Assembly: GCA_000002445.1 (NCBI GenBank)
Contig: CM000208.1
Span: forward strand, 544,001-608,000
Direction of reading: 5' to 3'
Source of the DNA: Trypanosoma brucei
Taxonomy: Eukaryota
DNA: 64,000 bases
The notes under the pieces were generated by a model. That model searched no databases, had not been told where the DNA came from, and saw nothing but the letters and a program-made list of their open reading frames with translations. The position numbers and the translations under genes were made by a program. Shown one piece after another: positions 1-64,000 of this stretch (its first letter is position 1; every line of letters starts with the position of its first letter).

Positions 1-174
1 TAAGCAATAGCAAAGAAAAAAAAATAACAATATTAAAAAAAGATGAAAATATCATATCAAAAATAATAATAATATTTTACGAAAAAGAAACAAAAAATAT
101 TTAAATATCCTTCTCCCCACGCTATTTAAGTGTTTATTAAAAGTTAACTCTCACGTGAAAGTAAAGTAACAGCC

Positions 175-1525
175 ATGGGAAAGGAAAAGGTGCACATGAA
201 TCTTGTGGTGGTGGGCCACGTCGATGCCGGTAAATCCACTGCAACGGGTCACTTGATCTACAAGTGCGGTGGTATTGACAAACGTACGATCGAGAAGTTC
301 GAGAAAGAAGCTGCCGACATTGGTAAGCGCCTCATTCAAGTACGCATGGGTGCTGGACAAGCTGAAGGCTGAGCGCGAACGTGGTATCACGATCGACATT
401 GCACTGTGGAAATTCGAGTCACCCAAGTCTGTCTTCACTATTATTGATGCTCCTGGGCACCGTGACTTCATCAAGAACATGATCACCGGCACATCGCAAG
501 CCGACGCAGCCATCCTCATCATTGCCTCTGCGCAGGGTGAGTTCGAGGCTGGTATCTCCAAGGATGGACAGACCCGCGAGCACGCGTTGCTGGCCTTCAC
601 TTTGGGTGTGAAGCAGATGGTTGTGTGCTGCAACAAGATGGACGACAAGACTGTGAACTACGGACAGGAGCGGTATGACGAGATTGTGAAGGAGGTGTCT
701 GCTTACATCAAGAAGGTTGGGTACAACGTGGAGAAGGTGCGCTTCGTCCCCATCTCCGGATGGCAGGGCGACAACATGATTGAGAAATCCGAGAAGATGC
801 CATGGTACAAGGGTCCAACGCTCCTGGAGGCACTAGACATGCTGGAGCCACCAGTGCGTCCGAGCGACAAGCCCCTGCGTCTGCCACTGCAGGACGTGTA
901 CAAGATCGGTGGTATTGGCACCGTGCCCGTTGGTCGTGTGGAGACCGGCGTGATGAAGCCTGGTGATGTGGTGACGTTTGCCCCCGCCAACGTGACGACC
1001 GAGGTGAAATCGATCGAGATGCACCACGAGCAGCTCGCTGAGGCGACCCCCGGTGACAACGTCGGCTTTAACGTGAAGAACGTTTCTGTAAAGGACATCC
1101 GCCGTGGCAACGTCTGCGGTAACACCAAGAACGACCCCCCAAAGGAGGCCGCCGACTTCACGGCACAGGTGATCATCCTGAACCACCCCGGACAGATTGG
1201 AAACGGTTATGCGCCCGTGCTGGACTGCCACACATCGCACATTGCCTGCAAGTTCGCGGAGATCGAGTCGAAGATCGACCGTCGCTCTGGCAAGGAGCTG
1301 GAGAAGGCTCCCAAGTCGATCAAGTCTGGCGACGCCGCGATCGTGCGCATGGTGCCGCAGAAGCCTATGTGCGTGGAGGTCTTCAACGACTACGCGCCAC
1401 TCGGCCGCTTTGCCGTGCGTGACATGCGCCAGACCGTCGCTGTCGGTATCATCAAGGCCGTGACCAAGAAGGACGGTTCTGGTGGTAAGGTGACGAAGGC
1501 TGCGGTGAAGGCTTCGAAGAAATAA
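175..1525 (+). pseudogene. TEF1: EF-1 alpha copy 1, disrupted by a 1-nt insertion (extra c near 328; ggtaagCgcctc versus ggtaaggcctc in copies 2 and 3). This is either a frameshifted pseudogene or a sequencing error.
   Basis: The ORF track splits the gene into 175..372 and 269..1525. The sequence is otherwise identical to copies 2 and 3. Confidence 0.6.
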
Positions 1526-2224
1526 ACAATGGTCCCTACCGCGTCACAGCGTATGAAGGCCACATTGCAATTTAGCGTGGGACATTGCATAAATGACGGT
1601 GGTGGGGGTCACTGTTTGAGGGCGTGTCTTAAGCTGGATTGAATGATGTGGTGACGGATCCAAGGAGGTAGAAGAGGATGTAAGGGGTATGAAGGGAAGA
1701 GAAATGGGAAAAGAGATTAAATGATATTAATAGGAAAATGAAAATGATATTTTAGTGCAAAGAAAAAACTATAACAATTAACACTGAATAACTACGGAAA
1801 AGAAAATGAATACTCAATAATAACAATAATAACCAGAATACCACGACTCTGAGCGGAGGTAGATAATATGCTGAGACGAACACAGGAAAAGAAACATAAT
1901 GAGGAGTGGTAATAAGCAATCGTAATGCATCATGATAAAATATTTGTGGGTAGATGACTGCGGAAAAACGTAACACAGCTGGGTTGGTGCTTTTGAAGGA
2001 ATGCTGTTGGCTGCTGTAACGTGAAAATAATGGTGCACCGAGTACAAACCCGCAAGGTGCAAAGGGGGAGTGCAATAAATGAGAAGCTGTAACTCCTAGG
2101 CACAGCTCGACGGTCTCTTAAGTTTGGCATTGCCTCCTCCTTGAATTGGATACGTACACACAAGCCCTTGTGCCGCCGCTTGACGGTGGTGTGGACACGT
2201 ATACCCATATGCATGTCACTGCGC

Positions 2225-2292
2225 CACTCTTCTTTCTTCTTGTTTTTTGTTATCGTCTATTGTGCGTACTGCCGTATACGTTGTTTACTAGG
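2225..2292 (+). promoter_or_regulatory. Polypyrimidine tract plus downstream AG; candidate spliced-leader trans-splice acceptor region for EF-1 alpha copy 2. Equivalent tract at 4400..4475 for copy 3.
   Basis: cactcttctttcttcttgttttttgttatcgtctattgtg followed by ctag about 60 nt upstream of the ATG. This is the typical organisation of trypanosomatid mRNA processing signals. Confidence 0.4.
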
Positions 2293-2351
2293 TCTTCGCT
2301 ATTTAAGTGTTTATTAAAAGTTAACTCTCACGTGAAAGTAAAGTAACAGCC

Positions 2352-3701
2352 ATGGGAAAGGAAAAGGTGCACATGAATCTTGTGGTGGTGGGCCACGTCG
2401 ATGCCGGTAAATCCACTGCAACGGGTCACTTGATCTACAAGTGCGGTGGTATTGACAAACGTACGATCGAGAAGTTCGAGAAAGAAGCTGCCGACATTGG
2501 TAAGGCCTCATTCAAGTACGCATGGGTGCTGGACAAGCTGAAGGCTGAGCGCGAACGTGGTATCACGATCGACATTGCACTGTGGAAATTCGAGTCACCC
2601 AAGTCTGTCTTCACTATTATTGATGCTCCTGGGCACCGTGACTTCATCAAGAACATGATCACCGGCACATCGCAAGCCGACGCAGCCATCCTCATCATTG
2701 CCTCTGCGCAGGGTGAGTTCGAGGCTGGTATCTCCAAGGATGGACAGACCCGCGAGCACGCGTTGCTGGCCTTCACTTTGGGTGTGAAGCAGATGGTTGT
2801 GTGCTGCAACAAGATGGACGACAAGACTGTGAACTACGGACAGGAGCGGTATGACGAGATTGTGAAGGAGGTGTCTGCTTACATCAAGAAGGTTGGGTAC
2901 AACGTGGAGAAGGTGCGCTTCGTCCCCATCTCCGGATGGCAGGGCGACAACATGATTGAGAAATCCGAGAAGATGCCATGGTACAAGGGTCCAACGCTCC
3001 TGGAGGCACTAGACATGCTGGAGCCACCAGTGCGTCCGAGCGACAAGCCCCTGCGTCTGCCACTGCAGGACGTGTACAAGATCGGTGGTATTGGCACCGT
3101 GCCCGTTGGTCGTGTGGAGACCGGCGTGATGAAGCCTGGTGATGTGGTGACGTTTGCCCCCGCCAACGTGACGACCGAGGTGAAATCGATCGAGATGCAC
3201 CACGAGCAGCTCGCTGAGGCGACCCCCGGTGACAACGTCGGCTTTAACGTGAAGAACGTTTCTGTAAAGGACATCCGCCGTGGCAACGTCTGCGGTAACA
3301 CCAAGAACGACCCCCCAAAGGAGGCCGCCGACTTCACGGCACAGGTGATCATCCTGAACCACCCCGGACAGATTGGAAACGGTTATGCGCCCGTGCTGGA
3401 CTGCCACACATCGCACATTGCCTGCAAGTTCGCGGAGATCGAGTCGAAGATCGACCGTCGCTCTGGCAAGGAGCTGGAGAAGGCTCCCAAGTCGATCAAG
3501 TCTGGCGACGCCGCGATCGTGCGCATGGTGCCGCAGAAGCCTATGTGCGTGGAGGTCTTCAACGACTACGCGCCACTCGGCCGCTTTGCCGTGCGTGACA
3601 TGCGCCAGACCGTCGCTGTCGGTATCATCAAGGCCGTGACCAAGAAGGACGGTTCTGGTGGTAAGGTGACGAAGGCTGCGGTGAAGGCTTCGAAGAAATA
3701 A
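2352..3701 (+). CDS. TEF1: Translation elongation factor 1-alpha (449 aa)
   Basis: Full-length ORF with [10 protein letters not shown]1 motif, DAPGH and NKMD GTPase motifs. The protein is identical to copy 3. Confidence 0.95.
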
Positions 3702-4534
3702 ACAATGGTCCCTACCGCGTCACAGCGTATGAAGGCCACATTGCAATTTAGAGTGGGACATTGCATAAATGACGGTGGTGGGGGTCACTGTTTGAGGGCG
3801 TGTCTTAAGCTGGATTGAATGATGTGGTGACGGATCCAAGGAGGTAGAAGAGGATGTAAGGGGTATGAAGGGAAGAGAAATGGGAAAAGAGATTAAATGA
3901 TATTAATAGGAAAATGAAAATGATATTTTAGTGCAAAGAAAAAACTATAACAATTAACACTGAATAACTACGGAAAAGAAAATGAATACTCAATAATAAC
4001 AATAATAACCAGAATACCACGACTCTGAGCGGAGGTAGATAATATGCTGAGACGAACACAGGAAAAGAAACATAATGAGGAGTGGTAATAAGCAATCGTA
4101 ATGCATCATGATAAAATATTTGTGGGTAGATGACTGCGGAAAAACGTAACACAGCTGGGTTGGTGCTTTTGAAGGAATGCTGTTGGCTGCTGTAACGTGA
4201 AAATAATGGTGCACCGAGTACAAACCCGCAAGGTGCAAAGGGGGAGTGCAATAAATGAGAAGCTGTAACTCCTAGGCACAGCTCGACGGTCTCTTAAGTT
4301 TGGCATTGCCTCCTCCTTGAATTGGATACGTACACACAAGCCCTTGTGCCGCCGCTTGACGGTGGTGTGGACACGTATACCCATATGCATGTCACTGCGC
4401 CACTCTTCTTTCTTCTTTCTTCTTGTTTTTTGTTATCGTCTATTGTGCGTACTGCCGTATACGTTGTTTACTAGGTCTTCGCTATTTAAGTGTTTATTAA
4501 AAGTTAACTCTCACGTGAAAGTAAAGTAACAGCC

Positions 4535-5884
4535 ATGGGAAAGGAAAAGGTGCACATGAATCTTGTGGTGGTGGGCCACGTCGATGCCGGTAAATCCACT
4601 GCAACGGGTCACTTGATCTACAAGTGCGGTGGTATTGACAAACGTACGATCGAGAAGTTCGAGAAAGAAGCTGCCGACATTGGTAAGGCCTCATTCAAGT
4701 ACGCATGGGTGCTGGACAAGCTGAAGGCTGAGCGCGAACGTGGTATCACGATCGACATTGCACTGTGGAAATTCGAGTCACCCAAGTCTGTCTTCACTAT
4801 TATTGATGCTCCTGGGCACCGTGACTTCATCAAGAACATGATCACCGGCACATCGCAAGCCGACGCAGCCATCCTCATCATTGCCTCTGCGCAGGGTGAG
4901 TTCGAGGCTGGTATCTCCAAGGATGGACAGACCCGCGAGCACGCGTTGCTGGCCTTCACTTTGGGTGTGAAGCAGATGGTTGTGTGCTGCAACAAGATGG
5001 ACGACAAGACTGTGAACTACGGACAGGAGCGGTATGACGAGATTGTGAAGGAGGTGTCTGCTTACATCAAGAAGGTTGGGTACAACGTGGAGAAGGTGCG
5101 CTTCGTCCCCATCTCCGGATGGCAGGGCGACAACATGATTGAGAAATCCGAGAAGATGCCATGGTACAAGGGTCCAACGCTCCTGGAGGCACTAGACATG
5201 CTGGAGCCACCAGTGCGTCCGAGCGACAAGCCCCTGCGTCTGCCACTGCAGGACGTGTACAAGATCGGTGGTATTGGCACCGTGCCCGTTGGTCGTGTGG
5301 AGACCGGCGTGATGAAGCCTGGTGATGTGGTGACGTTTGCCCCCGCCAACGTGACGACCGAGGTGAAATCGATCGAGATGCACCACGAGCAGCTCGCTGA
5401 GGCGACCCCCGGTGACAACGTCGGCTTTAACGTGAAGAACGTTTCTGTAAAGGACATCCGCCGTGGCAACGTCTGCGGTAACACCAAGAACGACCCCCCA
5501 AAGGAGGCCGCCGACTTCACGGCACAGGTGATCATCCTGAACCACCCCGGACAGATTGGAAACGGTTATGCGCCCGTGCTGGACTGCCACACATCGCACA
5601 TTGCCTGCAAGTTCGCGGAGATCGAGTCGAAGATCGACCGTCGCTCTGGCAAGGAGCTGGAGAAGGCTCCCAAGTCGATCAAGTCTGGCGACGCCGCGAT
5701 CGTGCGCATGGTGCCGCAGAAGCCTATGTGCGTGGAGGTCTTCAACGACTACGCGCCACTCGGCCGCTTTGCCGTGCGTGACATGCGCCAGACCGTCGCT
5801 GTCGGTATCATCAAGGCCGTGACCAAGAAGGACGGTTCTGGTGGTAAGGTGACGAAGGCTGCGGTGAAGGCTTCGAAGAAATAA
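4535..5884 (+). CDS. TEF1: Translation elongation factor 1-alpha (449 aa)
   Basis: Identical protein to copy 2, with the same GTPase motifs. Confidence 0.95.
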
Positions 5885-6438
5885 ACAATGGTCCCTACCG
5901 CGTCACAGCGTATGAAGGCCACATTGCAATTTAGCGTGGGACATTGCATAAATGACGGTGGTGGGGGTCACTGTTTGAGGGCGTGTCTTAAGCTGGATTG
6001 AATGATGTGGTGACGGATCCAAGGAGGTAGAAGAGGATGTAAGGGGTATGAAGGGAAGAGAAATGGGAAAAGAGATTAAATGATATTAATAGGAAAATGA
6101 AAATGATATTTTAGTGCAAAGAAAAAACTATAACAATTAACACTGAATAACTACGGAAAAGAAAATGAATACTCAATAATAACAATAATAACCAGAATAC
6201 CACGACTCTGAGCGGAGGTAGATAATATGCTGAGACGAACACAGGAAAAGAAACATAATGAGGAGTGGTAATAAGCAATCGTAATGCATCATGATAAAAT
6301 ATTTGTGGGTAGATGACTGCGGAAAAACGTAACACAGCTGGGTTGGTGCTTTTGAAGGAATGCTGTTGGCTGCTGTAACGTGAAAATAATGGTGCACCTA
6401 GTAATTTTTTTATTTTTTTCATTTTTTAGTTTTATAGT

Positions 6439-7023
6439 ATGAGTGATAGTTTTGCTTTGGATGATGCTAGGCGAATTAAGAGGCGGCGACGGCTTAGTAG
6501 GATGTCGATAGAAGGGCGTCGGCGGCAGCTTCAATATCGTCGCCGTCACAATGAACGCGATGGTCGATTGTTGTATTGTGATTATTGTGATTTGTTTGTG
6601 TGTAGTTCTCTCAGAAGCTGGGGTGAACATGTTATAAGTGAACGGCACATGGAGAATATGGAATGCTATTATGCTATGGTTGAGGCATATGAACCTTCTT
6701 GGTTGGGTAGTATTTGTGACGATGTTTCTCGTGCCCATGTTGAAAATCATGTGAGGCGTCATCAGAGTGTGTCGGGAAAGGGCTCGAGTGTCCCTATTCC
6801 TGCTGTTGTTGCTGGACGTGTTGATGATCAGGAGATAATCGTGGGTGGTTTGCCAAAACCGTCACGTACTGCTGCGGAAACTTATAATAATAGTTGCAAT
6901 ATTGCTGGTACTCCGTCGGTACGGGTTGCTGGAGTGCTTGTAGCTAGTGCTGCTCCTCCCGTGGTAAAGGTTGGTAACAAACCAGTAACGCCCACACCAC
7001 TTTCGGTCACGAAACGTGAATGA
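6439..7023 (+). CDS. Hypothetical protein with a matrin/U1-type C2H2 zinc finger (194 aa)
   Basis: Motif YCDYCDLFVCSSLRSWGEHVISERHMENM fits C-x2-C-x13-H-x5-H. There is a basic Arg-rich N-terminus. The ORF lies in a G+T-skewed segment just after the array boundary. The antisense ORF is nonsense-like. Confidence 0.45.
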   Translation: MSDSFALDDARRIKRRRRLSRMSIEGRRRQLQYRRRHNERDGRLLYCDYCDLFVCSSLRSWGEHVISERHMENMECYYAMVEAYEPSWLGSICDDVSRAHVENHVRRHQSVSGKGSSVPIPAVVAGRVDDQEIIVGGLPKPSRTAAETYNNSCNIAGTPSVRVAGVLVASAAPPVVKVGNKPVTPTPLSVTKRE

Positions 7024-7387
7024 CGTGACGGTGTAATGTTCTAAAGCAGTGATGGTGCTGACTGATGTTGTGACGTTTTTTTTTGTTTCTAGCTTGCCGT
7101 AGAATTGAGTTTCTAAATGGGGAGTTTTCAGAGTTTCTACCGTCTGTTTCTGAATTATTTTTGTATATCACCACTTTTCTATTATGTGTACTGGAATAAC
7201 TGGTTCACACTGTCGGTATCGCTTTTCCACCCTCTTATTTCCTTGCGTGTGTTTGCCGTTGTGGATCCAGGGACGTGTATTCGTCAAAAGTCTAACAGGT
7301 AGAGGGGAAGGCGCATACAGGTGCGTTCGTATCATTGGCGTTTTAACATTTTTGCTTTTTGTTCGTTTTCCTAGGTTTGTTAGCGGA

Positions 7388-9913
7388 ATGAAAACAAACA
7401 ACTTGGAGCGTCGCAGACAGATCCGGCAACAACTTCGTGCCTTCTACGGCGATAATTTAACGGCGAAGGATGAACCCGTAACCCGTGAGAGCGGCGAACC
7501 GGATCACAGCAGTGTCAGTATGAACACACGAGTAAATAGTATCCCGCCAGGGTTGGACATGGACTCCGATTCCTTCGACGTGGGGGAGTATACCACGGAG
7601 CTGTTCCGCGTTAAGTCTCTTAAAGGTGTTGTAGAGACGGATGCTTGGCTTGCGCGTACCGCCAGCCGTCTGGAGACGGAGCTGCGTGAACTCGTTTACC
7701 GCAACTATTCCAAGTTTATTTCGGCAACCGACACGATACGAGAGATAAGATCTGATGTCACGGAAATGGGTGGCAGGCTTCACGCCCTATCAGGAAATGT
7801 GGAAAATATTGACGATGTGTCGAAGGACGTGAGCGGGAAACTTCAGGAACACCGAAGTCGCATTGAGAAGGTGATCACAAAACACCGGATGCTCCGGAAG
7901 GCTCAGTTTTTGGTCGGACTTGCCGACACCATGCGGCTCCACATGGAGCGGAAAGAGCACAGTGAGTGCGTGCGCAAATGGGTAATGGGCGACAGCTTCA
8001 TTGCTAAGCACGCAAACATTCCAAAGATGGCAATTGTTCACAAGGAATGCAAAGAGCTTGCTATGCATCTGTATGGTGTTTTACGAGAGGAGGTGCTAAG
8101 TGTCTCCATGGAAAATCCTGACGCCTCAGAGGTAATCCGTCGGATCGTGGGAGAGCTACGTCTCTTGCGAGCTACCTCAATATTTGGTGAAGATAAGGAG
8201 ATAACGCCTCATGCAGGTACAGATGGCGCGTTGGCCCCGTTTGAGGAGGAAATATTGAGTGTCTTGAAAATAAATGTTAGGGAAGCTTTTGTCGTTGCTG
8301 TTCGGAGCTTTAATGCCACCATAGAAGCGGCGCTGCTAATTCCGGGTCTTTCTGAAATGCACCTTGAAGAGAGAGCAGGTGTCCTCATGCGCCCACGGTT
8401 GCAGGAGGCTTTGGCGCAGTTGAAAAGTTCACTTGCAATTTTTCACTCCGGCAGCGAGCAGCTGTGTAGTTTGTTCAATCAAAGGGATGAATCTGCTTTC
8501 TCCAAGTATATTATCGAAGAGGTGGAGCCGGTCCTGACGGATACTATTGTGGCAATTACAACACCCCTTGGTAACCTGCTTGTTGCCATTGTGGATGCTA
8601 TCGCAAAAGACGGCAGTAGCCTGTTAGGTTCACCTGCCACGGTGCAGACTGATCTCTCAACGGTTTTCACCACCCTCGCTAAACATCTCATGCACTACTC
8701 AACAACAATGAAGGGACTGGGCGTCACATACCTCAACAGTGCCATGAACCAACATAGTGAAAAGTATGCCGAGATGGTCGACAAGTCCGTGTTGGGCGTC
8801 TTACTCAAGTTTGTGAACTACTTGGAGACGCATGTTACGGAGACAAACGATGCACAAAAGACGAAATTGGGTGATGATAATGCAAGTGATCCACAAAAAC
8901 AACAGGAGGTATGCTTTAATATGTGCCTCTCGCGGTTTGTACTCGCCAACGCAGCTGTGGCGGCGGATCTGAAAAGCGTTTCAGCCATTATTGAAAGTGT
9001 TACCTCCAGGCGATCTGAGTTGATTGACCTTCAGAAGAAAAACGCTCGCCTCACCCGAGCTCTCTTGCGACGCGGCATTGTGCTCTCTGGTCAATTTTTC
9101 CTCAACTCTGCGCTGCCTGCCTTTTCCCCAGCAACCGCAGTTGATCCCTCAGCGAGCACAGCCTCCGAGCATGGAGGTATTGCCGTGTGCCTGCGCAACA
9201 CCGTTGTGAGGTTAGGCGAACTATACAACTTTTTGAAACAAGGTGTTGTGCCGAGCGTTGACGACGGCAACACCAAATGTGCCTCCCCACCTGCAGAGAA
9301 ACATCGCGGAAACGACAGCGCAAGTGGAAGCACGGCTGGAGGAAGCCAGTTATTATATAGCGCACCCGGTAGTGGACGCAATGCTGGAGCCACGAGGGCG
9401 ACACGGTTGGCGGTATGCTTTACGCGAAAAAAAGAAGATGCCCTACAAGCCAGTGTCGAGCGGATTTTCTCAAAGCAGTCACAGAACAATGCGGTACTTC
9501 AGACGATGCCACTTGAGTTCCGCGCGGCCTCCGTTGTAGCGGCAATTGCGGTTTATCTGGTGAAGGGTATTGTTGAATATGTGCGACGGGTGACCTTTAC
9601 GCGCTGTGGATTCCAGTGCGTGCAGACAAGCTGCACGTTTTTGCTCCATGCTTTCACCCCCACGGCACTGACATCGTCATCACCTGCTGGGACCAGTCAG
9701 AGTTTAAAAGTAACTGTCTCATTGGAGGAGTGGCTAAGTGATTGTGGCGATGAGCGGCTGTTGAAGGGGTTGCCATTTCTTCTTAATGAATGCTGTACCT
9801 GCGCATATGAGCGTTGTGGAGAGAAAGTACCTCTCACGGCGGTGGTGGTTGAACGGTTAGTGCGGTCTGTCTTGGAAGAGATGGAGGGCGTGTCGGTATC
9901 TGCCGAAGCCTAA
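7388..9913 (+). CDS. VPS51: Vps51 (GARP complex subunit) homologue, about 841 aa. The ORF track starts upstream at an alternative start codon; the first ATG is at 7388.
   Basis: N-terminal segment LETELRELVYRNYSKFISATDTIREI matches the signature of the Vps51/Vps67 family (human VPS51 has LVYENYNKFISATDTIRKM). Confidence 0.7.
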   Translation: MKTNNLERRRQIRQQLRAFYGDNLTAKDEPVTRESGEPDHSSVSMNTRVNSIPPGLDMDSDSFDVGEYTTELFRVKSLKGVVETDAWLARTASRLETELRELVYRNYSKFISATDTIREIRSDVTEMGGRLHALSGNVENIDDVSKDVSGKLQEHRSRIEKVITKHRMLRKAQFLVGLADTMRLHMERKEHSECVRKWVMGDSFIAKHANIPKMAIVHKECKELAMHLYGVLREEVLSVSMENPDASEVIRRIVGELRLLRATSIFGEDKEITPHAGTDGALAPFEEEILSVLKINVREAFVVAVRSFNATIEAALLIPGLSEMHLEERAGVLMRPRLQEALAQLKSSLAIFHSGSEQLCSLFNQRDESAFSKYIIEEVEPVLTDTIVAITTPLGNLLVAIVDAIAKDGSSLLGSPATVQTDLSTVFTTLAKHLMHYSTTMKGLGVTYLNSAMNQHSEKYAEMVDKSVLGVLLKFVNYLETHVTETNDAQKTKLGDDNASDPQKQQEVCFNMCLSRFVLANAAVAADLKSVSAIIESVTSRRSELIDLQKKNARLTRALLRRGIVLSGQFFLNSALPAFSPATAVDPSASTASEHGGIAVCLRNTVVRLGELYNFLKQGVVPSVDDGNTKCASPPAEKHRGNDSASGSTAGGSQLLYSAPGSGRNAGATRATRLAVCFTRKKEDALQASVERIFSKQSQNNAVLQTMPLEFRAASVVAAIAVYLVKGIVEYVRRVTFTRCGFQCVQTSCTFLLHAFTPTALTSSSPAGTSQSLKVTVSLEEWLSDCGDERLLKGLPFLLNECCTCAYERCGEKVPLTAVVVERLVRSVLEEMEGVSVSAEA

Positions 9914-10303
9914 CTTTCCTTTGTGACCGCTTCTTCATGCTATTTGATTTTCTGCTTTTACTCATTTACGTAGTGGTATTCTGTCATCTAATCTGCAGAG
10001 GGCAGAATATCATTCATTACTTCCGTTAGTCCCTTGTTGCTGTTGGTGAAGGTGATTTGGACTCATTGTCTCATGTTTTTGTTCCAGTGGAACGCTTCCC
10101 GCGGCGTCCGCCGTCTAACCTTTTTGTTTTTCCCTCTTGCTTGCAAAAAAATTTGGTTCAGCAAAGTGGGGGAAATTGCGAAGGGGAAAGTCTGATCAAA
10201 GCGTTTGCAGTTGGTTTTGCTTGCAGGTGAGGATCCAGTCAATCGTTTCGCAAGTTGAAGAAAGGAATTAACGGAAAAGAAAGTACATATATTATTGGAA
10301 AAA

Positions 10304-11743
10304 ATGTACCGTACAACCCCATTCCGAGCCATTTCACAATATAACTTTGGGCAGCCACCTTTATAGCAGGGATTTCGTTTCCTTTCTGTGGAACGCTCTC
10401 CTGTTGTCGCCGGCCAACTACAGGAATCAAGATCGTCAAACGGCGTACGTATTGTTTCTCATGATTTTGACGGTGCCCACACAGCAGTTGCAGTATACGT
10501 CGATGCTGGTCCGAAATACGACCCACTTGCCTGCCCCGGACTCAGTTACGTGATGCAGTATGCGCTGCAAACATCAAACACGAATAGTTCCCTCTTCCAG
10601 TTGGACCGCACAATGCGTTCCACGGGTAATGCTTATGGACATGGTGAGGTTCGTAAGCGATTCCTCACCTGGAAGGCGGAGGGCCGACGTGACATGTGGG
10701 AACGGCCATTTGAGATGATCGCTACTGGGGTGGTGGCCCCACGTTTTCACGAAAGCGATGTGGAGAGGTTCCGTGATACCATGGACAATCAACTTGAGGA
10801 ACTCCGTTGGCAGAACCCACGAGAGTACTGCACCGACGCCGTTGAAACGGTTGCCTTCTTCAAGGAACCACTTGGTTCTCCGCGCATGGTATCGACAGCG
10901 GCCAACGGGCGCTGCGACGGGAAGGCGCTTTTGAATCACTAGGCAACCCATTTTCATCCCAGAAAAGTGACTATCGCCGCAGTAAACGTACAACACGACG
11001 CGCTACTAGCGGCGTATGAGGCGCTTCCGTTTCCCCACAGTGCCGAAGCTCCGCACCATGCGGCGAGCCCTGCATCAACCCTTTCCCATAAAGGCGAAGC
11101 CCAACAGTTCCACCCCGGTCGCCACGAAGTGATCTATGAGGACCGTGCCAAAGTTATGGGAACTCTACCGGATATGAACGAGGACGTGATCGCGGCTATA
11201 GCGGTACCAACTTATGGTTGCGACGAGGATGTAAAAAAGTATGTGTTAGCGCTGGTAACGTACGAAATTTATCAAGTCACTGTTGAACGGACAACGCCAG
11301 TCGGTGCAAATCCGGTGAAGGGCGTGAAGGCGTTCTACCGTCCGTATGCGTCTACCGGTCTTATTGGGTGTACGCTTCGTGGCTCACCTGATGAGATGGA
11401 CGGTCTCCTACACCTAGCGGTTGAGAGTCTTCCAATTAGTGTGTCAGAGGCTGACGTAAAATTAGGTCGCACCCGCGCAATAGCTTCCTTCAAGCGCGCC
11501 CACTTGGAGACGATGGGTGATTACTGTGACTTTATCGGTACGTCATACTTTGATCAAAAGGGACTCATTGAAGAAATTGGAAAAGTAACAGTGGCGGATT
11601 TAGAGGTGACGCTGAACGCAACTGCCTCGGTTGCGCCCGCTGTGTACGTGATCGGCTCAACCTTTACATTTCCGAAACTGCGCAGCCTCAAAAGGGTAAA
11701 GCAGTCTGACTATTATAACTTTATTGGACGATTTGGCGGGTGA
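10304..11743 (+). pseudogene. M16 (insulinase/MPP-like) peptidase-family gene interrupted by two in-frame TAG codons (10364-10366 and 10940-10942). The zinc-binding HxxEH site is degenerate (SYVMQ).
   Basis: One frame carries ATG(10304) MYRTTPFRAISQ..., then TAG, then GVRIVSHDFDGAHTAVAVYVDAGPKYDP (M16 N-terminal domain), then KALLNH, TAG, ATHFHPRKVTIAAVNVQHDALL (M16 central conserved region), ending at TGA 11743. There is no in-frame ATG before the conserved domain unless the TAG at 10364 is read through. Confidence 0.55.
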
Positions 11744-12367
11744 CATTAAAGTGTCACAAAGGAAGAATCTCAAGGGCTTCAGCTTACTTGTTTATTTTTT
11801 CTCACATTGAAAGCGACCAGTGGTCCACGCTTGATGAATTATTGTTTTCTTGGGCGCGTTCGATTTAACCGTCCACCCTTATTTGTTCACTCAATTTTCA
11901 TGCGACTTGGATCGCCGTAGTTGTTGACTCCTTCCTCTGGCCGTCGGTTCGTTAGTACGCACAATGTCCAAGTGACTGTTTGTCTAACTAAGTTCAAATC
12001 TCTCAGTTATGGATACAAGCAAACACTTTGGTGAATCCTGTTGTATATATTTTTTGGCTCGGTATAATCACTAGTTTATTTACATCTTTCGCATCGGCAA
12101 ACTTACCGTCTCCCCCCATCTGTATATAAAGATAAACATGTGTCGACATATTTCGACATATATATTATATATTTTTCCCAAGTGTGTATTCCACGAATAT
12201 GCGGCTTTTCTTCCCTCGTCGTCCCTTATTTTGTTGTTTGTTCCCTCCCTACTAACTACCTGTGCGTTGGTTTGATTCTTTTTCATCATTGCAGGGGCGG
12301 AGGTACTCTTCGCCCTAGGAGCCCTGGTGCTGACAGCGGAAAAAGTGAAAACTCTGTTGGCTCTTTC

Positions 12368-13012
12368 ATGGTTGGAACAGTATTACGCGTATATACACAC
12401 CGCACTCGGTGCATCGGGGAACTGTGCAGTGTCGCACCATTGTGCGTTATTTTGGAACAGAGAAGACCGGGCCCTTCCTTCGGTATTAGGAGCCAAAGTA
12501 GAGAAGACAATAGTGTACATTTTCTACCTTGCGAAGGGGCAGTGGACCTATCGTTGCGGGCGCTCTCTACGATTGAAGGTCTGCGAAATTATCGTGAGCA
12601 TCGCCTTCGCCCACAGCTGCTGGTGAAGAGGGCTGAGCTGCGTCAAGCAGATGACGTTAAGACACGGTGCGACGCCTTGGGATTGCGTTATGCCGATCGC
12701 TGCATTGCCATAGCTGTCGCTCTAATATTAATTCGTAATGTTGTTCTCTTCTACTGGGTCTACTTTCTATTTGACTGGAACCTCGTGGAGCCCATCACAT
12801 ACCTGTTAGAGCGTGGTGCAGTGTGTCTGGGTTTCTTATGGTACGGTGCAACGAGCAGCGATGCTCGTTTTGAATCTTTCCGACAATTCCTCGTGTCCCG
12901 TCGGACGCAACGGCTTTATGCGCAGCACAACTTTAACGCTGGACACTGGAAGGAGTTGGTGGTGGAGGTGGAGGGGCTTGAAGAGCAGCTGCGCGGGCTG
13001 GAGACTGTTTGA
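12368..13012 (+). CDS. Hypothetical small membrane protein (214 aa from first ATG) with about 2 predicted TM helices and a C-terminal coiled coil
   Basis: ORF 12140..13012 in the track. The upstream part is AT-rich and UTR-like. Hydrophobic stretches IAIAVALILIRNVVLFYWVYFLF and GAVCLGFLWYG. No family assigned. Confidence 0.35.
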   Translation: MVGTVLRVYTHRTRCIGELCSVAPLCVILEQRRPGPSFGIRSQSREDNSVHFLPCEGAVDLSLRALSTIEGLRNYREHRLRPQLLVKRAELRQADDVKTRCDALGLRYADRCIAIAVALILIRNVVLFYWVYFLFDWNLVEPITYLLERGAVCLGFLWYGATSSDARFESFRQFLVSRRTQRLYAQHNFNAGHWKELVVEVEGLEEQLRGLETV

Positions 13013-13854
13013 AGCCTCCATCACATTGAAGGTTCGGAGGTGGACTGTCCTATCTTCTTCTTGCATTCTGCCTGTTGCACAACTTTAAGTTACAAAGAAA
13101 AGCTCATCGTGTGCTTCTTCATGTATCAATCTTACTTGCCTGTTTGTTTTGGTGCTGAGTCAGGTGGGAAACCTCCGACCTCTTGCTCACTGTTAGATCG
13201 TTTCGGTATTTCCTCGTTTCTTGCCAATTTTTCTTCTCTTTAATTCTATTTCACCTTACTGCAACCGCGAAAACGTTGCGCTTCCACTTACCCCTCAATC
13301 ATCCTGAGAGAGTGACTGGGTGGGCGGTCGACGAGTGGTTCCTCTTTCCTCTACTGCTGTTTCAGGTTGTAATGGCCAGTGTGATGAAGATGTGTGACTA
13401 AACGGTCATGATTGAGTGCTGGAATGAAGAGGGAAAGCGAAGAGTCGTACGCTTTTTTTTTTATTGGGAAGGGGGAGCCGACGGGATATATTCACTGCCG
13501 CATCGTTGTTCGTAACCTTTCCCTTCGTTGCTGGCTTTACAGTTGCAGCCGTCCCCACCAACTCACCCTAATACGATTGTGCATAGTTTCCATTGCTCTC
13601 AATGTGCTTCATTGCATTTTTCTCACCTCTATCTGTCATTAAGGAAGAAACAAAAAGAAGAAGCGCAAGAGCAACTGCACGGTTAGGTAAGTTTTCCAAC
13701 CGGTCAACTCGTAGAGGGAAGTACCGTCAGGAACGCAAGGTAGTTCACTACCTGTCGATTGCAGCACCTCTCTACGTCAGAAGTTAGTATATTTGAGCTC
13801 TGTGAGTATATATTAAATTTTTGTTGGAGCAAAGTTCTTTTGTGTAGCGTAGAA

Positions 13855-14370
13855 ATGGATGCGGAAGAGTACCTGCATATGAAGGAGCGGGAGATGATGG
13901 AAGAATATGGCGCAGTGATTTTGTCGCAACGCAACGAGATTGAACAGCTTCAGCGGCGGTGCAGCGAACTGCTGCATGAACGGAGTTTCATGAGGGCATC
14001 TGTGGCGGAGGATGTGCGTCAATTCTGTGTGGGGCACTTACAGAGGCAGCAGGCACAGCAGCAACGAGCATCGGGCCGGTTAGCAACTTCCAGTGCCTGC
14101 GTACAATCCATTCCTGTACTGCACTTACTGCAGTTTCTCCACCAGTACACATCAGGGGTTGTTCCGGTAATGGAGACGGAGAAACGCAAGCGCCCACGTG
14201 AAACCGGAACCGGTGGGATATGCCCCAATACACCACATCAGCAGAGACTCGTGCAGCGGATGATAACTCGGCGGCGCTTGTGCATACGGGAAGGTGATAG
14301 TGAGGAGTCTCTCCAGGGTATTGAAGTGCAATCGGCCGAACAACCCATCTGTGCGGATCAAGTTCATTGA
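13855..14370 (+). CDS. Hypothetical coiled-coil protein (171 aa from ATG 13855)
   Basis: ORF 13759..14370. Heptad-like Q/E/R-rich region EIEQLQRRCSELLHERSF. No recognisable domain. Confidence 0.3.
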   Translation: MDAEEYLHMKEREMMEEYGAVILSQRNEIEQLQRRCSELLHERSFMRASVAEDVRQFCVGHLQRQQAQQQRASGRLATSSACVQSIPVLHLLQFLHQYTSGVVPVMETEKRKRPRETGTGGICPNTPHQQRLVQRMITRRRLCIREGDSEESLQGIEVQSAEQPICADQVH

Positions 14371-15407
14371 CTCTCTCGTTCAAGTAGAAGCTGAGAAGTA
14401 TTTGAAGGGAAGGGAATAGACGCGCATATTAAAGCTGCGCTCTCTTTCATTTCCATTTTTCCTTTGGTGATTGCCACCTGCAGGTTGCTAAGCAACAACC
14501 GAGAAATGAGAGGGAAAGGGATGGGAAAGGAACGAAAGGAAAGGAAAAGAAAAGGAGGTGGGAAAAAGGCAGAGTTGAAGTCAAGTGAAGAGAACAGAAC
14601 GTGAAGTGAAGGAGGATTGAGAGTGTAAAGGATGCTTCATCCCTCTGTTTGGTCAGATGCCGCTGTGAAGGTATTGGTGATTAGAGAGGGATGAGTAAAT
14701 GTACGCAGAGGAAGAAGGGTTTACCAGTGAGGGGAGCATTATCAAATAGTATGTATGTATACACGTATGCATATGTATTATACACGCAAGAGGAAAGGTG
14801 AGGGTTTAAGTTGTGTGGAAACAGAGGAAAGAAAAACAGTAGAAGCGTACTAAGGGGGAAAAAGTGCAAGAGCAATCTGATCGCATTCTTTTCTGTGTGT
14901 ATGTGTGCCTACATTTCAGAGTTACCTCCAACTTCTACGTTTGTATTCTCGATTCAGTTGGGTTTGCATACAGGACTCTGCTTTGGAGGCAGCGATCACC
15001 GATCATAATGTCCATTACTTTGTTTGTTGACTTTATTTATTTTATTTTTCGTTTCCTCTCAACACACCACTGTAACCTTTCTTTCACGTGGGGTCGGCGC
15101 GACGATCTCCGCTTTGACACGGCTCCCGTTCTCTCTTCACAGGCGCGCGGAAGGATAGAGGCCGAGTTTAAACAAAAACCTCTTTTATTAATATCATGAT
15201 GAAAAGGGGGGGGCGACGCGAGATGCGCCCCAACAAGTACATAGGTATATTACTAGTTTTACAACTCAACTATTCTCTTTGCCGTATTTCGACTGATTTT
15301 TTTATTCATAACACTGCCTGACTAATCTACCCACCACTGTCAACTTCTCCTTTCGCGCTGCATGATGGGCTAGTTATACATAATAGTGCCGAAAAGCGGT
15401 GGGCAAC

Positions 15408-16832
15408 ATGTCTTGCGGTGGCGCATGGGAGGCGCTCATTGACAGAGCTGCGATGGAGGTGTCAAAGTTCCTTTCCGCAACAAAAGATGCATTTCATCAG
15501 GACTCCCCTACCGCTGAGTGGATGCTCAATTTGCTAGACGACAATGCCCTGAGGGATGTTGTCATGGAGCGCAATTTTAACGCCCTTTGCGGAATGGTGG
15601 GCTGCGCAGCTATGCCACCAGCTGCGGTGGGAAGGGTTGAGGGGCAACTGCGGCAGGAGGCGATAGGGACGGGAAAAAATATATTGAATAGAAACGATGA
15701 AGAAGACACCGTCTCGGATGGTGAGGATGATGGTGGTGACGCTGCCGATGCGTTCCGTCGGTACGAAAAGTATCGCGAACAGATTTGCGCGGGCAGGGAA
15801 GCGGCAACGGCGTTGAGTGGCGTCGACATGACCAAGTGTTTCTGCTCTCCCGATTGCGCGGAGCAGTTTGCCGCGATGCTGGCTAAGGTGCCGAGGACAT
15901 TAGTGTACTCTCGGGAGGGTTTAGTTAATTCCGTCGGTGGATTGTTTCCAAACATGCAGTTTTCCGTGTTGCAGCAGTTAGCGGGAGCGGAGGCCACGGT
16001 GGTGCCTGATATACGAGAAAAGGAGGTTGTTGAGGGTCAAGAAAAGAAACTTGACCTGCCTATTCCCTCCATCGGGAATGAAGAAAATAAAGACCACAAA
16101 GTGAAGCTGAGGGAACTGCTGGAGAGCATTCAGGCGGTTCAGCCCGTATGGAGTCGGGGTGTGCAGGAGGTCCGGCCTTTTGACACACGAAAGGGAACTA
16201 TGCAGAAAATGCCTATTCCACTGATGGTTTACGACTGGCTGGGAACCGTATCGACGGATAAAACAAAGTCCATTTTTGCTAGCGTATGCTATAGCAACAC
16301 GAGGAAAAGCGATAGATTCCCATGCGTTGGCGGTGGACGTTCTACAAACTTGTTTGTCCGTTGTATGCAACCCGTCTTGGATGCATGCATTCGGAAAGGA
16401 AAGGAACTGTCTGAAGGGCGAGCTGCCGACGAGGGATGTGCCGAAAACCCTTGCGTGGACCCCGCACTTCAACACCAGCGGCTAACACTCTTTGTCCGGC
16501 ATGTGTTTTCCGGCGAAACATCAGCAACACTCTCACGGTTGTTGATGTACGATCAGGCCACGCTGGAACGTGCGTGGGGTGCTTGGAACTCCACAGGCCT
16601 CCTCGCAAGTCTTAGTTTTCCTTCGGCGGTACCCGGTGATTTCACCTGCGGTGGGGGGTCTCCAGCGAGGATTTATCTTGCCGTTGTTTTGACAGCAGCA
16701 GCGGCGTTATGTGCCCCTGCCATTTGGGTGGAGTGGCTTCAGGAAGACAACGGTCTTGCTGAAGTGTTGGAGGCTTTGGGATGCACAAGTGATGACTTCA
16801 TTGCATGCGTCCGCGCGTTGGTAGTCGAATGA
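15408..16832 (+). CDS. RPAP2/Rtr1-like zinc-finger protein (putative RNA polymerase II-associated CTD phosphatase family), 474 aa
   Basis: VVMERNFNALCGMVGC ... CFCSPDC resembles the Rtr1/RPAP2 zinc-finger signature (ER...CGYPLC ... FCS..C). The spacing is longer than in metazoan RPAP2. Confidence 0.5.
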   Translation: MSCGGAWEALIDRAAMEVSKFLSATKDAFHQDSPTAEWMLNLLDDNALRDVVMERNFNALCGMVGCAAMPPAAVGRVEGQLRQEAIGTGKNILNRNDEEDTVSDGEDDGGDAADAFRRYEKYREQICAGREAATALSGVDMTKCFCSPDCAEQFAAMLAKVPRTLVYSREGLVNSVGGLFPNMQFSVLQQLAGAEATVVPDIREKEVVEGQEKKLDLPIPSIGNEENKDHKVKLRELLESIQAVQPVWSRGVQEVRPFDTRKGTMQKMPIPLMVYDWLGTVSTDKTKSIFASVCYSNTRKSDRFPCVGGGRSTNLFVRCMQPVLDACIRKGKELSEGRAADEGCAENPCVDPALQHQRLTLFVRHVFSGETSATLSRLLMYDQATLERAWGAWNSTGLLASLSFPSAVPGDFTCGGGSPARIYLAVVLTAAAALCAPAIWVEWLQEDNGLAEVLEALGCTSDDFIACVRALVVE

Positions 16833-17416
16833 TAACCGCCGACAGTTGTGACGACTAAGGGAAGAAAAAGGTTATGGGACTGATGGAGGTATGATGTTGT
16901 GTGCATAGTCAAAGGTGCTGTAACTCGTCTGTGCATTTGTTCGCCGAACAACAAAACCGTACGCTCTCCTCTATGGTATTCTGTTATTACTGAAACCCCA
17001 TGAAGTGACCACTTTGCAATATTAGGCATGGTTCCTCTTCGAATTTTTCCTCTTGCGCTTGGTAGTGTACGCGTGTTCATGCTTCGACTATTATCTACGG
17101 ATGCATCTTATTTTTTTGTTTCGCTCATTCTATTTTCCCCCTTTTTTTGTGTACGTTTTTTTCATGTATGTATATTCCGAGAGATATCGGGGAAGCGCCA
17201 CGTATATCAAAGAAGGGGCGACATCTGAAGGGATCAAACAGATTTGAAGCTACGGAAGGAATACGTTTTAACAAAAAAAAGAGTGATAAGACTGAAGGGG
17301 TGATTAACAACAACTGTATAAAAAAAAGGTACATAGTACATTGTCCGTGTTATACACGAGGACGAATAGATAAATAAATATATACTTGTTTGTTTGCACT
17401 CGAAAAGGTCCAACAT

Positions 17417-18301
17417 ATGTTCCACAACAGTTACCAGTCGGGGTTTCTTTCCATTCTCTACAGCATTGGATCCCGTCCTCTGCAAATATGGGATACAAAA
17501 GTACGTAATGGCCACGTCAAACGCATTACCGATGAGGATATTCAATCGTCTGTCCTTGAGGTGGTTGGAAACAATGTGAGCACATGTTACATTACTTGCC
17601 CAGTGGATCCCAAGAAAACACTTGGTATTAAGCTTCCTTTCCTCGTGATGATCATCAAGAATCTCAAGAGATATTTCTCTTTCGAGGTGACGATTCTCGA
17701 TGACAAGGGCATTCGTCGTCGCTTCCGTGCCTCCAATTACCAAACAACAACACGGGTGAAGCCGTTTACCTGCACGATGCCGATGCGTTTGGATGAGGGG
17801 TGGAATCAGATTCAATTCAACTTAGCGGACTTCACGCGGCGTGCGTACGGTACGAATTATCTCGAAACGCTACGCGTGCAACTTCATGCGAACTGCCGCG
17901 TTCGCCGGTTGTACTTCAGTGACCGCCTCTACTCTGAGGAGGAGCTGCCACCGGAGTTTAAGTTGTTCCTCCCTATTGCACAGCAGCAGCAACAGCAACA
18001 GCAACAACAGCAACAGCAGCAACACATGCAGAAACAAGCGCCTCCTGAACCTCAACAGCAACAACATCACCAACAACAACAGGTGCATTCGGAGGCTCAC
18101 CAACAGCAACAAGCGCCCCCGGAAGCTCAACATCAACAGGCGCATTCGGAGGCTCACCAACAGCAACAGTACCAACAGCAAGTGCAGCACTCACAGTTTC
18201 AAGATGCCGCACCACCGTCCCAACAGCAGACACATGAGGAAATGCCTCAGGGTGAAGAGGAGGAACAGCAGCAACAAACGTCACCAGTAGAGGGCGCTTA
18301 G
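17417..18301 (+). CDS. CFAP20: CFAP20/BUG22 (cilia and flagella associated protein 20, DUF667) with a long Q/H-rich C-terminal extension
   Basis: Residues 1-190 ([44 protein letters not shown]...[77 protein letters not shown]) are nearly colinear with human CFAP20. Confidence 0.9.
17981..18190 (+). repeat. (CAG/CAA)n trinucleotide repeat encoding polyQ, followed by an imperfect duplicated motif [16 protein letters not shown]
   Basis: cagcagcagcaacagcaacagcaacaacagcaacagcagcaacac seen directly. It lies inside the CFAP20 C-terminal extension. Confidence 0.85.
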
Positions 18302-18338
18302 AGGGGAACATATAAAAATGGTGCGCAGACTGTTTTTT

Positions 18339-18400
18339 TTTGTGTGTGTGTGTGTTTATGCGCTCGCGTGCGAGTTTCTGTGTGTGTGTGTGTGTGCGTG
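18339..18400. repeat. (TG)n dinucleotide microsatellites, two blocks
   Basis: tgtgtgtgtgtgtgt at 18341..18356 and 18379..18397. Confidence 0.85.
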
Positions 18401-20863
18401 GAGGGAGAGATTTTTGGCGCTTCCTCATTGTTGTGTAGGCTGTGGCCGTTATTTATGGAGTGCGTTTCTGCTCCTATGTTCTTTCTTCGGTTGTTTGTTT
18501 GTTTTCGTTTTTGTTCCTCTTTTTTTCCTTCTCTCTCTACACGCACAATCTATCACTTTTACACATGCCTATACGCATGTTCTCATACCCGCACTTACAG
18601 GCAAACGAAAATAAACTAAATTCGTAAGGTGCGGCATCTAGAAGCGTTTTGTTTTCGAAAATGAAACAAACGCAGAAATAAGAAAAATGAAGAAAGAAGG
18701 TATGTAACTGTGCATGAAACAGAAGTGGAACGCGTCACACAATCACATGGAAGAGGTAGAGGAGTGAAAAGTGATTTTTTTAAAAAAAAAGAAAGGAGAG
18801 AAGAAAATAACTGTACATCTGAAATAGATGATAGAGAGAAAGAAAGAAAGAAAGAGGAAATACGAACATAAAGACCGCGTCAGATGTTGAGTGCACACCT
18901 ATGTCTGTGGGTGGAAGAGGGAAATCGAATTGAAGGGTTTCAGGTAATGCAATTGTGATCTCTCGTCCGAATTTTTCTCATTCTCATCTTCTCTTCAATC
19001 CTTTTCTACATTATTCGAAGCAGGTATCTTTCTTTAATTCTGTTTGTAGACGTGTGCGAACTCTCCCCCCTTTATTTTGCTCTAAATGTTGGGTTTATTT
19101 CCTCTTTAAGTCCGTTTGTCCTCCTCTTTTCAACCTTTTCATTTCATGACTGCATCACAACTCGCGCAATGAATGAATGCATGATGAAACTAATTGAGCA
19201 GAAGGGAAGGATGGTTAAGTATCCCATCTTTTTTATTTTTCGGTCATGATTCTTTCCTTTCCTTCCCGTTCTGCTTCGTTCGAGGTTTGACGGATGAGTG
19301 AGAAGGTGCTGAAAAGACCCAGGGTTGATGAAACGCTTTTATGGGAAACCTATTTTTTTTTTTATTTCTTCTCAGTTAAACCGAGAAGGAATAAAAAACT
19401 TGTGACGAGTCAGCGGACGGAAGGGATTGGTGTATGTAGCGTTGTCCACTCCTTGTGTGGGAGCAATTAGACATAACCGTAACACCACTACTTACACCAA
19501 TCCCGTCCGTACAAATGCACATACACACACATACACACTCACTCACATTATGATCCCATAATAAATGTATAAGATGGAAGTTATTTGTGTGTCAGATGTG
19601 GGTGTTGTCGTATATATGTATAATCCAAACTTGGGCAAAAGGGCAAAGGGGGGAGAGGAGGGAGAGCAGGAAGAAAAGGAGGTTGACGGAAGGAAGGAAT
19701 TGGCTGAAGGAGTGAATGAAGGAAATAGAAGAGAATAAACGAATCATTTATTTACATACGTGCCTGAAATGGGATTTACTTTTACCTGCATCGCATGCCA
19801 TGGAACTCTCAGCCGGTGTGACCAAGTTAACAATGTGCGTTTTGTACTTGATGGGTTACCGTGCCGTCACACCGCATTTCCAACGTTTGTTCGCATTTTC
19901 TCATTTCTAGTTTTCTTTGCTTTTCCTTTACATTTTGTGAAATTGTGTCATCACCCATGATGTGTTCGCATGCATTTGTTTTCTTTCTATCTATCTTTAA
20001 ATGATGTATATTGATGTTCCAATGTTTAAATAGTCGCCCCGCATTGGGGAATAGAGAAGAAGGGGCAGAGAAAGAAAGTGAAGGAGAAAAATGGTGGGCT
20101 ACCTTGAGTCTCACCATGTATCCGCATATTGCTACTGTGAGCATGGCGGGATATTGCCTTTTTCTTCTGTTTCCACCCCAACGAAAAAAAAAAACATATG
20201 CTCCTTCTATTTCTCTTTTTTTCCCTTTGCTTCTTGTTTTTCTTGTTGACGCGTTCCTAGACGAATCGGCTTGAATTGGACGGCTGCAGCGCAGCTTTTT
20301 AAATCGAGTAATAATAATTATATATATATATACTACTTTTCAGCTATTAGGACACGATATACGAGGTAGCAAAATTAAATAAAATTTACAGCCTACACAA
20401 ACGCATCTAACTCGCCATTGCCACCTTCTAAGGGTGAAGAGGGGGAGCGATCGTTTGCACATTTTTCAGTTAATCATTACACAGATCATAGAGAAGCTAC
20501 AGGCTAGATAGAATTTATTATCATAGTCATACGCCTCTTTGTCTTCTTTGCCAACCGCTGGCAACAAAGAGGCTTATTGAAAGCACATATATTCTCACAT
20601 AGAAAGCGAGAGCGGAGTGTGAAGTCTCTTAGCGCGGTATACCACCAGACGTGTTAGCGCAATCGCGCGTGGAAATCAACTTCTTTTCCCGCGTTTTTGA
20701 GTTTGTGAAAATAGTAAAACACACGTAAGGTACAGTATCAATTATCCACGCGTGTGTCTGTGGCGTATTTGGCGGCGGTAAAATTTATCATTTTCAGTTT
20801 GAAGCAACGGAGAACAGGGGGGAGGGGAAATTGTAATATTTCCAACAGAGGAGCGGACTATCA

Positions 20864-21880
20864 ATGAGCCGTGTGCCGCATCCTTCTGGGGTTGACATTT
20901 TATTCGACAGCAAATGGCATCAGTACAAAATCGGCAACTGTGCCCTCCGCTCCGTCTCAAAACTTCTCGACAAACACTTTCCATTTGATGAGAAGCGAGC
21001 TCTTGCGGCGGTGGCTAAGAAGACAGGTCAGACGACAGAGGAGGTGAAGGCCAGTTGGAATAGGCAGGCGCTTCTGGGGAAAAATATCCACGAATACATT
21101 GAGTGTAAACTGCGCGGCCTTCCACCCCCAACCTGGACACTGTTACTCAAGAAAAAGCGGAGGAAGGAAGATGTGTTCCGCCATCAGGACATCCGAGAAG
21201 GCAGCAAAAAGAAGAAAAAGGACAAGAAAAGTGATGGTGACTCCGAAGGGTCTGAGGGAAGTGATGGGAAGAAACATGCATCGCGAGGAAGCAAAAGCCT
21301 TATTGATACGCTGTTGCATGGAGAGGAGGAGGCTTATATGGTGGTAGCGGATCGTGTGGTGGAAACTATTGAGTGCAATTATGATATCATAGCCGTTGAG
21401 CAAGTTATTGCTAGCGTGCCGTGGGGAATAGCGGGGACGGTAGACCTCATCGCACGCAACAAGCGGACTGGTAGATTACTTATTGGAGATTGGAAAACAA
21501 GCGGCACTGTCGCAAGCAGCTTTCGTTTCAGTCCCTTCGAAACACCGTGCACTGGATGTCTCCTACATTTGCCCAATAGCCGGTTTCATCGTTACGCCAT
21601 GCAAGTTGCCATCTATGGTGAGATCCTGAAGAATGATCAGTACTTAGAAAAGGGGTTCTTCGGCAAGAAAATAGAACCTCTGAACAAAGACATAGGGGAG
21701 ATCAACTTAAGTCCTGCGATGGTCAACGAAGCCCTGGAGTACGGCATTGTTCAGATGCAGAAGAATGATGCGGGTAGTGTTTGTGTAGAATTCAAGGAGG
21801 TGAAGGAATCCACCGTTATGCCCGTAGATGCAACTGATTGCACCTTTTTGCAGCTTCTGCACAGCGTTATGCGAGGATGA
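20864..21880 (+). CDS. Nuclease of the PD-(D/E)XK superfamily, resembling MGME1 (338 aa), with a Lys/Ser/Asp-rich low-complexity insertion
   Basis: GTVDLIARNKRTGRLLIGDWKTSG fits the D...(D/E)xK core and is similar to the MGME1 (G.D....Y.G.L.VIDWKTS) motif. Insertion KKKRRKEDVFRHQDIREGSKKKKKDKKSDGDSEGSEGSDGKK. Confidence 0.5.
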   Translation: MSRVPHPSGVDILFDSKWHQYKIGNCALRSVSKLLDKHFPFDEKRALAAVAKKTGQTTEEVKASWNRQALLGKNIHEYIECKLRGLPPPTWTLLLKKKRRKEDVFRHQDIREGSKKKKKDKKSDGDSEGSEGSDGKKHASRGSKSLIDTLLHGEEEAYMVVADRVVETIECNYDIIAVEQVIASVPWGIAGTVDLIARNKRTGRLLIGDWKTSGTVASSFRFSPFETPCTGCLLHLPNSRFHRYAMQVAIYGEILKNDQYLEKGFFGKKIEPLNKDIGEINLSPAMVNEALEYGIVQMQKNDAGSVCVEFKEVKESTVMPVDATDCTFLQLLHSVMRG

Positions 21881-22941
21881 TGATTCGTTAAATCATATAT
21901 GCGTATGTGCATATATATATATATATATAACAACGAAAGGACAATGAAGTATGAGCAAACATCAGTGGTGTAGCGATTAGGCATTTTGAAGGAAGTGTAG
22001 TGGCTGTAGTAAGGTTCTTGAAAATAGAAATACAGATGCGTGGGTATTCTCTTCCCCGTCAGCAGATAAATATAGAAAAAAACATTAAAGCTCCCCCTCT
22101 GCTCTATCGTCCGTTGGTTTTGTAGTCTCTCTATATTTTACCTTGTTATTTTGTCGTTGTACGAAGTATGAAGTGGTGCATTTCACATCACTGTTTTCTC
22201 CCCTACCCTGTTGCATACATATTCTTGTTTCTATCCTTCTCTTAACTATGTTTTCTCCCCTTTTTTTTATTTCTTTGATCTAATTCCTTCGGTTTGCGTC
22301 ACAATCGTTACGAAGGGGGTGTAACGCAACCTTCCGGCTGTTCCATACGACTGCTGTAGCATAAAAAGGCGTAGGAATCTTAGGGGCATACCATAACAAC
22401 GAAAAAGGGGCTGCTGTAGGGGAAGGCAAAGCGGGAGTGCAAGAAAGAAAGAAAGAAAGAAAGAAGGAGGCGAAGAAAAAAATAAAATAAAGGAATCAAA
22501 ACTGCTTAAGAGACCCTGGTAGTGGCTTCGCAACATAAACAAACGCACCTTTATTTTTTTACATTGGAGTTATTAGGGGAAGTTGTTATTGTACGTGGGC
22601 GAAGCGCGTGCATACTTGTGCGAATTTTGTCTTCATTTTTTGTTTCAGTTATTTTTTTCTTTTTGTGACTAAATTACTTCGTTTTATTTGTTTTCCAGCT
22701 CACCAGGATACCTGCTGACGGTATTTATTAAATTTGTCTTCACTGCACGATATTAGTAATATTGTGATTGTTATTGTTATTAACGTTATTATCGGATCTG
22801 GTTACTGAACCGGTGTCTGCGCACAAGGACCAGTCACCTCTTGGTTCTCCGTTCCATTCGCTTTGCGCACTATACTTCCAACCGGAGAGAAGTTCCCCGA
22901 AAAAAAAAGAAAATTAATTTAAATTAAATTAAAAAACGGAA

Positions 22942-24930
22942 ATGGGGGGAAGTTATTCCACGGTTAAAACGCAGCGGGAGTTGAGGAATGCTGACTTGAA
23001 GGTCTCACCTAAGTCTCCAAATTCATTTGGAAGAGGCGATGTGCGACCAACTCCATCAAAGGCACTCCCGAGTGCCGCAAGAGGTACGTTGCCTACACGC
23101 GTTGCTCAGGTTAAAGTCCAGCGAGAGCAGGGGCAAGATGAGGGCGCATCGCGAGCACAGGAGTCATCATTTCAGGCTTTGCCTCATCTTCCTACTTCAC
23201 GGAGCCAATCCTTTTCGAATGTAGCACAAAAGTGTGGTCCGCTATCGGGTACACCAAATACGCCATCAACGTCGTTGTACCGAAGCAACATTCTGTCACC
23301 TTCTTCCACCACAGTAAATGGTGGTGTGTTCGGTTCTCCCTCGACCACCGCCATACCGACGCGTTCATCACCCTCTCAGACGCAATACTTGGAAATCAGT
23401 GGTTATCCAGTGGGATTGGAGAACTATGGTAACACCTGTTACTTCAATGCAGTGCTGCAGTTGCTTTACCACTGTTCTCCACTGCGCATGCGTATGCTAG
23501 AGCTTAATGCGATATACGAGAAGAAAAAGGGCAGTTCGCGGTTCGATAGTAGCACCATACTTGCGCTCACAGCAGACCTTTTTGCGAAGATGCATAAAGT
23601 GAACAATAACAAGAAGCGGCAAAAGGGTGTCCCGACACCGCGGGGTTTGCTCAACAGAGTGCGGCAGCTCAACTCTATGTTCAACAACAATCATCAACAC
23701 GATGCACATGAGTTTGCCATGTTTCTCCTGAACGAACTTGTTGAGACTGAGTCTCATTTGATGTCTGACGAAAGGAATCGGACACTCTTCATGCGGGATG
23801 AGGGAAAAGAATCGAAGACATCACAATGGTTTTCTTCCCTCTGGTCTCGTCGACAGAAAGAAACCAAAAAAGGTGCGGAAAGATCACAATCCGATGTGAA
23901 GGAAGCAAATGAGTCATGCACAACGGTGGACTGTCTTGAACTCCCGCGAATCTTTAGCGAGGGTGAGGTGTGTGCCATGAAACTCCCTTCATTGACGAGG
24001 TTGAAGAGCAGTGACTTTTCAGACGGGGTTGGTGGCACAAGTTTGTACTCCACTTCTGGTTGGGATTGGGGCGCTCCACCTTCTCTGGAAAAGATTTTAA
24101 CTGGTCAGTTTGTATCGCTTACGGGATGCTGCGAGTGTGAGAATGTGTCCGTTACCCGTGAGGCGTTCATTGATATTGGCCTGAATGTCGTGCAGGGTTC
24201 ATCGCTGCGTCGGTGCGTGGAAGAGTTGAGTGTCACGGAGGTTTTTGATGGAGAAAACAAAATGAATTGTGAGCGGTGCGGAAAAAAAGTTGCAGCACGG
24301 CGTGCCATGTGGATTAATCGGCTGCCTGAATATGCTTTGTTGGTGCACCTCAAGCGCTTTCACTACGACGAGAAGACTGGAAAAATGAGAAAACGAAGCG
24401 AGCACATCGCCCTCCCGCGGGAGATTGATGTTGTGGAATATGAACCATGTGGAGAAAAGTGCAATGAAGCGGCTGGTGATGGATCATTTTGTTGCGAAGA
24501 GGACACCTCTGGACCGGAATTCCGCCGCCCCTTGACATCTTCTCCCGTACAATCGACATTAGCAGGGATCGCATCTTCAAATGATGCGGGTTGTAGTAAC
24601 AGCTGCATTGGCTCCAGCTGCGGTGATATCAATAGTACAACCACTACGTCTGAGCCACATTTTCGGCTGCTTCAGAAGTTGCATGTCATGCCGCGTTGCA
24701 AAGGCCGCTTTGCTTTAAGTGGTTTCGTCGCCCACCGTGGAAGCGGACTCAGCTCTGGGCATTATTTTACATGTGTTCGTCATGAAAGTGCGTGGCGCTG
24801 CTTCGATGACAACAACGTGACGGAACTAACGGACCGCGAGATGCAGCGTTTCTGGGGCACGCCAGTGGATTTGGGCGAAGTTGTCACCACCACCACGGCA
24901 TATTTGCTTCTGTACGAGCGAGTTGCGTAA
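22942..24930 (+). CDS. Ubiquitin carboxyl-terminal hydrolase (USP, peptidase C19), 662 aa
   Basis: Cys box GLENYGNTCYFNAVLQLLYHC. His box region SGHYFTCVRHESAWRCFDDNNVTEL ... YLLLYERV. N-terminal MGGSYS fits a myristoylation-type MGxxxS start. Confidence 0.85.
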   Translation: MGGSYSTVKTQRELRNADLKVSPKSPNSFGRGDVRPTPSKALPSAARGTLPTRVAQVKVQREQGQDEGASRAQESSFQALPHLPTSRSQSFSNVAQKCGPLSGTPNTPSTSLYRSNILSPSSTTVNGGVFGSPSTTAIPTRSSPSQTQYLEISGYPVGLENYGNTCYFNAVLQLLYHCSPLRMRMLELNAIYEKKKGSSRFDSSTILALTADLFAKMHKVNNNKKRQKGVPTPRGLLNRVRQLNSMFNNNHQHDAHEFAMFLLNELVETESHLMSDERNRTLFMRDEGKESKTSQWFSSLWSRRQKETKKGAERSQSDVKEANESCTTVDCLELPRIFSEGEVCAMKLPSLTRLKSSDFSDGVGGTSLYSTSGWDWGAPPSLEKILTGQFVSLTGCCECENVSVTREAFIDIGLNVVQGSSLRRCVEELSVTEVFDGENKMNCERCGKKVAARRAMWINRLPEYALLVHLKRFHYDEKTGKMRKRSEHIALPREIDVVEYEPCGEKCNEAAGDGSFCCEEDTSGPEFRRPLTSSPVQSTLAGIASSNDAGCSNSCIGSSCGDINSTTTTSEPHFRLLQKLHVMPRCKGRFALSGFVAHRGSGLSSGHYFTCVRHESAWRCFDDNNVTELTDREMQRFWGTPVDLGEVVTTTTAYLLLYERVA

Positions 24931-24980
24931 ATATATATACATTTTTTCTTGTGGGTAGTGCCGCCCCATCCGCCCATGCA

Positions 24981-24985
24981 CATAT

Positions 24986-25023
<38 letters not shown>

Positions 25024-25027
25024 GTAC
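24981..25027. repeat. (CA)n(TA)n compound microsatellite
   Basis: cacacacacacacacatatatatatatatatatatatat seen directly. Confidence 0.85.
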
Positions 25028-26563
25028 GTACATGCAGATAAAGGAGTGTTAGTGTGGAGTAATTGGTGTAACATGGGTTGCTCAACAAAAGAATAATAGT
25101 GAGAGAATAAGTAAAGCAAGCGGGAAGTTGTATTATTAGTTTTTTGCAGTTGTCGCTCGATGTCTTCTTATTTTCTTTTCATTTACCTCCATCGCTTATC
25201 CTTTTTCGTTTCCATGAGTACTTTCCGGTTTTGTTGTTGTTCTTGAGTGTGTCAGTGCACGGGTACTTTCATGACATTTTGTAGCCTCATTCTTTTCTTC
25301 TCTTCATTTCTCGCCATCCGTTAGAATCGTCCGAAAATCTGCTGCGCCTACTGGTCGTATTTTTTCTTTTTTCTTTTTTATAGAGTTAAGGCCATCAGTG
25401 CTGCTGCTCCGACGCACCTTTACGCAGTAATTAAGTAAGTAATGAACATAAGGGCGAGGAAATGGGTGGGGATTTGCGTCAGTGCTTTTGTGCTGCTGCC
25501 GAGCGTTTCCTCACGCGAGTGAAGTTCTACGCATTCATGTGATATTTAAATTTTTCCCTTATTTATTTATTTCTCTATCTGATTTCGACGCACGGCATGC
25601 AGCAGTTGTGTGTGTGTTTCGCCGTTGACGGAAGGGGACGATGTTGTGGTAAGTGACGGAGTGAAGCGGGGAGAAAATGAAAGTAAGAGTCAAACTGATG
25701 TTGGAGGATATTAGCTAAAGAGAAGAGGTGAAAAAGGATGGGACAACGGGTTATTTTCTTTTAAACAACAATCTACACACACACAAAAAAACAAACAAAC
25801 ACGTATTTCTTTATATTTTATCGGCATAATTATCATTTTTTTTTCCTCTTGACTACACTGTAGCATCTGTACATAGTCCTCCATTCGTTGCGTTGAGCGT
25901 TTTTTTTACTTTTTAAAAGTTTAACACGGACCTCGCTGCACGTTGTGCACGTGCATGTTTTAATTGCGATATTTTTTCGGTCACCTTGTGTTGTTTTCGC
26001 TTTTGCTTTTGTTGTTGTCGTTTTTTTTCTTTTTACTACTTACTTGGTTTATTCTGCTCTCCTCACGTTTTCATTCATGCGTTTCTTTGCTGAGTGTCAA
26101 CATGAGTGTGTTTCGGGATGTTGTTGCCTAAGAGCTTTTTATATATGGTACATGATACACAAATGAAAAAGTAAATAATAAATATATTTATTATTTATTT
26201 ATACTAGTGGTGCCTATTTATGTGTGTGTTTAGTGATAATGCATCGCGTTCGTTTTACACCCCCTCGTATTTTTTTCTGCGCACACGTTTTCATACCTCT
26301 TTGTGTCGATGAATATGTTGTGCTGCAACTCAACGGGGGTGGTGGTGGGCAAATTATACTAAAAAAATAAGTAAAGACACAGACGCATTGGCGAATAGTT
26401 AATATGGAAATGAATATATGCACATCATGTATTTACCTCATGTTCCCTTTCATTCTACTCTTTCTCCATGAATTTCCGTTTTTGCAACATGAAAAATAAA
26501 TAAGAGAAGCGGCACAAAGGTCTACGTGAGAAGGGGGGGGATCGAAAAAGAAAAGAAAACGAC

Positions 26564-29500
26564 ATGATGCGGAGGACTCTTCGTTGTATGATTCCCGCTG
26601 CTTCCAGTTCATCCACCTCCATTGCAGCGATTCGGAGGCGGCAGCAGCAGCAGCGACATCATTCTCAAGGTCAAACTAACTGGAGATGTGCTCCAACTTT
26701 TAATGAGTCGAATGTGTTAACTGAAACTAACGCGTCTGCTGCCGTAAGGTCTGGCAGTTCAAAGTCCTTATGGCTTTGTGAGGCGCGTCAGGTGACACTG
26801 TCCGATGTCAAGCGTGACTATATCAGCAAGCGGTTGTTGGATAAGAAGACGCGTTTTGTTGTGCGACAGCGGCTTCGTGAGGGAGGTGCAACATCAAATT
26901 TCTTTCCGTTACTTTTTAGCCAACCCATCGTATTGTACTCATACGAAATCGAAGCCACACGCCGTCCTTTGCACGCATTGAAAGCACCCAGTGGGGAGGA
27001 AGTGCCACCACAGTGTAGCGGAGGTAAAACGGGAAAGACAAGGAAGGGGAAAAGTAAAATTACAGCACCTGAAAAAATATCGTCGGTACCTGTGAGACGG
27101 GTGGAGTGCTCTCGGGCGTGGAGGGCTGTGCAACGGTACCTAAGGCGTTGCCTCCCAAATGCACCGCCGCTTGTTAATCTCCGGCAACAAATTTACACAA
27201 CCGCTCCACTTCCAGTTGTTGCTCTGCAGCTACCACCCGAGTGCCTGGACTTAGGATGGGTGGAGTGCAAGCTGCATTTCAGGGGAAAGACCAAACTTAC
27301 TGAAATGGATTCTGCGGAAATGCAGGAGACTGTCAATAAGATTGTGTTGTGGGCGCTGAGGAATGGTGGGTCTAACCAAAAAGGACATCAGTTTTGCGTG
27401 GCGAGGGAAGCTAATGGGAAGGTTGTTCATATACACGACGCTGTGTCGGTGGACGGCCTCCGTGTTTTCAAGGGGACTTTGATTCGGGCCACGTTTGTTA
27501 GCTCTGGAGACGATGCAGAAGATGTGCCGTCGCCGGCTGTTGTACTGCCACCGTCGACCGCTGTGCTTAAGACATTAGCAGCAGGTGATTATGGTGCCAA
27601 AAAACTGCGTTTCGTCGTGGAGGAGTTTGTGCGAGGTTTCGTCTTCAAGGAGCGAAACGTGCATAGCTACAAAATTGCTGACGCCTCCGGCACCACGCAG
27701 GCATCGCTTTGGGATGCAACGGAGGAGACGAAGCTAAAGGTCGGTTGTATTTACGAGGTGACAGACTACCGCGTGCGGGTGTTTGAATCTCATAATGGCA
27801 TGCGTCTCGTGGAGATGACAGTGGGGAAGACAGGTTTCAACGTTGTTATGTCGCAGCAAGATGAGGTTACAACAGGAGAAGAGGCGGACGATAACGGGAA
27901 GGCTAAAAGCAAGGAGAGCCGAAAGGATGTTAAGAAACTCCGTAGTAAATGTGGTAAGGAGGCGTCAGCAGGCGAGGAGAGAAAGCATCAGCATCAACAA
28001 ATTGAAAAGGATGAAGCAAAACGGACAATGAAGAATACTAGTGACTGTGGTTCATTACCTCACTGCACAGGGAAACTTACTCTCAAAATTGATACCAAAT
28101 GCACCGTTGCAACCGAACTTTCATTATGGGAGGAGGTCAAACAGCATTTTGGCAGAGGCCCGTACGACCCAGCGATGGAGGAGCGAATTGCGCGCTCAGT
28201 TCAGGGAACCCCTGTGGTAATATCCACGACTCTAAGACACTCTATTGTCCGTCTCGTTAGATTTAACATGGTTGCAACTGAAGTGAATCTCGAGCCCACG
28301 CTGCAGCACTTAATACGAGAGTTAGAACCAGGGCAACCGTATGCCGTACTCGTGGACTATTCCGTCGTACCGCTTCAAGCCCTACATTGCTGTTACGACC
28401 CGCGAACGCGATCCTGGCAAGATACCAGCGTCACCGCCTGCTCTTTCATGCCTTCACAACGCCTTGAAATCCTTGAGCTGTTTCGTGCCAAATTGGAGAG
28501 CGCTATGCAGCCGTGGGGTATTACGGTTGCACCAAAACCACTGTTATCAAAGGCGCTCTCCCTCTTACCGGCGCCACAAAAGGTTTCTCCATTTGCGAAG
28601 AAACAGACGAATGACACTTCCATTGTTAACGACAACAGCAACGGCCGCCTCCGGAGTGTCGCTCCGAGTGGTTCCGTACCGCTGCGGCATCCTCCTCCCC
28701 CATCGTCACCCACAACAACTGCTGTTGTTGGAATTATTGCCTCTCACGCAAGCGAAGAGGAATCAAGTCGTGTGAAGCAGACAACGCAAGCCATAGGTCG
28801 TTACTGTCGTAGCACTACTGTCATCACAGTTCCTGATGAGCAAGAAGCGGTGCGCTACCTTGTGCAGCAGTTAATCAGTGCTGGCACAGAGGAATTGCGG
28901 GACCCCAACACTGCTGCTGTCATCGTTACGAACGAACGGGAAACACGGTTGGTAAGGTGGATGCAGGCGGAGTGCCTCACGCGTGGGATTTTGCCCCTTT
29001 TTGTGCCCCCCTGTGCTTCACCAAAACAACAGCAATTGCGTTGTGAGAACATTCGGTTGCGATTGCGTACAGTGTTTGCTACCGACCCTCTGCGTGGTGT
29101 TGATCTACAGCGTGAGGTTCCAGCAGTTGCTCAGCGACGTGTGCTTCTTGTCGGCGTCGATTCTTGTCACACACCAACTGTAAGCACTGGCAGCGTTGTG
29201 GGGATTTTGTGTACTGCGGAACGTAATCATTTGTTACCGTTCTTCTGGAAACATGAGAGACGTGGCCAGGAGGTGGAGCTAGTCTCAGAGCACTTTGAAG
29301 TTCTCATTAGCCGCGCCATGGAGTTATATGACGGTTTGGATGACGTGGTGGTTTTTCAGGATGGTGATGTTTACAGTGAGATGTCGGCAATGCAGGCACA
29401 TCTTCCGGTGGGCTGCGGTTTCACTTTCGCATGCCTTCACAAGCGTTCGGACGTGCGATTTGTCCACGAATTTCGGGGTGAAGCCAACACTTCCGGTAGC

Positions 29501-29872
29501 AAAGTTGCGGCAGGGAATGTCGTGAAGGGCACTGTCGTACAGGCCTTAACAATTCAGCGTGCGAGTGAGGATCCATTACTGGGGAATGCCGTCAACTCAT
29601 TTTATCTTCAGAACCACGATTGTGAGACATCCACTGCACGGACGGTTCAATACACGCTATATTGCACGAGCCCCACGCTGGATGTTTCAGATGTGCAGCA
29701 GTTGTCACATGTGCTTGCGCATGCGATGGCGACCCGTGCGACAAAACTCCCGATGCCAACAAGATGTGCTCATCGCCTGGCAAGTATCGTGGAGAGATTA
29801 ATTGATGCCGTTCCACCGCTGCAGTGCTCAATGATTCCCAAACCTTTGAATGAAAGACTGTGGTTCTTTTAA
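26564..29872 (+). CDS. PIWI-domain Argonaute-family protein (1102 aa), probably the T. brucei PIWI-like protein
   Basis: C-terminal third contains VLLVGVDSCHTPTVSTGSVVGILCTAE (Piwi GxDVxH block), VVVFQDGDVYSEMSAMQ (RDG block), LSHVLAHAMATRATK and a C-terminal hydrophobic tail LWFF. No obvious PAZ-like segment seen by eye. Confidence 0.65.
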   Translation: MMRRTLRCMIPAASSSSTSIAAIRRRQQQQRHHSQGQTNWRCAPTFNESNVLTETNASAAVRSGSSKSLWLCEARQVTLSDVKRDYISKRLLDKKTRFVVRQRLREGGATSNFFPLLFSQPIVLYSYEIEATRRPLHALKAPSGEEVPPQCSGGKTGKTRKGKSKITAPEKISSVPVRRVECSRAWRAVQRYLRRCLPNAPPLVNLRQQIYTTAPLPVVALQLPPECLDLGWVECKLHFRGKTKLTEMDSAEMQETVNKIVLWALRNGGSNQKGHQFCVAREANGKVVHIHDAVSVDGLRVFKGTLIRATFVSSGDDAEDVPSPAVVLPPSTAVLKTLAAGDYGAKKLRFVVEEFVRGFVFKERNVHSYKIADASGTTQASLWDATEETKLKVGCIYEVTDYRVRVFESHNGMRLVEMTVGKTGFNVVMSQQDEVTTGEEADDNGKAKSKESRKDVKKLRSKCGKEASAGEERKHQHQQIEKDEAKRTMKNTSDCGSLPHCTGKLTLKIDTKCTVATELSLWEEVKQHFGRGPYDPAMEERIARSVQGTPVVISTTLRHSIVRLVRFNMVATEVNLEPTLQHLIRELEPGQPYAVLVDYSVVPLQALHCCYDPRTRSWQDTSVTACSFMPSQRLEILELFRAKLESAMQPWGITVAPKPLLSKALSLLPAPQKVSPFAKKQTNDTSIVNDNSNGRLRSVAPSGSVPLRHPPPPSSPTTTAVVGIIASHASEEESSRVKQTTQAIGRYCRSTTVITVPDEQEAVRYLVQQLISAGTEELRDPNTAAVIVTNERETRLVRWMQAECLTRGILPLFVPPCASPKQQQLRCENIRLRLRTVFATDPLRGVDLQREVPAVAQRRVLLVGVDSCHTPTVSTGSVVGILCTAERNHLLPFFWKHERRGQEVELVSEHFEVLISRAMELYDGLDDVVVFQDGDVYSEMSAMQAHLPVGCGFTFACLHKRSDVRFVHEFRGEANTSGSKVAAGNVVKGTVVQALTIQRASEDPLLGNAVNSFYLQNHDCETSTARTVQYTLYCTSPTLDVSDVQQLSHVLAHAMATRATKLPMPTRCAHRLASIVERLIDAVPPLQCSMIPKPLNERLWFF

Positions 29873-31088
29873 TAGACCATTTCAACTGTCCAGTGACTTG
29901 AGTTTGGGATAAAAGAAAACTTTGACAGATTTTGTGTGTGTGTGTGTGTGCGCTGCATGATTTAACACACATCACGTTTCATTTTTAAATTTTCTTTGGT
30001 CCTCCGCATGGTTTTCGTTATGTTACCTCTAACAATCATTTAGTTGTTTGTTTTATCAATGCTCCGTTAATTTTTTTCTGCGAATATCGTGGAAAAACAG
30101 TTGTCAACCCTTCCCAGTTTTTTTGTCTTCACAACTAAAAAAAACCTTATTTCACTTTCCGCTAACATGCAAGTTGGGCTCCTTTCTTCTGTCGCAACTT
30201 AATTAATTGGCTCAGCAGGCGACTTTACGGATCCATATAATTGTTCAGAAGGGTGAGAAGTTGAGGATCACTGATGAGGAATTACCTTTAAGTTTATTTG
30301 CATCGTGTTTTTATGTTTTGTTCATATTTTATCTTCTTCTTTCGGTTCCTTCATTTCTCCATCGTTGATCCGTTGCAGCAATGCGACGCGGGAGCGAGTA
30401 AAAAAGTGTGATAAGTGGTGTTTTCTACCATTCAGGAGCCACTACCTTTGTTTGGCAATCCATTTTTGGTTACTATTTCTTCGTGATAATAGTAATAATA
30501 CCATTATTATTATTATTATTATTTGTCAACGTTGCTGATAATAGCGGGAGGAAATGCACGAATATTTTTTTGAAAAAGATGAAGAATGCTTCACCACGGC
30601 GTACCGTGTCTGGAAGAGAGTTGCACCAGTTTGCCTTTTTCTTTATATTTTGCATCGCCGCCGCCGCTCAGGCGAGTGACATGTCCTTCACGCATTTGCT
30701 GCTCCGGGGAATTAGGTTCTGAGGCTGTTATGCCCATGACAAGGGAATATTATCATGTCCTTTTTGTAATAATTTTTTTTTAATTATTGTTTGCAACTTT
30801 TTTGTTTTATTTTTCCTTTGGATGCAAGGCACTGATTGCTTTTGCTGTGACCAAAAGACGCACCTAGTAGCCACTTTTGAAAACTGTATTCCATGTGATG
30901 GCGAGTCGCTACGCATTTGCACTCTGTACTGGTTTGTTTGCATATTTACTCTTCCTTGCCCTGTTGTGTGAAATGAATCGTGCGTGTTTACCCTAAAATA
31001 GACAAACACATATATTAATAAGCACTAATTTGTTTATTAATATATTTATTAGGTTCACTTTTGTTTGCGGTCAGTTCATCGTAGAAAT

Positions 31089-32891
31089 ATGCTCTTGCGG
31101 CGGAGCCACATGCGGCGTTGCCTCAAGCCCGGCGTACCGCGTCACCCACCCCTCTCGTGCGCAAGTGCATCGCCTTTACAACACACTGATGTAACTTCAG
31201 CACCAATGAAAACGCAAATTGCCGTCGTGGGGAGTGGCCCAAGTGGTTGCTATGTGGCACAGCAGCTTATTAAAAAGCGTGACGACATTCACGTAGATGT
31301 GTTTGAGCGTCTCCCCGTGCCCTTCGGTTTATGTCGTTATGGCGTCGCTCCCGACCATCCCGAGGTGAAGAACGTGGAGCAGCAGTTTCTTTCCATGTTT
31401 AAGAGCGGTCGTGTGACGTGGATTGGCAACGTCGATGTAGGGAGACAGTTACCAATTGACACCCTTCTCAATAACTACGCAGCTGTGGTGCTGGCCACAG
31501 GCGTGGATAGCGGTAAAAAGCTCAACATTCCCGGTGAGGACCTCGGTGGCGTTGTCCGTGCAGCTGACTTTGTACGTTATTACAACACATATCCTTTTCC
31601 ACATGGTTCCCCGCGTTTCTGCCCGTTTCAACTGGGGATGGCCCACGAAGCCGTCGTTATTGGAAATGGTAATGTTGCTTTGGATTGTACTCGTGTCTTA
31701 GCCGCATCATACAAATATTTCTGCCCCACCGATATGAATTGTGCAGCAATAAAAGAGTTCATGAAGAACCACATCCACCGCATCCACGTGGTGGGTCGGC
31801 GAGGCCCTGAACACAGTGCCTTCACCATCGCGGAGTTTAGAGAGTTGACAAAATATCAGCAAGACACAGTGCGGGTTACCGTCGACGCATTCAATCCGGA
31901 GGAAGCACGTCGTGCATCAACGGAAAACCCGCGTGCACGTCAACGCCTTTTCGAACTTATGGGGCGTCACATTGTCAAAAGCGATGACCCTGAGAGTCAA
32001 GAAGTGAGGGGTCCAACGATACCAAAAGGTACCCGCGGCCCCTGCCACATTAGATTTCGGTACAACATGCGACCTTTGCGGTTTCTGCCGCATCGGGAGC
32101 GTAAGGGTCAGGTGGGTGCGGTTGTATTCGAATGTACTGCGGCTGAAACAAGCAGTAGCACGGACTGCGCAGCGGCAACTGAGACTCAAGCTTACGATGC
32201 CAACTGTGGCGAAGGTGGTAACAAGGGCGGCGGTACTGGTGTTAAGGCGCCGAAAGTCATCACGGTACCATGTGATTTGGTAATCACTTCGCTAGGGTAT
32301 TATGGAGATAGCATTCCTGGTGTTGAGTTCGATCATGCTCGAGGAGTTATATCGCACGTTGGCGGTCGAGTAAAGGGGCAACCACGACTGTACTGCGCCG
32401 GCTGGGCGAAGAACGGACCAAAGGGGATCATTGCTCACGCACTCATGGACGCGCAAGTAACTGCTGCAACTGTTCTTGAAGACCTTGACAATAGTGCTCT
32501 TCCAACGGGAGGTAGTGACGGTGCTTTCTGCGGAAAGTACGGTTTGGTGGACTACTTTGTTGAGAAGCGAATGGAACCTGTGTCGGTGGCTGGTCTTGAG
32601 CGTATAATGCATGTGGAGTTGGAGCGTGGCGTGGATATGGGAAAGAGACTGGAGAAGATTGACGACGTTCGGGCGATGCTTGACGTGGCTCTCGGCGGAG
32701 CCGTTGGGAAGAAGGCAAACAATGCGATACGAGGTATTATGAATGAGCGGCCAGATGCGTTGTTGTACCTTAACGAACTCCTGGACGACACAACGGACTT
32801 GGCGCCTCTTGCGCGGCAACTGGCTCGCGACTTGCCACCTGTCATGGCGGAACAACATCCACCAGGGAGGCTCCATCCATCACAGCTGTGA
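31089..32891 (+). CDS. FDXR: NADPH:adrenodoxin oxidoreductase (ferredoxin-NADP+ reductase, FDXR/Arh1), mitochondrial; 600 aa from ATG 31089
   Basis: IAVVGSGPSGCYVAQQL ... VDVFERLPVPFGLCRYGVAPDHPEVKNV is the FDXR FAD-binding signature. The N-terminus MLLRRSHMRRCLKPG looks like a mitochondrial presequence. Confidence 0.85.
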   Translation: MLLRRSHMRRCLKPGVPRHPPLSCASASPLQHTDVTSAPMKTQIAVVGSGPSGCYVAQQLIKKRDDIHVDVFERLPVPFGLCRYGVAPDHPEVKNVEQQFLSMFKSGRVTWIGNVDVGRQLPIDTLLNNYAAVVLATGVDSGKKLNIPGEDLGGVVRAADFVRYYNTYPFPHGSPRFCPFQLGMAHEAVVIGNGNVALDCTRVLAASYKYFCPTDMNCAAIKEFMKNHIHRIHVVGRRGPEHSAFTIAEFRELTKYQQDTVRVTVDAFNPEEARRASTENPRARQRLFELMGRHIVKSDDPESQEVRGPTIPKGTRGPCHIRFRYNMRPLRFLPHRERKGQVGAVVFECTAAETSSSTDCAAATETQAYDANCGEGGNKGGGTGVKAPKVITVPCDLVITSLGYYGDSIPGVEFDHARGVISHVGGRVKGQPRLYCAGWAKNGPKGIIAHALMDAQVTAATVLEDLDNSALPTGGSDGAFCGKYGLVDYFVEKRMEPVSVAGLERIMHVELERGVDMGKRLEKIDDVRAMLDVALGGAVGKKANNAIRGIMNERPDALLYLNELLDDTTDLAPLARQLARDLPPVMAEQHPPGRLHPSQL

Positions 32892-33451
32892 TTGTTGGAG
32901 CGGATAAACTTCTTCCATACGGACCGGCTTTTGGTCACATTATGGGTTGTGGGTGGTGCTTATTTCTGGTGCAATTGTGAACCAACGCAAAACATGCGAT
33001 CGATTTGTTCTTTGAGTGGGAGTTTACCGTAACGTAGTTGTGCAGTGGGCACATTATTGGTCAGCACCCGTAGGTTTATTTTTTCTATCCTCCCAAACGA
33101 TGTTTCGGCTCTTCATCTGTTCCATTTTATTTTACCAATTTCAAATATGTTTGCTTCATTTTCTGCCTTTTTCTTCCGTTTCGGTAATCCTCACAAGATA
33201 AGCCTAAGCTAAGCATTTAAAGCAAACAAGAAACAAAGGAGGAGGGAAAATCTGGTAAGTAAAGTAAGGGAATAAATAAATTTGACTGTAAGGCAAGAAA
33301 AAAAAAGAGAGAAGGGGAAGAAGGGAGACGAATCATAGTGCTACTGACCTTGTTCGTTTCCAAGGTTACAAAAGCTAACTATAAGAGGAAAAGAATTACT
33401 ACACACTCGTTGAAATTAAAGAAGAGAAAGTAATTTTATAAGGTACTGAAG

Positions 33452-35218
33452 ATGTCCATTACACAAAGTGCACTCGGTCGCGAATGGGGTGTGGTGGCAT
33501 GTGGCTTTCTCGTTACGTACTACCGCGAGTTCACCAAGGAAGGGGAACCGCTAGCCCTCCTTGACATGTATGCCGACAACTCCCATGTGGTTTATGCGGA
33601 ATACAATGAAAATGTGGCACAAATCGTACGCGGCCGCCATGAGATCCTCCAACACCTTGAGAAGATGGACGCAGCGCTAGGGCGACGTAAGGTTGAGGTT
33701 CGCTTCGCCGACTTCAGCCCTATTGCGGGCGGCAGCGTGCTCATTGTAACTCAGGGTATTATGTACGTTCGTGGATCACGGAAAGTTTTCACTCAATCCT
33801 TCGTTCTCGCACCCACGCCAAATCGTAGCAATACATACCACATAGCAAGCGAATATTTTCGTGTGCTGCACGTGGAGATGGAACGCATTCCTGAAGGCAG
33901 TATCATAATGACACCTGTGCAGGTCGCTCAGCACCTTCTTGGCGAGCAAGAGAGGCGAAAGAGGGAAGAGGAAGCACGCGAGCATTTTCTGTTCCTTCAG
34001 AAGCAAAAAGAGGAGCAACAGCAACAGCAACAACAAATGCTACAGTGTGCGGATGCAGAGATGGTGAAACAACAGGAGAATGACCGCGCACTCGCTGCGG
34101 AAAATCAGAGTGAAGCGTGGGACAAGCACCCACGTGGACAGGACCGGCGGATGGGTAGGAAAGACTACAGAAACCGTGCACCTGCAGGGGCACGCAGTGA
34201 GGGTGTGGAAGAGAGGAAAGAGCGTGCCGAATGGGAGATGGGAAAACCCACCGAATCGAGGACAAATGAGGCTGAGGACGACACTGCAGGTGAGGGTAAC
34301 GAACGCAACCGATGGGAACAACCAAGGCGGAGTGAACCGCACAAACGTCCAGAGCGCGTTAAGAGGAATGAAGGGGGTCGGCGTGCAGAAGGCAATGATC
34401 AAAATGAGGTGGGACGCCCTGAACGAAAAGATCGCCGGGATGCGGAAAGAGAACCTCGGGATGGCGAAAGCCGCCGGGGTCATTGGGGCCGCAATGAAGA
34501 AAAGGTCGATAACGTGGATACCGCTGACAATACACGTGTAACCGAGGGAGACGCTGCCCGTTCCACAGGGGCTGCTGGAGCGGCTTCTGAAAGGACCCGC
34601 CGCAACACTTTCAACAACCGCCCGCGCGACCGATTTAGGAACCGTGAGCTGCAACAGGAACAACAACCCGCCGCCCCCGCCGATTCAGCGGCTGCCGTTC
34701 CTGCAACTTCCAGCGCTGCAGACAATAAAGGTGATGCCGGCAGGAACGATCATAAACCCCTCCCCCGCTCGGAAGCCAACAGAAGAGGTCCCGGAGGAAG
34801 CAAAGAGGCGAAGAACAACAAAAAAGAGGCGTGGGCCAGTGAGAAAAACGATGCCAACAATGGTGGCGCCGCTCCTGATGCTGCTGCGGCAGAGGAGAAC
34901 GTAACCCCCGCTGAACAACGGAAGAAGTTTCCACGGAGCAGGGCTGATAAAAAAATTGCCGGTGAAGGCACCAGACTGGAGCACAGGAAAGGTCCGACGG
35001 ACCATGTGCGGCTAATAGATGCACCAAAGGGCCAAAATGAACAAATTAGTGCTGCAATTAAGCGAATAACTGGTGAAGAACCAAAGAAAGTTGTTCCGTT
35101 TGGTCGCGGGAACGACATTGTGTGCCAATTAAGCACGGAATCAGCCGCCGAGGCTTTGTTGGAGAAACCGCCCGTGGTGAATGAGTGTGCACTCAGGGTG
35201 GCACGGTTCTATCCCTAG
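33452..35218 (+). CDS. Protein with an NTF2-like domain, an internal polyQ and a long charged R/E/D-rich low-complexity region (588 aa)
   Basis: N-terminal 140 aa fit the NTF2 fold pattern (FLVTYYREF...LLDMYADNSHVVY...QSFVLAPTPNRSNTYHIASEYFRV). The middle is ERKDRRDAEREPRDGESRR-like repeats. Confidence 0.6.
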   Translation: MSITQSALGREWGVVACGFLVTYYREFTKEGEPLALLDMYADNSHVVYAEYNENVAQIVRGRHEILQHLEKMDAALGRRKVEVRFADFSPIAGGSVLIVTQGIMYVRGSRKVFTQSFVLAPTPNRSNTYHIASEYFRVLHVEMERIPEGSIIMTPVQVAQHLLGEQERRKREEEAREHFLFLQKQKEEQQQQQQQMLQCADAEMVKQQENDRALAAENQSEAWDKHPRGQDRRMGRKDYRNRAPAGARSEGVEERKERAEWEMGKPTESRTNEAEDDTAGEGNERNRWEQPRRSEPHKRPERVKRNEGGRRAEGNDQNEVGRPERKDRRDAEREPRDGESRRGHWGRNEEKVDNVDTADNTRVTEGDAARSTGAAGAASERTRRNTFNNRPRDRFRNRELQQEQQPAAPADSAAAVPATSSAADNKGDAGRNDHKPLPRSEANRRGPGGSKEAKNNKKEAWASEKNDANNGGAAPDAAAAEENVTPAEQRKKFPRSRADKKIAGEGTRLEHRKGPTDHVRLIDAPKGQNEQISAAIKRITGEEPKKVVPFGRGNDIVCQLSTESAAEALLEKPPVVNECALRVARFYP

Positions 35219-37198
35219 TTCTGAGAGGCACACACGTACATATTCGTGCCCACGTCTTAATCAAAGAACATAATGAAGCGAGAAAGGATAAAATAAATGG
35301 GCGATGTAACGGACAGCCGTACGCTCCGTACCACCAAGTGAAGGAAATGAGGCGGGCTAACAACTCCTCCGATTTTGCCTGATTTTCTCTTCCTCATTCT
35401 CGATGAAGATCAAATTCATTTTTTACTTTTGTGACCAGTAAACGTTTTTTTTGTTCTTACCTTTCCGGTTTTGAAATAAACTTGGCAGGAGCGGCCATAT
35501 CTTAGCAAGGTAGAGTGAGGAGGAGAGAAAGAAAATGATGAGTTCACTTGTTGGCTGTGATTCCCCCCACTTTCCCCTTCACTGTTACGTGCTTTAACAC
35601 ATATAATACCTTCTTCTATTTCTTTTTATTGTTACCCAACCCGTGTTTCTTCTTCACTCTGATCCACTAATAATTGAAGGAAGTTATAAACGTGATAAGT
35701 AAGTTTTTCATGCATTCTCATTGATGTTCAGCACATGGGTTGTTTGCTTACGGATAAACATACGCACATATACATTTTTTTTTTCCAAATCGTTTGGTTA
35801 CGTGATATTTGTTGTGGATAAGTGAAGGTGCTCCTTTCGTTATGTCACCAGTGGCGGCGGCCAGCACTCGCCTTCCCGTTGGTTGCGAGGAAGCGGGAAA
35901 ATGGAGATAAATATAAACGGAAAGGGAACAGTTGTCTTCCCATTGCTGTGGCGGCGAAAGGCGATACAAAGAAATAATAATAATAATGTTAAGTGTTAAT
36001 GGTGCAAAGTGAATGAGTTACCAGACCTTTTTTTGTATTGTGACGATGTTTTTTGTCCTCTCCGTGGTTCAAACATTTCAGGTATGTGCTTTTGAGCGAG
36101 GGATTATGTTTAATGAAGTCGGTACCGTAAACTTTTCTATGTGGTCTCATTGGCGGACCTTTCCGAACATTCTGCACTTCTAATTTTTCATATTGACTTC
36201 CTACTCCTACATGTATTATGTTTCAGTTGCACTTGTTTTTATTCATTACTTTCATTCTTTTCCATACTTCTTTATTTATATGTACCCTTCTTTCCTGTGA
36301 GGGCGACGTGTGTACGCCAGAGTTACACGAAGAAAGAAGGAAAGTCAACAACAAGAACAACAATAATTACACCCACCACCACAATACATATTTAATTATT
36401 TTGGCGTTAGTGAAGAGTACGCAGTGCTGAACGGCAGCAACCCAATCACCAGCAGCGCAACAGCATTTTTTTTGTACTTTATATTTTACATATTTTAATT
36501 ATATATTTACATTTATTTAAATCGCAATAGTGATTAAAATATCACATTATTATTATAGTTAGTTTCTAACCCAACGGGAAAGAAGTCGTGTAAAGAAAAG
36601 GTAATAACAAAATAAAAAGAAGGGAAGAGAAGGAGGAGAAAGCAAGGGAAAGCAAAGACTGCGTGAGAAGGGGGGGGAAGAAAAGGAGAAACTGAAGGGA
36701 TAACGTAGAAAACTGTGAGAAGAACAACAAAAACGAAATAAAACTGGACATCTGAAATACAATCAAGTTTGTGTGTTATCCATATTCCTGTATCGGATTT
36801 TGGAAAGAGGGAAAGCAAAATCAGCAAATAATACGAAGTGGGAGGCAAAAGAGGTGAAGGAAAAGTCCTTTTTTTTAAAAAAAAGGGGGTGCAAAATAAC
36901 CAGACCTGAGGGTAGAAGAAGAAGAAAAAAAAAGCGGTAGGTAATTTACGGTGCAAATCATACATAATTCTTTGTTGGGGTTTAGTACACTTTGCAAAGC
37001 AAAGCAAAGCAAAGCAACACCAACAAAGAAGAACCAAAGGGGACCACAAACACGCACGAGTGACGAGAAGAGAAGAGAAGGAAGGGGGATAATCCTAACA
37101 GGTTGGTGGTTGATAACGTGTTCAAACACCCTCAACTAAAAAAATAAAATAAAGTAATAGAACAGAAAAACGGAAGAGAAGAGAGGATTAACGAATCG

Positions 37199-38098
37199 AT
37201 GTCGATAGATGTGGTTCCTGCTACCGAAACCGCTGCAGCTGCAACCACTACCGCTACTTACATGGACAACATTATTTCTGTTCGAAAGGCCAACGCAAAG
37301 AAACTCGCTGGTGGTTATACTCAAACGAAACGAATAGCAGAAATTTGTTACTTCTCCTTAGCGGTTTGCCTTTGGATGAGAAACGTTGCAATTGTGGTAC
37401 TCTATTTACTGCACAGTAGCGAATCGTCTTCCAATCAGTTATTATGGAGCCCACTGATGATTCTGTCGGCTATGGTATTGTCTGACTTCATTAGCGGCGT
37501 GGCCCACTGGAGTTTTGATACGTGGGGAACCCCGGAGACATTTCTGTTCGGTAACTTTATACGCTCCTTCCGGGAGCATCACGTTAACCAAATGGCCATG
37601 ACCAAACACGATTTTATTGAGACGAATGCCGACACAACTTTACCCCTGATCCCTGTGTTACTGATCCAATTATACTTCCTAGGTTGCAATTCCAAGAATA
37701 ATTCAACATTCCGATACAACATCGACAATGACAACGCTGGTTTCCATGTATTTTTCCTTACTTTCGCACTTTTCATTGGTATGACTAATGAGCTTCACAA
37801 ATGGGCTCACCTGCCGGCGCCGCATCCCTTCGCTCGCCTGCTCATGTCGTGTAGAATTGTTCTCACACGTAAAAGTCACCGCAGGCATCATCGTGGGAGT
37901 TATGACCGCAGTTATTGCATTACAACTGGGTGGTTGAATGCCCCGCTTGACCGAGTTGACTTTTGGCGGAAGGCCGAGGCAGTTGTAACGGCATTGACGG
38001 GTGCGGTTCCACGGGCAAATGATAGGGAGTTGTTAGGCGTACGACATAAAGAAGAAACGGACGGGGAGGGTTGCAATGAGGAATTTGGAGGGTTGTGA
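37199..38098 (+). CDS. PEDS1: Homologue of TMEM189/Kua (plasmanylethanolamine desaturase, PEDS1/CarF family), 299 aa
   Basis: Near-colinear with human TMEM189: GVAHWSFDTWG, FREHHVNQMAMTKHDFIETN, NELHKWAH, RKSHRRHH, YCITTGWLN, PRANDREL. All eight conserved histidines are present. Confidence 0.85.
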   Translation: MSIDVVPATETAAAATTTATYMDNIISVRKANAKKLAGGYTQTKRIAEICYFSLAVCLWMRNVAIVVLYLLHSSESSSNQLLWSPLMILSAMVLSDFISGVAHWSFDTWGTPETFLFGNFIRSFREHHVNQMAMTKHDFIETNADTTLPLIPVLLIQLYFLGCNSKNNSTFRYNIDNDNAGFHVFFLTFALFIGMTNELHKWAHLPAPHPFARLLMSCRIVLTRKSHRRHHRGSYDRSYCITTGWLNAPLDRVDFWRKAEAVVTALTGAVPRANDRELLGVRHKEETDGEGCNEEFGGL

Positions 38099-39858
38099 AA
38101 TAGTTGAAATTTGTGGGAAGAAAAAAGAGAAAAACTACAGCGACTGCTATTATTCGTAAAGCAGGATCGCTTTTGTCTTTGCGTATGCGCTTGTATTCGC
38201 AAGGAGAGTTGTGTGATAAGACTGATATGGGAGGACAAGAAAAGAGAAGGGAAGGGAAGGTGCTCATGTTGATACTCGGTTGGATAAAAAGTTTGCAAGG
38301 TAGCATTTTATTTTTATTTATATTTTTAATTTTACTTTTGTTGTGACTACCACTATCATTATTATTATTATTATCATTATTGTTGTTACTGGTAATGGAA
38401 GCAACACAGGTGACAAGAGAGTAAGCACATGATTTGTTGGGACGTTCACCACCTGTTTTGCGATGAAGGGAACGCTACTATGGTTTTTGTTGCATGAGTA
38501 GAAGGTTGTTTCTCAAAAGTAGAAGTAGAAACGAAAAAACAAAAAGATGCACGCAAAGCAAACAAACATGAATATATATATATATATATATATATTTGCG
38601 TGGACACGTGGTTATGCTCCTTCAGTTTCTACCCTTTACATACACACAAGAAGGGATTTAGTAAATGAATAAAAGCGATACGCACAGCATCCCCATGAGA
38701 CAATACTGGAGGGGCTGTTAAGTCATGTACGTGGGAATGCCACTCACTTTAATAGGGGCCTCCTGTTTTGCGTCGAGGCAGTACCCTTTTCATTTGTTGT
38801 TCGTTCTTTTAAAAGTTTTTTTTTCTCTCAGTTACGTCTTCACCCACACTCTTCCCAACTTTATCTTTGTGCATGTTTATGTTTCCCTTTCTTCCATGAT
38901 ATTCTTAGTCACAAATTTACTGACAAATAACCGTACGTTAACTAAGCGTCACAACGTGTCCCGACCGTGCGCACATTTTTGTTTTTTCCATCTTTTTTTC
39001 ATTTTCATTTTGACAACTTTTTTTTTCCGTTAAAGAAAGAGGGTGGAGCCGCATGATCGAGGGACATGAGAAAGGAAAAGAAGGGGAGTAGATAAGAAAG
39101 AAAGAAAGAAACGGAGAGGGGAAAGGGGAAAAGATAAGAGGGGGGCAAAAAAATATAGCAACCAACAGGATCATTATGCATTTCTTTTTTTCTTTTTCCC
39201 CCATTCGCCGTTACCTTTGCGTGGGGCCAACGAAGAGATGATGTGGGGGAAAGTAATACATTTACACACGTATACATGTCAAACAAACGAGTGAAGCATA
39301 TATATGTGTACATTTTTTTTTGTAAAGAGGAGGGAAGATGGGAGTGGCAACATTCATTGAAAAAATATCATGTACATTCCTGCAAGTGTCGGTAGCTTTA
39401 TGTTCTTCGTATTTCCCCTTGTGTGTGTTGGTGTGTTCATTCATTGGTTCTTCTACGTTAGATTAATTCATTTAAATTTTTTTGTGTTTTTTGTTTTGTT
39501 TGTCAACGTTCCTAATCCTTCTATCGTCCCATGTATGGGAAAATAAATATACGCACGGGTATACCACATGTATTTTCTTTGTTCTAGTGGTCTTTGGGCA
39601 TTACGTAATTTATCGTGATCCATTTATTACCGTTCTCTGCTCGTAAAGAGGTTTACTGTCGCGGCAATTGTCGTCTGTTGTTTCTATTACTGTTATTTTT
39701 GGTAATCTCCCTTTTCTTCTTTATTTTCTCGCTCACACCAACGCAGCAACAGAGAGTTACAAACCCTTACATCTTGCACATAGAGTGGCACACACAAGTT
39801 GAAAAAGGAGAAAAAAACGAGCTGAGGAAAACAAAGGTGAAGCGACACTCGGCGTCGT

Positions 39859-42213
39859 ATGAGTTCACGGGAGCCAACAGCAGCGAATGTGGAGGCGACT
39901 GAAGTGTGTGTGGTTGTGAGCCACGCCGCAAGGAAATTTCAGATTACACTACCGGCTGCCACGGCAACTGTGGGTGACATAAAAAATAGAATAGAGCAAA
40001 GCACTGGAGTGCCAGTGGAAAGGCAACGACTTTTGTTTGGTGCGCATACCCTTAAACAATACCGAAATGGGGATATTGAAAATGTGAGACTTATTGATAT
40101 CGTTGTGAAACCTAGTGGTCGTGCCAATGAAAAAGGGATCAAAGCACCCGCCGGCACCAACGACAATCCAAAGGAGGGAAGGGATGACAACAGCAGTAGC
40201 GGCAATGGGACAGTAACTTTAACGTCGGGCTCCGTTATTACGCTGCCGGTGATGTTGCTAGGAACCGCAGCATCAGCCCCTCATGTTGATGAAGAGGTGA
40301 CAGCTCAACTCCACCGGTTGGTTACAACTACGTTAGAGCATGACAGTCGATGGTTCCGATGCAGTTACGGCAAAGGATATGCGCGGCAAACCGCTTTTGT
40401 CTGTCGCACGTGTGTGGACAGTGGAGCTGCAGATCCCTCTCACGCCATTTGCTACGCCTGTGCAGAGGTGTGTCACACCGGTCATGACGTTGAGGAATGG
40501 GGCGTACGTTACTTCATGCGTTGTGACTGCTGTACCCCTGTTTGCTGGAGAGACATAAAGGTGAATGGAAGTAAGGAGGAGTGGGATAAAAAAGCTGTAA
40601 ACGACCACAGTAGCGAAGGTAATAGGGGCCAAGGGGATGAGAACTCAAAAATGTCCCGGGGGGTGTTGCCCCTGATACGGAAAGCCGAAGAGACGCGTCA
40701 GCTGAAGAGGTGCTGTTTTATATTAGACAGCGAGACAAGTGAACCTCCTGTGTCGAGAGAGGCTGTTCCACTAAACGGCAGAAACATTTACCCACGGTCG
40801 TCATATGCATGGTGTTTCTGCTGTTGTGAGGATGACTACCCACCGGATGGGACGAATGAGAGTGCAGGAGTTGTCTGTATGCTTTGTGCCACATGTTTCT
40901 GGAGTGCCCACATCACGCGTCTGCACACGGGCATGCTCAACCGCCTTCCCTGCCACGGGAATTTGGTGGAGGGTGATGTGGTGGCTTTCTACTGCGAAAC
41001 GTGTAAAGGTGTTGTTTGTGGACCCTGTCGCCTTCGCTGCCACGCCGACCACGAAGTGCAAAAGGACGTAGTGGTCGCGCCATACGAACAACACGGAAAG
41101 GGAGCTGTCGCAAATTCACGAGACCACACATTTAAATGTGAGTGTGGCTGTTTTTCCAGTGATAAAAGTGCTGGTGATGACGGGCTTAATGATAGAAATG
41201 CCTCACTGTTGCCACCAAATACAGCAGTGGACATTATGAACAGCGACTCACTCATTGGATTCATATGTGCATACTGCATGCAGGAACATCCATGGCTTGC
41301 GGACAGGGATTATCGTTACTGCTACGGCGGGAAATTGCCGGACCCCGTGCCAAAGGAACAACATAAACCAATAGTTTCGTGTAACTTTCCTCCTGACGCT
41401 GAGTGCCCCGACGACAGGTACCCTTTTCATGGTATGCTTTTCTCCGTTGATGCATTCACAGAGAAGATGACTTGCAAATGCGCACCGTGTCGTCAAGCAT
41501 ATGAGCGGTTTGCTCCTCGTACAACCACCACCGCCCAAGACGAGATGGCGGTGGAGCTCCATGAAGCTTGCGACCACTGCGGTCGGAACATACGTGACGA
41601 AAACGCATTTATGTGCCAAACTTGCGAGTTATGTTGTGGAAAGGCGTTCTTTGTTTGCCGCCGCTGCAACTCACTTCGGCTTGGTTTGAACCTGCCTACC
41701 CCGAGCAGTACAAACGATGAGTCGGTGCACGGGAATACGCAGGAGGGTAACACTGTCTCATCTACCGAACAAGAGGATGAACCCGCATCGTGGGACCATC
41801 CTTCAGATCACGTATTTCTTGAGGACACATGCGAGAACCTCTTTAACCTTTGCGGAATGTGTGTCGCACATCACCTTGGGCCGCAAGCGGAGGATCTTTC
41901 ATCTATGGACGCAGAATCCATAGCTGGTACTGTCATGACGGTGTTGCAACGTACGTTTGGTGAGGCCCCTCTCACATTCGATCCCAAGGACATTGCTCAA
42001 CACCACCAGTTGTTGCAGCAACAGAAAAAGAAACCAAATGCCAGCGCAAACACCCAGTCTTCATCCAATGAACGTACAGGACGGCGTGTATCACCAGCAT
42101 CGATAGCGAAGGGATGTAAACGTCCACGTATTGAAGAAAGTGAGGATGATAGCGACGTTCGCAACGGTGTGAGTAGCGGCAGTGGTGCGCATGACGGCGA
42201 CGATCAAATTTAG
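39859..42213 (+). CDS. Putative E3 ligase-like protein with a UBR-box (UBR7-like), an N-terminal ubiquitin-like domain and additional Cys-rich fingers (784 aa)
   Basis: UBR box RCSYGKGYARQTAFVCRTCVDSGAADPSHAICYACAEVCHTGHDVEEWGVRYFMRCDCC. N-terminus KFQITLPAATATVGDIKNRIEQSTGVPVERQRLLFGAHTLK is ubiquitin-like. Later FMCQTCELCCGKAFFVCRRC. Confidence 0.6.
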   Translation: MSSREPTAANVEATEVCVVVSHAARKFQITLPAATATVGDIKNRIEQSTGVPVERQRLLFGAHTLKQYRNGDIENVRLIDIVVKPSGRANEKGIKAPAGTNDNPKEGRDDNSSSGNGTVTLTSGSVITLPVMLLGTAASAPHVDEEVTAQLHRLVTTTLEHDSRWFRCSYGKGYARQTAFVCRTCVDSGAADPSHAICYACAEVCHTGHDVEEWGVRYFMRCDCCTPVCWRDIKVNGSKEEWDKKAVNDHSSEGNRGQGDENSKMSRGVLPLIRKAEETRQLKRCCFILDSETSEPPVSREAVPLNGRNIYPRSSYAWCFCCCEDDYPPDGTNESAGVVCMLCATCFWSAHITRLHTGMLNRLPCHGNLVEGDVVAFYCETCKGVVCGPCRLRCHADHEVQKDVVVAPYEQHGKGAVANSRDHTFKCECGCFSSDKSAGDDGLNDRNASLLPPNTAVDIMNSDSLIGFICAYCMQEHPWLADRDYRYCYGGKLPDPVPKEQHKPIVSCNFPPDAECPDDRYPFHGMLFSVDAFTEKMTCKCAPCRQAYERFAPRTTTTAQDEMAVELHEACDHCGRNIRDENAFMCQTCELCCGKAFFVCRRCNSLRLGLNLPTPSSTNDESVHGNTQEGNTVSSTEQEDEPASWDHPSDHVFLEDTCENLFNLCGMCVAHHLGPQAEDLSSMDAESIAGTVMTVLQRTFGEAPLTFDPKDIAQHHQLLQQQKKKPNASANTQSSSNERTGRRVSPASIAKGCKRPRIEESEDDSDVRNGVSSGSGAHDGDDQI

Positions 42214-42980
42214 CGCTGCGCGTGGGTATGCTTTTCAGGTGATGAGCCATTAATTTCTTTTTTCGTATCTGGATTCTATCGGATGCTCAAACTCCTCTTC
42301 TAACGAAGGGAGCGGCCGAAAGTTGATGGGTAGTGGAAAACATTATTATATTAAGATGTTATCATCTTCAGTTTCTAACTCTCTACCCCTTTTAAGCATC
42401 GACATTACGGTGGGATCGTGTGTGTGTATGTGGTGTCGTTCGTTGTTCGGCAGATTCTCCCCCAGCTTATGCTGCCAAATAAAACTGCCCAATTACCCAC
42501 CGTTGCTCCCCCTTCCCCCTTCCCTGTAGCTTTGTCTGTATCTGTGACTGTAAGGGACCTGCCAACATTTGTTGTTTCCTTAATCTCTTCCTCTCCCTCT
42601 TTTTATCTGTTTGTCCTTTATGTTCAACACTGAGACTCACCAGGCGAGTTTCACCGAAGTCGGCTAAACATCGTTAACAATCGCAACCGTCTGCGCGTAG
42701 ACGCATAGGTGGACGGAAGAGTAGTACACTAAGGAGAAAATAGGGGGAGTTAGGCGCAGAAAAGGTGTTGAGCATTACAAAACTTTTCTTTCCTTAAGAT
42801 TCCCCTCAAATTTCTTTGATCTGAGGAACCAGTGCATTGAATCACTCATTTTGTAAGGAGAGAAAAAAAGAAAAAGAAAACCCGGACAAATACGGAGGTA
42901 AGTGCAAAGATCGTCACAAGAACCTTCGTAAAGCAGAAAGGGGGAGCGTGCCGGGACAGAAATTAACCAAGTGGGAACAA

Positions 42981-45782
42981 ATGTACGGCCATGTTGTGGT
43001 GGAGGAGCCACCAACAGTTTTATCCCTTCAGGGACCACTTCTTACACCACAGCAGGAGCAGGAGAAATGGCTCTGTGATTCGCTTGAGACGGTGAAGGAG
43101 GTTGAAGCCGAAATGAAACTGTACATCCGCCGCCGAGAGCAGCGTAACGTGTGGAATGCAGCAGCGAAAATGTTAGCGGAGATGCGAACCGATGTTCTAG
43201 CTCCACAGTATTATTATGAGCTTTACTTGAAGGTATTTGACGTACTACAGGTTCTACATCAGTTTGTGGAAGATGAATATCGAGAGGGGTGCTCGCTGGA
43301 GGAGATGTATGATGTGGTGCAGCACACGGGGAGTATTGTCCCACGTTTGTATCTGCTGATCACCGTTGGGTCGGTGGCCATCAAGTCAGGGGAACAACCG
43401 GCTGTTGAAATAATGCGCGATTTGGTGGAAATGTGCAAAGGCGTACAGCACCCCACGCGCGGGATGTTCCTTCGCCACTATTTGCTAACTGTGACGAAGA
43501 ACAGACTACCAGGTGAAGGCGGTTACACAGGTTCTAAGTCCACAGAGGGCGGAGGCGGGACGGTAGATGAAACGATTGAGCTGCTTCTGCAAAACTTCAA
43601 AGAAATGAACTGGCTGTGGATCCGCATGGATCTAAAGGGGCAACAACGTACTGGGGACCAGCAGCGAACACAACAGCGGGCGCGCAGGGATCGAAAGGAG
43701 TTGTGTGTACTCGTTGGCATGAACATTGTGCGTCTCGCTCAGCTTGACGGTGTGGAGCGCGAAACTTATCAAACCTCCATACTTCCGCGTCTCCTTCAAA
43801 TAATTGTGGGTTATCGTGAGTCACTTGCGCAACAGTACCTTTTTGAGGTGGTTGTGCAGGTGTTTCCTGACGAGTTCCATCTGTTCAGTCTTGAACAGTT
43901 ACTCGCTGCTCTGGGGCAGCTTCAGTCCAAGGTGGATGTAAGTGCCATACTTTCTGCGCTATTGCAACGGTTGGGAAAGTATGCTGAGTTGATGAATGAG
44001 GGAGTGGCGGAAGCCGGAAGCAGTACCGAGAAGGAACTGTTGATGACGATGTTTGATACAGTGAAAACTCGTCTTGACGACATGGCAGATGCTACCAAGA
44101 CCGCTCTCCAAGCCCTGCACGGCGGCGACGTAAATACCCAAGGGAAGGATGGGGTAGAGGGCGTCTCCATTCTTTCCGGCAAGAGCAAGCATCCATACAT
44201 GTTAACTTTCTTTTCGTACATTAAGTCAATGTACAGTTTGGCTGAACTTGCGCTCAAAGTAAACCCCGCTACGGCTCCACAAAATATTGGGCTTATTTTC
44301 ACGGGCATTGCGAACCGTTTGCCTCCCGCACTTGAACAAAACATAATGCTTGGGGTGGGCCGTCTCATTATCCGCGTGATAGAGTGCCTGAAAGATCCTA
44401 GCGTGGTGCTGGACCTTGAGGGCATTGATGTGTTGGTACAACCTCTGTGCGCCTCCACACGTCGCTCCATCGCTCTTGCACTCTGTACAGCATGCTTGCA
44501 TTCCCCCTCGTATCGAATTTCTACCATCAAGTTGGCTGCGCGGCTGTTTGAACTTATTGCGCCACTCGTATACGACGAAGGCGATGTTGCGGGGGGAAGC
44601 AACCAGCCTGAAAAACCTGTCCAGGAGGGTACAACTTTTACCGGTGAAACTCAAATCGACGAGAAGAGTGCGGAGGAACAACAGCTTGTCTGTCGTGTGC
44701 TTCATTTACTACAGTGTGACGATGTAGGGATTCAAGCGAAGATAATGAACGGTGTGAGGAAACAACTGACAAAAGGTGGGCCGCAGCGGATTGTAGCCAC
44801 TTTGCCGACGCTTTTGTCCATGTATATGCAGTTGGCACTGCGCGTCATGAAAGGGGCCACGGTGACGCTAGATCCCGACACAGCAGAAGCAGGGGAGGAG
44901 GAGAGAGGGAGTGGTGGGGAGGGGAAACCGACCGAAAACGTAGAAAAAACAAAATCCGTTACCACTTTTGACATGGAGGAGGCTAGGGCTCTGTGTTCTA
45001 AGATATTCCATTTTGTTCATTCTGGTGATGGCAAGGGTGTATTGGAGGTACTCGCGGGTGAGGCCCCACAGCAAGCATTCTACCTCTACCTTTCTAGTGC
45101 TGCGACGGCAGACGTATGTGAGCTTTCCGAGGTGATCTACGAACATTTTGTGAGTGCGTTTCAAATATATGAACAATCCGGTGTTGACATGAGCGAGCAA
45201 ATTGCAATGGTCGGGTACGCCGTGGCGCAACTGCATGCCTTACACTCGCTGCCAGAGGAAACATATGAGCTTTTGGCTACCAAGGTGTGCCAATATTCTT
45301 CCAAGCTGTTGCGTAAGAGTGATCAGAGCCGCCTTGTAGCTCTTTGTGCACATCTCTTCTGGAAAAAAGACCTTTCACAGGACAGTAATAATCGCATTGT
45401 GGAATGCCTACAGCGAGCGCTGAAGATTGCTAACCATGCGGCTTCTCAACAATCAAAGCAGCAACAGCAACTGTTCGTAGAGTTGCTTAACCTTTTCCTA
45501 CACTACTATGCTGGACGTGCCCCTGGTGTCACCGCTCGGCACGTCACCGGTCTTCTTGATCTCGCACAGGACTCTCTCACCAAGCTTAAGCAACAAGACG
45601 ATGGTGAAGATAACGAGAATGAAGATGAAAAGGACAGGAGTGTCAAGGGGGAGACTAGTGAAGAGGTGCGGCGGTACTACGACAACACAATTCAGTACAT
45701 TCGTACACGGCAGGAAGTTGATGAGCGGTGGAAGGAAATTGGCATGACAGAGGGAGAAGGCGAGGCCGCTGATAATGAGTAG
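42981..45782 (+). CDS. VPS35: Vps35 (retromer complex), 933 aa from ATG 42981
   Basis: QEQEKWL...YYYELYLKVFD...MYDVVQHTGSIVPRLYLLITVGSV...LVEMCKGVQHPTRGMFLRHYLL is nearly colinear with the human VPS35 N-terminus. Confidence 0.9.
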   Translation: MYGHVVVEEPPTVLSLQGPLLTPQQEQEKWLCDSLETVKEVEAEMKLYIRRREQRNVWNAAAKMLAEMRTDVLAPQYYYELYLKVFDVLQVLHQFVEDEYREGCSLEEMYDVVQHTGSIVPRLYLLITVGSVAIKSGEQPAVEIMRDLVEMCKGVQHPTRGMFLRHYLLTVTKNRLPGEGGYTGSKSTEGGGGTVDETIELLLQNFKEMNWLWIRMDLKGQQRTGDQQRTQQRARRDRKELCVLVGMNIVRLAQLDGVERETYQTSILPRLLQIIVGYRESLAQQYLFEVVVQVFPDEFHLFSLEQLLAALGQLQSKVDVSAILSALLQRLGKYAELMNEGVAEAGSSTEKELLMTMFDTVKTRLDDMADATKTALQALHGGDVNTQGKDGVEGVSILSGKSKHPYMLTFFSYIKSMYSLAELALKVNPATAPQNIGLIFTGIANRLPPALEQNIMLGVGRLIIRVIECLKDPSVVLDLEGIDVLVQPLCASTRRSIALALCTACLHSPSYRISTIKLAARLFELIAPLVYDEGDVAGGSNQPEKPVQEGTTFTGETQIDEKSAEEQQLVCRVLHLLQCDDVGIQAKIMNGVRKQLTKGGPQRIVATLPTLLSMYMQLALRVMKGATVTLDPDTAEAGEEERGSGGEGKPTENVEKTKSVTTFDMEEARALCSKIFHFVHSGDGKGVLEVLAGEAPQQAFYLYLSSAATADVCELSEVIYEHFVSAFQIYEQSGVDMSEQIAMVGYAVAQLHALHSLPEETYELLATKVCQYSSKLLRKSDQSRLVALCAHLFWKKDLSQDSNNRIVECLQRALKIANHAASQQSKQQQQLFVELLNLFLHYYAGRAPGVTARHVTGLLDLAQDSLTKLKQQDDGEDNENEDEKDRSVKGETSEEVRRYYDNTIQYIRTRQEVDERWKEIGMTEGEGEAADNE

Positions 45783-47365
45783 TTACAGTGGAGACACATA
45801 TTCATCCACCTCAGTGGGTGACTGCTGGGCATTGTGAAGGGGGAGTATTCCTGGAGGAGGAGGAAGGAGAAAGAAGGGAGAAATTTTGTAACGTGCACAC
45901 GACCTGATTTTGTGCTTTCTTCGCAGTTGGCGAGGATTTCTTGCTTATTACGTGTATCCTTAGTGGCAGTAAGTAGTGAAACTAACCGTAGCCTCTCTGC
46001 CAGCTTTTGCTTTAAAACTTTGTGCGGGACTGCAACTTTTATCATCACTTAACCAGTGGTCTACCCGTTGAATTTTTTCGGTAGTATTTTTTCTTTCTGT
46101 CATTTATTCGGCATCTGTCAATACTGAAAGAAAGGTAAGCCCTCGTGAATAGCATGGACCCCATGCGTCCGTGTGCGTGATTTTGTCACACACAACTAGT
46201 TTTTACTGACACCAATCAGCAATAACGTCTGTCATTCCTCATGCATGACCGCGAGCATCAAGGTGATACCTTCTGCATATGCAAATGACAACCCTGTCAC
46301 GATTCTAAGTTGTTTTGCAACCGCCAGCGTTCCTCCCTTCAGGCCGAAAAAAAACACTTACACTGTTAACTTGGAACTTCACCACCCTTTCAGTGTGCTC
46401 TTGGATGGGGCAAAGTAGTGGCTCGATATCGCAACGATTGCAGTTTCTTCCCCCTCCCCCCCCCCCAGAAACGGCTGTAACCGGACACTACAACATCGTG
46501 TTAAGCAAATTCCTCTTTGTAGAGGGCGATAAAAGATGCAGCGCAGCAGCGACCAATAGGAAATGGAGGTTGGTTTATAGTAATTGAAGGCATTGCAGTT
46601 GCTTGTGCCGCAGAATATTTAAACACACGGGCAAATGCATGCAACCACTTACAGCTGTGTGGGGTATCACAAGGAGTGGAACAAAATAACGGGACTTTTG
46701 GAAGCTTGCAGAGCCGCTTTAATCTGAATCAGCCAGGTCAATACTGGAACCGCAATTACGTGCCCAATAAGCGATCACATTGAACAATGTCAGTATGCGA
46801 ACTGAAGTGAAGAAGGCGGTGCCTGCAGAAATGAACTTGAAGGTTGGCGCTTCATTGAACGAAAGGGGCAACACCACGAAGAATGTTGGTAACTGAACAT
46901 TTTCATTCAACCATGGAATTCTGAAGCATTTTTTTTTTGAACTTTAGCGCTCCACTGGGCATGACAAGCCACTGTGACGCGTTCCGTGTGCGGAACATAA
47001 TAATGCATTTAACTCTGATTGAACAGTGTGGTACGTATAATATCTGCCAGTTCAGTTGCTGTCAGAGCCCACGTGAAGAGCCGAGCGCTGACTCCCAGCG
47101 CACACAACTTCATATTGTGATGAATGCCATCCTTTCATTATTTCTAGTTGTAAGTAGTGATGTGTAAAATATTTCTTCATGTTCTTTTTGTCGTTCGTAC
47201 CTTTGCGTCCACTTTTTTATCTCTTCTTAGTTTTCATACCTGATACGTATCTTCCGGTGGTGCTCCCTATAGAAAGCGGGTCTATATACGTGTTGTCACA
47301 GAAAAAAAAAAGTGAGATAAAGACAAAAAGCGTGTTTTGTCTATTTTATAAGAGGTGGACTGACA

Positions 47366-48889
47366 ATGGAATCGCTTATAAAAAACATACAGAGTGACCT
47401 GGACTTGGTACGTGGTGCCCTTGCACGGGCAGCTTTTAACCAAAACCCGACATCGGCATCGAAGGAAGGCATTGGCGGGGAATCTCAAGAAGATGCGAAA
47501 AGTTGTCAGCGATCACCGCAGCGTGGAGGAGACACGGTTTTGGTCCAACCTGTGGATGACAGGGAACCGGAGGCATTAGCTGTCGCATCTGCTGCTGAGT
47601 TGAGTGCGCTTCGTGAGCAGGTCGCCGCGCTCTCTGCGGTAGAACTGCAGCGTTCGAAGCTGGAGGCACAGCTTGCTGCAAGGGATGCCGCACTTCGACA
47701 TTATACTCAATCTCACCTAGCCTTATCGACGAAAGAGCAAAAGCAGCGGCGCGAACTTGAGCAAACTGCGAGTACACTAAAGGAGGCGGAAGCGGAGTTA
47801 GTCATGTGGCGTGAACGGCATCAGCGGCTCCAACGTGAAGTGCAGGTGCTTCAGCACGAGTTGGAGGCTCTAGCGGCACAGTGCGATCGACTCCAGTCTT
47901 CTGTGCTAGAGCTGCGCGAACTTTCGCGACGAGCCATCGATGATAACAACGCACTGCGGAAAGAAAAGCGGGAACTGAGGGAGGAGTGTGAAACGCTACA
48001 GAGCGTTCGTGCAGCACTCAATGATTCTGTCGCTCGTGAAGAGGCATTGACTCAGGAATTACAAGCCTTGCGTGACGCAAGTACGGAGTCGGAAGCGTAC
48101 TTCAAGGCAGCGGTTGCTGAGGTGGAGGCACGACGGCAGTACTGGGCTGCTGTGCAAGGTCAGCACGAATCCCTTCTAGAGGCTCTTGCATTGACGCAGA
48201 AAACAGCCCAGATGTGGGAGGATCGTTTTGCATCGGAATGTACGCCAAAGGTTTTTGGAGTCAATGAGGTTCCCGCAGACCTTCCTGTCGATGATTTTGA
48301 ACGCCCAAAAGAGGAACTACTCATCTCCACAACCGAGGATGGCGGAAGCCAGAGAGAAGTTAATAAAGGGGGTGACGAGGCAGTGGATAGGGAAAGTGCT
48401 TCTTTAGTTGCAGCCCTTGAAGCCAAGGTTGTTGACTTGGCTTTACACCTGCAAGAGCAACGTGCGGAGGCGGAGGCGGCGAAGGATGCTTACAACACCC
48501 TTGCCGCTGTGGTTGAGCGTGAGTCTTGTGATTTACTTGAGCTCCGCCGTAAGCTAGCAGCACAGCGCCCCGAGTGCATGAACCTCATAGATACGAACAC
48601 TCGCCTGCAGGCTGCACTATTGGCACGTGAAAGTTATGTGGAGGCACTGCAGGACTTTGTTGTAGCGATTCTTGACGACCTAACGGGGTTGACCTTTCAC
48701 TGCTACGAGTTGGAAGTGCAGTTAGCAATTTCGGGCGCAGCGACGCCCGTAACAGTTAGTGGCGATGGACGGGAGCCGGTTGCACGCCGTTCCACAGCCC
48801 TTAATTTAATTCAGAGCAAACAACAGAGATGCCAGGAATCATGGCGTATAACCGTACCGCGTGGTAAACGGGGTAGTAAAGGGATATGA
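47366..48889 (+). CDS. Hypothetical coiled-coil protein (507 aa)
   Basis: Long Ala/Glu/Leu/Arg-rich heptad segments (ELVMWRERHQRLQREVQVLQHELEALAAQCDRLQ). No catalytic motif. Confidence 0.45.
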   Translation: MESLIKNIQSDLDLVRGALARAAFNQNPTSASKEGIGGESQEDAKSCQRSPQRGGDTVLVQPVDDREPEALAVASAAELSALREQVAALSAVELQRSKLEAQLAARDAALRHYTQSHLALSTKEQKQRRELEQTASTLKEAEAELVMWRERHQRLQREVQVLQHELEALAAQCDRLQSSVLELRELSRRAIDDNNALRKEKRELREECETLQSVRAALNDSVAREEALTQELQALRDASTESEAYFKAAVAEVEARRQYWAAVQGQHESLLEALALTQKTAQMWEDRFASECTPKVFGVNEVPADLPVDDFERPKEELLISTTEDGGSQREVNKGGDEAVDRESASLVAALEAKVVDLALHLQEQRAEAEAAKDAYNTLAAVVERESCDLLELRRKLAAQRPECMNLIDTNTRLQAALLARESYVEALQDFVVAILDDLTGLTFHCYELEVQLAISGAATPVTVSGDGREPVARRSTALNLIQSKQQRCQESWRITVPRGKRGSKGI

Positions 48890-49666
48890 TCAGGGTATTA
48901 TTTTGCTGTGGACTTTTTTTTCAAAAAAAAAACAAAACACACTCTGTCTTTTTTTTTCTTTTTTTCTCTCTCGTTTTTCCCCTCTTAATTCTGCTTCAGT
49001 TTTATGGGTACGTGCGGGTGTGTTATTATACCGCATAAATGTTACAGATTAGTTTCGTGCATATCCTCTACGTTGCAATTTTTCACTTTAGTTTGAATAT
49101 TCACTTTCGTTTTTACTTTGTTGGTTTCCCTTATTCTCATGTCTTTTTTTAAATCTTCCCTTTTTACTCAATATTTAACACATACGCATGCAAACATTTA
49201 TGGGATCAACATTGGAAACTGCTTTATTTTGTTTTCTGTTTCATCCTGGCGACAAGCTTCGTGATGAAACCTCGGGAGGCTCATTAACTTTTCTTGACTC
49301 TGAAACTACTGTCCTTTGGCTGGATGATTTCAGGATGTACTGTGTTTGTGCATGAGTGAACTGCCCCCGATTAAAAGTAAGTGTTTTCATTTCTATTTTC
49401 TACACTGCCTTCTTCCCCCTGAGTGCTTTCGTTACTTTTTGCATAAGTCTGTTACTGGTTTTACAGCGGCTGGAGAGAATTGTGTGTTTTTTTCCACTTA
49501 TTTGACTGGCGCACCGCTACACACTACTGATTCATCGAAAAACACTGCACGCAACGTTGCACATTAAGTTCGTACTTTTTTTTTGTTTTGGTTTGTACGA
49601 AGTATACCAGAAGGAGGGGAAAACCTGCGTTACGTCTCTACGGCTAAGGCAAAAGTAATTAGCGAC

Positions 49667-50917
49667 ATGGTCAAGGAGACAGAGTACTACGAGCTGCTTG
49701 GCGTAGCGGTTGATGCTACTGAAAATGACATCAAACGCGCTTATCGGCGGTTGGCCCTGCGATACCATCCTGACAAAAACCCTGACAACGCAGAGGCTGC
49801 GGAGATGTTCAAACAGATTAGTCACGCCTATGAAGTTCTCAGTGATGAGGATAAGAGAAAACTGTACGACCAGCACGGGAAAGATGGACTTAGTGGTGGC
49901 GGTGATGAGGGTGAATTTGACGCATCGGATATCTTCTCCATGTTCTTCGGTGGTGGGCGGCGACAACGTGGCGAGCGCAAACCAAGGGATCTCGTACACG
50001 AACTGGCGGTATCGCTAGAAGATATGTACAATGGGCGTGTGAAGCGTGTTGCAGTCACGCGTGACAGGTTATGTAGCCAATGCGATGGGAGTGGTGTGCG
50101 CCCTGGGGCTCAACAGCAAATGTGTGAGGCATGCAATGGCCAAGGCATACAAGTGCTTGTGCAGCACATAATCCCCGGTGTTCGCCAGCAGGTGCAGTTA
50201 ACATGCCAAAACTGTGGGGGTTGCGGGAAGTATGTGAGGGAGAGCGACGTTTGCCGGCGCTGCCATGGGAAGCAAATGGTAAGGGATGAAAAAGTTTTGG
50301 AGGTACCAATCGAGCGGGGTATGAAGGCGGATGATGCGATACGTTTTGAAGGCGAGGGAGATGAAGTGCTGGGGGTGCGACTAAAGGGAGATGTGCTCAT
50401 CATTCTAGCGGAAAAGCCACATGACGTATTCCGTCGAGTAGGAGATCATCTCATCATGAACTATCGCATCACTTTACAGGAAGCTCTCTGTGGCTTTGAG
50501 CTCCCGGTACAGCACTTAGACAAACGAATGCTGCTGATAAAGATCCCAGCTGGGCAAGTGATTGACCCGGAGGCAGGTTGGGTTGTCCATCGCGAAGGTA
50601 TGCCGCTGCCGAACACGGGCGGAATTGAGCGAGGTAACCTCATCATCCACTTCGAGGTGGAGTACCCGACGAAGTTAAGCTCACGGCAGATTGATCTGAT
50701 CGCGGACGCTTTTCACGTATCTGAAGGGTTCCCCCACGTGGGAGGGCAGAAAGTTGTGCTTCGGGATGAGACCGCACGACGGCAGAGAAGGAATACGGCA
50801 TCGGCCAGGCAGGCGCAACAGCGGCGTTCCAGGGATACTCGCGGCTTTGACAACCCGGATGTCTTCAGTATGGGATTCGGTGGAGGTCAAACAGCACATC
50901 AGTGTACTCAACAGTAG
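49667..50917 (+). CDS. Type I DnaJ/Hsp40 (Ydj1/DNAJA-like) with C-terminal CaaX box, 416 aa
   Basis: J domain YYELLGV...[13 protein letters not shown]. Four CxxCxGxG zinc-finger repeats ([32 protein letters not shown]). C-terminal CTQQ prenylation motif. Confidence 0.9.
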
Positions 50918-50940
50918 GCCAGGGAGAGGGACAGAGAGTT

Positions 50941-50972
<32 letters not shown>

Positions 50973-50990
50973 TAGAAGAAGAAGAAGAGT
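50941..50990. repeat. (TG)n(GA)n(GAA)n compound microsatellite
   Basis: tgtgtgtgtgtgtgtgtgagagagagagagagtagaagaagaagaag. Confidence 0.85.
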
Positions 50991-52140
50991 GGAATGGGAA
51001 GTAGTAGGTGTTTCTAGTCGGGACGGGAATAAAGGTTTATCCATCAGAGGAGGGGGAAAACAAAAGAAAATAGCAAAACACAACAGGAGCAAGCACCGGT
51101 AAGGAAAATATGAAGTGCATGTCTGGGGAAGGTATAATAAAGAGCAGGGACATGACGTAGTGGAGCGGGATTTGCGCTACTTTTGCTTTTGTATATTTTC
51201 GTGAAGGACGTTTATTACAAGGGGATGCCAAAGAGAAGACAATTTTTTTTTTCTGTTGTCGTTAAAGGGGAGGAGGGCACTATCTCGCGTGTATTCCCAT
51301 CGCTTCCACTGGTCCGTTGTTGCGGTTGGTTTACTGTTGAATGGCTCACCAACTGAGAGAATGAGTCAGCCCAGAAAAAAAAGATCAAATATTGTCTTCG
51401 AGTTTTGTGTTTTGCTTTATTTTGTTTCTGTTGTTGCAGTTGCTCGTCTCCTTTCCTGTTTTCGTTTTTAGGTCCTCAACTTCATTTACAATTTGTGGGG
51501 TTATGATACGCACCGTGTTTGTTGATGTTGGCTACTTTTTCCTCTGTCTCTCCCTTCCCCATGCGGTTCAACACCGACATCCTACTTCCAGTATTATTAC
51601 AACTCATTATTTGGATAACAATATTTAATAACTTCAGTAAAAAAGGAAAAAAAAACATCTTGAACTCTCTGAGTAAAATAATTTTCCCTGCTGAAAGTTA
51701 ACGGAAGTGAGGGGGATAATAAGGTTAAGTGGTGCTCGTTAGTGAAGTGATAAGGAAAAAAAGGGAAAATGAACAGTAAAACATCAATCCTTTTCATGCC
51801 ACACAAGCGAACGAGCTCTTTTGCCCTTAATTTTTTCTCTTACCAAACACACGAACATATAAATATAAATATATAAATTAATATATATATATATATATAT
51901 ATATATTTCAAGGGCGTTGTGACAGTAAAATTTTGTTGCTGTCCCTGACTCAATTTGGAACTTTATTCGAGTTACTAGACCACACACGCGGTCACGTACA
52001 CCCACGTGACCATACAAACACTGCTCGTATTTGAGTAAGCAAGTTTCAATAACGGCCACCTCAGCTCCCTACTGCTTAAAGACAAGGTACAATCAGGGCC
52101 CGCTCGCGTTGCGTCTGTACAAAAGTGAATACAAACGGTT

Positions 52141-52719
52141 ATGTTTTCGAGACACTCCTTGTGGGTCCCCGCCGCATCTCATTTTCCAAAATTTGTGGAG
52201 CATTTTAATCGTTTTTTGAAAGCTTCCCCTCACAATGTGGAGCTACAGAAAGCCCTTTGCTACAAGGAGGAGGAAACTCAACTGCTGATAATACAGGATC
52301 CAAAGGCCCGTCAGCCTATATTTGCAATGGCTTTCCCCTTTACTGTTACATCTGCCCTCTGTGATGGCTCTCGAATGGGATTGGGGACCTTTACTTCACT
52401 TGTCGACACCACAACGTCGCTACATGTTGCCGCCGCACTGCTTCCCACAAATGATATGCATGTTTCGGTAAGCCTCCAGACTAATTGTGTGCAGCCCATC
52501 ACGGCTGGGGAAAAGGTGGTGATGATTAGCCGCATGGATAAATTCGGCAAGCGACTCGCGTTTCTCTCAGCGCGGCTTCTTCGCTTGGATGATGTTTACG
52601 AAAATACCGTTGCTCCCACAGCAGGAAGAGAACTAGAAGAATTGGAGCGTCAGCTCAGCCAATATCAAACGCTAGCGAACGGGACTCATGTGAAGTGCAT
52701 TTTGACTGGAAAATCGTGA
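52141..52719 (+). CDS. Hypothetical protein, possibly a hotdog-fold (PaaI-like) thioesterase (192 aa)
   Basis: The pattern LCDGSRMGLGTFTSLVDTTTSLHVAAALL...VSVSLQTNCVQPITAGEKVVMISRMDKFGKRLAFLSARL resembles the 4HBT/PaaI core, but the HGG motif is not evident. Confidence 0.3.
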   Translation: MFSRHSLWVPAASHFPKFVEHFNRFLKASPHNVELQKALCYKEEETQLLIIQDPKARQPIFAMAFPFTVTSALCDGSRMGLGTFTSLVDTTTSLHVAAALLPTNDMHVSVSLQTNCVQPITAGEKVVMISRMDKFGKRLAFLSARLLRLDDVYENTVAPTAGRELEELERQLSQYQTLANGTHVKCILTGKS

Positions 52720-53068
52720 GAGCTTCATCCACTGGGATCTTTCTTTAAACCGTTGGGTCACTCGACCAGGTTACATAAGTAAATGTGTTTGCGTATACGT
52801 ATGTGCATAAAAGTCGACGGGTGTGGTCGCAATACCCAACGTATTTCTCCAAAAGGCACGAACGAAACAATACCATTCTTCGCAAAACTGTCCTCCCACC
52901 CTCATTGCTCGTAAAATGTCTTTTAGTTTCACACCAGAGGCTACTCCCCTTCTCTTCTGTTTTCCTTCTAATTCTTTTCGTTTTTGTGCTCCTGTTCTTA
53001 CTTCCCAACGTGGTATGTGACAGTTTAACCCGACGCAGTGTGAGGTGGCACGTTGACGGGCACTGGAT

Positions 53069-54514
53069 ATGAACCGCAACGCGGCGCAGAGCATGACAAA
53101 TGTTGTGCATGCCACCGATGTGCTGGGAAGCGCACTTACAGCCATCGATGCCATCGTTGCTGACGCGCAGCAGCATCAGCGGAAGAAGGAGCAGCGGGAA
53201 GGTACGGGTCCTGCGTTGGCTGGAATAAAACGCCAACGAGGTGGTGAGGTGTTTGCAGTGATGGCGGAGCCGCACTTCCGAGCACTTCAGACAATTGTTT
53301 TGCTGTATGGTGTGCAACTTATGCCGTCACTCGATGCAATCATGCGGCGCGTACTCATTTGTGTGACATCTCCTGTTCTTGTGAGCAGTGATTGTTGGGA
53401 GCTGGCAGCAATGCTTGGCACATACTTCCGAGCGGGTGCGGCACGACTGCTGGAGGAAGTGTTGGCACTTCTGCTCGCCGAGAGGAGTCCCTTCCTGTTA
53501 GGTTCCCCGTGTGTGGTAGTAGACGTGGTAGCCAGTCAAGGCCTTCCCGCTAACACCAACGGCAGCACTGACATCAGTGGTAAAGACCGCAACGCAGTTG
53601 ATCAGGAGAAGGTATACGATGGCTCATCAACACAGCGTAACTTGCGTGCATTTGACGATCTTCTGGTAGCGTTGGGTCCTTTTCTTCCCTCTTCAACGAT
53701 GCAGCAAGTAGCGCTACGTTACGCGGAAGAGGTTGTTGTGAATGGCATGCTTAATGCTCAAGCGTCCGCAGGTTGCTCTACTGGGCAGTTGGCAAGTTAT
53801 CAAGAGAGACAACAACAACAGGTGGAACCGCAACAAACCTCCGTGGAAGCCGTTCTGAGACCGCAGTGTGTTAGCTTACTGACGACATTATTAACGTTGT
53901 GTAGGCCACTACCCAGTAACACTGCAGCGTGTGCTGTTCGGGCGGTAAAGGAGCTCCCCATGAGATCTTTTTCACTTTACGGGGGTGTTGAGCACCACCA
54001 GCTACTTCGGTCTGTTATGCGACTTTCTGTAACCCTTACGGCACTGCGTCATCCATACGCTATTCCGTTTTATGTCCCACCTCGAGACGTCGTGGAGCGA
54101 CCTACGAGGCGTGTGACAATGGAAGAGGGGTCTGACGGGCATAAAGTTGAGTCCGCTCAAGTGTATCCAAACAATGAGAAAATGCCTGCAGTGGGCCTCC
54201 CGATACCCATCAGTGGTGGTATTAAGGGTAATGACGGTCACAGTAAGCGGCGAGAAGAGGAGGGGAATATTAAAGCTGCCTACCAGTCAACGACTCCGAT
54301 GGAAAGTAAAACAGTAGCAACTCCGCAGCGGCAACCGCAGCAGTTTGAGGGAACTGCCGAGAAATATTGCGAAAGCAGCGTGTCTCCTGCAGTTTCACAG
54401 AAGCAGAAACCACAAGCGGAGCCGACTGCATCACAAGCACCTCTTACTCTAACGGTTAGCGCTGACGATGACGACGATGATGTGGAAATCCCAGAGATTG
54501 ATATGGAGGACTAA
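53069..54514 (+). CDS. Hypothetical protein with acidic C-terminal tail (481 aa)
   Basis: Long ORF in the sense orientation of the array. The C-terminus is DDDDDDVEIPEIDMED. No recognised domain. Confidence 0.4.
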   Translation: MNRNAAQSMTNVVHATDVLGSALTAIDAIVADAQQHQRKKEQREGTGPALAGIKRQRGGEVFAVMAEPHFRALQTIVLLYGVQLMPSLDAIMRRVLICVTSPVLVSSDCWELAAMLGTYFRAGAARLLEEVLALLLAERSPFLLGSPCVVVDVVASQGLPANTNGSTDISGKDRNAVDQEKVYDGSSTQRNLRAFDDLLVALGPFLPSSTMQQVALRYAEEVVVNGMLNAQASAGCSTGQLASYQERQQQQVEPQQTSVEAVLRPQCVSLLTTLLTLCRPLPSNTAACAVRAVKELPMRSFSLYGGVEHHQLLRSVMRLSVTLTALRHPYAIPFYVPPRDVVERPTRRVTMEEGSDGHKVESAQVYPNNEKMPAVGLPIPISGGIKGNDGHSKRREEEGNIKAAYQSTTPMESKTVATPQRQPQQFEGTAEKYCESSVSPAVSQKQKPQAEPTASQAPLTLTVSADDDDDDVEIPEIDMED

Positions 54515-54940
54515 AATGGTGGTTGGAAAAGGTAAAAGGTGTAAGAGAAAAAGCCTTTCATCGAGCGTGTAAATCCAGTCATTCAGTTAACAACGCTGCG
54601 TAAGAACCTAATTGCAAGATGCAAAGTTTGCCTTTTTCTTTTCGGTTCAGTTGGTGGGAGCCCCTGATGTTTCACATAATGGCAGTTGAGTTTTACAAGT
54701 CTGTTTGCTGTTCTTGCTCTCCTCAAGACCTTTGTCCCATTTTGATACCGTTCTGGATGAAATGGTCATGGTAAACGAAACAAAACGAAGTGAAAAAGTG
54801 CAATCTGTGAAGCGAAACGGAAAGTGGGGAGGCGAAGGTAGGGGTTAGTTCTATCACAATATAACCGAAAGTTACCTCGCTGAGGCTCACCGGAAGCGGG
54901 CGAATCGACAGTACTCAGCGCGTTAGGGGTTACCATCCAG

Positions 54941-56086
54941 ATGATGGCGCTTGAGCTGCTGGCCCAGCAGTACCTTCCGATCTCTCCGCGACACCTGAGC
55001 CTTCTTACCTTAGATGGCGGCTCCCCTGCTGCAGTTGTCGCCGTCTCACCAGCATATGATAATTTCAACCGTGTGTTCTTTCTTGAATGGGATTACCCCA
55101 CGGAGACGGGTAATTTTCGGCTTATACACACAGAAATGCCTGGTGTGGGTGTAAATGCCCTCTCCCTTATGCTTTCTCAAGACGGCGTTGTACACTGTGT
55201 CGTGCAGTGCGCCAGCAAAGGAAAAGAGGAGAGTCCAAAGACGTACCTTCTGCGTCGCACAGAGGATGCAGGAAACTCGGATAGTGATACCAGTGACAAC
55301 GGAAATGAAGAAGACACGGCGGTAAAATATAAGATTCTTCCCAAAGTGATGGAGGATGATAGCAGGAGTTGGACTGTTGCAACCCGACTTTACAGAGGTA
55401 ACGGCGGGGTACGGGACTCTAATAACAGTTCCCGAGTTGTCGCTGCTTGTGGAGGTGAGCGCGGTGAACCAAACGCTCTCAAGATGATGTACCTCAGTGG
55501 TACACGGTTGTCAGTGCAACAAAGCGTAGAATTGCCTGTGTTGTCAACTTTCCCACTACTTCGGTTGTGTGAAATCGATGGCGATGTCTCCTCGCTTCTT
55601 GCATTATGTCATCACGCCGTGTTAGAGATTGACCCTCGGCTAAAGCAGCAGGAAAGTGTTGTGCGCGCGTGGAAATGGACCCCGCGGGACCCACTCACTG
55701 CTTTTGCTGTGAAGGATAACAGTATTGTGGCCGGCACAGAAGATGGAGTGCTAGTACTATGGGACTTGCGTTTTGCTGCCGTGCACGAGAAAGGTAGCAA
55801 AGCAGTGGACCACAGCGTTTCTTGCGGGGCCCCCATCACTGGTTTGCATATGCCTCATAGTTCCAGTGTACTGTCGTGTCAAGCGGATGGTGCAGTACTT
55901 ACCTGGGAGCGGTGTTCAACTTCATCTATTAATAACATCAACGAGGCGTGTTTTGTCCCCAGGCGCATCCCTGCGCTTCCTCCCACCTTTGTGGGAACGC
56001 CCGGTTGTGTGGGAATGGCTGCAGAAGATAATATTGCCGTGGTTGCAGATGAGTCGGGGGTTCTCAGCATTTTCTCCATGTCGTAA
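54941..56086 (+). CDS. Hypothetical protein, possibly with WD-repeat-like beta-propeller segments (381 aa)
   Basis: Segments DNSIVAGTEDGVLVLWDLR and CQADGAVLTWE resemble WD repeat ends. Weak. Confidence 0.35.
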   Translation: MMALELLAQQYLPISPRHLSLLTLDGGSPAAVVAVSPAYDNFNRVFFLEWDYPTETGNFRLIHTEMPGVGVNALSLMLSQDGVVHCVVQCASKGKEESPKTYLLRRTEDAGNSDSDTSDNGNEEDTAVKYKILPKVMEDDSRSWTVATRLYRGNGGVRDSNNSSRVVAACGGERGEPNALKMMYLSGTRLSVQQSVELPVLSTFPLLRLCEIDGDVSSLLALCHHAVLEIDPRLKQQESVVRAWKWTPRDPLTAFAVKDNSIVAGTEDGVLVLWDLRFAAVHEKGSKAVDHSVSCGAPITGLHMPHSSSVLSCQADGAVLTWERCSTSSINNINEACFVPRRIPALPPTFVGTPGCVGMAAEDNIAVVADESGVLSIFSMS

Positions 56087-56528
56087 CATTCAAGGAATTT
56101 GGGAGAAACGGGGGAGGGATGCTGACGCTGAAGTATCATCTCGTCTTACAGGGGAACTGAGTTTTTTTTTTATCACTGAGTTTCTTTTTGTTAAAGCGCG
56201 TCCTTAAATGGAAGAGGGGAAAAAAAGATAAGACCATTCTGTCTGGTAGTGGTGACTTCCTACAAAGGTGACAGTAGTGTCTTCAGCTCTCTCTTTTCTC
56301 TTTTTTTTTAAGGGTCTGTTTTGTTTTTATTCTACTTTCCTCTAACTCAAAAAATATTCCCTTCTCACACCCCTTTTCCTTTTCGTGTTAGACGCATTTC
56401 TTGCCATCCTTCTAAAGCTTAGGAGAGTAGAGGAAAAAGCAGAAAAAAAAAATAGAATATCGAACATACAAATTAAGGAGTCAAGTATAAAAAAGAGGAG
56501 GTTGTGGAGAGAAAGTGACGAAAAGAAG

Positions 56529-57359
56529 ATGGAAAACAAGGACGTTGCAACCAGTTGGGATTACAACAGTGCTGAGATTGGTGAATTTGTGCCAAACAGT
56601 TGTACTGGAACTCATTTCCCAAACGGAATAGCCTGTGCCCCATGGTTTCAACAGCAGGTGACATCACAACCGCACTTATGCAGTTCTGAATTCGCTAGTA
56701 GTGTTGAGTCTGTTGGAGGACCCGCATGTCGGGTTGGCAGTGAAGGTAGCGACTATTGTTTTATGAATAAATCTGTATGTAGAAACGAAGAGGAAGGTGC
56801 GGAAGAAGTGGAGGGGAATGAGGGGGAATCCAACTTACGATGGGGAATGCACATCCATCCCGCGGCGCTCCGTGCGGTGCAGGCTTCTTCACGTGAAGTT
56901 GTTCAGGGTCTGATTCGGGATAAGGAACTCTTGTGTTCCCAATTCGGTACGATGCAACAAAACATTCCTCTTGCTATCACGTGGCATGACACAACTGCAC
57001 CGTCACCGAACCAAACGCTTGCGTCCACATTTACGCCGCTACCCCATAAGAAGCGTTCCCGCGATCTCGTAACACTCCTCAGTGGCATTTCACCGGATTG
57101 GGAAGCGGCCGAAGAAGTTGGTGGAGCTTCCGCAGCCGCACATGTTGGGGGGTTGGAAATACAACGGAAGAGATTTCGAGTGGATAATCCCACAATTGGC
57201 TCAGCGGCATACGAAGTGTCCAAAGCTGCAACCGCGGCATCACCAAAGCCGTGGATAAAAGCGCGTCAGAAGCGTGTGCGAGAGGAGGGAGATGAGGATG
57301 TGAATGTGAATGTGGAATGGGGAAGGGGACGGGACGGAAATGAAAACAGTGGCAGGTAA
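56529..57359 (+). CDS. Hypothetical protein (276 aa from ATG 56529)
   Basis: ORF 56385..57359 in the track; the first ATG is at 56529. No domain recognised. Confidence 0.3.
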   Translation: MENKDVATSWDYNSAEIGEFVPNSCTGTHFPNGIACAPWFQQQVTSQPHLCSSEFASSVESVGGPACRVGSEGSDYCFMNKSVCRNEEEGAEEVEGNEGESNLRWGMHIHPAALRAVQASSREVVQGLIRDKELLCSQFGTMQQNIPLAITWHDTTAPSPNQTLASTFTPLPHKKRSRDLVTLLSGISPDWEAAEEVGGASAAAHVGGLEIQRKRFRVDNPTIGSAAYEVSKAATAASPKPWIKARQKRVREEGDEDVNVNVEWGRGRDGNENSGR

Positions 57360-57518
57360 CGTGGCGATGGGCGCCCCAGTCCAAATGTTATCAACGGTAC
57401 CAACCGTGCAGAAAGTGGTGAGGGAAACCCTCACGAGGCAATGAACGGTGTGTTTCAAATAATTTTCAACAGCGCCAATACCAGAGTAAAATTGTGTAGT
57501 TTGACCATCGCAGTTTCG

Positions 57519-57549
<31 letters not shown>

Positions 57550-57562
57550 TTGTGTGTGTGTA
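57519..57562. repeat. (TA)n then (TG)n microsatellite
   Basis: tatatatatatatatatatatatatgtatgtttgtgtgtgtgt. Confidence 0.85.
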
Positions 57563-58690
57563 TCAAAAACGACTCTTTTAAGATACGCGCAAACGAAATG
57601 TCATAACACGAGGAAAAGGCACCGTCTTTCGCGCAGGCTTTCCACCCATTTGACCTCTCCGCACGATTTGTCCAGTGAGCGGGTGATCCTCATTAACCCA
57701 AGTGATTTTCCCGGTCTTGACGGTCTTTTGCATCCTTCACTTTTGCATAACCCGCGTGTGCGGCTAATTGCGCCACCCCCGAAACCGATGGTTACGAGAC
57801 AACAAACATAAACACACAAACAAATGCTTCTTTGCAGTACCCACAGCTGAACCTCAGTTTTCTTTATCCTTCCGTTCCACATACTTTTCGCAGTACCCTC
57901 ATCGTCAGTTGCCGCTTGCCGCACCACCATAACCACAACAGATGAACATAACGATTTTAGCGCACGAGTTGAATCACGTTGGAGAGGGCTAAGCTGGAAA
58001 AATATGGAAACTTCGCAAGTGTGCGCGAATACTAAAGAAAAGAGAAATGTATATGGGGGTTAAGGGGAACGATGGAGGATGACAGTGAGGGGTTGGGGGA
58101 GGCTAACAGGAATTAGAAACGATTATATATATATATATATATATGTTTTTTTTCTTAGGTGCTTGTGAGTGAGTGAGTGTGTGTGTGTGTGTGCAAGGGG
58201 TCAAGTTACTTCCCGTTCTTTGTGAAACGGTAGAGTTAGCAGTGGGGTGCGATCTTCACCATTGTCACTCATTTTTTGTTTTGTTTTTGTTTGGTTCTAT
58301 TATTACTATTATTATTGTGCATCACTTTCTTTTTATTTCGTATCAGTGTGGGTATTTCCCTGCACTCGTCTTTTTTTTCTTATTTCGACACTATTTAAGA
58401 TGCTAATGTTACCACTACTACTATAAACTGGAGTCGTCTTAAATTATCAAAGCGTTCAACCCATCCTACACACCTCTTCTGGTGCGAAATGAGGGATCAA
58501 AAACAGTCATTGGTTCTTTGACATTTGTTGGTATCACTACTGTCATATTCTTCTTTTCCCATTTTATTTTTTTTTCACTTTTTTATTTTTCCTTCTACAA
58601 TTTCTTCATACATTTAAATATATGTGTATGTATTCATGTATGTTTATTTGCTTAATTATTTACCTAACATTCATGTAGTCATTCACCAAC

Positions 58691-58984
58691 ATGTCTAAAC
58701 AAGAACTTCAACTCACTGATGCCGTCTCTGAACAGGACCGGCTCCTCGGTGAGTTGCACAATTCTGTGCTAAACACACGACAGTACGCTTTAGCTATTGG
58801 AGAGGATTTAGAAGAGCAGAACACAATGCTCGATGACCTGCAAACTGACGTTGAGCGCGCAACGGATGAGAGCCGCCGGCAAAACTATAATGTTGGGCAG
58901 TTGCTGTGGGAAAGTGAAAGTAGGGGTTTCTGGACACTCTTTATTGTATTGTCACTTATTCTGGTGGTGCTTTTAATACTTTAG
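58691..58984 (+). CDS. Small tail-anchored Q-SNARE (Bet1/Sft1-like Qc), 97 aa
   Basis: SNARE heptad region with a central Q (LEEQNTMLDDLQTDVERATDESRRQ) followed by the C-terminal TM anchor FWTLFIVLSLILVVLLIL. Confidence 0.6.
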   Translation: MSKQELQLTDAVSEQDRLLGELHNSVLNTRQYALAIGEDLEEQNTMLDDLQTDVERATDESRRQNYNVGQLLWESESRGFWTLFIVLSLILVVLLIL

Positions 58985-59044
58985 GACACATACAAACAAA
59001 CAGATACACACCTTCCCTTCCATCTATTTGGTGTGTTTGTATGG

Positions 59045-59322
59045 TGTGTGTGTGTGTGTGTGGAGGGGGGGGGGAGAGGGGGCTTTGTTTTCACCGTAGC
59101 CTCTTAACGTGTTGTGCAATTCATTTTTCTCTTTTCGCGTTTTGCTGTCGTCGTTGTTGCTGTTGTTGATGATTATGATGATGATGATTATTATTATTAT
59201 TATTATCCGCATGCTTGTTTGTGGAGAAGGGTGGTTGCTCTTTTCCATTTATTTATTTATTTTTTGTGCCCACCGCGACGCTTTCCCCCCCCCCTCCCCC
59301 AACAACAACAACAACAACAACC
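59045..59322. repeat. Cluster of simple repeats: (TG)n, G10 run, (GTT/GAT/ATT)n triplets, C-run, (AAC)n
   Basis: gtgtgtgtgtgtgtgtgg, then gggggggggg at 59066..59077. gttgttgctgttgttgatgattatgatgatgatgattattattattatt at 59150..59208. ccccccccctccccc then aacaacaacaacaacaacaacc at 59285..59322. Confidence 0.85.
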
Positions 59323-60042
59323 TCAAACAAAATCCTATTGATAAATGCACTCATTTCATTGTTCACTCCTAACGTTTGTAGTGTATGGAAGAGTGGAGAA
59401 AAAAAGGTAGTGGGGTTAAATGACGTTGTACCTTTTCCCGTGTGATTTTGTTTTTGTTGTGTGTGTACTGTCGCTGATGCAGTAACTTGTGGCCACTTTT
59501 TCCAGTTTGTTATTATTGTTTCATATGTTCGGCGCTGGTCATCTCTTTTATATTTTGCCACATTGACCCCCACCCACCACCACGCACCAAAAAAAAAAAA
59601 AGGAAATGAAATGAAAAGAAAAGGGGAAAAGGAGAAAATGGAGGAGGGGGAAATACAAATACACACGGATTTTGTGTGAGGGCAAAAGAAACTCTTTCAG
59701 TTATTCATTCGCGAACTCCGCGGGTGTTTTCACCATCGGTCCCTTCCATTATGATTGTTTCGAAAGACTGTGGCTGCTTGACTGGTGTTTGATAATTCTA
59801 TTATTAATCACATCAATAGGAATAATAATAATAATTATTATTATTTTAAATTCCTTCGTTGTTTTTATCGTTATTTAAACTACTACAAACTTTCACTGCG
59901 TGAACAAAATAAACTGATGTGACCAAGCAGAAGTAATTGGAGGACGCCACGGGTCCTTAAGTGCTTAGAAAAGAAAAAATAATAAGTAAATTAAATCATA
60001 TTTATACAGCAAAAAGCGAGCAAAGTTTCAACAAGGAGGGAA

Positions 60043-60825
60043 ATGCGTAGGTCGCTTGCGTTTCTGGTGAACTTTTCACCCATCTATATGCCAGCCCTTT
60101 CCCCATCCATGGATAGCGGCATAATTGTTGAGTGGAAGAAAAAGGTTGGCGATCTTGTAAAAGAGAATGATGTGTTCTGCACCATTCAAACCGACAAGGC
60201 AGTTGTGGATTTCACTAACACCTTCGATGCCGGTTACTTGGGCAAAATATTCCGCCAGAATGGTGAAACTGTCGCCGTCGCTTCAACAATAGCCGCGATG
60301 GTTGAGGAATCGCAAGATGTGGCCAAATTAGCGGATTATACATTGAAGGACGTGGAACCCGGTAATGTTGACGAGGAGGCGGTTGCAGCTCCCGTTTCAA
60401 CAACAACAACAACAACAAAAACTCCAAAACCCGCTGGTGGTAAAATCCGTTACGGCGGTTCTCTCGACGAGGCGGTTGCAGCCAGTGGTCCGGGCGTTAT
60501 GCGAATTGCAGCCCGTCTCGACAAGGCAGCACTGGAAGCCATCACACCAACAGGAAGAGGAGGACGCTTCACAAAAGCAGATTTTGTTGGACAGCCCGGT
60601 TTTGACTACGAGAAGGCGGCACCAGCACCGAAGGGTTCCTCCTCGTCTTTTACTAACGCCTCTCGGGAATGTTGTGCTGAGAATACGAACGGGGCTGTTG
60701 GATCCAGCGCTGTGGTGAAATCCTTCCCCGTATATAACTTCAAGGTATCAGACACAACATTATTGCAACAACTCCTTAATAGTATGCCTACTCCAAAGGC
60801 AAAGGGCGCAGCGGTTGGCAAGTAA
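60043..60825 (+). CDS. Protein with a lipoyl domain plus a peripheral-subunit (E3)-binding domain and no catalytic acyltransferase domain. It resembles the pyruvate dehydrogenase E3-binding protein (protein X) or a short E2. 260 aa.
   Basis: MPALSPSMDSGIIVEWKKKVGDLVKENDVFCTIQTDKAVVDF is a lipoyl attachment motif (TDKA). PGVMRIAARLDKAALEAITPTGRGGRFTKADF is a PSBD. The N-terminus MRRSLAFLVNF is presequence-like. Confidence 0.7.
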   Translation: MRRSLAFLVNFSPIYMPALSPSMDSGIIVEWKKKVGDLVKENDVFCTIQTDKAVVDFTNTFDAGYLGKIFRQNGETVAVASTIAAMVEESQDVAKLADYTLKDVEPGNVDEEAVAAPVSTTTTTTKTPKPAGGKIRYGGSLDEAVAASGPGVMRIAARLDKAALEAITPTGRGGRFTKADFVGQPGFDYEKAAPAPKGSSSSFTNASRECCAENTNGAVGSSAVVKSFPVYNFKVSDTTLLQQLLNSMPTPKAKGAAVGK

Positions 60826-62491
60826 ACACATTAGCTACATGCCTGAAAGCAGTTACCAATGCAATTATAAGATGTGGGTAATACAAACGGTCGCGTGGGT
60901 GTTGTTAACGTGTGTGTAAGTGTGTGTTTCCCCCGTTACTGCATGCGTTTGATGGTTTTGTTATCCATTTACAAAAGAAATGGTACAAAAGGGTGAGGTA
61001 GTGTGAAGAAAGAGCGGAAAGTTTTCCGCGATGTGAACACAATGTCAAAAAGGAGGGAAGGTGGAAAATATAATGTGGTGATGAAAGAGCCGCTCCATCA
61101 TTCCTTCCTCTTTGTTATGCAGTAACGGTTGAGTTTTTATTTTATTATTTTCGTATTATCATTATTTTTTATTTTTTTATTTCGCTATACTTTTCTTCCT
61201 TTTTTAACGTGTACTTCATTACTGCGTGCGTGTAAGTGTTATGTATTTTGGTTTCGCTCATTTGCCTATGTCTGCCTCTTTGTGGCTGAGTTTGTTCCCT
61301 CACATTCACTCGCCTAGCACATACAAATGGAAAGAAGAAGGCAAAAGAAAAAAGAAAGAAAGAAACACAGTAAATGTGGCAGAAATGCAAAATGAATATT
61401 CTCCTCCGCACCACCACCAAGAGGAGGAAAAAAGAAAAAGGAAAAAGGAAAAGGCAAGTGAGCTGGGAGATGAGAGGAGATGTAAGTATCCTACGTCACG
61501 TGTTGAAAGTAGTAAACGTTACAATATTTTTGCTCCTTGCTGGTTATTTGCGCAGCGTCTCCCCTCTTTTAGCGTGCCTTGCGATCATGTGTTTTTGTTT
61601 CGTTTGTTACGTGAGTTCATCTCCTTTTTTTTTGTGTGTGTGTGCTTTATATATAAATTCCTTTATGTCAGTACACGCCGTGCCACATCTCATACCGTTA
61701 CTTCTGGTGGATGGGGTGGGAATTGTAAAGGTATGTGTGTCAGAGGAGGGGTGTGGGAGATCAAAAGAAAATCAAAAAAAAAAGGAAAGCGCCTCCACCA
61801 CATAAAGTAACGGGAAATTGATTGACAAAAAAAAATAATAATCAGAAAGTCAAGAAAGGAAGAAAGAAAGAGGGAGGAGGGAAGGAAGAAAGGAAGGGGG
61901 GAAGCACGCACCAGAAGTGTAGGAGAGAAGGAGTAAGTAATAATAAAAATTTTAAAAATAATTATAATTATAATAACAGTGCGAACATATTTTATGGGGT
62001 TAATAACACAGGGTATGGGAAAACTAACACATCTGTGTTCTCACGTATGTGTGGTGAAGTAACAAAGCAGGAATAACAACAACCGAAGGGAGGAGCGTTT
62101 AATTTCAGATGCAAATGTGTTAATGTGATGGAGTTGGCGGAGGGAAATAAGGTTAACGCTTTTTTCCACCACCCCCCTCCTCCGCTACATTCCTCTTTCT
62201 TAACATATGGCGTGTTGTTTTTTTTTTTTGGTGAATCAATTCGAATGAGAAATGTCGTTTCGCTCTGGTACGCCGCTGGAGCCTGAAACTCTTCATGTGT
62301 ATTGCCTCGACAACAACTTCTATACTCTCATTGCTTTGTTTCTGTTTCTTAACCCCTCGCTTGTACGCATCTTTCTGCTGTTCTGGCCTTCTGATTTCCC
62401 CAATACATCTTTTGATGTCAATTGTTAATCTTGTGCTGTGCACATACATTCACAAAGGGAAAGGAAAAAAAAACAAGAAGAATAAACAACT

Positions 62492-63499
62492 ATGCCACTT
62501 TCCTCCGAGAACAAGCAGAAGTTGCAAAAGCAAGTGGAGTTCTACTTCAGCGATGTGAATGTGCAGAGAGATATTTTCCTGAAGGGGAAGATGGCAGAAA
62601 ATGCTGAGGGTTTCGTCTCCCTGGAGACCCTTCTAACATTCAAGCGCGTGAATTCTGTTACGACGGATGTGAAGGAAGTCGTAGAAGCAATTCGTCCCAG
62701 CGAAAAGCTTGTCTTGTCTGAGGATGGCCTTATGGTGCGCCGCAGGGATCCGCTTCCGGAATCCATCCAAACCGATCACCAAACCGTGTATGTGAAACCT
62801 GTACCACCCACAGCAACACTCGAGCAACTTACCGAATTCTTCAGCAAACACGGTACGGTGCAGGCGGTATGGCGCCGTTACTTTGCTGGGAAAAAGGACG
62901 CACCTCCAGAGAGCCGCACAAAGCCCTCTGTATTTGTTGTGTTCAACAGTAGTGAAGAGGCGGAGGCGTTCCAAAAGGCCCCTCCCATGTACGACGATGT
63001 GCAACTTACAGCAGAGATGAAAACAACGTACTTGGAGCGTAAGGCGGAAGAAATAGCAGCAAAGAAGTCAAGTAAAACAAAGAACGGCGGTGCAACTGAC
63101 AGGGCGGAGAAGAAAACCCCACCCATGCCGCTTGGAAGTAGCTATCGTGTAAGCGGTTGTGGGGAGATGGAGAGTTTCGCCACGGTGAAGAATCTATGGC
63201 CTGTGGAGGAGCAGAAGGGGATTCGTTACGTATTTATGCCGGATAAGGAAAGCGCACTGCTCATATTTCAGGATACTCAGACAGGAGAAAAGATGGTGGC
63301 GGACTTAAAGAGCCGTGGTACAACTCTTAACGGTAAACAACCGGATATAAAGAAGTTGGAGGGTGACGATGAACAAAAGCTATTGGAAAATGTGGAGAAG
63401 GAAATTGTGGATCGTGCAATGCAGAGTGCGAATAATCGTTCCGGGCGAGGAGGACGAGGTGGGCGAGGGGGCCGAGGACACAAGCGGTCACGTGAATAA
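62492..63499 (+). CDS. LA: La protein (La motif + RRM + C-terminal RGG repeats), 335 aa
   Basis: La motif KQVEFYFSDVNVQRDIFLKGKMAENAEGFVSLETLLTFKRVNSVTTDVKEVVEAIRPSEKLVLSEDGLMVRRR. Downstream RRM-like TVYVKPVP...SVFVVFNSSEEAEAF. C-terminus RSGRGGRGGRGGRGHKRSRE. Confidence 0.85.
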   Translation: MPLSSENKQKLQKQVEFYFSDVNVQRDIFLKGKMAENAEGFVSLETLLTFKRVNSVTTDVKEVVEAIRPSEKLVLSEDGLMVRRRDPLPESIQTDHQTVYVKPVPPTATLEQLTEFFSKHGTVQAVWRRYFAGKKDAPPESRTKPSVFVVFNSSEEAEAFQKAPPMYDDVQLTAEMKTTYLERKAEEIAAKKSSKTKNGGATDRAEKKTPPMPLGSSYRVSGCGEMESFATVKNLWPVEEQKGIRYVFMPDKESALLIFQDTQTGEKMVADLKSRGTTLNGKQPDIKKLEGDDEQKLLENVEKEIVDRAMQSANNRSGRGGRGGRGGRGHKRSRE

Positions 63500-64000
63500 G
63501 TGTCACGTGCATATGTGTGTTTAAGCGAAGCGCTCTTCACTCACTGGTTTCTCATCAGCCCCTCTGACTTTTTCTCTTCACTCCTGTTACAACTATGCGA
63601 TAACCACCTACCAACAGTAAGGAAGGTGGACAGGGAGGGTGACACAGAGAGATTTTTGTTGTTGCTTTTTTTTCACCGTTTTGTGTCAGGGGAAGGGAGT
63701 GGTTGCACACGCGGTGTGGCCTCGGAAAAAATGGTCAGTAACTGGCAGCAATGGGACAACCGGAAGCGCATTTCTAAAACTAAAAACAAGACAACATAAA
63801 ATAAGCGTATTTAAAATGGGGCAAATTTTAAATGTTGACTCAATAGTAACATACGAACAAGGTTACTTTTAAGAAAAGATAAGAATACGGGGATGGGGAA
63901 ATTACGTGGCGTGATTTGTATCTGGCAGGTGTAAAAAGAGGCCCGGCGCCGCGGAAGAAAATGCGGACTTGAGTGACTGTGTAATCTGGGGGAACGGGTG

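What the first reader, a model, noticed from the sequence alone, without database searches (positions are those of the whole stretch)
10304..11743. M16 peptidase-like gene with two in-frame TAG codons and a degenerate active site
One reading frame encodes a recognisable M16 family protein, with N-terminal GVRIVS...AVYVDAGPKYDP and central HFHPRKVTIAAVNVQHDALL blocks. That frame is interrupted by TAG at 10364-10366, between a presequence-like MYRTTPFRAISQYNFGQPPL and the mature domain. It is interrupted again by TAG at 10940-10942, exactly inside the conserved central region (KALLNH, TAG, ATHFHP). No in-frame ATG exists before the conserved domain unless the first TAG is read through. The HxxEH zinc site is replaced by SYVMQ. 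Every other gene in the window terminates normally, so a genome-wide stop-codon reassignment is unlikely. This looks like a recently decayed pseudogene of a non-catalytic M16 protein (MPP-alpha or bc1 core-like). It could alternatively reflect programmed readthrough or assembly errors. Both interruptions are TAG and the rest of the frame is fully open over about 480 codons, which makes this worth checking.
Basis: partly seen in the sequence, partly recalled or inferred. Interest (0 to 1): 0.6.

Follow-up and report, generated by a model that had tools for sequence, protein, structure and literature searches.

The report
Known M16 pseudogene in T. brucei
This is Tb927.10.2140, an already recorded dead copy of a non-catalytic mitochondrial 'core protein 2-like' M16 gene in Trypanosoma brucei; two real TAG stop codons interrupt it, so it is ordinary recent gene decay, not recoding or a sequencing error.

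Summary
The frame 10304-11743 (+) encodes a full-length M16-family protein. It is interrupted only by TAG at 10364-10366 (codon 21) and TAG at 10940-10942 (codon 214). The window is T. brucei brucei TREU927 chromosome 10. The locus lies two genes downstream of U1-C (Tb927.10.2120), which fits Tb927.10.2140, the 'single putative pseudogene' of Mach et al. 2013 (PMC3673636). Both TAGs are present in three other Trypanozoon assemblies, so they are not errors. Codon 214 is TGG (Trp) in T. grayi, T. theileri and T. cruzi, one transition away from TAG. These species keep an intact 464-466 aa gene at the same position (U1-C, Vps51, M16, MCU). Differences among the T. brucei-group assemblies are 15 nonsynonymous to 3 synonymous, against 4:7 in neighbouring Vps51. 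That pattern means neutral drift. There are no indels, and the protein is still better conserved than its intact neighbours, so the decay is recent. T. vivax has lost the gene completely. The family is a 41%-identical paralogue of bc1 core protein 2 (Tb11.02.1480). It has no HxxEH motif and no glycine-rich loop in any orthologue checked. Readthrough and assembly error are rejected. Already known; low interest.

The parts
10304..11743 (+). Whole pseudogene (Tb927.10.2140): a 480-codon frame homologous end to end to the 464-467 aa core-protein-2-like M16 proteins of other kinetoplastids
   Evidence: It is 66% identical to T. grayi P0001 over 97% of its length. The syntenic position is shown.
10304..10363 (+). 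Conserved N-terminus (MYRTTPFRAISQYNFGQPPL), including the presequence-like start; the first stop cuts it off from the rest of the protein
   Evidence: Alignment A1: M1, R3, I10, Y13, F15, G16, Q17, P18 and L20 are invariant across 8 species.
10364..10366 (+). Premature stop 1 (TAG, codon 21)
   Evidence: It is present in L004, L005 and L006. Orthologues have GCG, ACA or ACG here, and the residue is variable (A/T/K/S).
10547..10561 (+). Position of the M16 HxxEH zinc motif, here YVMQY (degenerate, non-catalytic)
   Evidence: the orthologue's HVMRY aligns with HLLER of Arabidopsis alpha-MPP. No HxxEH is found in the five family proteins checked: four orthologues (T. grayi, T. cruzi, L. major, Bodo) and T. 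brucei cp2. Codon 85 is polymorphic, Q or K, where all 31 orthologues have R.
10940..10942 (+). Premature stop 2 (TAG, codon 214), derived from TGG (Trp) by one G-to-A transition
   Evidence: TGG is found in T. grayi, T. theileri and T. cruzi. The residue is W in 6 of the 7 aligned orthologues and Y in Bodo. The TAG is present in L004, L005 and L006.
11702..11740 (+). 13-codon C-terminal extension (QSDYYNFIGRFGG) beyond the point where the orthologues stop; CAG stands where T. grayi has TAA
   Evidence: This is weak evidence of decay, because C-terminal length varies slightly among the orthologues.

Best explanation
The locus is a unitary (non-duplicated, non-processed) pseudogene: the T. brucei remnant, at its original chromosomal position, of a nuclear gene for a non-catalytic mitochondrial M16 protein. 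That protein is a paralogue of cytochrome bc1 core protein 2 and is present and intact from Bodo to T. cruzi and Leishmania. In the T. brucei lineage the gene was inactivated by point mutations. One is TGG to TAG at codon 214. A second is a TAG at codon 21, which separates the start codon and targeting sequence from the body of the protein. The original stop may also have been lost. Both stops were fixed before the T. brucei-group haplotypes sampled here diverged. Since then the sequence has drifted neutrally on both haplotypes. It is presumably still transcribed as part of the polycistronic unit, but it can only yield a 20-residue peptide from its own ATG. Shown: the stops are real and shared, orthologues are intact and syntenic, polymorphism is neutral, the decay is recent, and the gene belongs to the core-2-like family. 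Inferred: there is no protein product, the loss was tolerated because the function is dispensable or covered by the chromosome 11 core protein 2, and the T. brucei and T. vivax losses were independent.
For: Identity of the locus: the Vps51 neighbour is 100% identical to the TREU927 protein. The gene order is EF1a (Tb927.10.2100 = TEF1), U1-C (Tb927.10.2120), Vps51, M16. Mach et al. 2013 name Tb927.10.2140 as the single putative pseudogene of this family.
Real stops: both TAGs occur in GCA_003543875.1, GCA_001457755.2 and GCA_000210295.1 as well as in the window.
Orthologues: intact 464-466 aa genes sit between Vps51 and MCU in T. grayi, T. theileri and T. cruzi. Their dN/dS is about 0.06 for T. 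grayi versus T. cruzi. Codon 214 is TGG in all three.
Neutral drift now: there are 18 segregating sites, 15 nonsynonymous and 3 synonymous. This fits the neutral fraction of 0.76 (p=0.59) and rejects a constrained gene (p=1e-5). Vps51 shows 4:7 (Fisher p=0.017). Difference density between TREU927 and DAL972 is 1.18%, against 0.15% in Vps51 (p=1.7e-5). Both haplotypes carry derived changes at columns invariant in 31 orthologues (A314V; V318I; R85 to Q or K). T. brucei has 5 private changes at 93 invariant columns, against 0-2 in the 12 orthologues tested the same way.
Recent decay: there are no indels relative to the Trypanosoma orthologues. The ratio of T. brucei distance to distance among the three stercorarian species is 1.71, the same as for Vps51. 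The sequence is still less diverged in absolute terms than four intact neighbour genes.
TAG is an ordinary stop in this window, ending 5 of 22 other ORFs.
Against: No expression, ribosome-profiling or proteomic data could be examined, so absence of a product is inferred and not shown. Only four assemblies, representing two haplotype groups, were compared, so an intact allele in some unsampled strain is not excluded. However, no intact T. brucei-group protein appeared in the 5.8-billion-protein search. The perfect preservation of the frame (no indel in 1.4 kb) is what a functional readthrough gene would also show; here it is explained by youth. The assignment of the number Tb927.10.2140 rests on gene order and on the paper's statement, not on a direct database look-up.
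Confidence: 0.93

Rival explanations
1. The gene is functional and both TAG codons are decoded, by programmed readthrough or a suppressor tRNA, giving a full-length 479-aa mitochondrial protein.
For: The frame is otherwise perfectly open with no indels. Both interruptions are the same codon. The first TAG is followed by CAG, a partial match to the CARYYA readthrough context (the motif is from my own knowledge).
Against: Polymorphism across the ORF is neutral (N:S 15:3) and includes changes at columns invariant in 31 orthologues. The stops are not conserved: orthologues have TGG and GCG/ACA/ACG. The second TAG is followed by GCA, not a known leaky context. TAG terminates 5 of 22 other ORFs in the window. 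T. vivax has deleted the gene, so the function is dispensable in at least one other salivarian trypanosome.
Confidence: 0.03
2. The TAGs are sequencing or assembly errors in the TREU927 reference, and the real gene is intact.
For: None beyond prior plausibility. The window does contain another possible single-base error, the frameshift in EF1a copy 1.
Against: Both TAGs are present at the same positions in three other separately deposited assemblies. These fall into two haplotype groups that differ at 17 other sites in the ORF.
Confidence: 0.01
3. The locus is a polymorphic or partly functional pseudogene. Either intact alleles persist in some T. brucei populations, or the locus keeps a non-coding role, for example as UTR or spacing for processing of the neighbouring MCU or Vps51 mRNAs.
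For: The decay is young. Only two haplotype groups were sampled. The 1.4-kb body has not been deleted, unlike in T. vivax.
Against: Both deep haplotypes carry both stops. No intact T. brucei-group allele appears among the protein hits, although T. brucei Logan assemblies are represented in the database. Nucleotide diversity in the body (1.18%) is at least as high as in the flanking intergenic DNA (0.49%), so there is no sign of sequence-level constraint.
Confidence: 0.03

Closest known systems
Tb927.10.2140, 'putative pseudogene' of the MPP/core protein family (Mach et al. 2013, Genome Biol Evol, PMC3673636)
   Same: Same organism, chromosome and family. Gene-order numbering fits: TEF1 = Tb927.10.2100 and U1-C = Tb927.10.2120, followed by Vps51 and then this locus. 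I take it to be the same locus.
   Different: The paper only mentions it in one clause. It gives no lesions, no strain comparison, no orthologues and no dating.
T. brucei cytochrome bc1 core protein 2 (cp2/UQCRC2; Tb11.02.1480, XP_828477)
   Same: It is the closest intact T. brucei paralogue. The T. grayi orthologue of the pseudogene is 41% identical to it over the full length (E=5e-121, with identity of the protein). Both lack HxxEH and a glycine-rich loop. They share the N-terminal ISQYxFGQ motif.
   Different: cp2 is about 518-527 aa, with an insertion after the first domain and a longer N-terminus. It lies on chromosome 11 and is intact. The 464-467 aa group is a separate orthologous lineage conserved from Bodo to Trypanosoma.
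Euglena gracilis complex III 'core protein 2' (PDB 8IUF/8IUJ chain QB; He et al. 2024, PMC10884005)
   Same: It is the best solved-structure match for the intact orthologue, aligned over residues 41-445 (E=3.4e-21). It is also the best match for kinetoplastid cp2.
   Different: The alignment is distant. Euglena QB matches both kinetoplastid paralogue groups best. Membership of complex III has not been shown for the 466-aa kinetoplastid protein.
Alpha-MPP proper (e.g. yeast Mas2, PDB 1HR6_A; T. brucei Tb927.2.4110)
   Same: Same M16B fold family, non-catalytic, and public annotations call the orthologues 'mitochondrial processing peptidase alpha subunit'.
   Different: There is no GGPGKG glycine-rich substrate-binding loop in the orthologues checked. 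Alpha-MPPs in the representative search show this loop. Similarity to alpha-MPPs is far weaker (E about 1e-10 to 1e-13) than to core protein 2.

Membership tests
Peptidase family M16 (Pfam PF00675 / PF05193) | N-terminal M16 domain (PF00675) above the gathering score | tested here: met
   33.4 bits against a cut-off of 22.3, E=5e-8, residues 56-195.
Peptidase family M16 (Pfam PF00675 / PF05193) | C-terminal inactive M16 domain (PF05193) | tested here: inconclusive
   There was no PF05193 hit for the window protein at E<=1. Some relatives carry a precomputed PF05193 hit. The orthologue aligns with Euglena core protein 2 across both halves.
Catalytic M16 peptidases (beta-MPP, pitrilysin) | HxxEH zinc-binding motif | tested here: not met
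   The motif is YVMQY in the window and HVMRY or YVMRF in the orthologues. No HxxEH was found in P0001, P0005, P0009, P0043 or P0125. The protein is non-catalytic by ancestry.
Alpha-MPP | Glycine-rich loop (GGGxSFSAGGPGKGM) | tested here: not met
   One search found no GGPGKG and no G-rich run in the orthologues. One search shows the loop in true alpha-MPPs found by the same search.
bc1 core protein 2 (UQCRC2) lineage | Closest sequence relatives are core protein 2 proteins | tested here: met
   The orthologue is 41% identical to T. brucei cp2. The best PDB hit is Euglena core protein 2, with E=3.4e-21.
bc1 core protein 2 (UQCRC2) lineage | Physical subunit of complex III | not testable with these tools
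   This needs tagging and complexome data for the T. cruzi or Leishmania orthologue. I found no paper that cites the L. major or T. cruzi accessions in a functional study.
Unitary pseudogene | Disabling lesions that are real and shared among strains | tested here: met
   Both TAGs are present in four assemblies representing two haplotype groups.
Unitary pseudogene | Intact orthologue at the syntenic position in relatives, under purifying selection | tested here: met
   Searches show the synteny. One search gives dN/dS of about 0.06 for T. grayi versus T. cruzi (dS is near saturation, so the value is rough).
Unitary pseudogene | Neutral substitution pattern since inactivation | tested here: met
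   N:S is 15:3, against 4:7 in Vps51. Both haplotypes carry derived changes at invariant columns.
Unitary pseudogene | No protein product | not testable with these tools
   No proteomic or ribosome-profiling data were accessible.
Programmed stop-codon readthrough / recoding | Stop codon conserved in orthologues, with purifying selection downstream | tested here: not met
   Orthologues have sense codons at both positions. The sequence downstream evolves neutrally.

The most novel reading that the evidence does not exclude
The intact orthologues may define an uncharacterised fifth member of the kinetoplastid MPP/core-protein family. It would be a duplicate of bc1 core protein 2, conserved from Bodo to Leishmania and T. 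cruzi and under strong constraint. Salivarian trypanosomes would then have discarded it at least twice independently: by recent point decay in T. brucei and by clean deletion in T. vivax. No orthologue appears in the T. congolense proteome hits either. This would point to a mitochondrial function that became dispensable with the salivarian life style. It would also mean that the L. major protein listed as 'alpha-MPP' in the literature (XP_001682967) is in fact this paralogue.
Probability: 0.5. Interest if true: 0.3.

Novelty: already known. Interest (0 to 1): 0.12.

Why it matters
It matters little in itself. The locus is a published, database-numbered pseudogene, and the two TAGs are ordinary nonsense mutations. 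It shows no recoding, no readthrough and no problem with the reference assembly. The modest added value has three parts. First, the lesions are now documented: TGG to TAG at codon 214, a second TAG at codon 21, and possible stop loss. They are fixed across two deep T. brucei-group haplotypes and are evolutionarily young. Second, the gene that died is a paralogue of bc1 core protein 2 rather than an alpha-MPP. Its intact orthologues in T. cruzi and Leishmania are uncharacterised. Its loss in both T. brucei and T. vivax suggests lineage-specific dispensability, which could guide functional work on the orthologues. Third, it gives a caution for annotation transfer: these proteins are widely labelled 'MPP alpha subunit' although they lack the defining glycine-rich loop.

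Tried and rejected
1. T. congolense syntenic locus. The T. congolense Vps51 (P0082) is not on any contig in the collection, and T. congolense proteins appear only from UniRef/nr without DNA. Its state could therefore not be determined. I ran no further search on this because success looked unlikely.
2. dN/dS on the T. brucei branch. dS is saturated against all outgroups. I used dN ratios, amino-acid distance ratios against four neighbour genes and within-species N:S counts instead.
3. Search of 1.84 billion representatives with the T. grayi orthologue. It shows a tight clade (30 representatives below 1e-30) and then generic M16B proteins. I could not pick out a kinetoplastid alpha-MPP among the hits that carry a glycine-rich loop. 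Whether Leishmania has a separate orthologue of Tb927.2.4110 therefore stays open.
4. Literature look-ups by accession for the L. major and T. cruzi orthologues found nothing beyond Mach et al.. Tb927.10.2140 occurs in one paper only.
5. Rfam and tandem repeats found nothing. A bacterial promoter/terminator scan gave only a single chance-level promoter-like match and is not relevant to a trypanosome.
6. tblastn and blastn of the T. brucei pseudogene against the T. vivax Vps51-MCU spacer found no remnant (E>=0.1).
7. Genome-wide TAG reassignment is rejected, because TAG terminates 5 of 22 other ORFs. Selenocysteine and pyrrolysine are rejected on general grounds: Sec uses UGA, no eukaryotic Pyl system is known, and the ancestral codon is Trp.

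Full report
**1. What is in the sequence**

The stretch 10304-11743 on the + strand reads as one frame of 480 codons. It starts with ATG and ends with TGA at 11741-11743. It is interrupted only by TAG at 10364-10366 (codon 21) and TAG at 10940-10942 (codon 214). Random sequence of this length would carry about 22 stops.

Pfam PF00675 (Peptidase_M16) matches residues 56-195 above its gathering score (33.4 against 22.3 bits, E=5e-8). PF05193 did not match. There is no in-frame ATG between codon 22 and codon 84, so a product containing the conserved N-terminal part of the domain would need the first TAG to be read through.

The HxxEH position is occupied by YVMQY (10547-10561).

**2. Where the window comes from and what the locus is called**

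- The 909-aa ORF just upstream (7184-9913) is 100% identical to a T. brucei brucei TREU927 Vps51-like protein on a 4.05-Mb contig.
- All long ORFs lie on one strand, as in a trypanosomatid polycistronic unit.
- The gene order is EF1-alpha array, a 194-aa zf-U1 protein, Vps51, the M16 frame, an MCU-family gene, RPAP2.
- Published tables give Tb927.10.2100 as TEF1 and Tb927.10.2120 as U1-C. In the step-10 numbering, the M16 frame two genes further on falls on Tb927.10.2140.
- Mach et al. [quoted passage not shown]

The locus is therefore already recorded as a pseudogene. That paper says nothing more about it, and no other paper in the library mentions the identifier.

**3. The stops are real**

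Using the identical EF1-alpha protein as a handle, I fetched the same region from three other Trypanozoon assemblies:
- GCA_003543875.1 (L004);
- GCA_001457755.2 (L005), which I recall as T. equiperdum OVI;
- GCA_000210295.1 / FN554973.1 (L006), which I recall as T. b. gambiense DAL972.

All three carry TAG at both positions. They fall into two haplotype groups: the window with L005, and L004 with L006. The window and L006, one from each group, differ at 17 other sites within the ORF. The shared stops are therefore not copies of one error. Sequencing or assembly error is rejected.

**4. Orthologues are intact and syntenic**

The conceptual protein finds full-length 464-467 aa proteins:

| Species | Identity |
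|---|---|
| T. grayi | 66% (E=5.8e-203) |
| T. rangeli, T. theileri, T. cruzi | 62-63% |
| Leishmania, Leptomonas and related genera | about 55% |
| Bodo saltans | 41% |

No T. brucei, T. congolense or T. vivax protein appears in this group.

In T. grayi (L011), T. theileri (L012) and T. cruzi (L013, L014) the gene sits exactly between Vps51 and the next gene downstream, annotated as MCU in T. grayi and T. cruzi. It is a positional orthologue.

- Codon 214 is TGG in all three species, so the second stop is a single G-to-A transition.
- Codon 21 is GCG, ACA or ACG, a variable position.
- The orthologues end ...SLKKVK-stop, whereas the window continues for 13 more codons. CAG stands where T. grayi has TAA. 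This is a possible third lesion but weak evidence.
- There are no indels relative to the Trypanosoma orthologues.

**5. Selection tests**

*Polymorphism among the four assemblies.* The M16 frame has 18 segregating sites, 15 nonsynonymous and 3 synonymous. Vps51, next door and twice as long, has 11 sites, 4 nonsynonymous and 7 synonymous (Fisher p=0.017). The ratio 15:3 fits the neutral expectation of about 76% nonsynonymous (p=0.59). It rejects the roughly 32% expected for a gene with dN/dS near 0.15 (p=1e-5).

*Difference density, TREU927 against L006.*

| Region | Difference density |
|---|---|
| M16 frame | 1.18% |
| Vps51 | 0.15% (p=1.7e-5 against M16) |
| Flanking intergenic DNA | 0.49% (p=0.08 against M16) |

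*Changes at conserved columns.*
- Both haplotypes carry derived replacements at columns invariant in 31 orthologues. Examples are A314V on the TREU927 haplotype, V318I on the other, and R85 replaced by Q on one and K on the other.
- T. brucei has 5 private changes at 93 invariant columns, against 0-2 for each of the 12 orthologues tested the same way.

The sequence is no longer under protein-level constraint.

**6. The decay is recent**

dS against every outgroup is saturated, so I compared non-synonymous and amino-acid distances instead.

- The ratio of mean T. brucei-to-stercorarian distance to mean distance among the three stercorarian species (T. grayi, T. theileri, T. cruzi) is 1.71 for M16. 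It is 1.71 for Vps51 and 1.15-1.36 for MCU, RPAP2 and U1-C.
- In absolute terms the M16 frame (34-38% amino-acid differences) is still better conserved than all four intact neighbours (46-65%).
- There are only two nonsense codons and no indel in 1.4 kb.

Together these points mean the gene was under purifying selection for nearly all of the T. brucei lineage. It died shortly before the sampled haplotypes split. The orthologues are strongly constrained (dN/dS about 0.06 for T. grayi versus T. cruzi).

**7. Other salivarian trypanosomes**

In a T. vivax contig (L010), Vps51 is followed by MCU after only 790 nt. Neither tblastn nor blastn finds any M16 remnant there. No T. vivax member of the 466-aa group exists among the protein hits, although its core protein 2 is found.

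The gene has been deleted outright in T. vivax. Because the T. brucei copy was constrained until recently, the two losses are most simply independent. This is an inference.

T. congolense also lacks an orthologue among the hits, although its cp2 and Vps51 are present.

**8. What the gene was**

- The second group of hits (about 518-527 aa, 35-38% identical to the window) contains XP_828477. This is Tb11.02.1480, the T. brucei bc1 core protein 2 of Mach et al..
- The T. grayi orthologue of the pseudogene is 41% identical to it over the full length (E=5e-121).
- The best solved structure for both groups is Euglena gracilis complex III 'core protein 2' (8IUF chain QB; E=3.4e-21 and 3e-16).
- Neither group has HxxEH or the GGPGKG glycine-rich loop that defines alpha-MPP. 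True alpha-MPPs recovered by the exhaustive search do have the loop, and they score only about 1e-13.

The dead gene is therefore a kinetoplastid-wide duplicate of core protein 2. It was non-catalytic by ancestry, and it is not an alpha-MPP in the strict sense despite its public names. Its cellular role in T. cruzi or Leishmania is not documented in the papers I could search.

**9. Rivals**

- *Programmed readthrough or recoding.* This is contradicted by the neutral polymorphism, by sense codons in the orthologues, by the ordinary use of TAG as terminator (5 of 22 other ORFs) and by the deletion in T. vivax. Only the first TAG has a partial CAR context.
- *Assembly error.* Excluded.
- *A polymorphic pseudogene or a residual non-coding role.* This cannot be fully excluded with four assemblies, but nothing supports it.

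**10. Verdict**

The locus is the already recorded pseudogene Tb927.10.2140. It is a young unitary pseudogene of a core-protein-2-like M16 gene. Novelty: already known. Interest is low. The only mildly new points are the documented lesions and their fixation, the recent date, the separate loss in T. vivax, and the family assignment to the core-2 lineage rather than alpha-MPP.

Noticed in passing
window 175-1525 (insertion at about 328): The first EF1-alpha copy of the array carries a 1-nt insertion (GGTAAGCGC against GGTAAGGC in copies 2 and 3). This shifts the frame after about codon 51. Copies at 2352-3701 and 4535-5884 are 100% identical intact 449-aa ORFs. It is either a frameshifted copy or a single-base error in the reference.
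   Followed up: partly
L010 2774-3562 (T. vivax, GCA_019425475.1): In T. vivax, Vps51 is followed directly by the MCU-family gene after 790 nt, with no detectable remnant of the M16 gene. The whole gene has been deleted in a second salivarian lineage.
   Followed up: partly
P0009 = L. major XP_001682967 (orthologue of window 10304-11743): The Fig. 2 legend of Mach et al. 2013 lists XP_001682967 as the L. major alpha-MPP. That accession is the 467-aa orthologue of the T. brucei pseudogene. It lacks a glycine-rich loop, and the T. grayi member of its group is 41% identical to core protein 2. This may be a mislabel. Alternatively Leishmania may use this protein as its MPP partner. The question is unresolved.
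   Followed up: partly
window 10304-11743 against flanks 9914-10303 and 11744-12367: Divergence between the two T. brucei-group haplotypes is 1.18% inside the pseudogene but 0.49% in the flanking intergenic DNA (p=0.08). The window groups with GCA_001457755.2, and DAL972 groups with GCA_003543875.1. The excess over the flanks is not explained; it may be chance or constraint on the UTRs.
   Followed up: no
window 1-6400; L001-L006: The copy number of the EF1-alpha tandem array differs between assemblies. There are three copies in the window. At least six full copies plus a 168-aa fragment occur in GCA_003543875.1. One full copy is annotated in the fetched stretch of GCA_001457755.2. DAL972 has two full copies plus a 166-aa fragment.
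   Followed up: no
window 7184-7390: The 909-aa Vps51 ORF, annotated at that length in TREU927, probably starts too far upstream. Orthologues are 805-852 aa and begin MSAGSTERRQRIR.... This aligns with the internal MKTNNLERRRQIR of T. brucei at codon 69 (ATG at about 7388).
   Followed up: no

What the first reader, a model, noticed from the sequence alone, without database searches (positions are those of the whole stretch)
37199..38098. Clear homologue of TMEM189/Kua (plasmanylethanolamine desaturase, PEDS1)
The protein is nearly colinear with human TMEM189 across all conserved histidine boxes (HW, REHH, HKWAH, HRRHH) and the YCITTGWLN and PRADD-like C-terminal motifs. PEDS1 is the enzyme that introduces the vinyl-ether bond of plasmalogens, and its gene was identified in animals and bacteria only recently. 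Trypanosomatids are rich in ether lipids and plasmalogens, so this ORF is a strong candidate for the parasite plasmalogen desaturase.
Basis: partly seen in the sequence, partly recalled or inferred. Interest (0 to 1): 0.55.

Follow-up and report, generated by a model that had tools for sequence, protein, structure and literature searches.

The report
Trypanosoma brucei plasmalogen desaturase (PEDS1) gene

Summary
The ORF at 37199..38098 (+), 299 aa, is real. It matches Pfam PF10520 (Lipid_desat, formerly Kua/TMEM189) end to end (E 1.2e-60, 205 bits against a cut-off of 26.4). It is 37% identical to human PEDS1 over residues 27-275.

It keeps all nine histidines that mutagenesis showed to be essential in CarF and TMEM189, plus the essential Asp and Phe. 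This includes the ninth histidine (H137), which plant FAD4 enzymes replace with Arg. In a tree it sits in a 99%-supported trypanosomatid clade and is separated from FAD4 with 100% support. It is 62% identical to the T. cruzi protein; that species' PEDS1 was validated by complementation.

The sequence is exactly GenBank XP_822479.1 (T. brucei TREU927), which is still named 'ubiquitin-conjugating enzyme variant Kua homologue'. That accession was already used as 'T. brucei PEDS1' in a 2024 phylogeny. T. cruzi and L. major PEDS1 homologues were shown to make plasmalogen in a Myxococcus carF-deletion strain in 2026.

The open points are direct proof for the T. brucei enzyme, its head-group range, and a corrected database name. 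Interest is low.

The parts
37199..38098 (+). Complete coding sequence (299 aa plus stop) of T. brucei PEDS1. It is identical to XP_822479.1 / EAN77651.1.
   Evidence: ORF. Exact-sequence look-up. PF10520 match at E 1.2e-60. The M1 start is supported by the conserved N-terminus in T. congolense (MAVDVAP versus MSIDVVP).
37322..37522 (+). Predicted transmembrane helices 1 and 2 (residues 42-72 and 78-108). Helix 2 ends in the first His motif.
   Evidence: AlphaFold2 model with pLDDT 89.5 and pTM 0.85 gives helices H42-72 and H78-108. Kyte-Doolittle hydrophobic segments lie at 48-74 and 80-104.
37505..37519 (+). HWSFD motif. H103 corresponds to human H95 and D107 to human D99 (the essential aspartate).
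   Evidence: Alignment mapping. Both are invariant in 83 homologues. Essentiality of the His and Asp is reported in PMC9131029.
37568..37582 (+). FREHH motif. F124 corresponds to human F117; H127 and H128 correspond to human H120 and H121.
   Evidence: Essentiality from the literature.
37604..37615 (+). KHDF motif. H137 is the ninth histidine (CarF H113, mouse H131, human H130 by the alignment). It marks PEDS1-type enzymes; FAD4 enzymes have Arg here.
   Evidence: His in all PEDS1/CarF-type sequences and Arg in all six plant FAD4 or FAD4-like proteins. Literature.
37646..37810 (+). Predicted transmembrane helices 3 and 4 (about residues 150-162 and 180-204), joined by a loop at residues 163-179. 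The loop is longer in trypanosomatids than in human PEDS1 or in the kinetoplastid metagenome relative P0030.
   Evidence: Secondary structure. Alignment gaps.
37796..37810 (+). HKWAH motif (HxxxH box). H200 and H204 correspond to human H186 and H190.
37877..37891 (+). HRRHH motif (HxxHH box). H227, H230 and H231 correspond to human H214, H217 and H218.
37913..38023 (+). Conserved C-terminal cytosolic region running from YCITTGWLN (239-247) to PRAND (271-275).
   Evidence: C240, G244, N247, T267, G268, R272 and D275 are invariant in 83 homologues. Coordinates.

Best explanation
The ORF encodes the T. brucei orthologue of plasmanylethanolamine desaturase (PEDS1 / TMEM189 / CarF). It is a four-helix integral membrane protein. 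Nine histidines on the cytosolic face are expected to hold a di-iron centre. Using O2 and electrons (via cytochrome b5 in mammals), the enzyme removes two hydrogens from C1'-C2' of the sn-1 alkyl chain of 1-O-alkyl-2-acyl-glycerophosphoethanolamine. This converts the ether into the vinyl ether of plasmenylethanolamine, which is the last step of aerobic plasmalogen synthesis. Shown here: family membership, the complete catalytic residue set, placement in the PEDS1 branch rather than the FAD4 branch, orthology by tree topology and synteny, and a confident four-helix model. Inferred: the actual reaction, the di-iron cofactor, the electron donor, ER location and substrate head-group.
Against: No experiment on the T. 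brucei protein itself was found in the searchable library. The NCBIfam equivalog cut-off (500 bits) is not reached, although validated human PEDS1 (234 bits) and an Archangium CarF homologue (332 bits) also fail it, so that cut-off is only meaningful for close Myxococcus relatives. There is no solved PEDS1 structure, and the fold match to Scs7p is modest. Model coordinates could not be inspected, so clustering of the histidines in 3D was not measured. The tree is neighbour-joining on 33 sequences, and deep nodes among the PEDS1 groups are unresolved.
Confidence: 0.9

Rival explanations
1. It is a PEDS1-fold desaturase with shifted or broadened specificity in T. brucei. For example, it might act on plasmanyl-serine or plasmanyl-choline as well as, or instead of, plasmanyl-ethanolamine.
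For: T. brucei ether lipids are reported mainly in PE and PS, with measurable ether PC (PMC5513551). Trypanosomatid proteins carry a lineage-specific longer loop between helices 3 and 4, and T. brucei has extra N- and C-terminal tails. Identity to animal PEDS1 is only 36-39%.
Against: T. cruzi and L. major homologues act on the ethanolamine ether lipid of M. xanthus. All residues known to be needed for PEDS1 activity are unchanged. The extra segments lie in a loop and in low-confidence tails, away from the His motifs.
Confidence: 0.07
2. It is an FAD4-type desaturase that introduces a trans-delta-3 double bond into 16:0 at sn-2 of phosphatidylglycerol, as in plant chloroplasts.
For: FAD4 belongs to the same Pfam family PF10520 and shares eight of the nine histidines.
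Against: The window protein has His at position 137, where all six FAD4 or FAD4-like proteins have Arg. Identity to FAD4 is 23-26%, against 36-39% to animal and myxobacterial PEDS1. FAD4 separates with 100% bootstrap support. The CarF-model score is twice that of FAD4. From established knowledge, trypanosomes have no plastid. PMC13012113 reports that PEDS1 and FAD4 are mutually exclusive across the eukaryotes it sampled.
Confidence: 0.02
3. As the database name says, it is a 'ubiquitin-conjugating enzyme variant Kua homologue': a ubiquitin-pathway protein, or a localisation domain for one.
For: Only the inherited annotation in GenBank and UniProt. The name comes from a rare human Kua-UEV1 read-through transcript (PMC9131029).
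Against: The Pfam scan finds no UBC/UEV domain. The whole conserved region is the lipid desaturase domain. The 299-aa protein ends 24 residues after that domain. The next gene downstream is separate, starts at 39859, and has only a weak ubiquitin-like match.
Confidence: 0.01

Closest known systems
Trypanosoma cruzi and Leishmania major PEDS1 (validated by complementation of M. xanthus lacking carF; PMC13012113)
   Same: The window protein is 62% identical to T. cruzi P0005 over 258 residues and about 55% identical to Leishmania proteins. It has the same length class and the same nine His plus Asp and Phe. It shares the longer helix 3-4 loop and sits in the same 99%-supported trypanosomatid clade, whose topology follows the species tree.
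   Different: The T. brucei protein has about 10 extra Ala/Thr-rich N-terminal residues and a C-terminal tail of about 19 residues, both modelled with low confidence. It has not itself been tested.
Human PEDS1 / TMEM189 (UniProt A5PLL7)
   Same: 37% identity, colinear over residues 27-275. All essential residues map one to one: H95, D99, F117, H120, H121, H130, H186, H190, H214, H217 and H218. The YCITTGWLN motif is identical, and PRADD becomes PRAND.
   Different: There is a 13-residue gap in the helix 3-4 loop and the termini differ. T. brucei has no adjacent UEV1 gene and no Kua-UEV fusion.
Myxobacterial CarF (M. xanthus; Archangium homologues used here)
   Same: 36-39% identity, the same His pattern including the CarF H113 equivalent, and a match at E 2.1e-48 to NCBIfam NF045946 over model positions 8-238 of 269. 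Most of the 80 prokaryotic relatives recovered are labelled Myxococcota.
   Different: The window protein scores 165 bits, below the 500-bit equivalog cut-off. In its host, CarF serves a light-response signalling pathway rather than bulk membrane lipid synthesis.
Plant FAD4 (palmitoyl-[glycerolipid] 3-(E)-desaturase, At4g27030)
   Same: Same Pfam family and fold class. Eight shared His and the shared Asp.
   Different: FAD4 has Arg instead of the ninth His. Identity is only 23-26%. It forms a separate clade with 100% support. It is a chloroplast enzyme that acts on an sn-2 acyl chain of phosphatidylglycerol.
Scs7p sphingolipid alpha-hydroxylase (PDB 4zr0), a membrane di-metal His-box enzyme
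   Different: Identity is 11-13%, there is no sequence-level hit, and it is a different family with a different reaction.

Membership tests
Pfam PF10520 Lipid_desat (Kua / TMEM189 / CarF / FAD4) | Profile match above the curated gathering score over the whole domain | tested here: met
   205 bits against a cut-off of 26.4, E 1.2e-60, profile positions 1-174 of 175, residues 92-273.
PEDS1/CarF subfamily | The eight histidines conserved in all family members and essential in CarF and TMEM189 | tested here: met
   H103, H127, H128, H200, H204, H227, H230 and H231 align with human H95, H120, H121, H186, H190, H214, H217 and H218. They are invariant in 83 sequences. Essentiality is reported in PMC9131029.
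PEDS1/CarF subfamily | The ninth histidine (CarF H113 / mouse H131), present in functional PEDS1 enzymes and replaced by Arg in plant homologues | tested here: met
   H137 in KHDF aligns with human H130. All six FAD4 or FAD4-like proteins have Arg there.
PEDS1/CarF subfamily | The essential Asp and Phe (human D99 and F117) | tested here: met
   D107 and F124 align with them. The requirement is cited.
PEDS1/CarF subfamily | Phylogenetic placement with validated PEDS1 enzymes and apart from FAD4 | tested here: met
   FAD4 bipartition at 100% and trypanosomatid clade at 99%, the clade including T. cruzi and Leishmania sequences from species with validated homologues. Caveats: NJ method, 33 taxa, deep nodes unresolved.
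PEDS1/CarF subfamily | Four-transmembrane-helix topology with all the His on one (cytosolic) side | tested here: inconclusive
   The AF2 model (pLDDT 89.5) shows long helices at 42-72, 78-108, about 139-162 and 180-204, with His motifs at helix ends or in the two soluble segments.
PEDS1/CarF subfamily | [quoted passage not shown] | not testable with these tools
   Shown only for T. cruzi and L. major homologues (PMC13012113). No T. brucei experiment was found.
PEDS1/CarF subfamily | Co-occurrence in the genome with the upstream ether-lipid enzymes (FAR/GNPAT or FARAT, and AGPS) | not tested
   These genes are not in this window. The literature describes TbDAT and alkyl-DHAP synthase activity in T. 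brucei.
NCBIfam NF045946 PlasmethDesatCarF (equivalog) | Score at or above the 500-bit equivalog cut-off | tested here: not met
   The window protein scores 165 bits. Validated human PEDS1 scores 234 and an Archangium CarF homologue 332, so the cut-off only admits close Myxococcus relatives and says nothing against function.
Plant FAD4 | Arg at the ninth-His position, and clustering with chloroplast FAD4 sequences | tested here: not met
   The window protein has His, not Arg. Identity is 23-26%, and the split from FAD4 has 100% support.
Ubiquitin-conjugating enzyme variant (UEV), the current database name | Presence of a UBC/UEV fold domain | tested here: not met
   No UBC domain appears in the Pfam scan at E up to 1. 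The only significant domain is PF10520.

The most novel reading that the evidence does not exclude
The T. brucei enzyme may differ functionally from animal PEDS1 in a way that matters for the parasite. It might desaturate ether-linked PS or PC as well as PE, or be needed for survival in one life-cycle stage. Either would make it a tractable handle on why trypanosomes invest in plasmalogens. The lineage-specific helix 3-4 loop and the T. brucei-only tails are the only sequence hints.
Probability: 0.12. Interest if true: 0.4.

Novelty: already known. Interest (0 to 1): 0.12.

Why it matters
The result confirms a correct functional call for a gene that public databases still name misleadingly ('ubiquitin-conjugating enzyme variant Kua homologue'). 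It also identifies the last enzyme of plasmalogen synthesis in T. brucei, where ether lipids make up a sizeable share of PE and PS. No new biology emerges. The family, its presence in kinetoplastids and the activity of T. cruzi and L. major homologues are all published. The practical value is re-annotation and a defined target for knock-out lipidomics in T. brucei.

Tried and rejected
- **Solved structures by sequence.** The PDB sequence search found nothing relevant, only chance nucleophosmin hits at E above 0.1.
- **Arabidopsis FAD4 from memory.** My recalled sequence was not an exact database entry. I used it only as a query to retrieve genuine FAD4 proteins, and all comparisons used those retrieved proteins.
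- **Possible bacterial nearest relatives.** The closest non-trypanosomatid relatives are metagenome proteins at 45-50% identity. I considered whether they were bacterial, which would suggest a separate gene transfer into kinetoplastids. The contig carrying P0030 has the same gene order as the T. brucei window, so that relative is kinetoplastid.
- **M. xanthus CarF.** The genome scan's top 80 loci did not include M. xanthus itself, so Archangium and other Myxococcota homologues stood in for it. One extracted ORF (Hyalangium L061) was truncated by my script and was dropped.
- **Tree building.** The first attempt timed out. Rooted support values from Biopython were misleading, so I recomputed support as bipartition frequencies.
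- **Supplements.** The supplementary tables of PMC13012113 are not held as text. I could not check whether T. brucei was among its 15 kinetoplastid taxa, or which T. cruzi accession it tested.
- **Trans-splice site.** The last strong polypyrimidine tract lies about 900 nt upstream of the ATG, so the sequence alone does not fix the 5' end of the mRNA.
- **Functional clustering.** The neighbouring genes are functionally unrelated, as expected for a trypanosome polycistron, so there is no lipid-pathway gene cluster.

Full report
**Observation**

A 299-codon ATG-to-stop ORF lies at exactly 37199..38098 on the + strand, and the opposite strand is closed by many stops.
- HWSFD, residues 103-107
- FREHH, residues 124-128
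- HKWAH, residues 200-204
- HRRHH, residues 227-231
- YCITTGWLN, residues 239-247
- PRAND, residues 271-275

Pfam PF10520 (now named Lipid_desat, formerly Kua-UEV1_localn/TMEM189) matches at E 1.2e-60 and 205 bits, against a gathering score of 26.4. The match covers profile positions 1-174 of 175.

**Identity of the sequence**

An exact-sequence look-up shows the protein is XP_822479.1 / EAN77651.1 of Trypanosoma brucei brucei TREU927. It is also found in T. equiperdum. The source annotation is 'ubiquitin-conjugating enzyme variant Kua homologue, putative'.

The window is a typical trypanosome polycistron. All gene-like ORFs of 200 aa or more are on the + strand. They include tandem EF-1alpha copies, a UCH protease, a Piwi-domain protein, a pyridine-nucleotide oxidoreductase, an NTF2-domain protein, then this gene, then a ubiquitin-like protein, Vps35 and a DnaJ protein. 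None relates to lipid metabolism, as expected in these genomes.

**Which branch of the family**

PF10520 contains two functionally different groups. PEDS1/CarF makes the vinyl ether of plasmalogens. Plant FAD4 makes trans-delta-3 16:1 on phosphatidylglycerol. The review PMC9131029 states that eight histidines conserved in all members are essential. A ninth (CarF H113, mouse H131) is present in the functional PEDS1 enzymes but is usually Arg in plants. An Asp and a Phe (human D99 and F117) are also required.

I aligned the window protein with the following sequences:
- verified human PEDS1 (A5PLL7)
- two other animal sequences
- Naegleria and Heterostelium
- eleven other trypanosomatids
- Myxococcota and Leptospiraceae homologues fetched from genomes
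- six genuine plant FAD4 or FAD4-like proteins

The window protein has all eleven required residues. H103, D107, F124, H127, H128, H137, H200, H204, H227, H230 and H231 correspond to human H95, D99, F117, H120, H121, H130, H186, H190, H214, H217 and H218. All six plant proteins have Arg at the H137 position. The nine His, D107 and F124 are invariant across an 83-sequence alignment.

Four further measures agree:
- **Identity.** The window protein is 36-39% identical to animal and myxobacterial sequences and 23-26% identical to FAD4.
- **Tree.** In a neighbour-joining tree with 300 bootstraps, FAD4 separates at 100% and the trypanosomatids form a clade at 99%. The inner topology follows species relationships: brucei+congolense 93%, +vivax 99%, cruzi+grayi+theileri 98%. 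This supports simple orthology.
- **CarF model.** The bacterial CarF model NF045946 gives 165 bits for the window protein, 172 for T. cruzi, 166 for Leishmania, 234 for human and 77-81 for FAD4. The 500-bit equivalog cut-off is also missed by human PEDS1 and by an Archangium CarF homologue (332 bits), so missing it carries no weight.
- **Synteny.** A metagenome relative at 49% identity sits in the same gene order (UCH, Pyr_redox_2, NTF2, Lipid_desat). That relative is therefore kinetoplastid, not bacterial, and the locus is old within the group.

**Structure**

**Mechanism**

By homology, the protein should bind a di-iron centre through the nine histidines on the cytosolic face. It should use O2 and reducing equivalents to abstract hydrogens from C1' and C2' of the sn-1 alkyl chain of plasmanylethanolamine, producing plasmenylethanolamine.

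This work shows family, subfamily, catalytic residues, orthology and fold class. The reaction, cofactor, electron donor, location and head-group range are inferred.

The biological setting is consistent. Plasmalogens have been reported in Trypanosoma, including T. brucei (references cited in PMC13012113). T. brucei ether lipids are mainly in PE and PS and depend on the upstream enzyme TbDAT (PMC5513551).

**Rivals**

- **FAD4-type activity.** This is excluded by the His/Arg position, the tree, the model scores and the lack of a plastid.
- **The database name.** 'Ubiquitin-conjugating enzyme variant' derives from a rare human Kua-UEV1 read-through transcript. The protein has no UBC/UEV domain.
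- **Shifted or broader head-group specificity.** This cannot be excluded from sequence. The only supporting features are a longer helix 3-4 loop in trypanosomatids and T. brucei-specific tails.

**Comparison with what is known**

The identification is already in print. PMC11225845 (2024) lists 'T. brucei (XP_822479)' and 'T. cruzi (PWU95043)' among the PEDS1 sequences in its phylogeny. PWU95043.1 belongs to the cluster of P0005, which is 62% identical to the window protein. PMC13012113 (2026) reports PEDS1 in ten of fifteen Kinetoplastea. It shows that T. cruzi and L. major homologues restore plasmalogen synthesis in M. xanthus lacking carF. Seven literature searches found no experiment on the T. 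brucei protein itself.

**Verdict**

I put confidence at about 0.9 that this is the T. brucei plasmanylethanolamine desaturase. It is already known, and interest is low. What remains is direct proof in T. brucei, the head-group range, and correction of the public annotation.

Noticed in passing
Related protein P0003 (T. vivax; CCC51174.1, KAG8344175.1, KAH8614487.1): PMC13012113 states that T. vivax lacks all four plasmalogen-pathway enzymes. However, a 285-aa T. vivax PF10520 protein exists. It is 63% identical to the window protein, has all nine His plus Asp and Phe, and branches with T. brucei and T. congolense at 99% support. The reported absence probably reflects the proteome set that paper used.
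   Followed up: partly
Related protein P0028 (Phytomonas sp. EM1): Phytomonas sp. EM1 encodes a complete PEDS1-type protein with every catalytic residue. The 2026 paper reports Phytomonas sp. Hart1 as having lost PEDS1. This suggests either a difference within the genus or an assembly gap.
   Followed up: no
window 269-1525, 2352-3701, 4535-5884 (+): A tandem array of EF-1alpha genes. Two are full 449-aa copies with identical Pfam scores, and a third ORF is listed from an internal GTG, lacking about the first 40 positions of the GTP_EFTU domain.
   Followed up: no
window 26564-29872 (+) compared with locus L081 1456-3496: A 1102-aa Piwi-domain protein lies between the UCH and Pyr_redox_2 genes in the window. 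In the syntenic kinetoplastid metagenome contig L081, that slot holds a 373-aa protein with only a faint TPR hit and no Piwi gene.
   Followed up: no
window 35219-37198 (+): The intergenic region upstream of the gene is about 2 kb long. The last strong polypyrimidine tract with a following AG is at 36246-36300. The 400 nt just before the ATG are purine-rich, with A/G runs and (CAAAG)n-like repeats at about 36995-37020. This implies either a long 5' UTR or a weak, unrecognised splice acceptor.
   Followed up: partly
window 37199-37264 and 38039-38095 (+): T. brucei carries an extra Ala/Thr-rich N-terminal stretch (TETAAAATTTATYM) and an acidic C-terminal tail of about 19 residues. Both are absent from T. 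cruzi, and the tail is shorter in T. congolense. The model gives them low confidence. T. b. gambiense differs from the window protein at four non-catalytic positions.
   Followed up: partly
loci L022, L032, L058, L064 (MAGs labelled Woesearchaeota or Methanosarcinales) and L043 (labelled Klebsiella pneumoniae MAG): A few PEDS1/CarF-like genes, 34-40% identical to the window protein, sit on contigs from metagenome bins labelled archaeal or enterobacterial. Most of the 80 loci are labelled Myxococcota. These could be binning errors or unexpected hosts.
   Followed up: no
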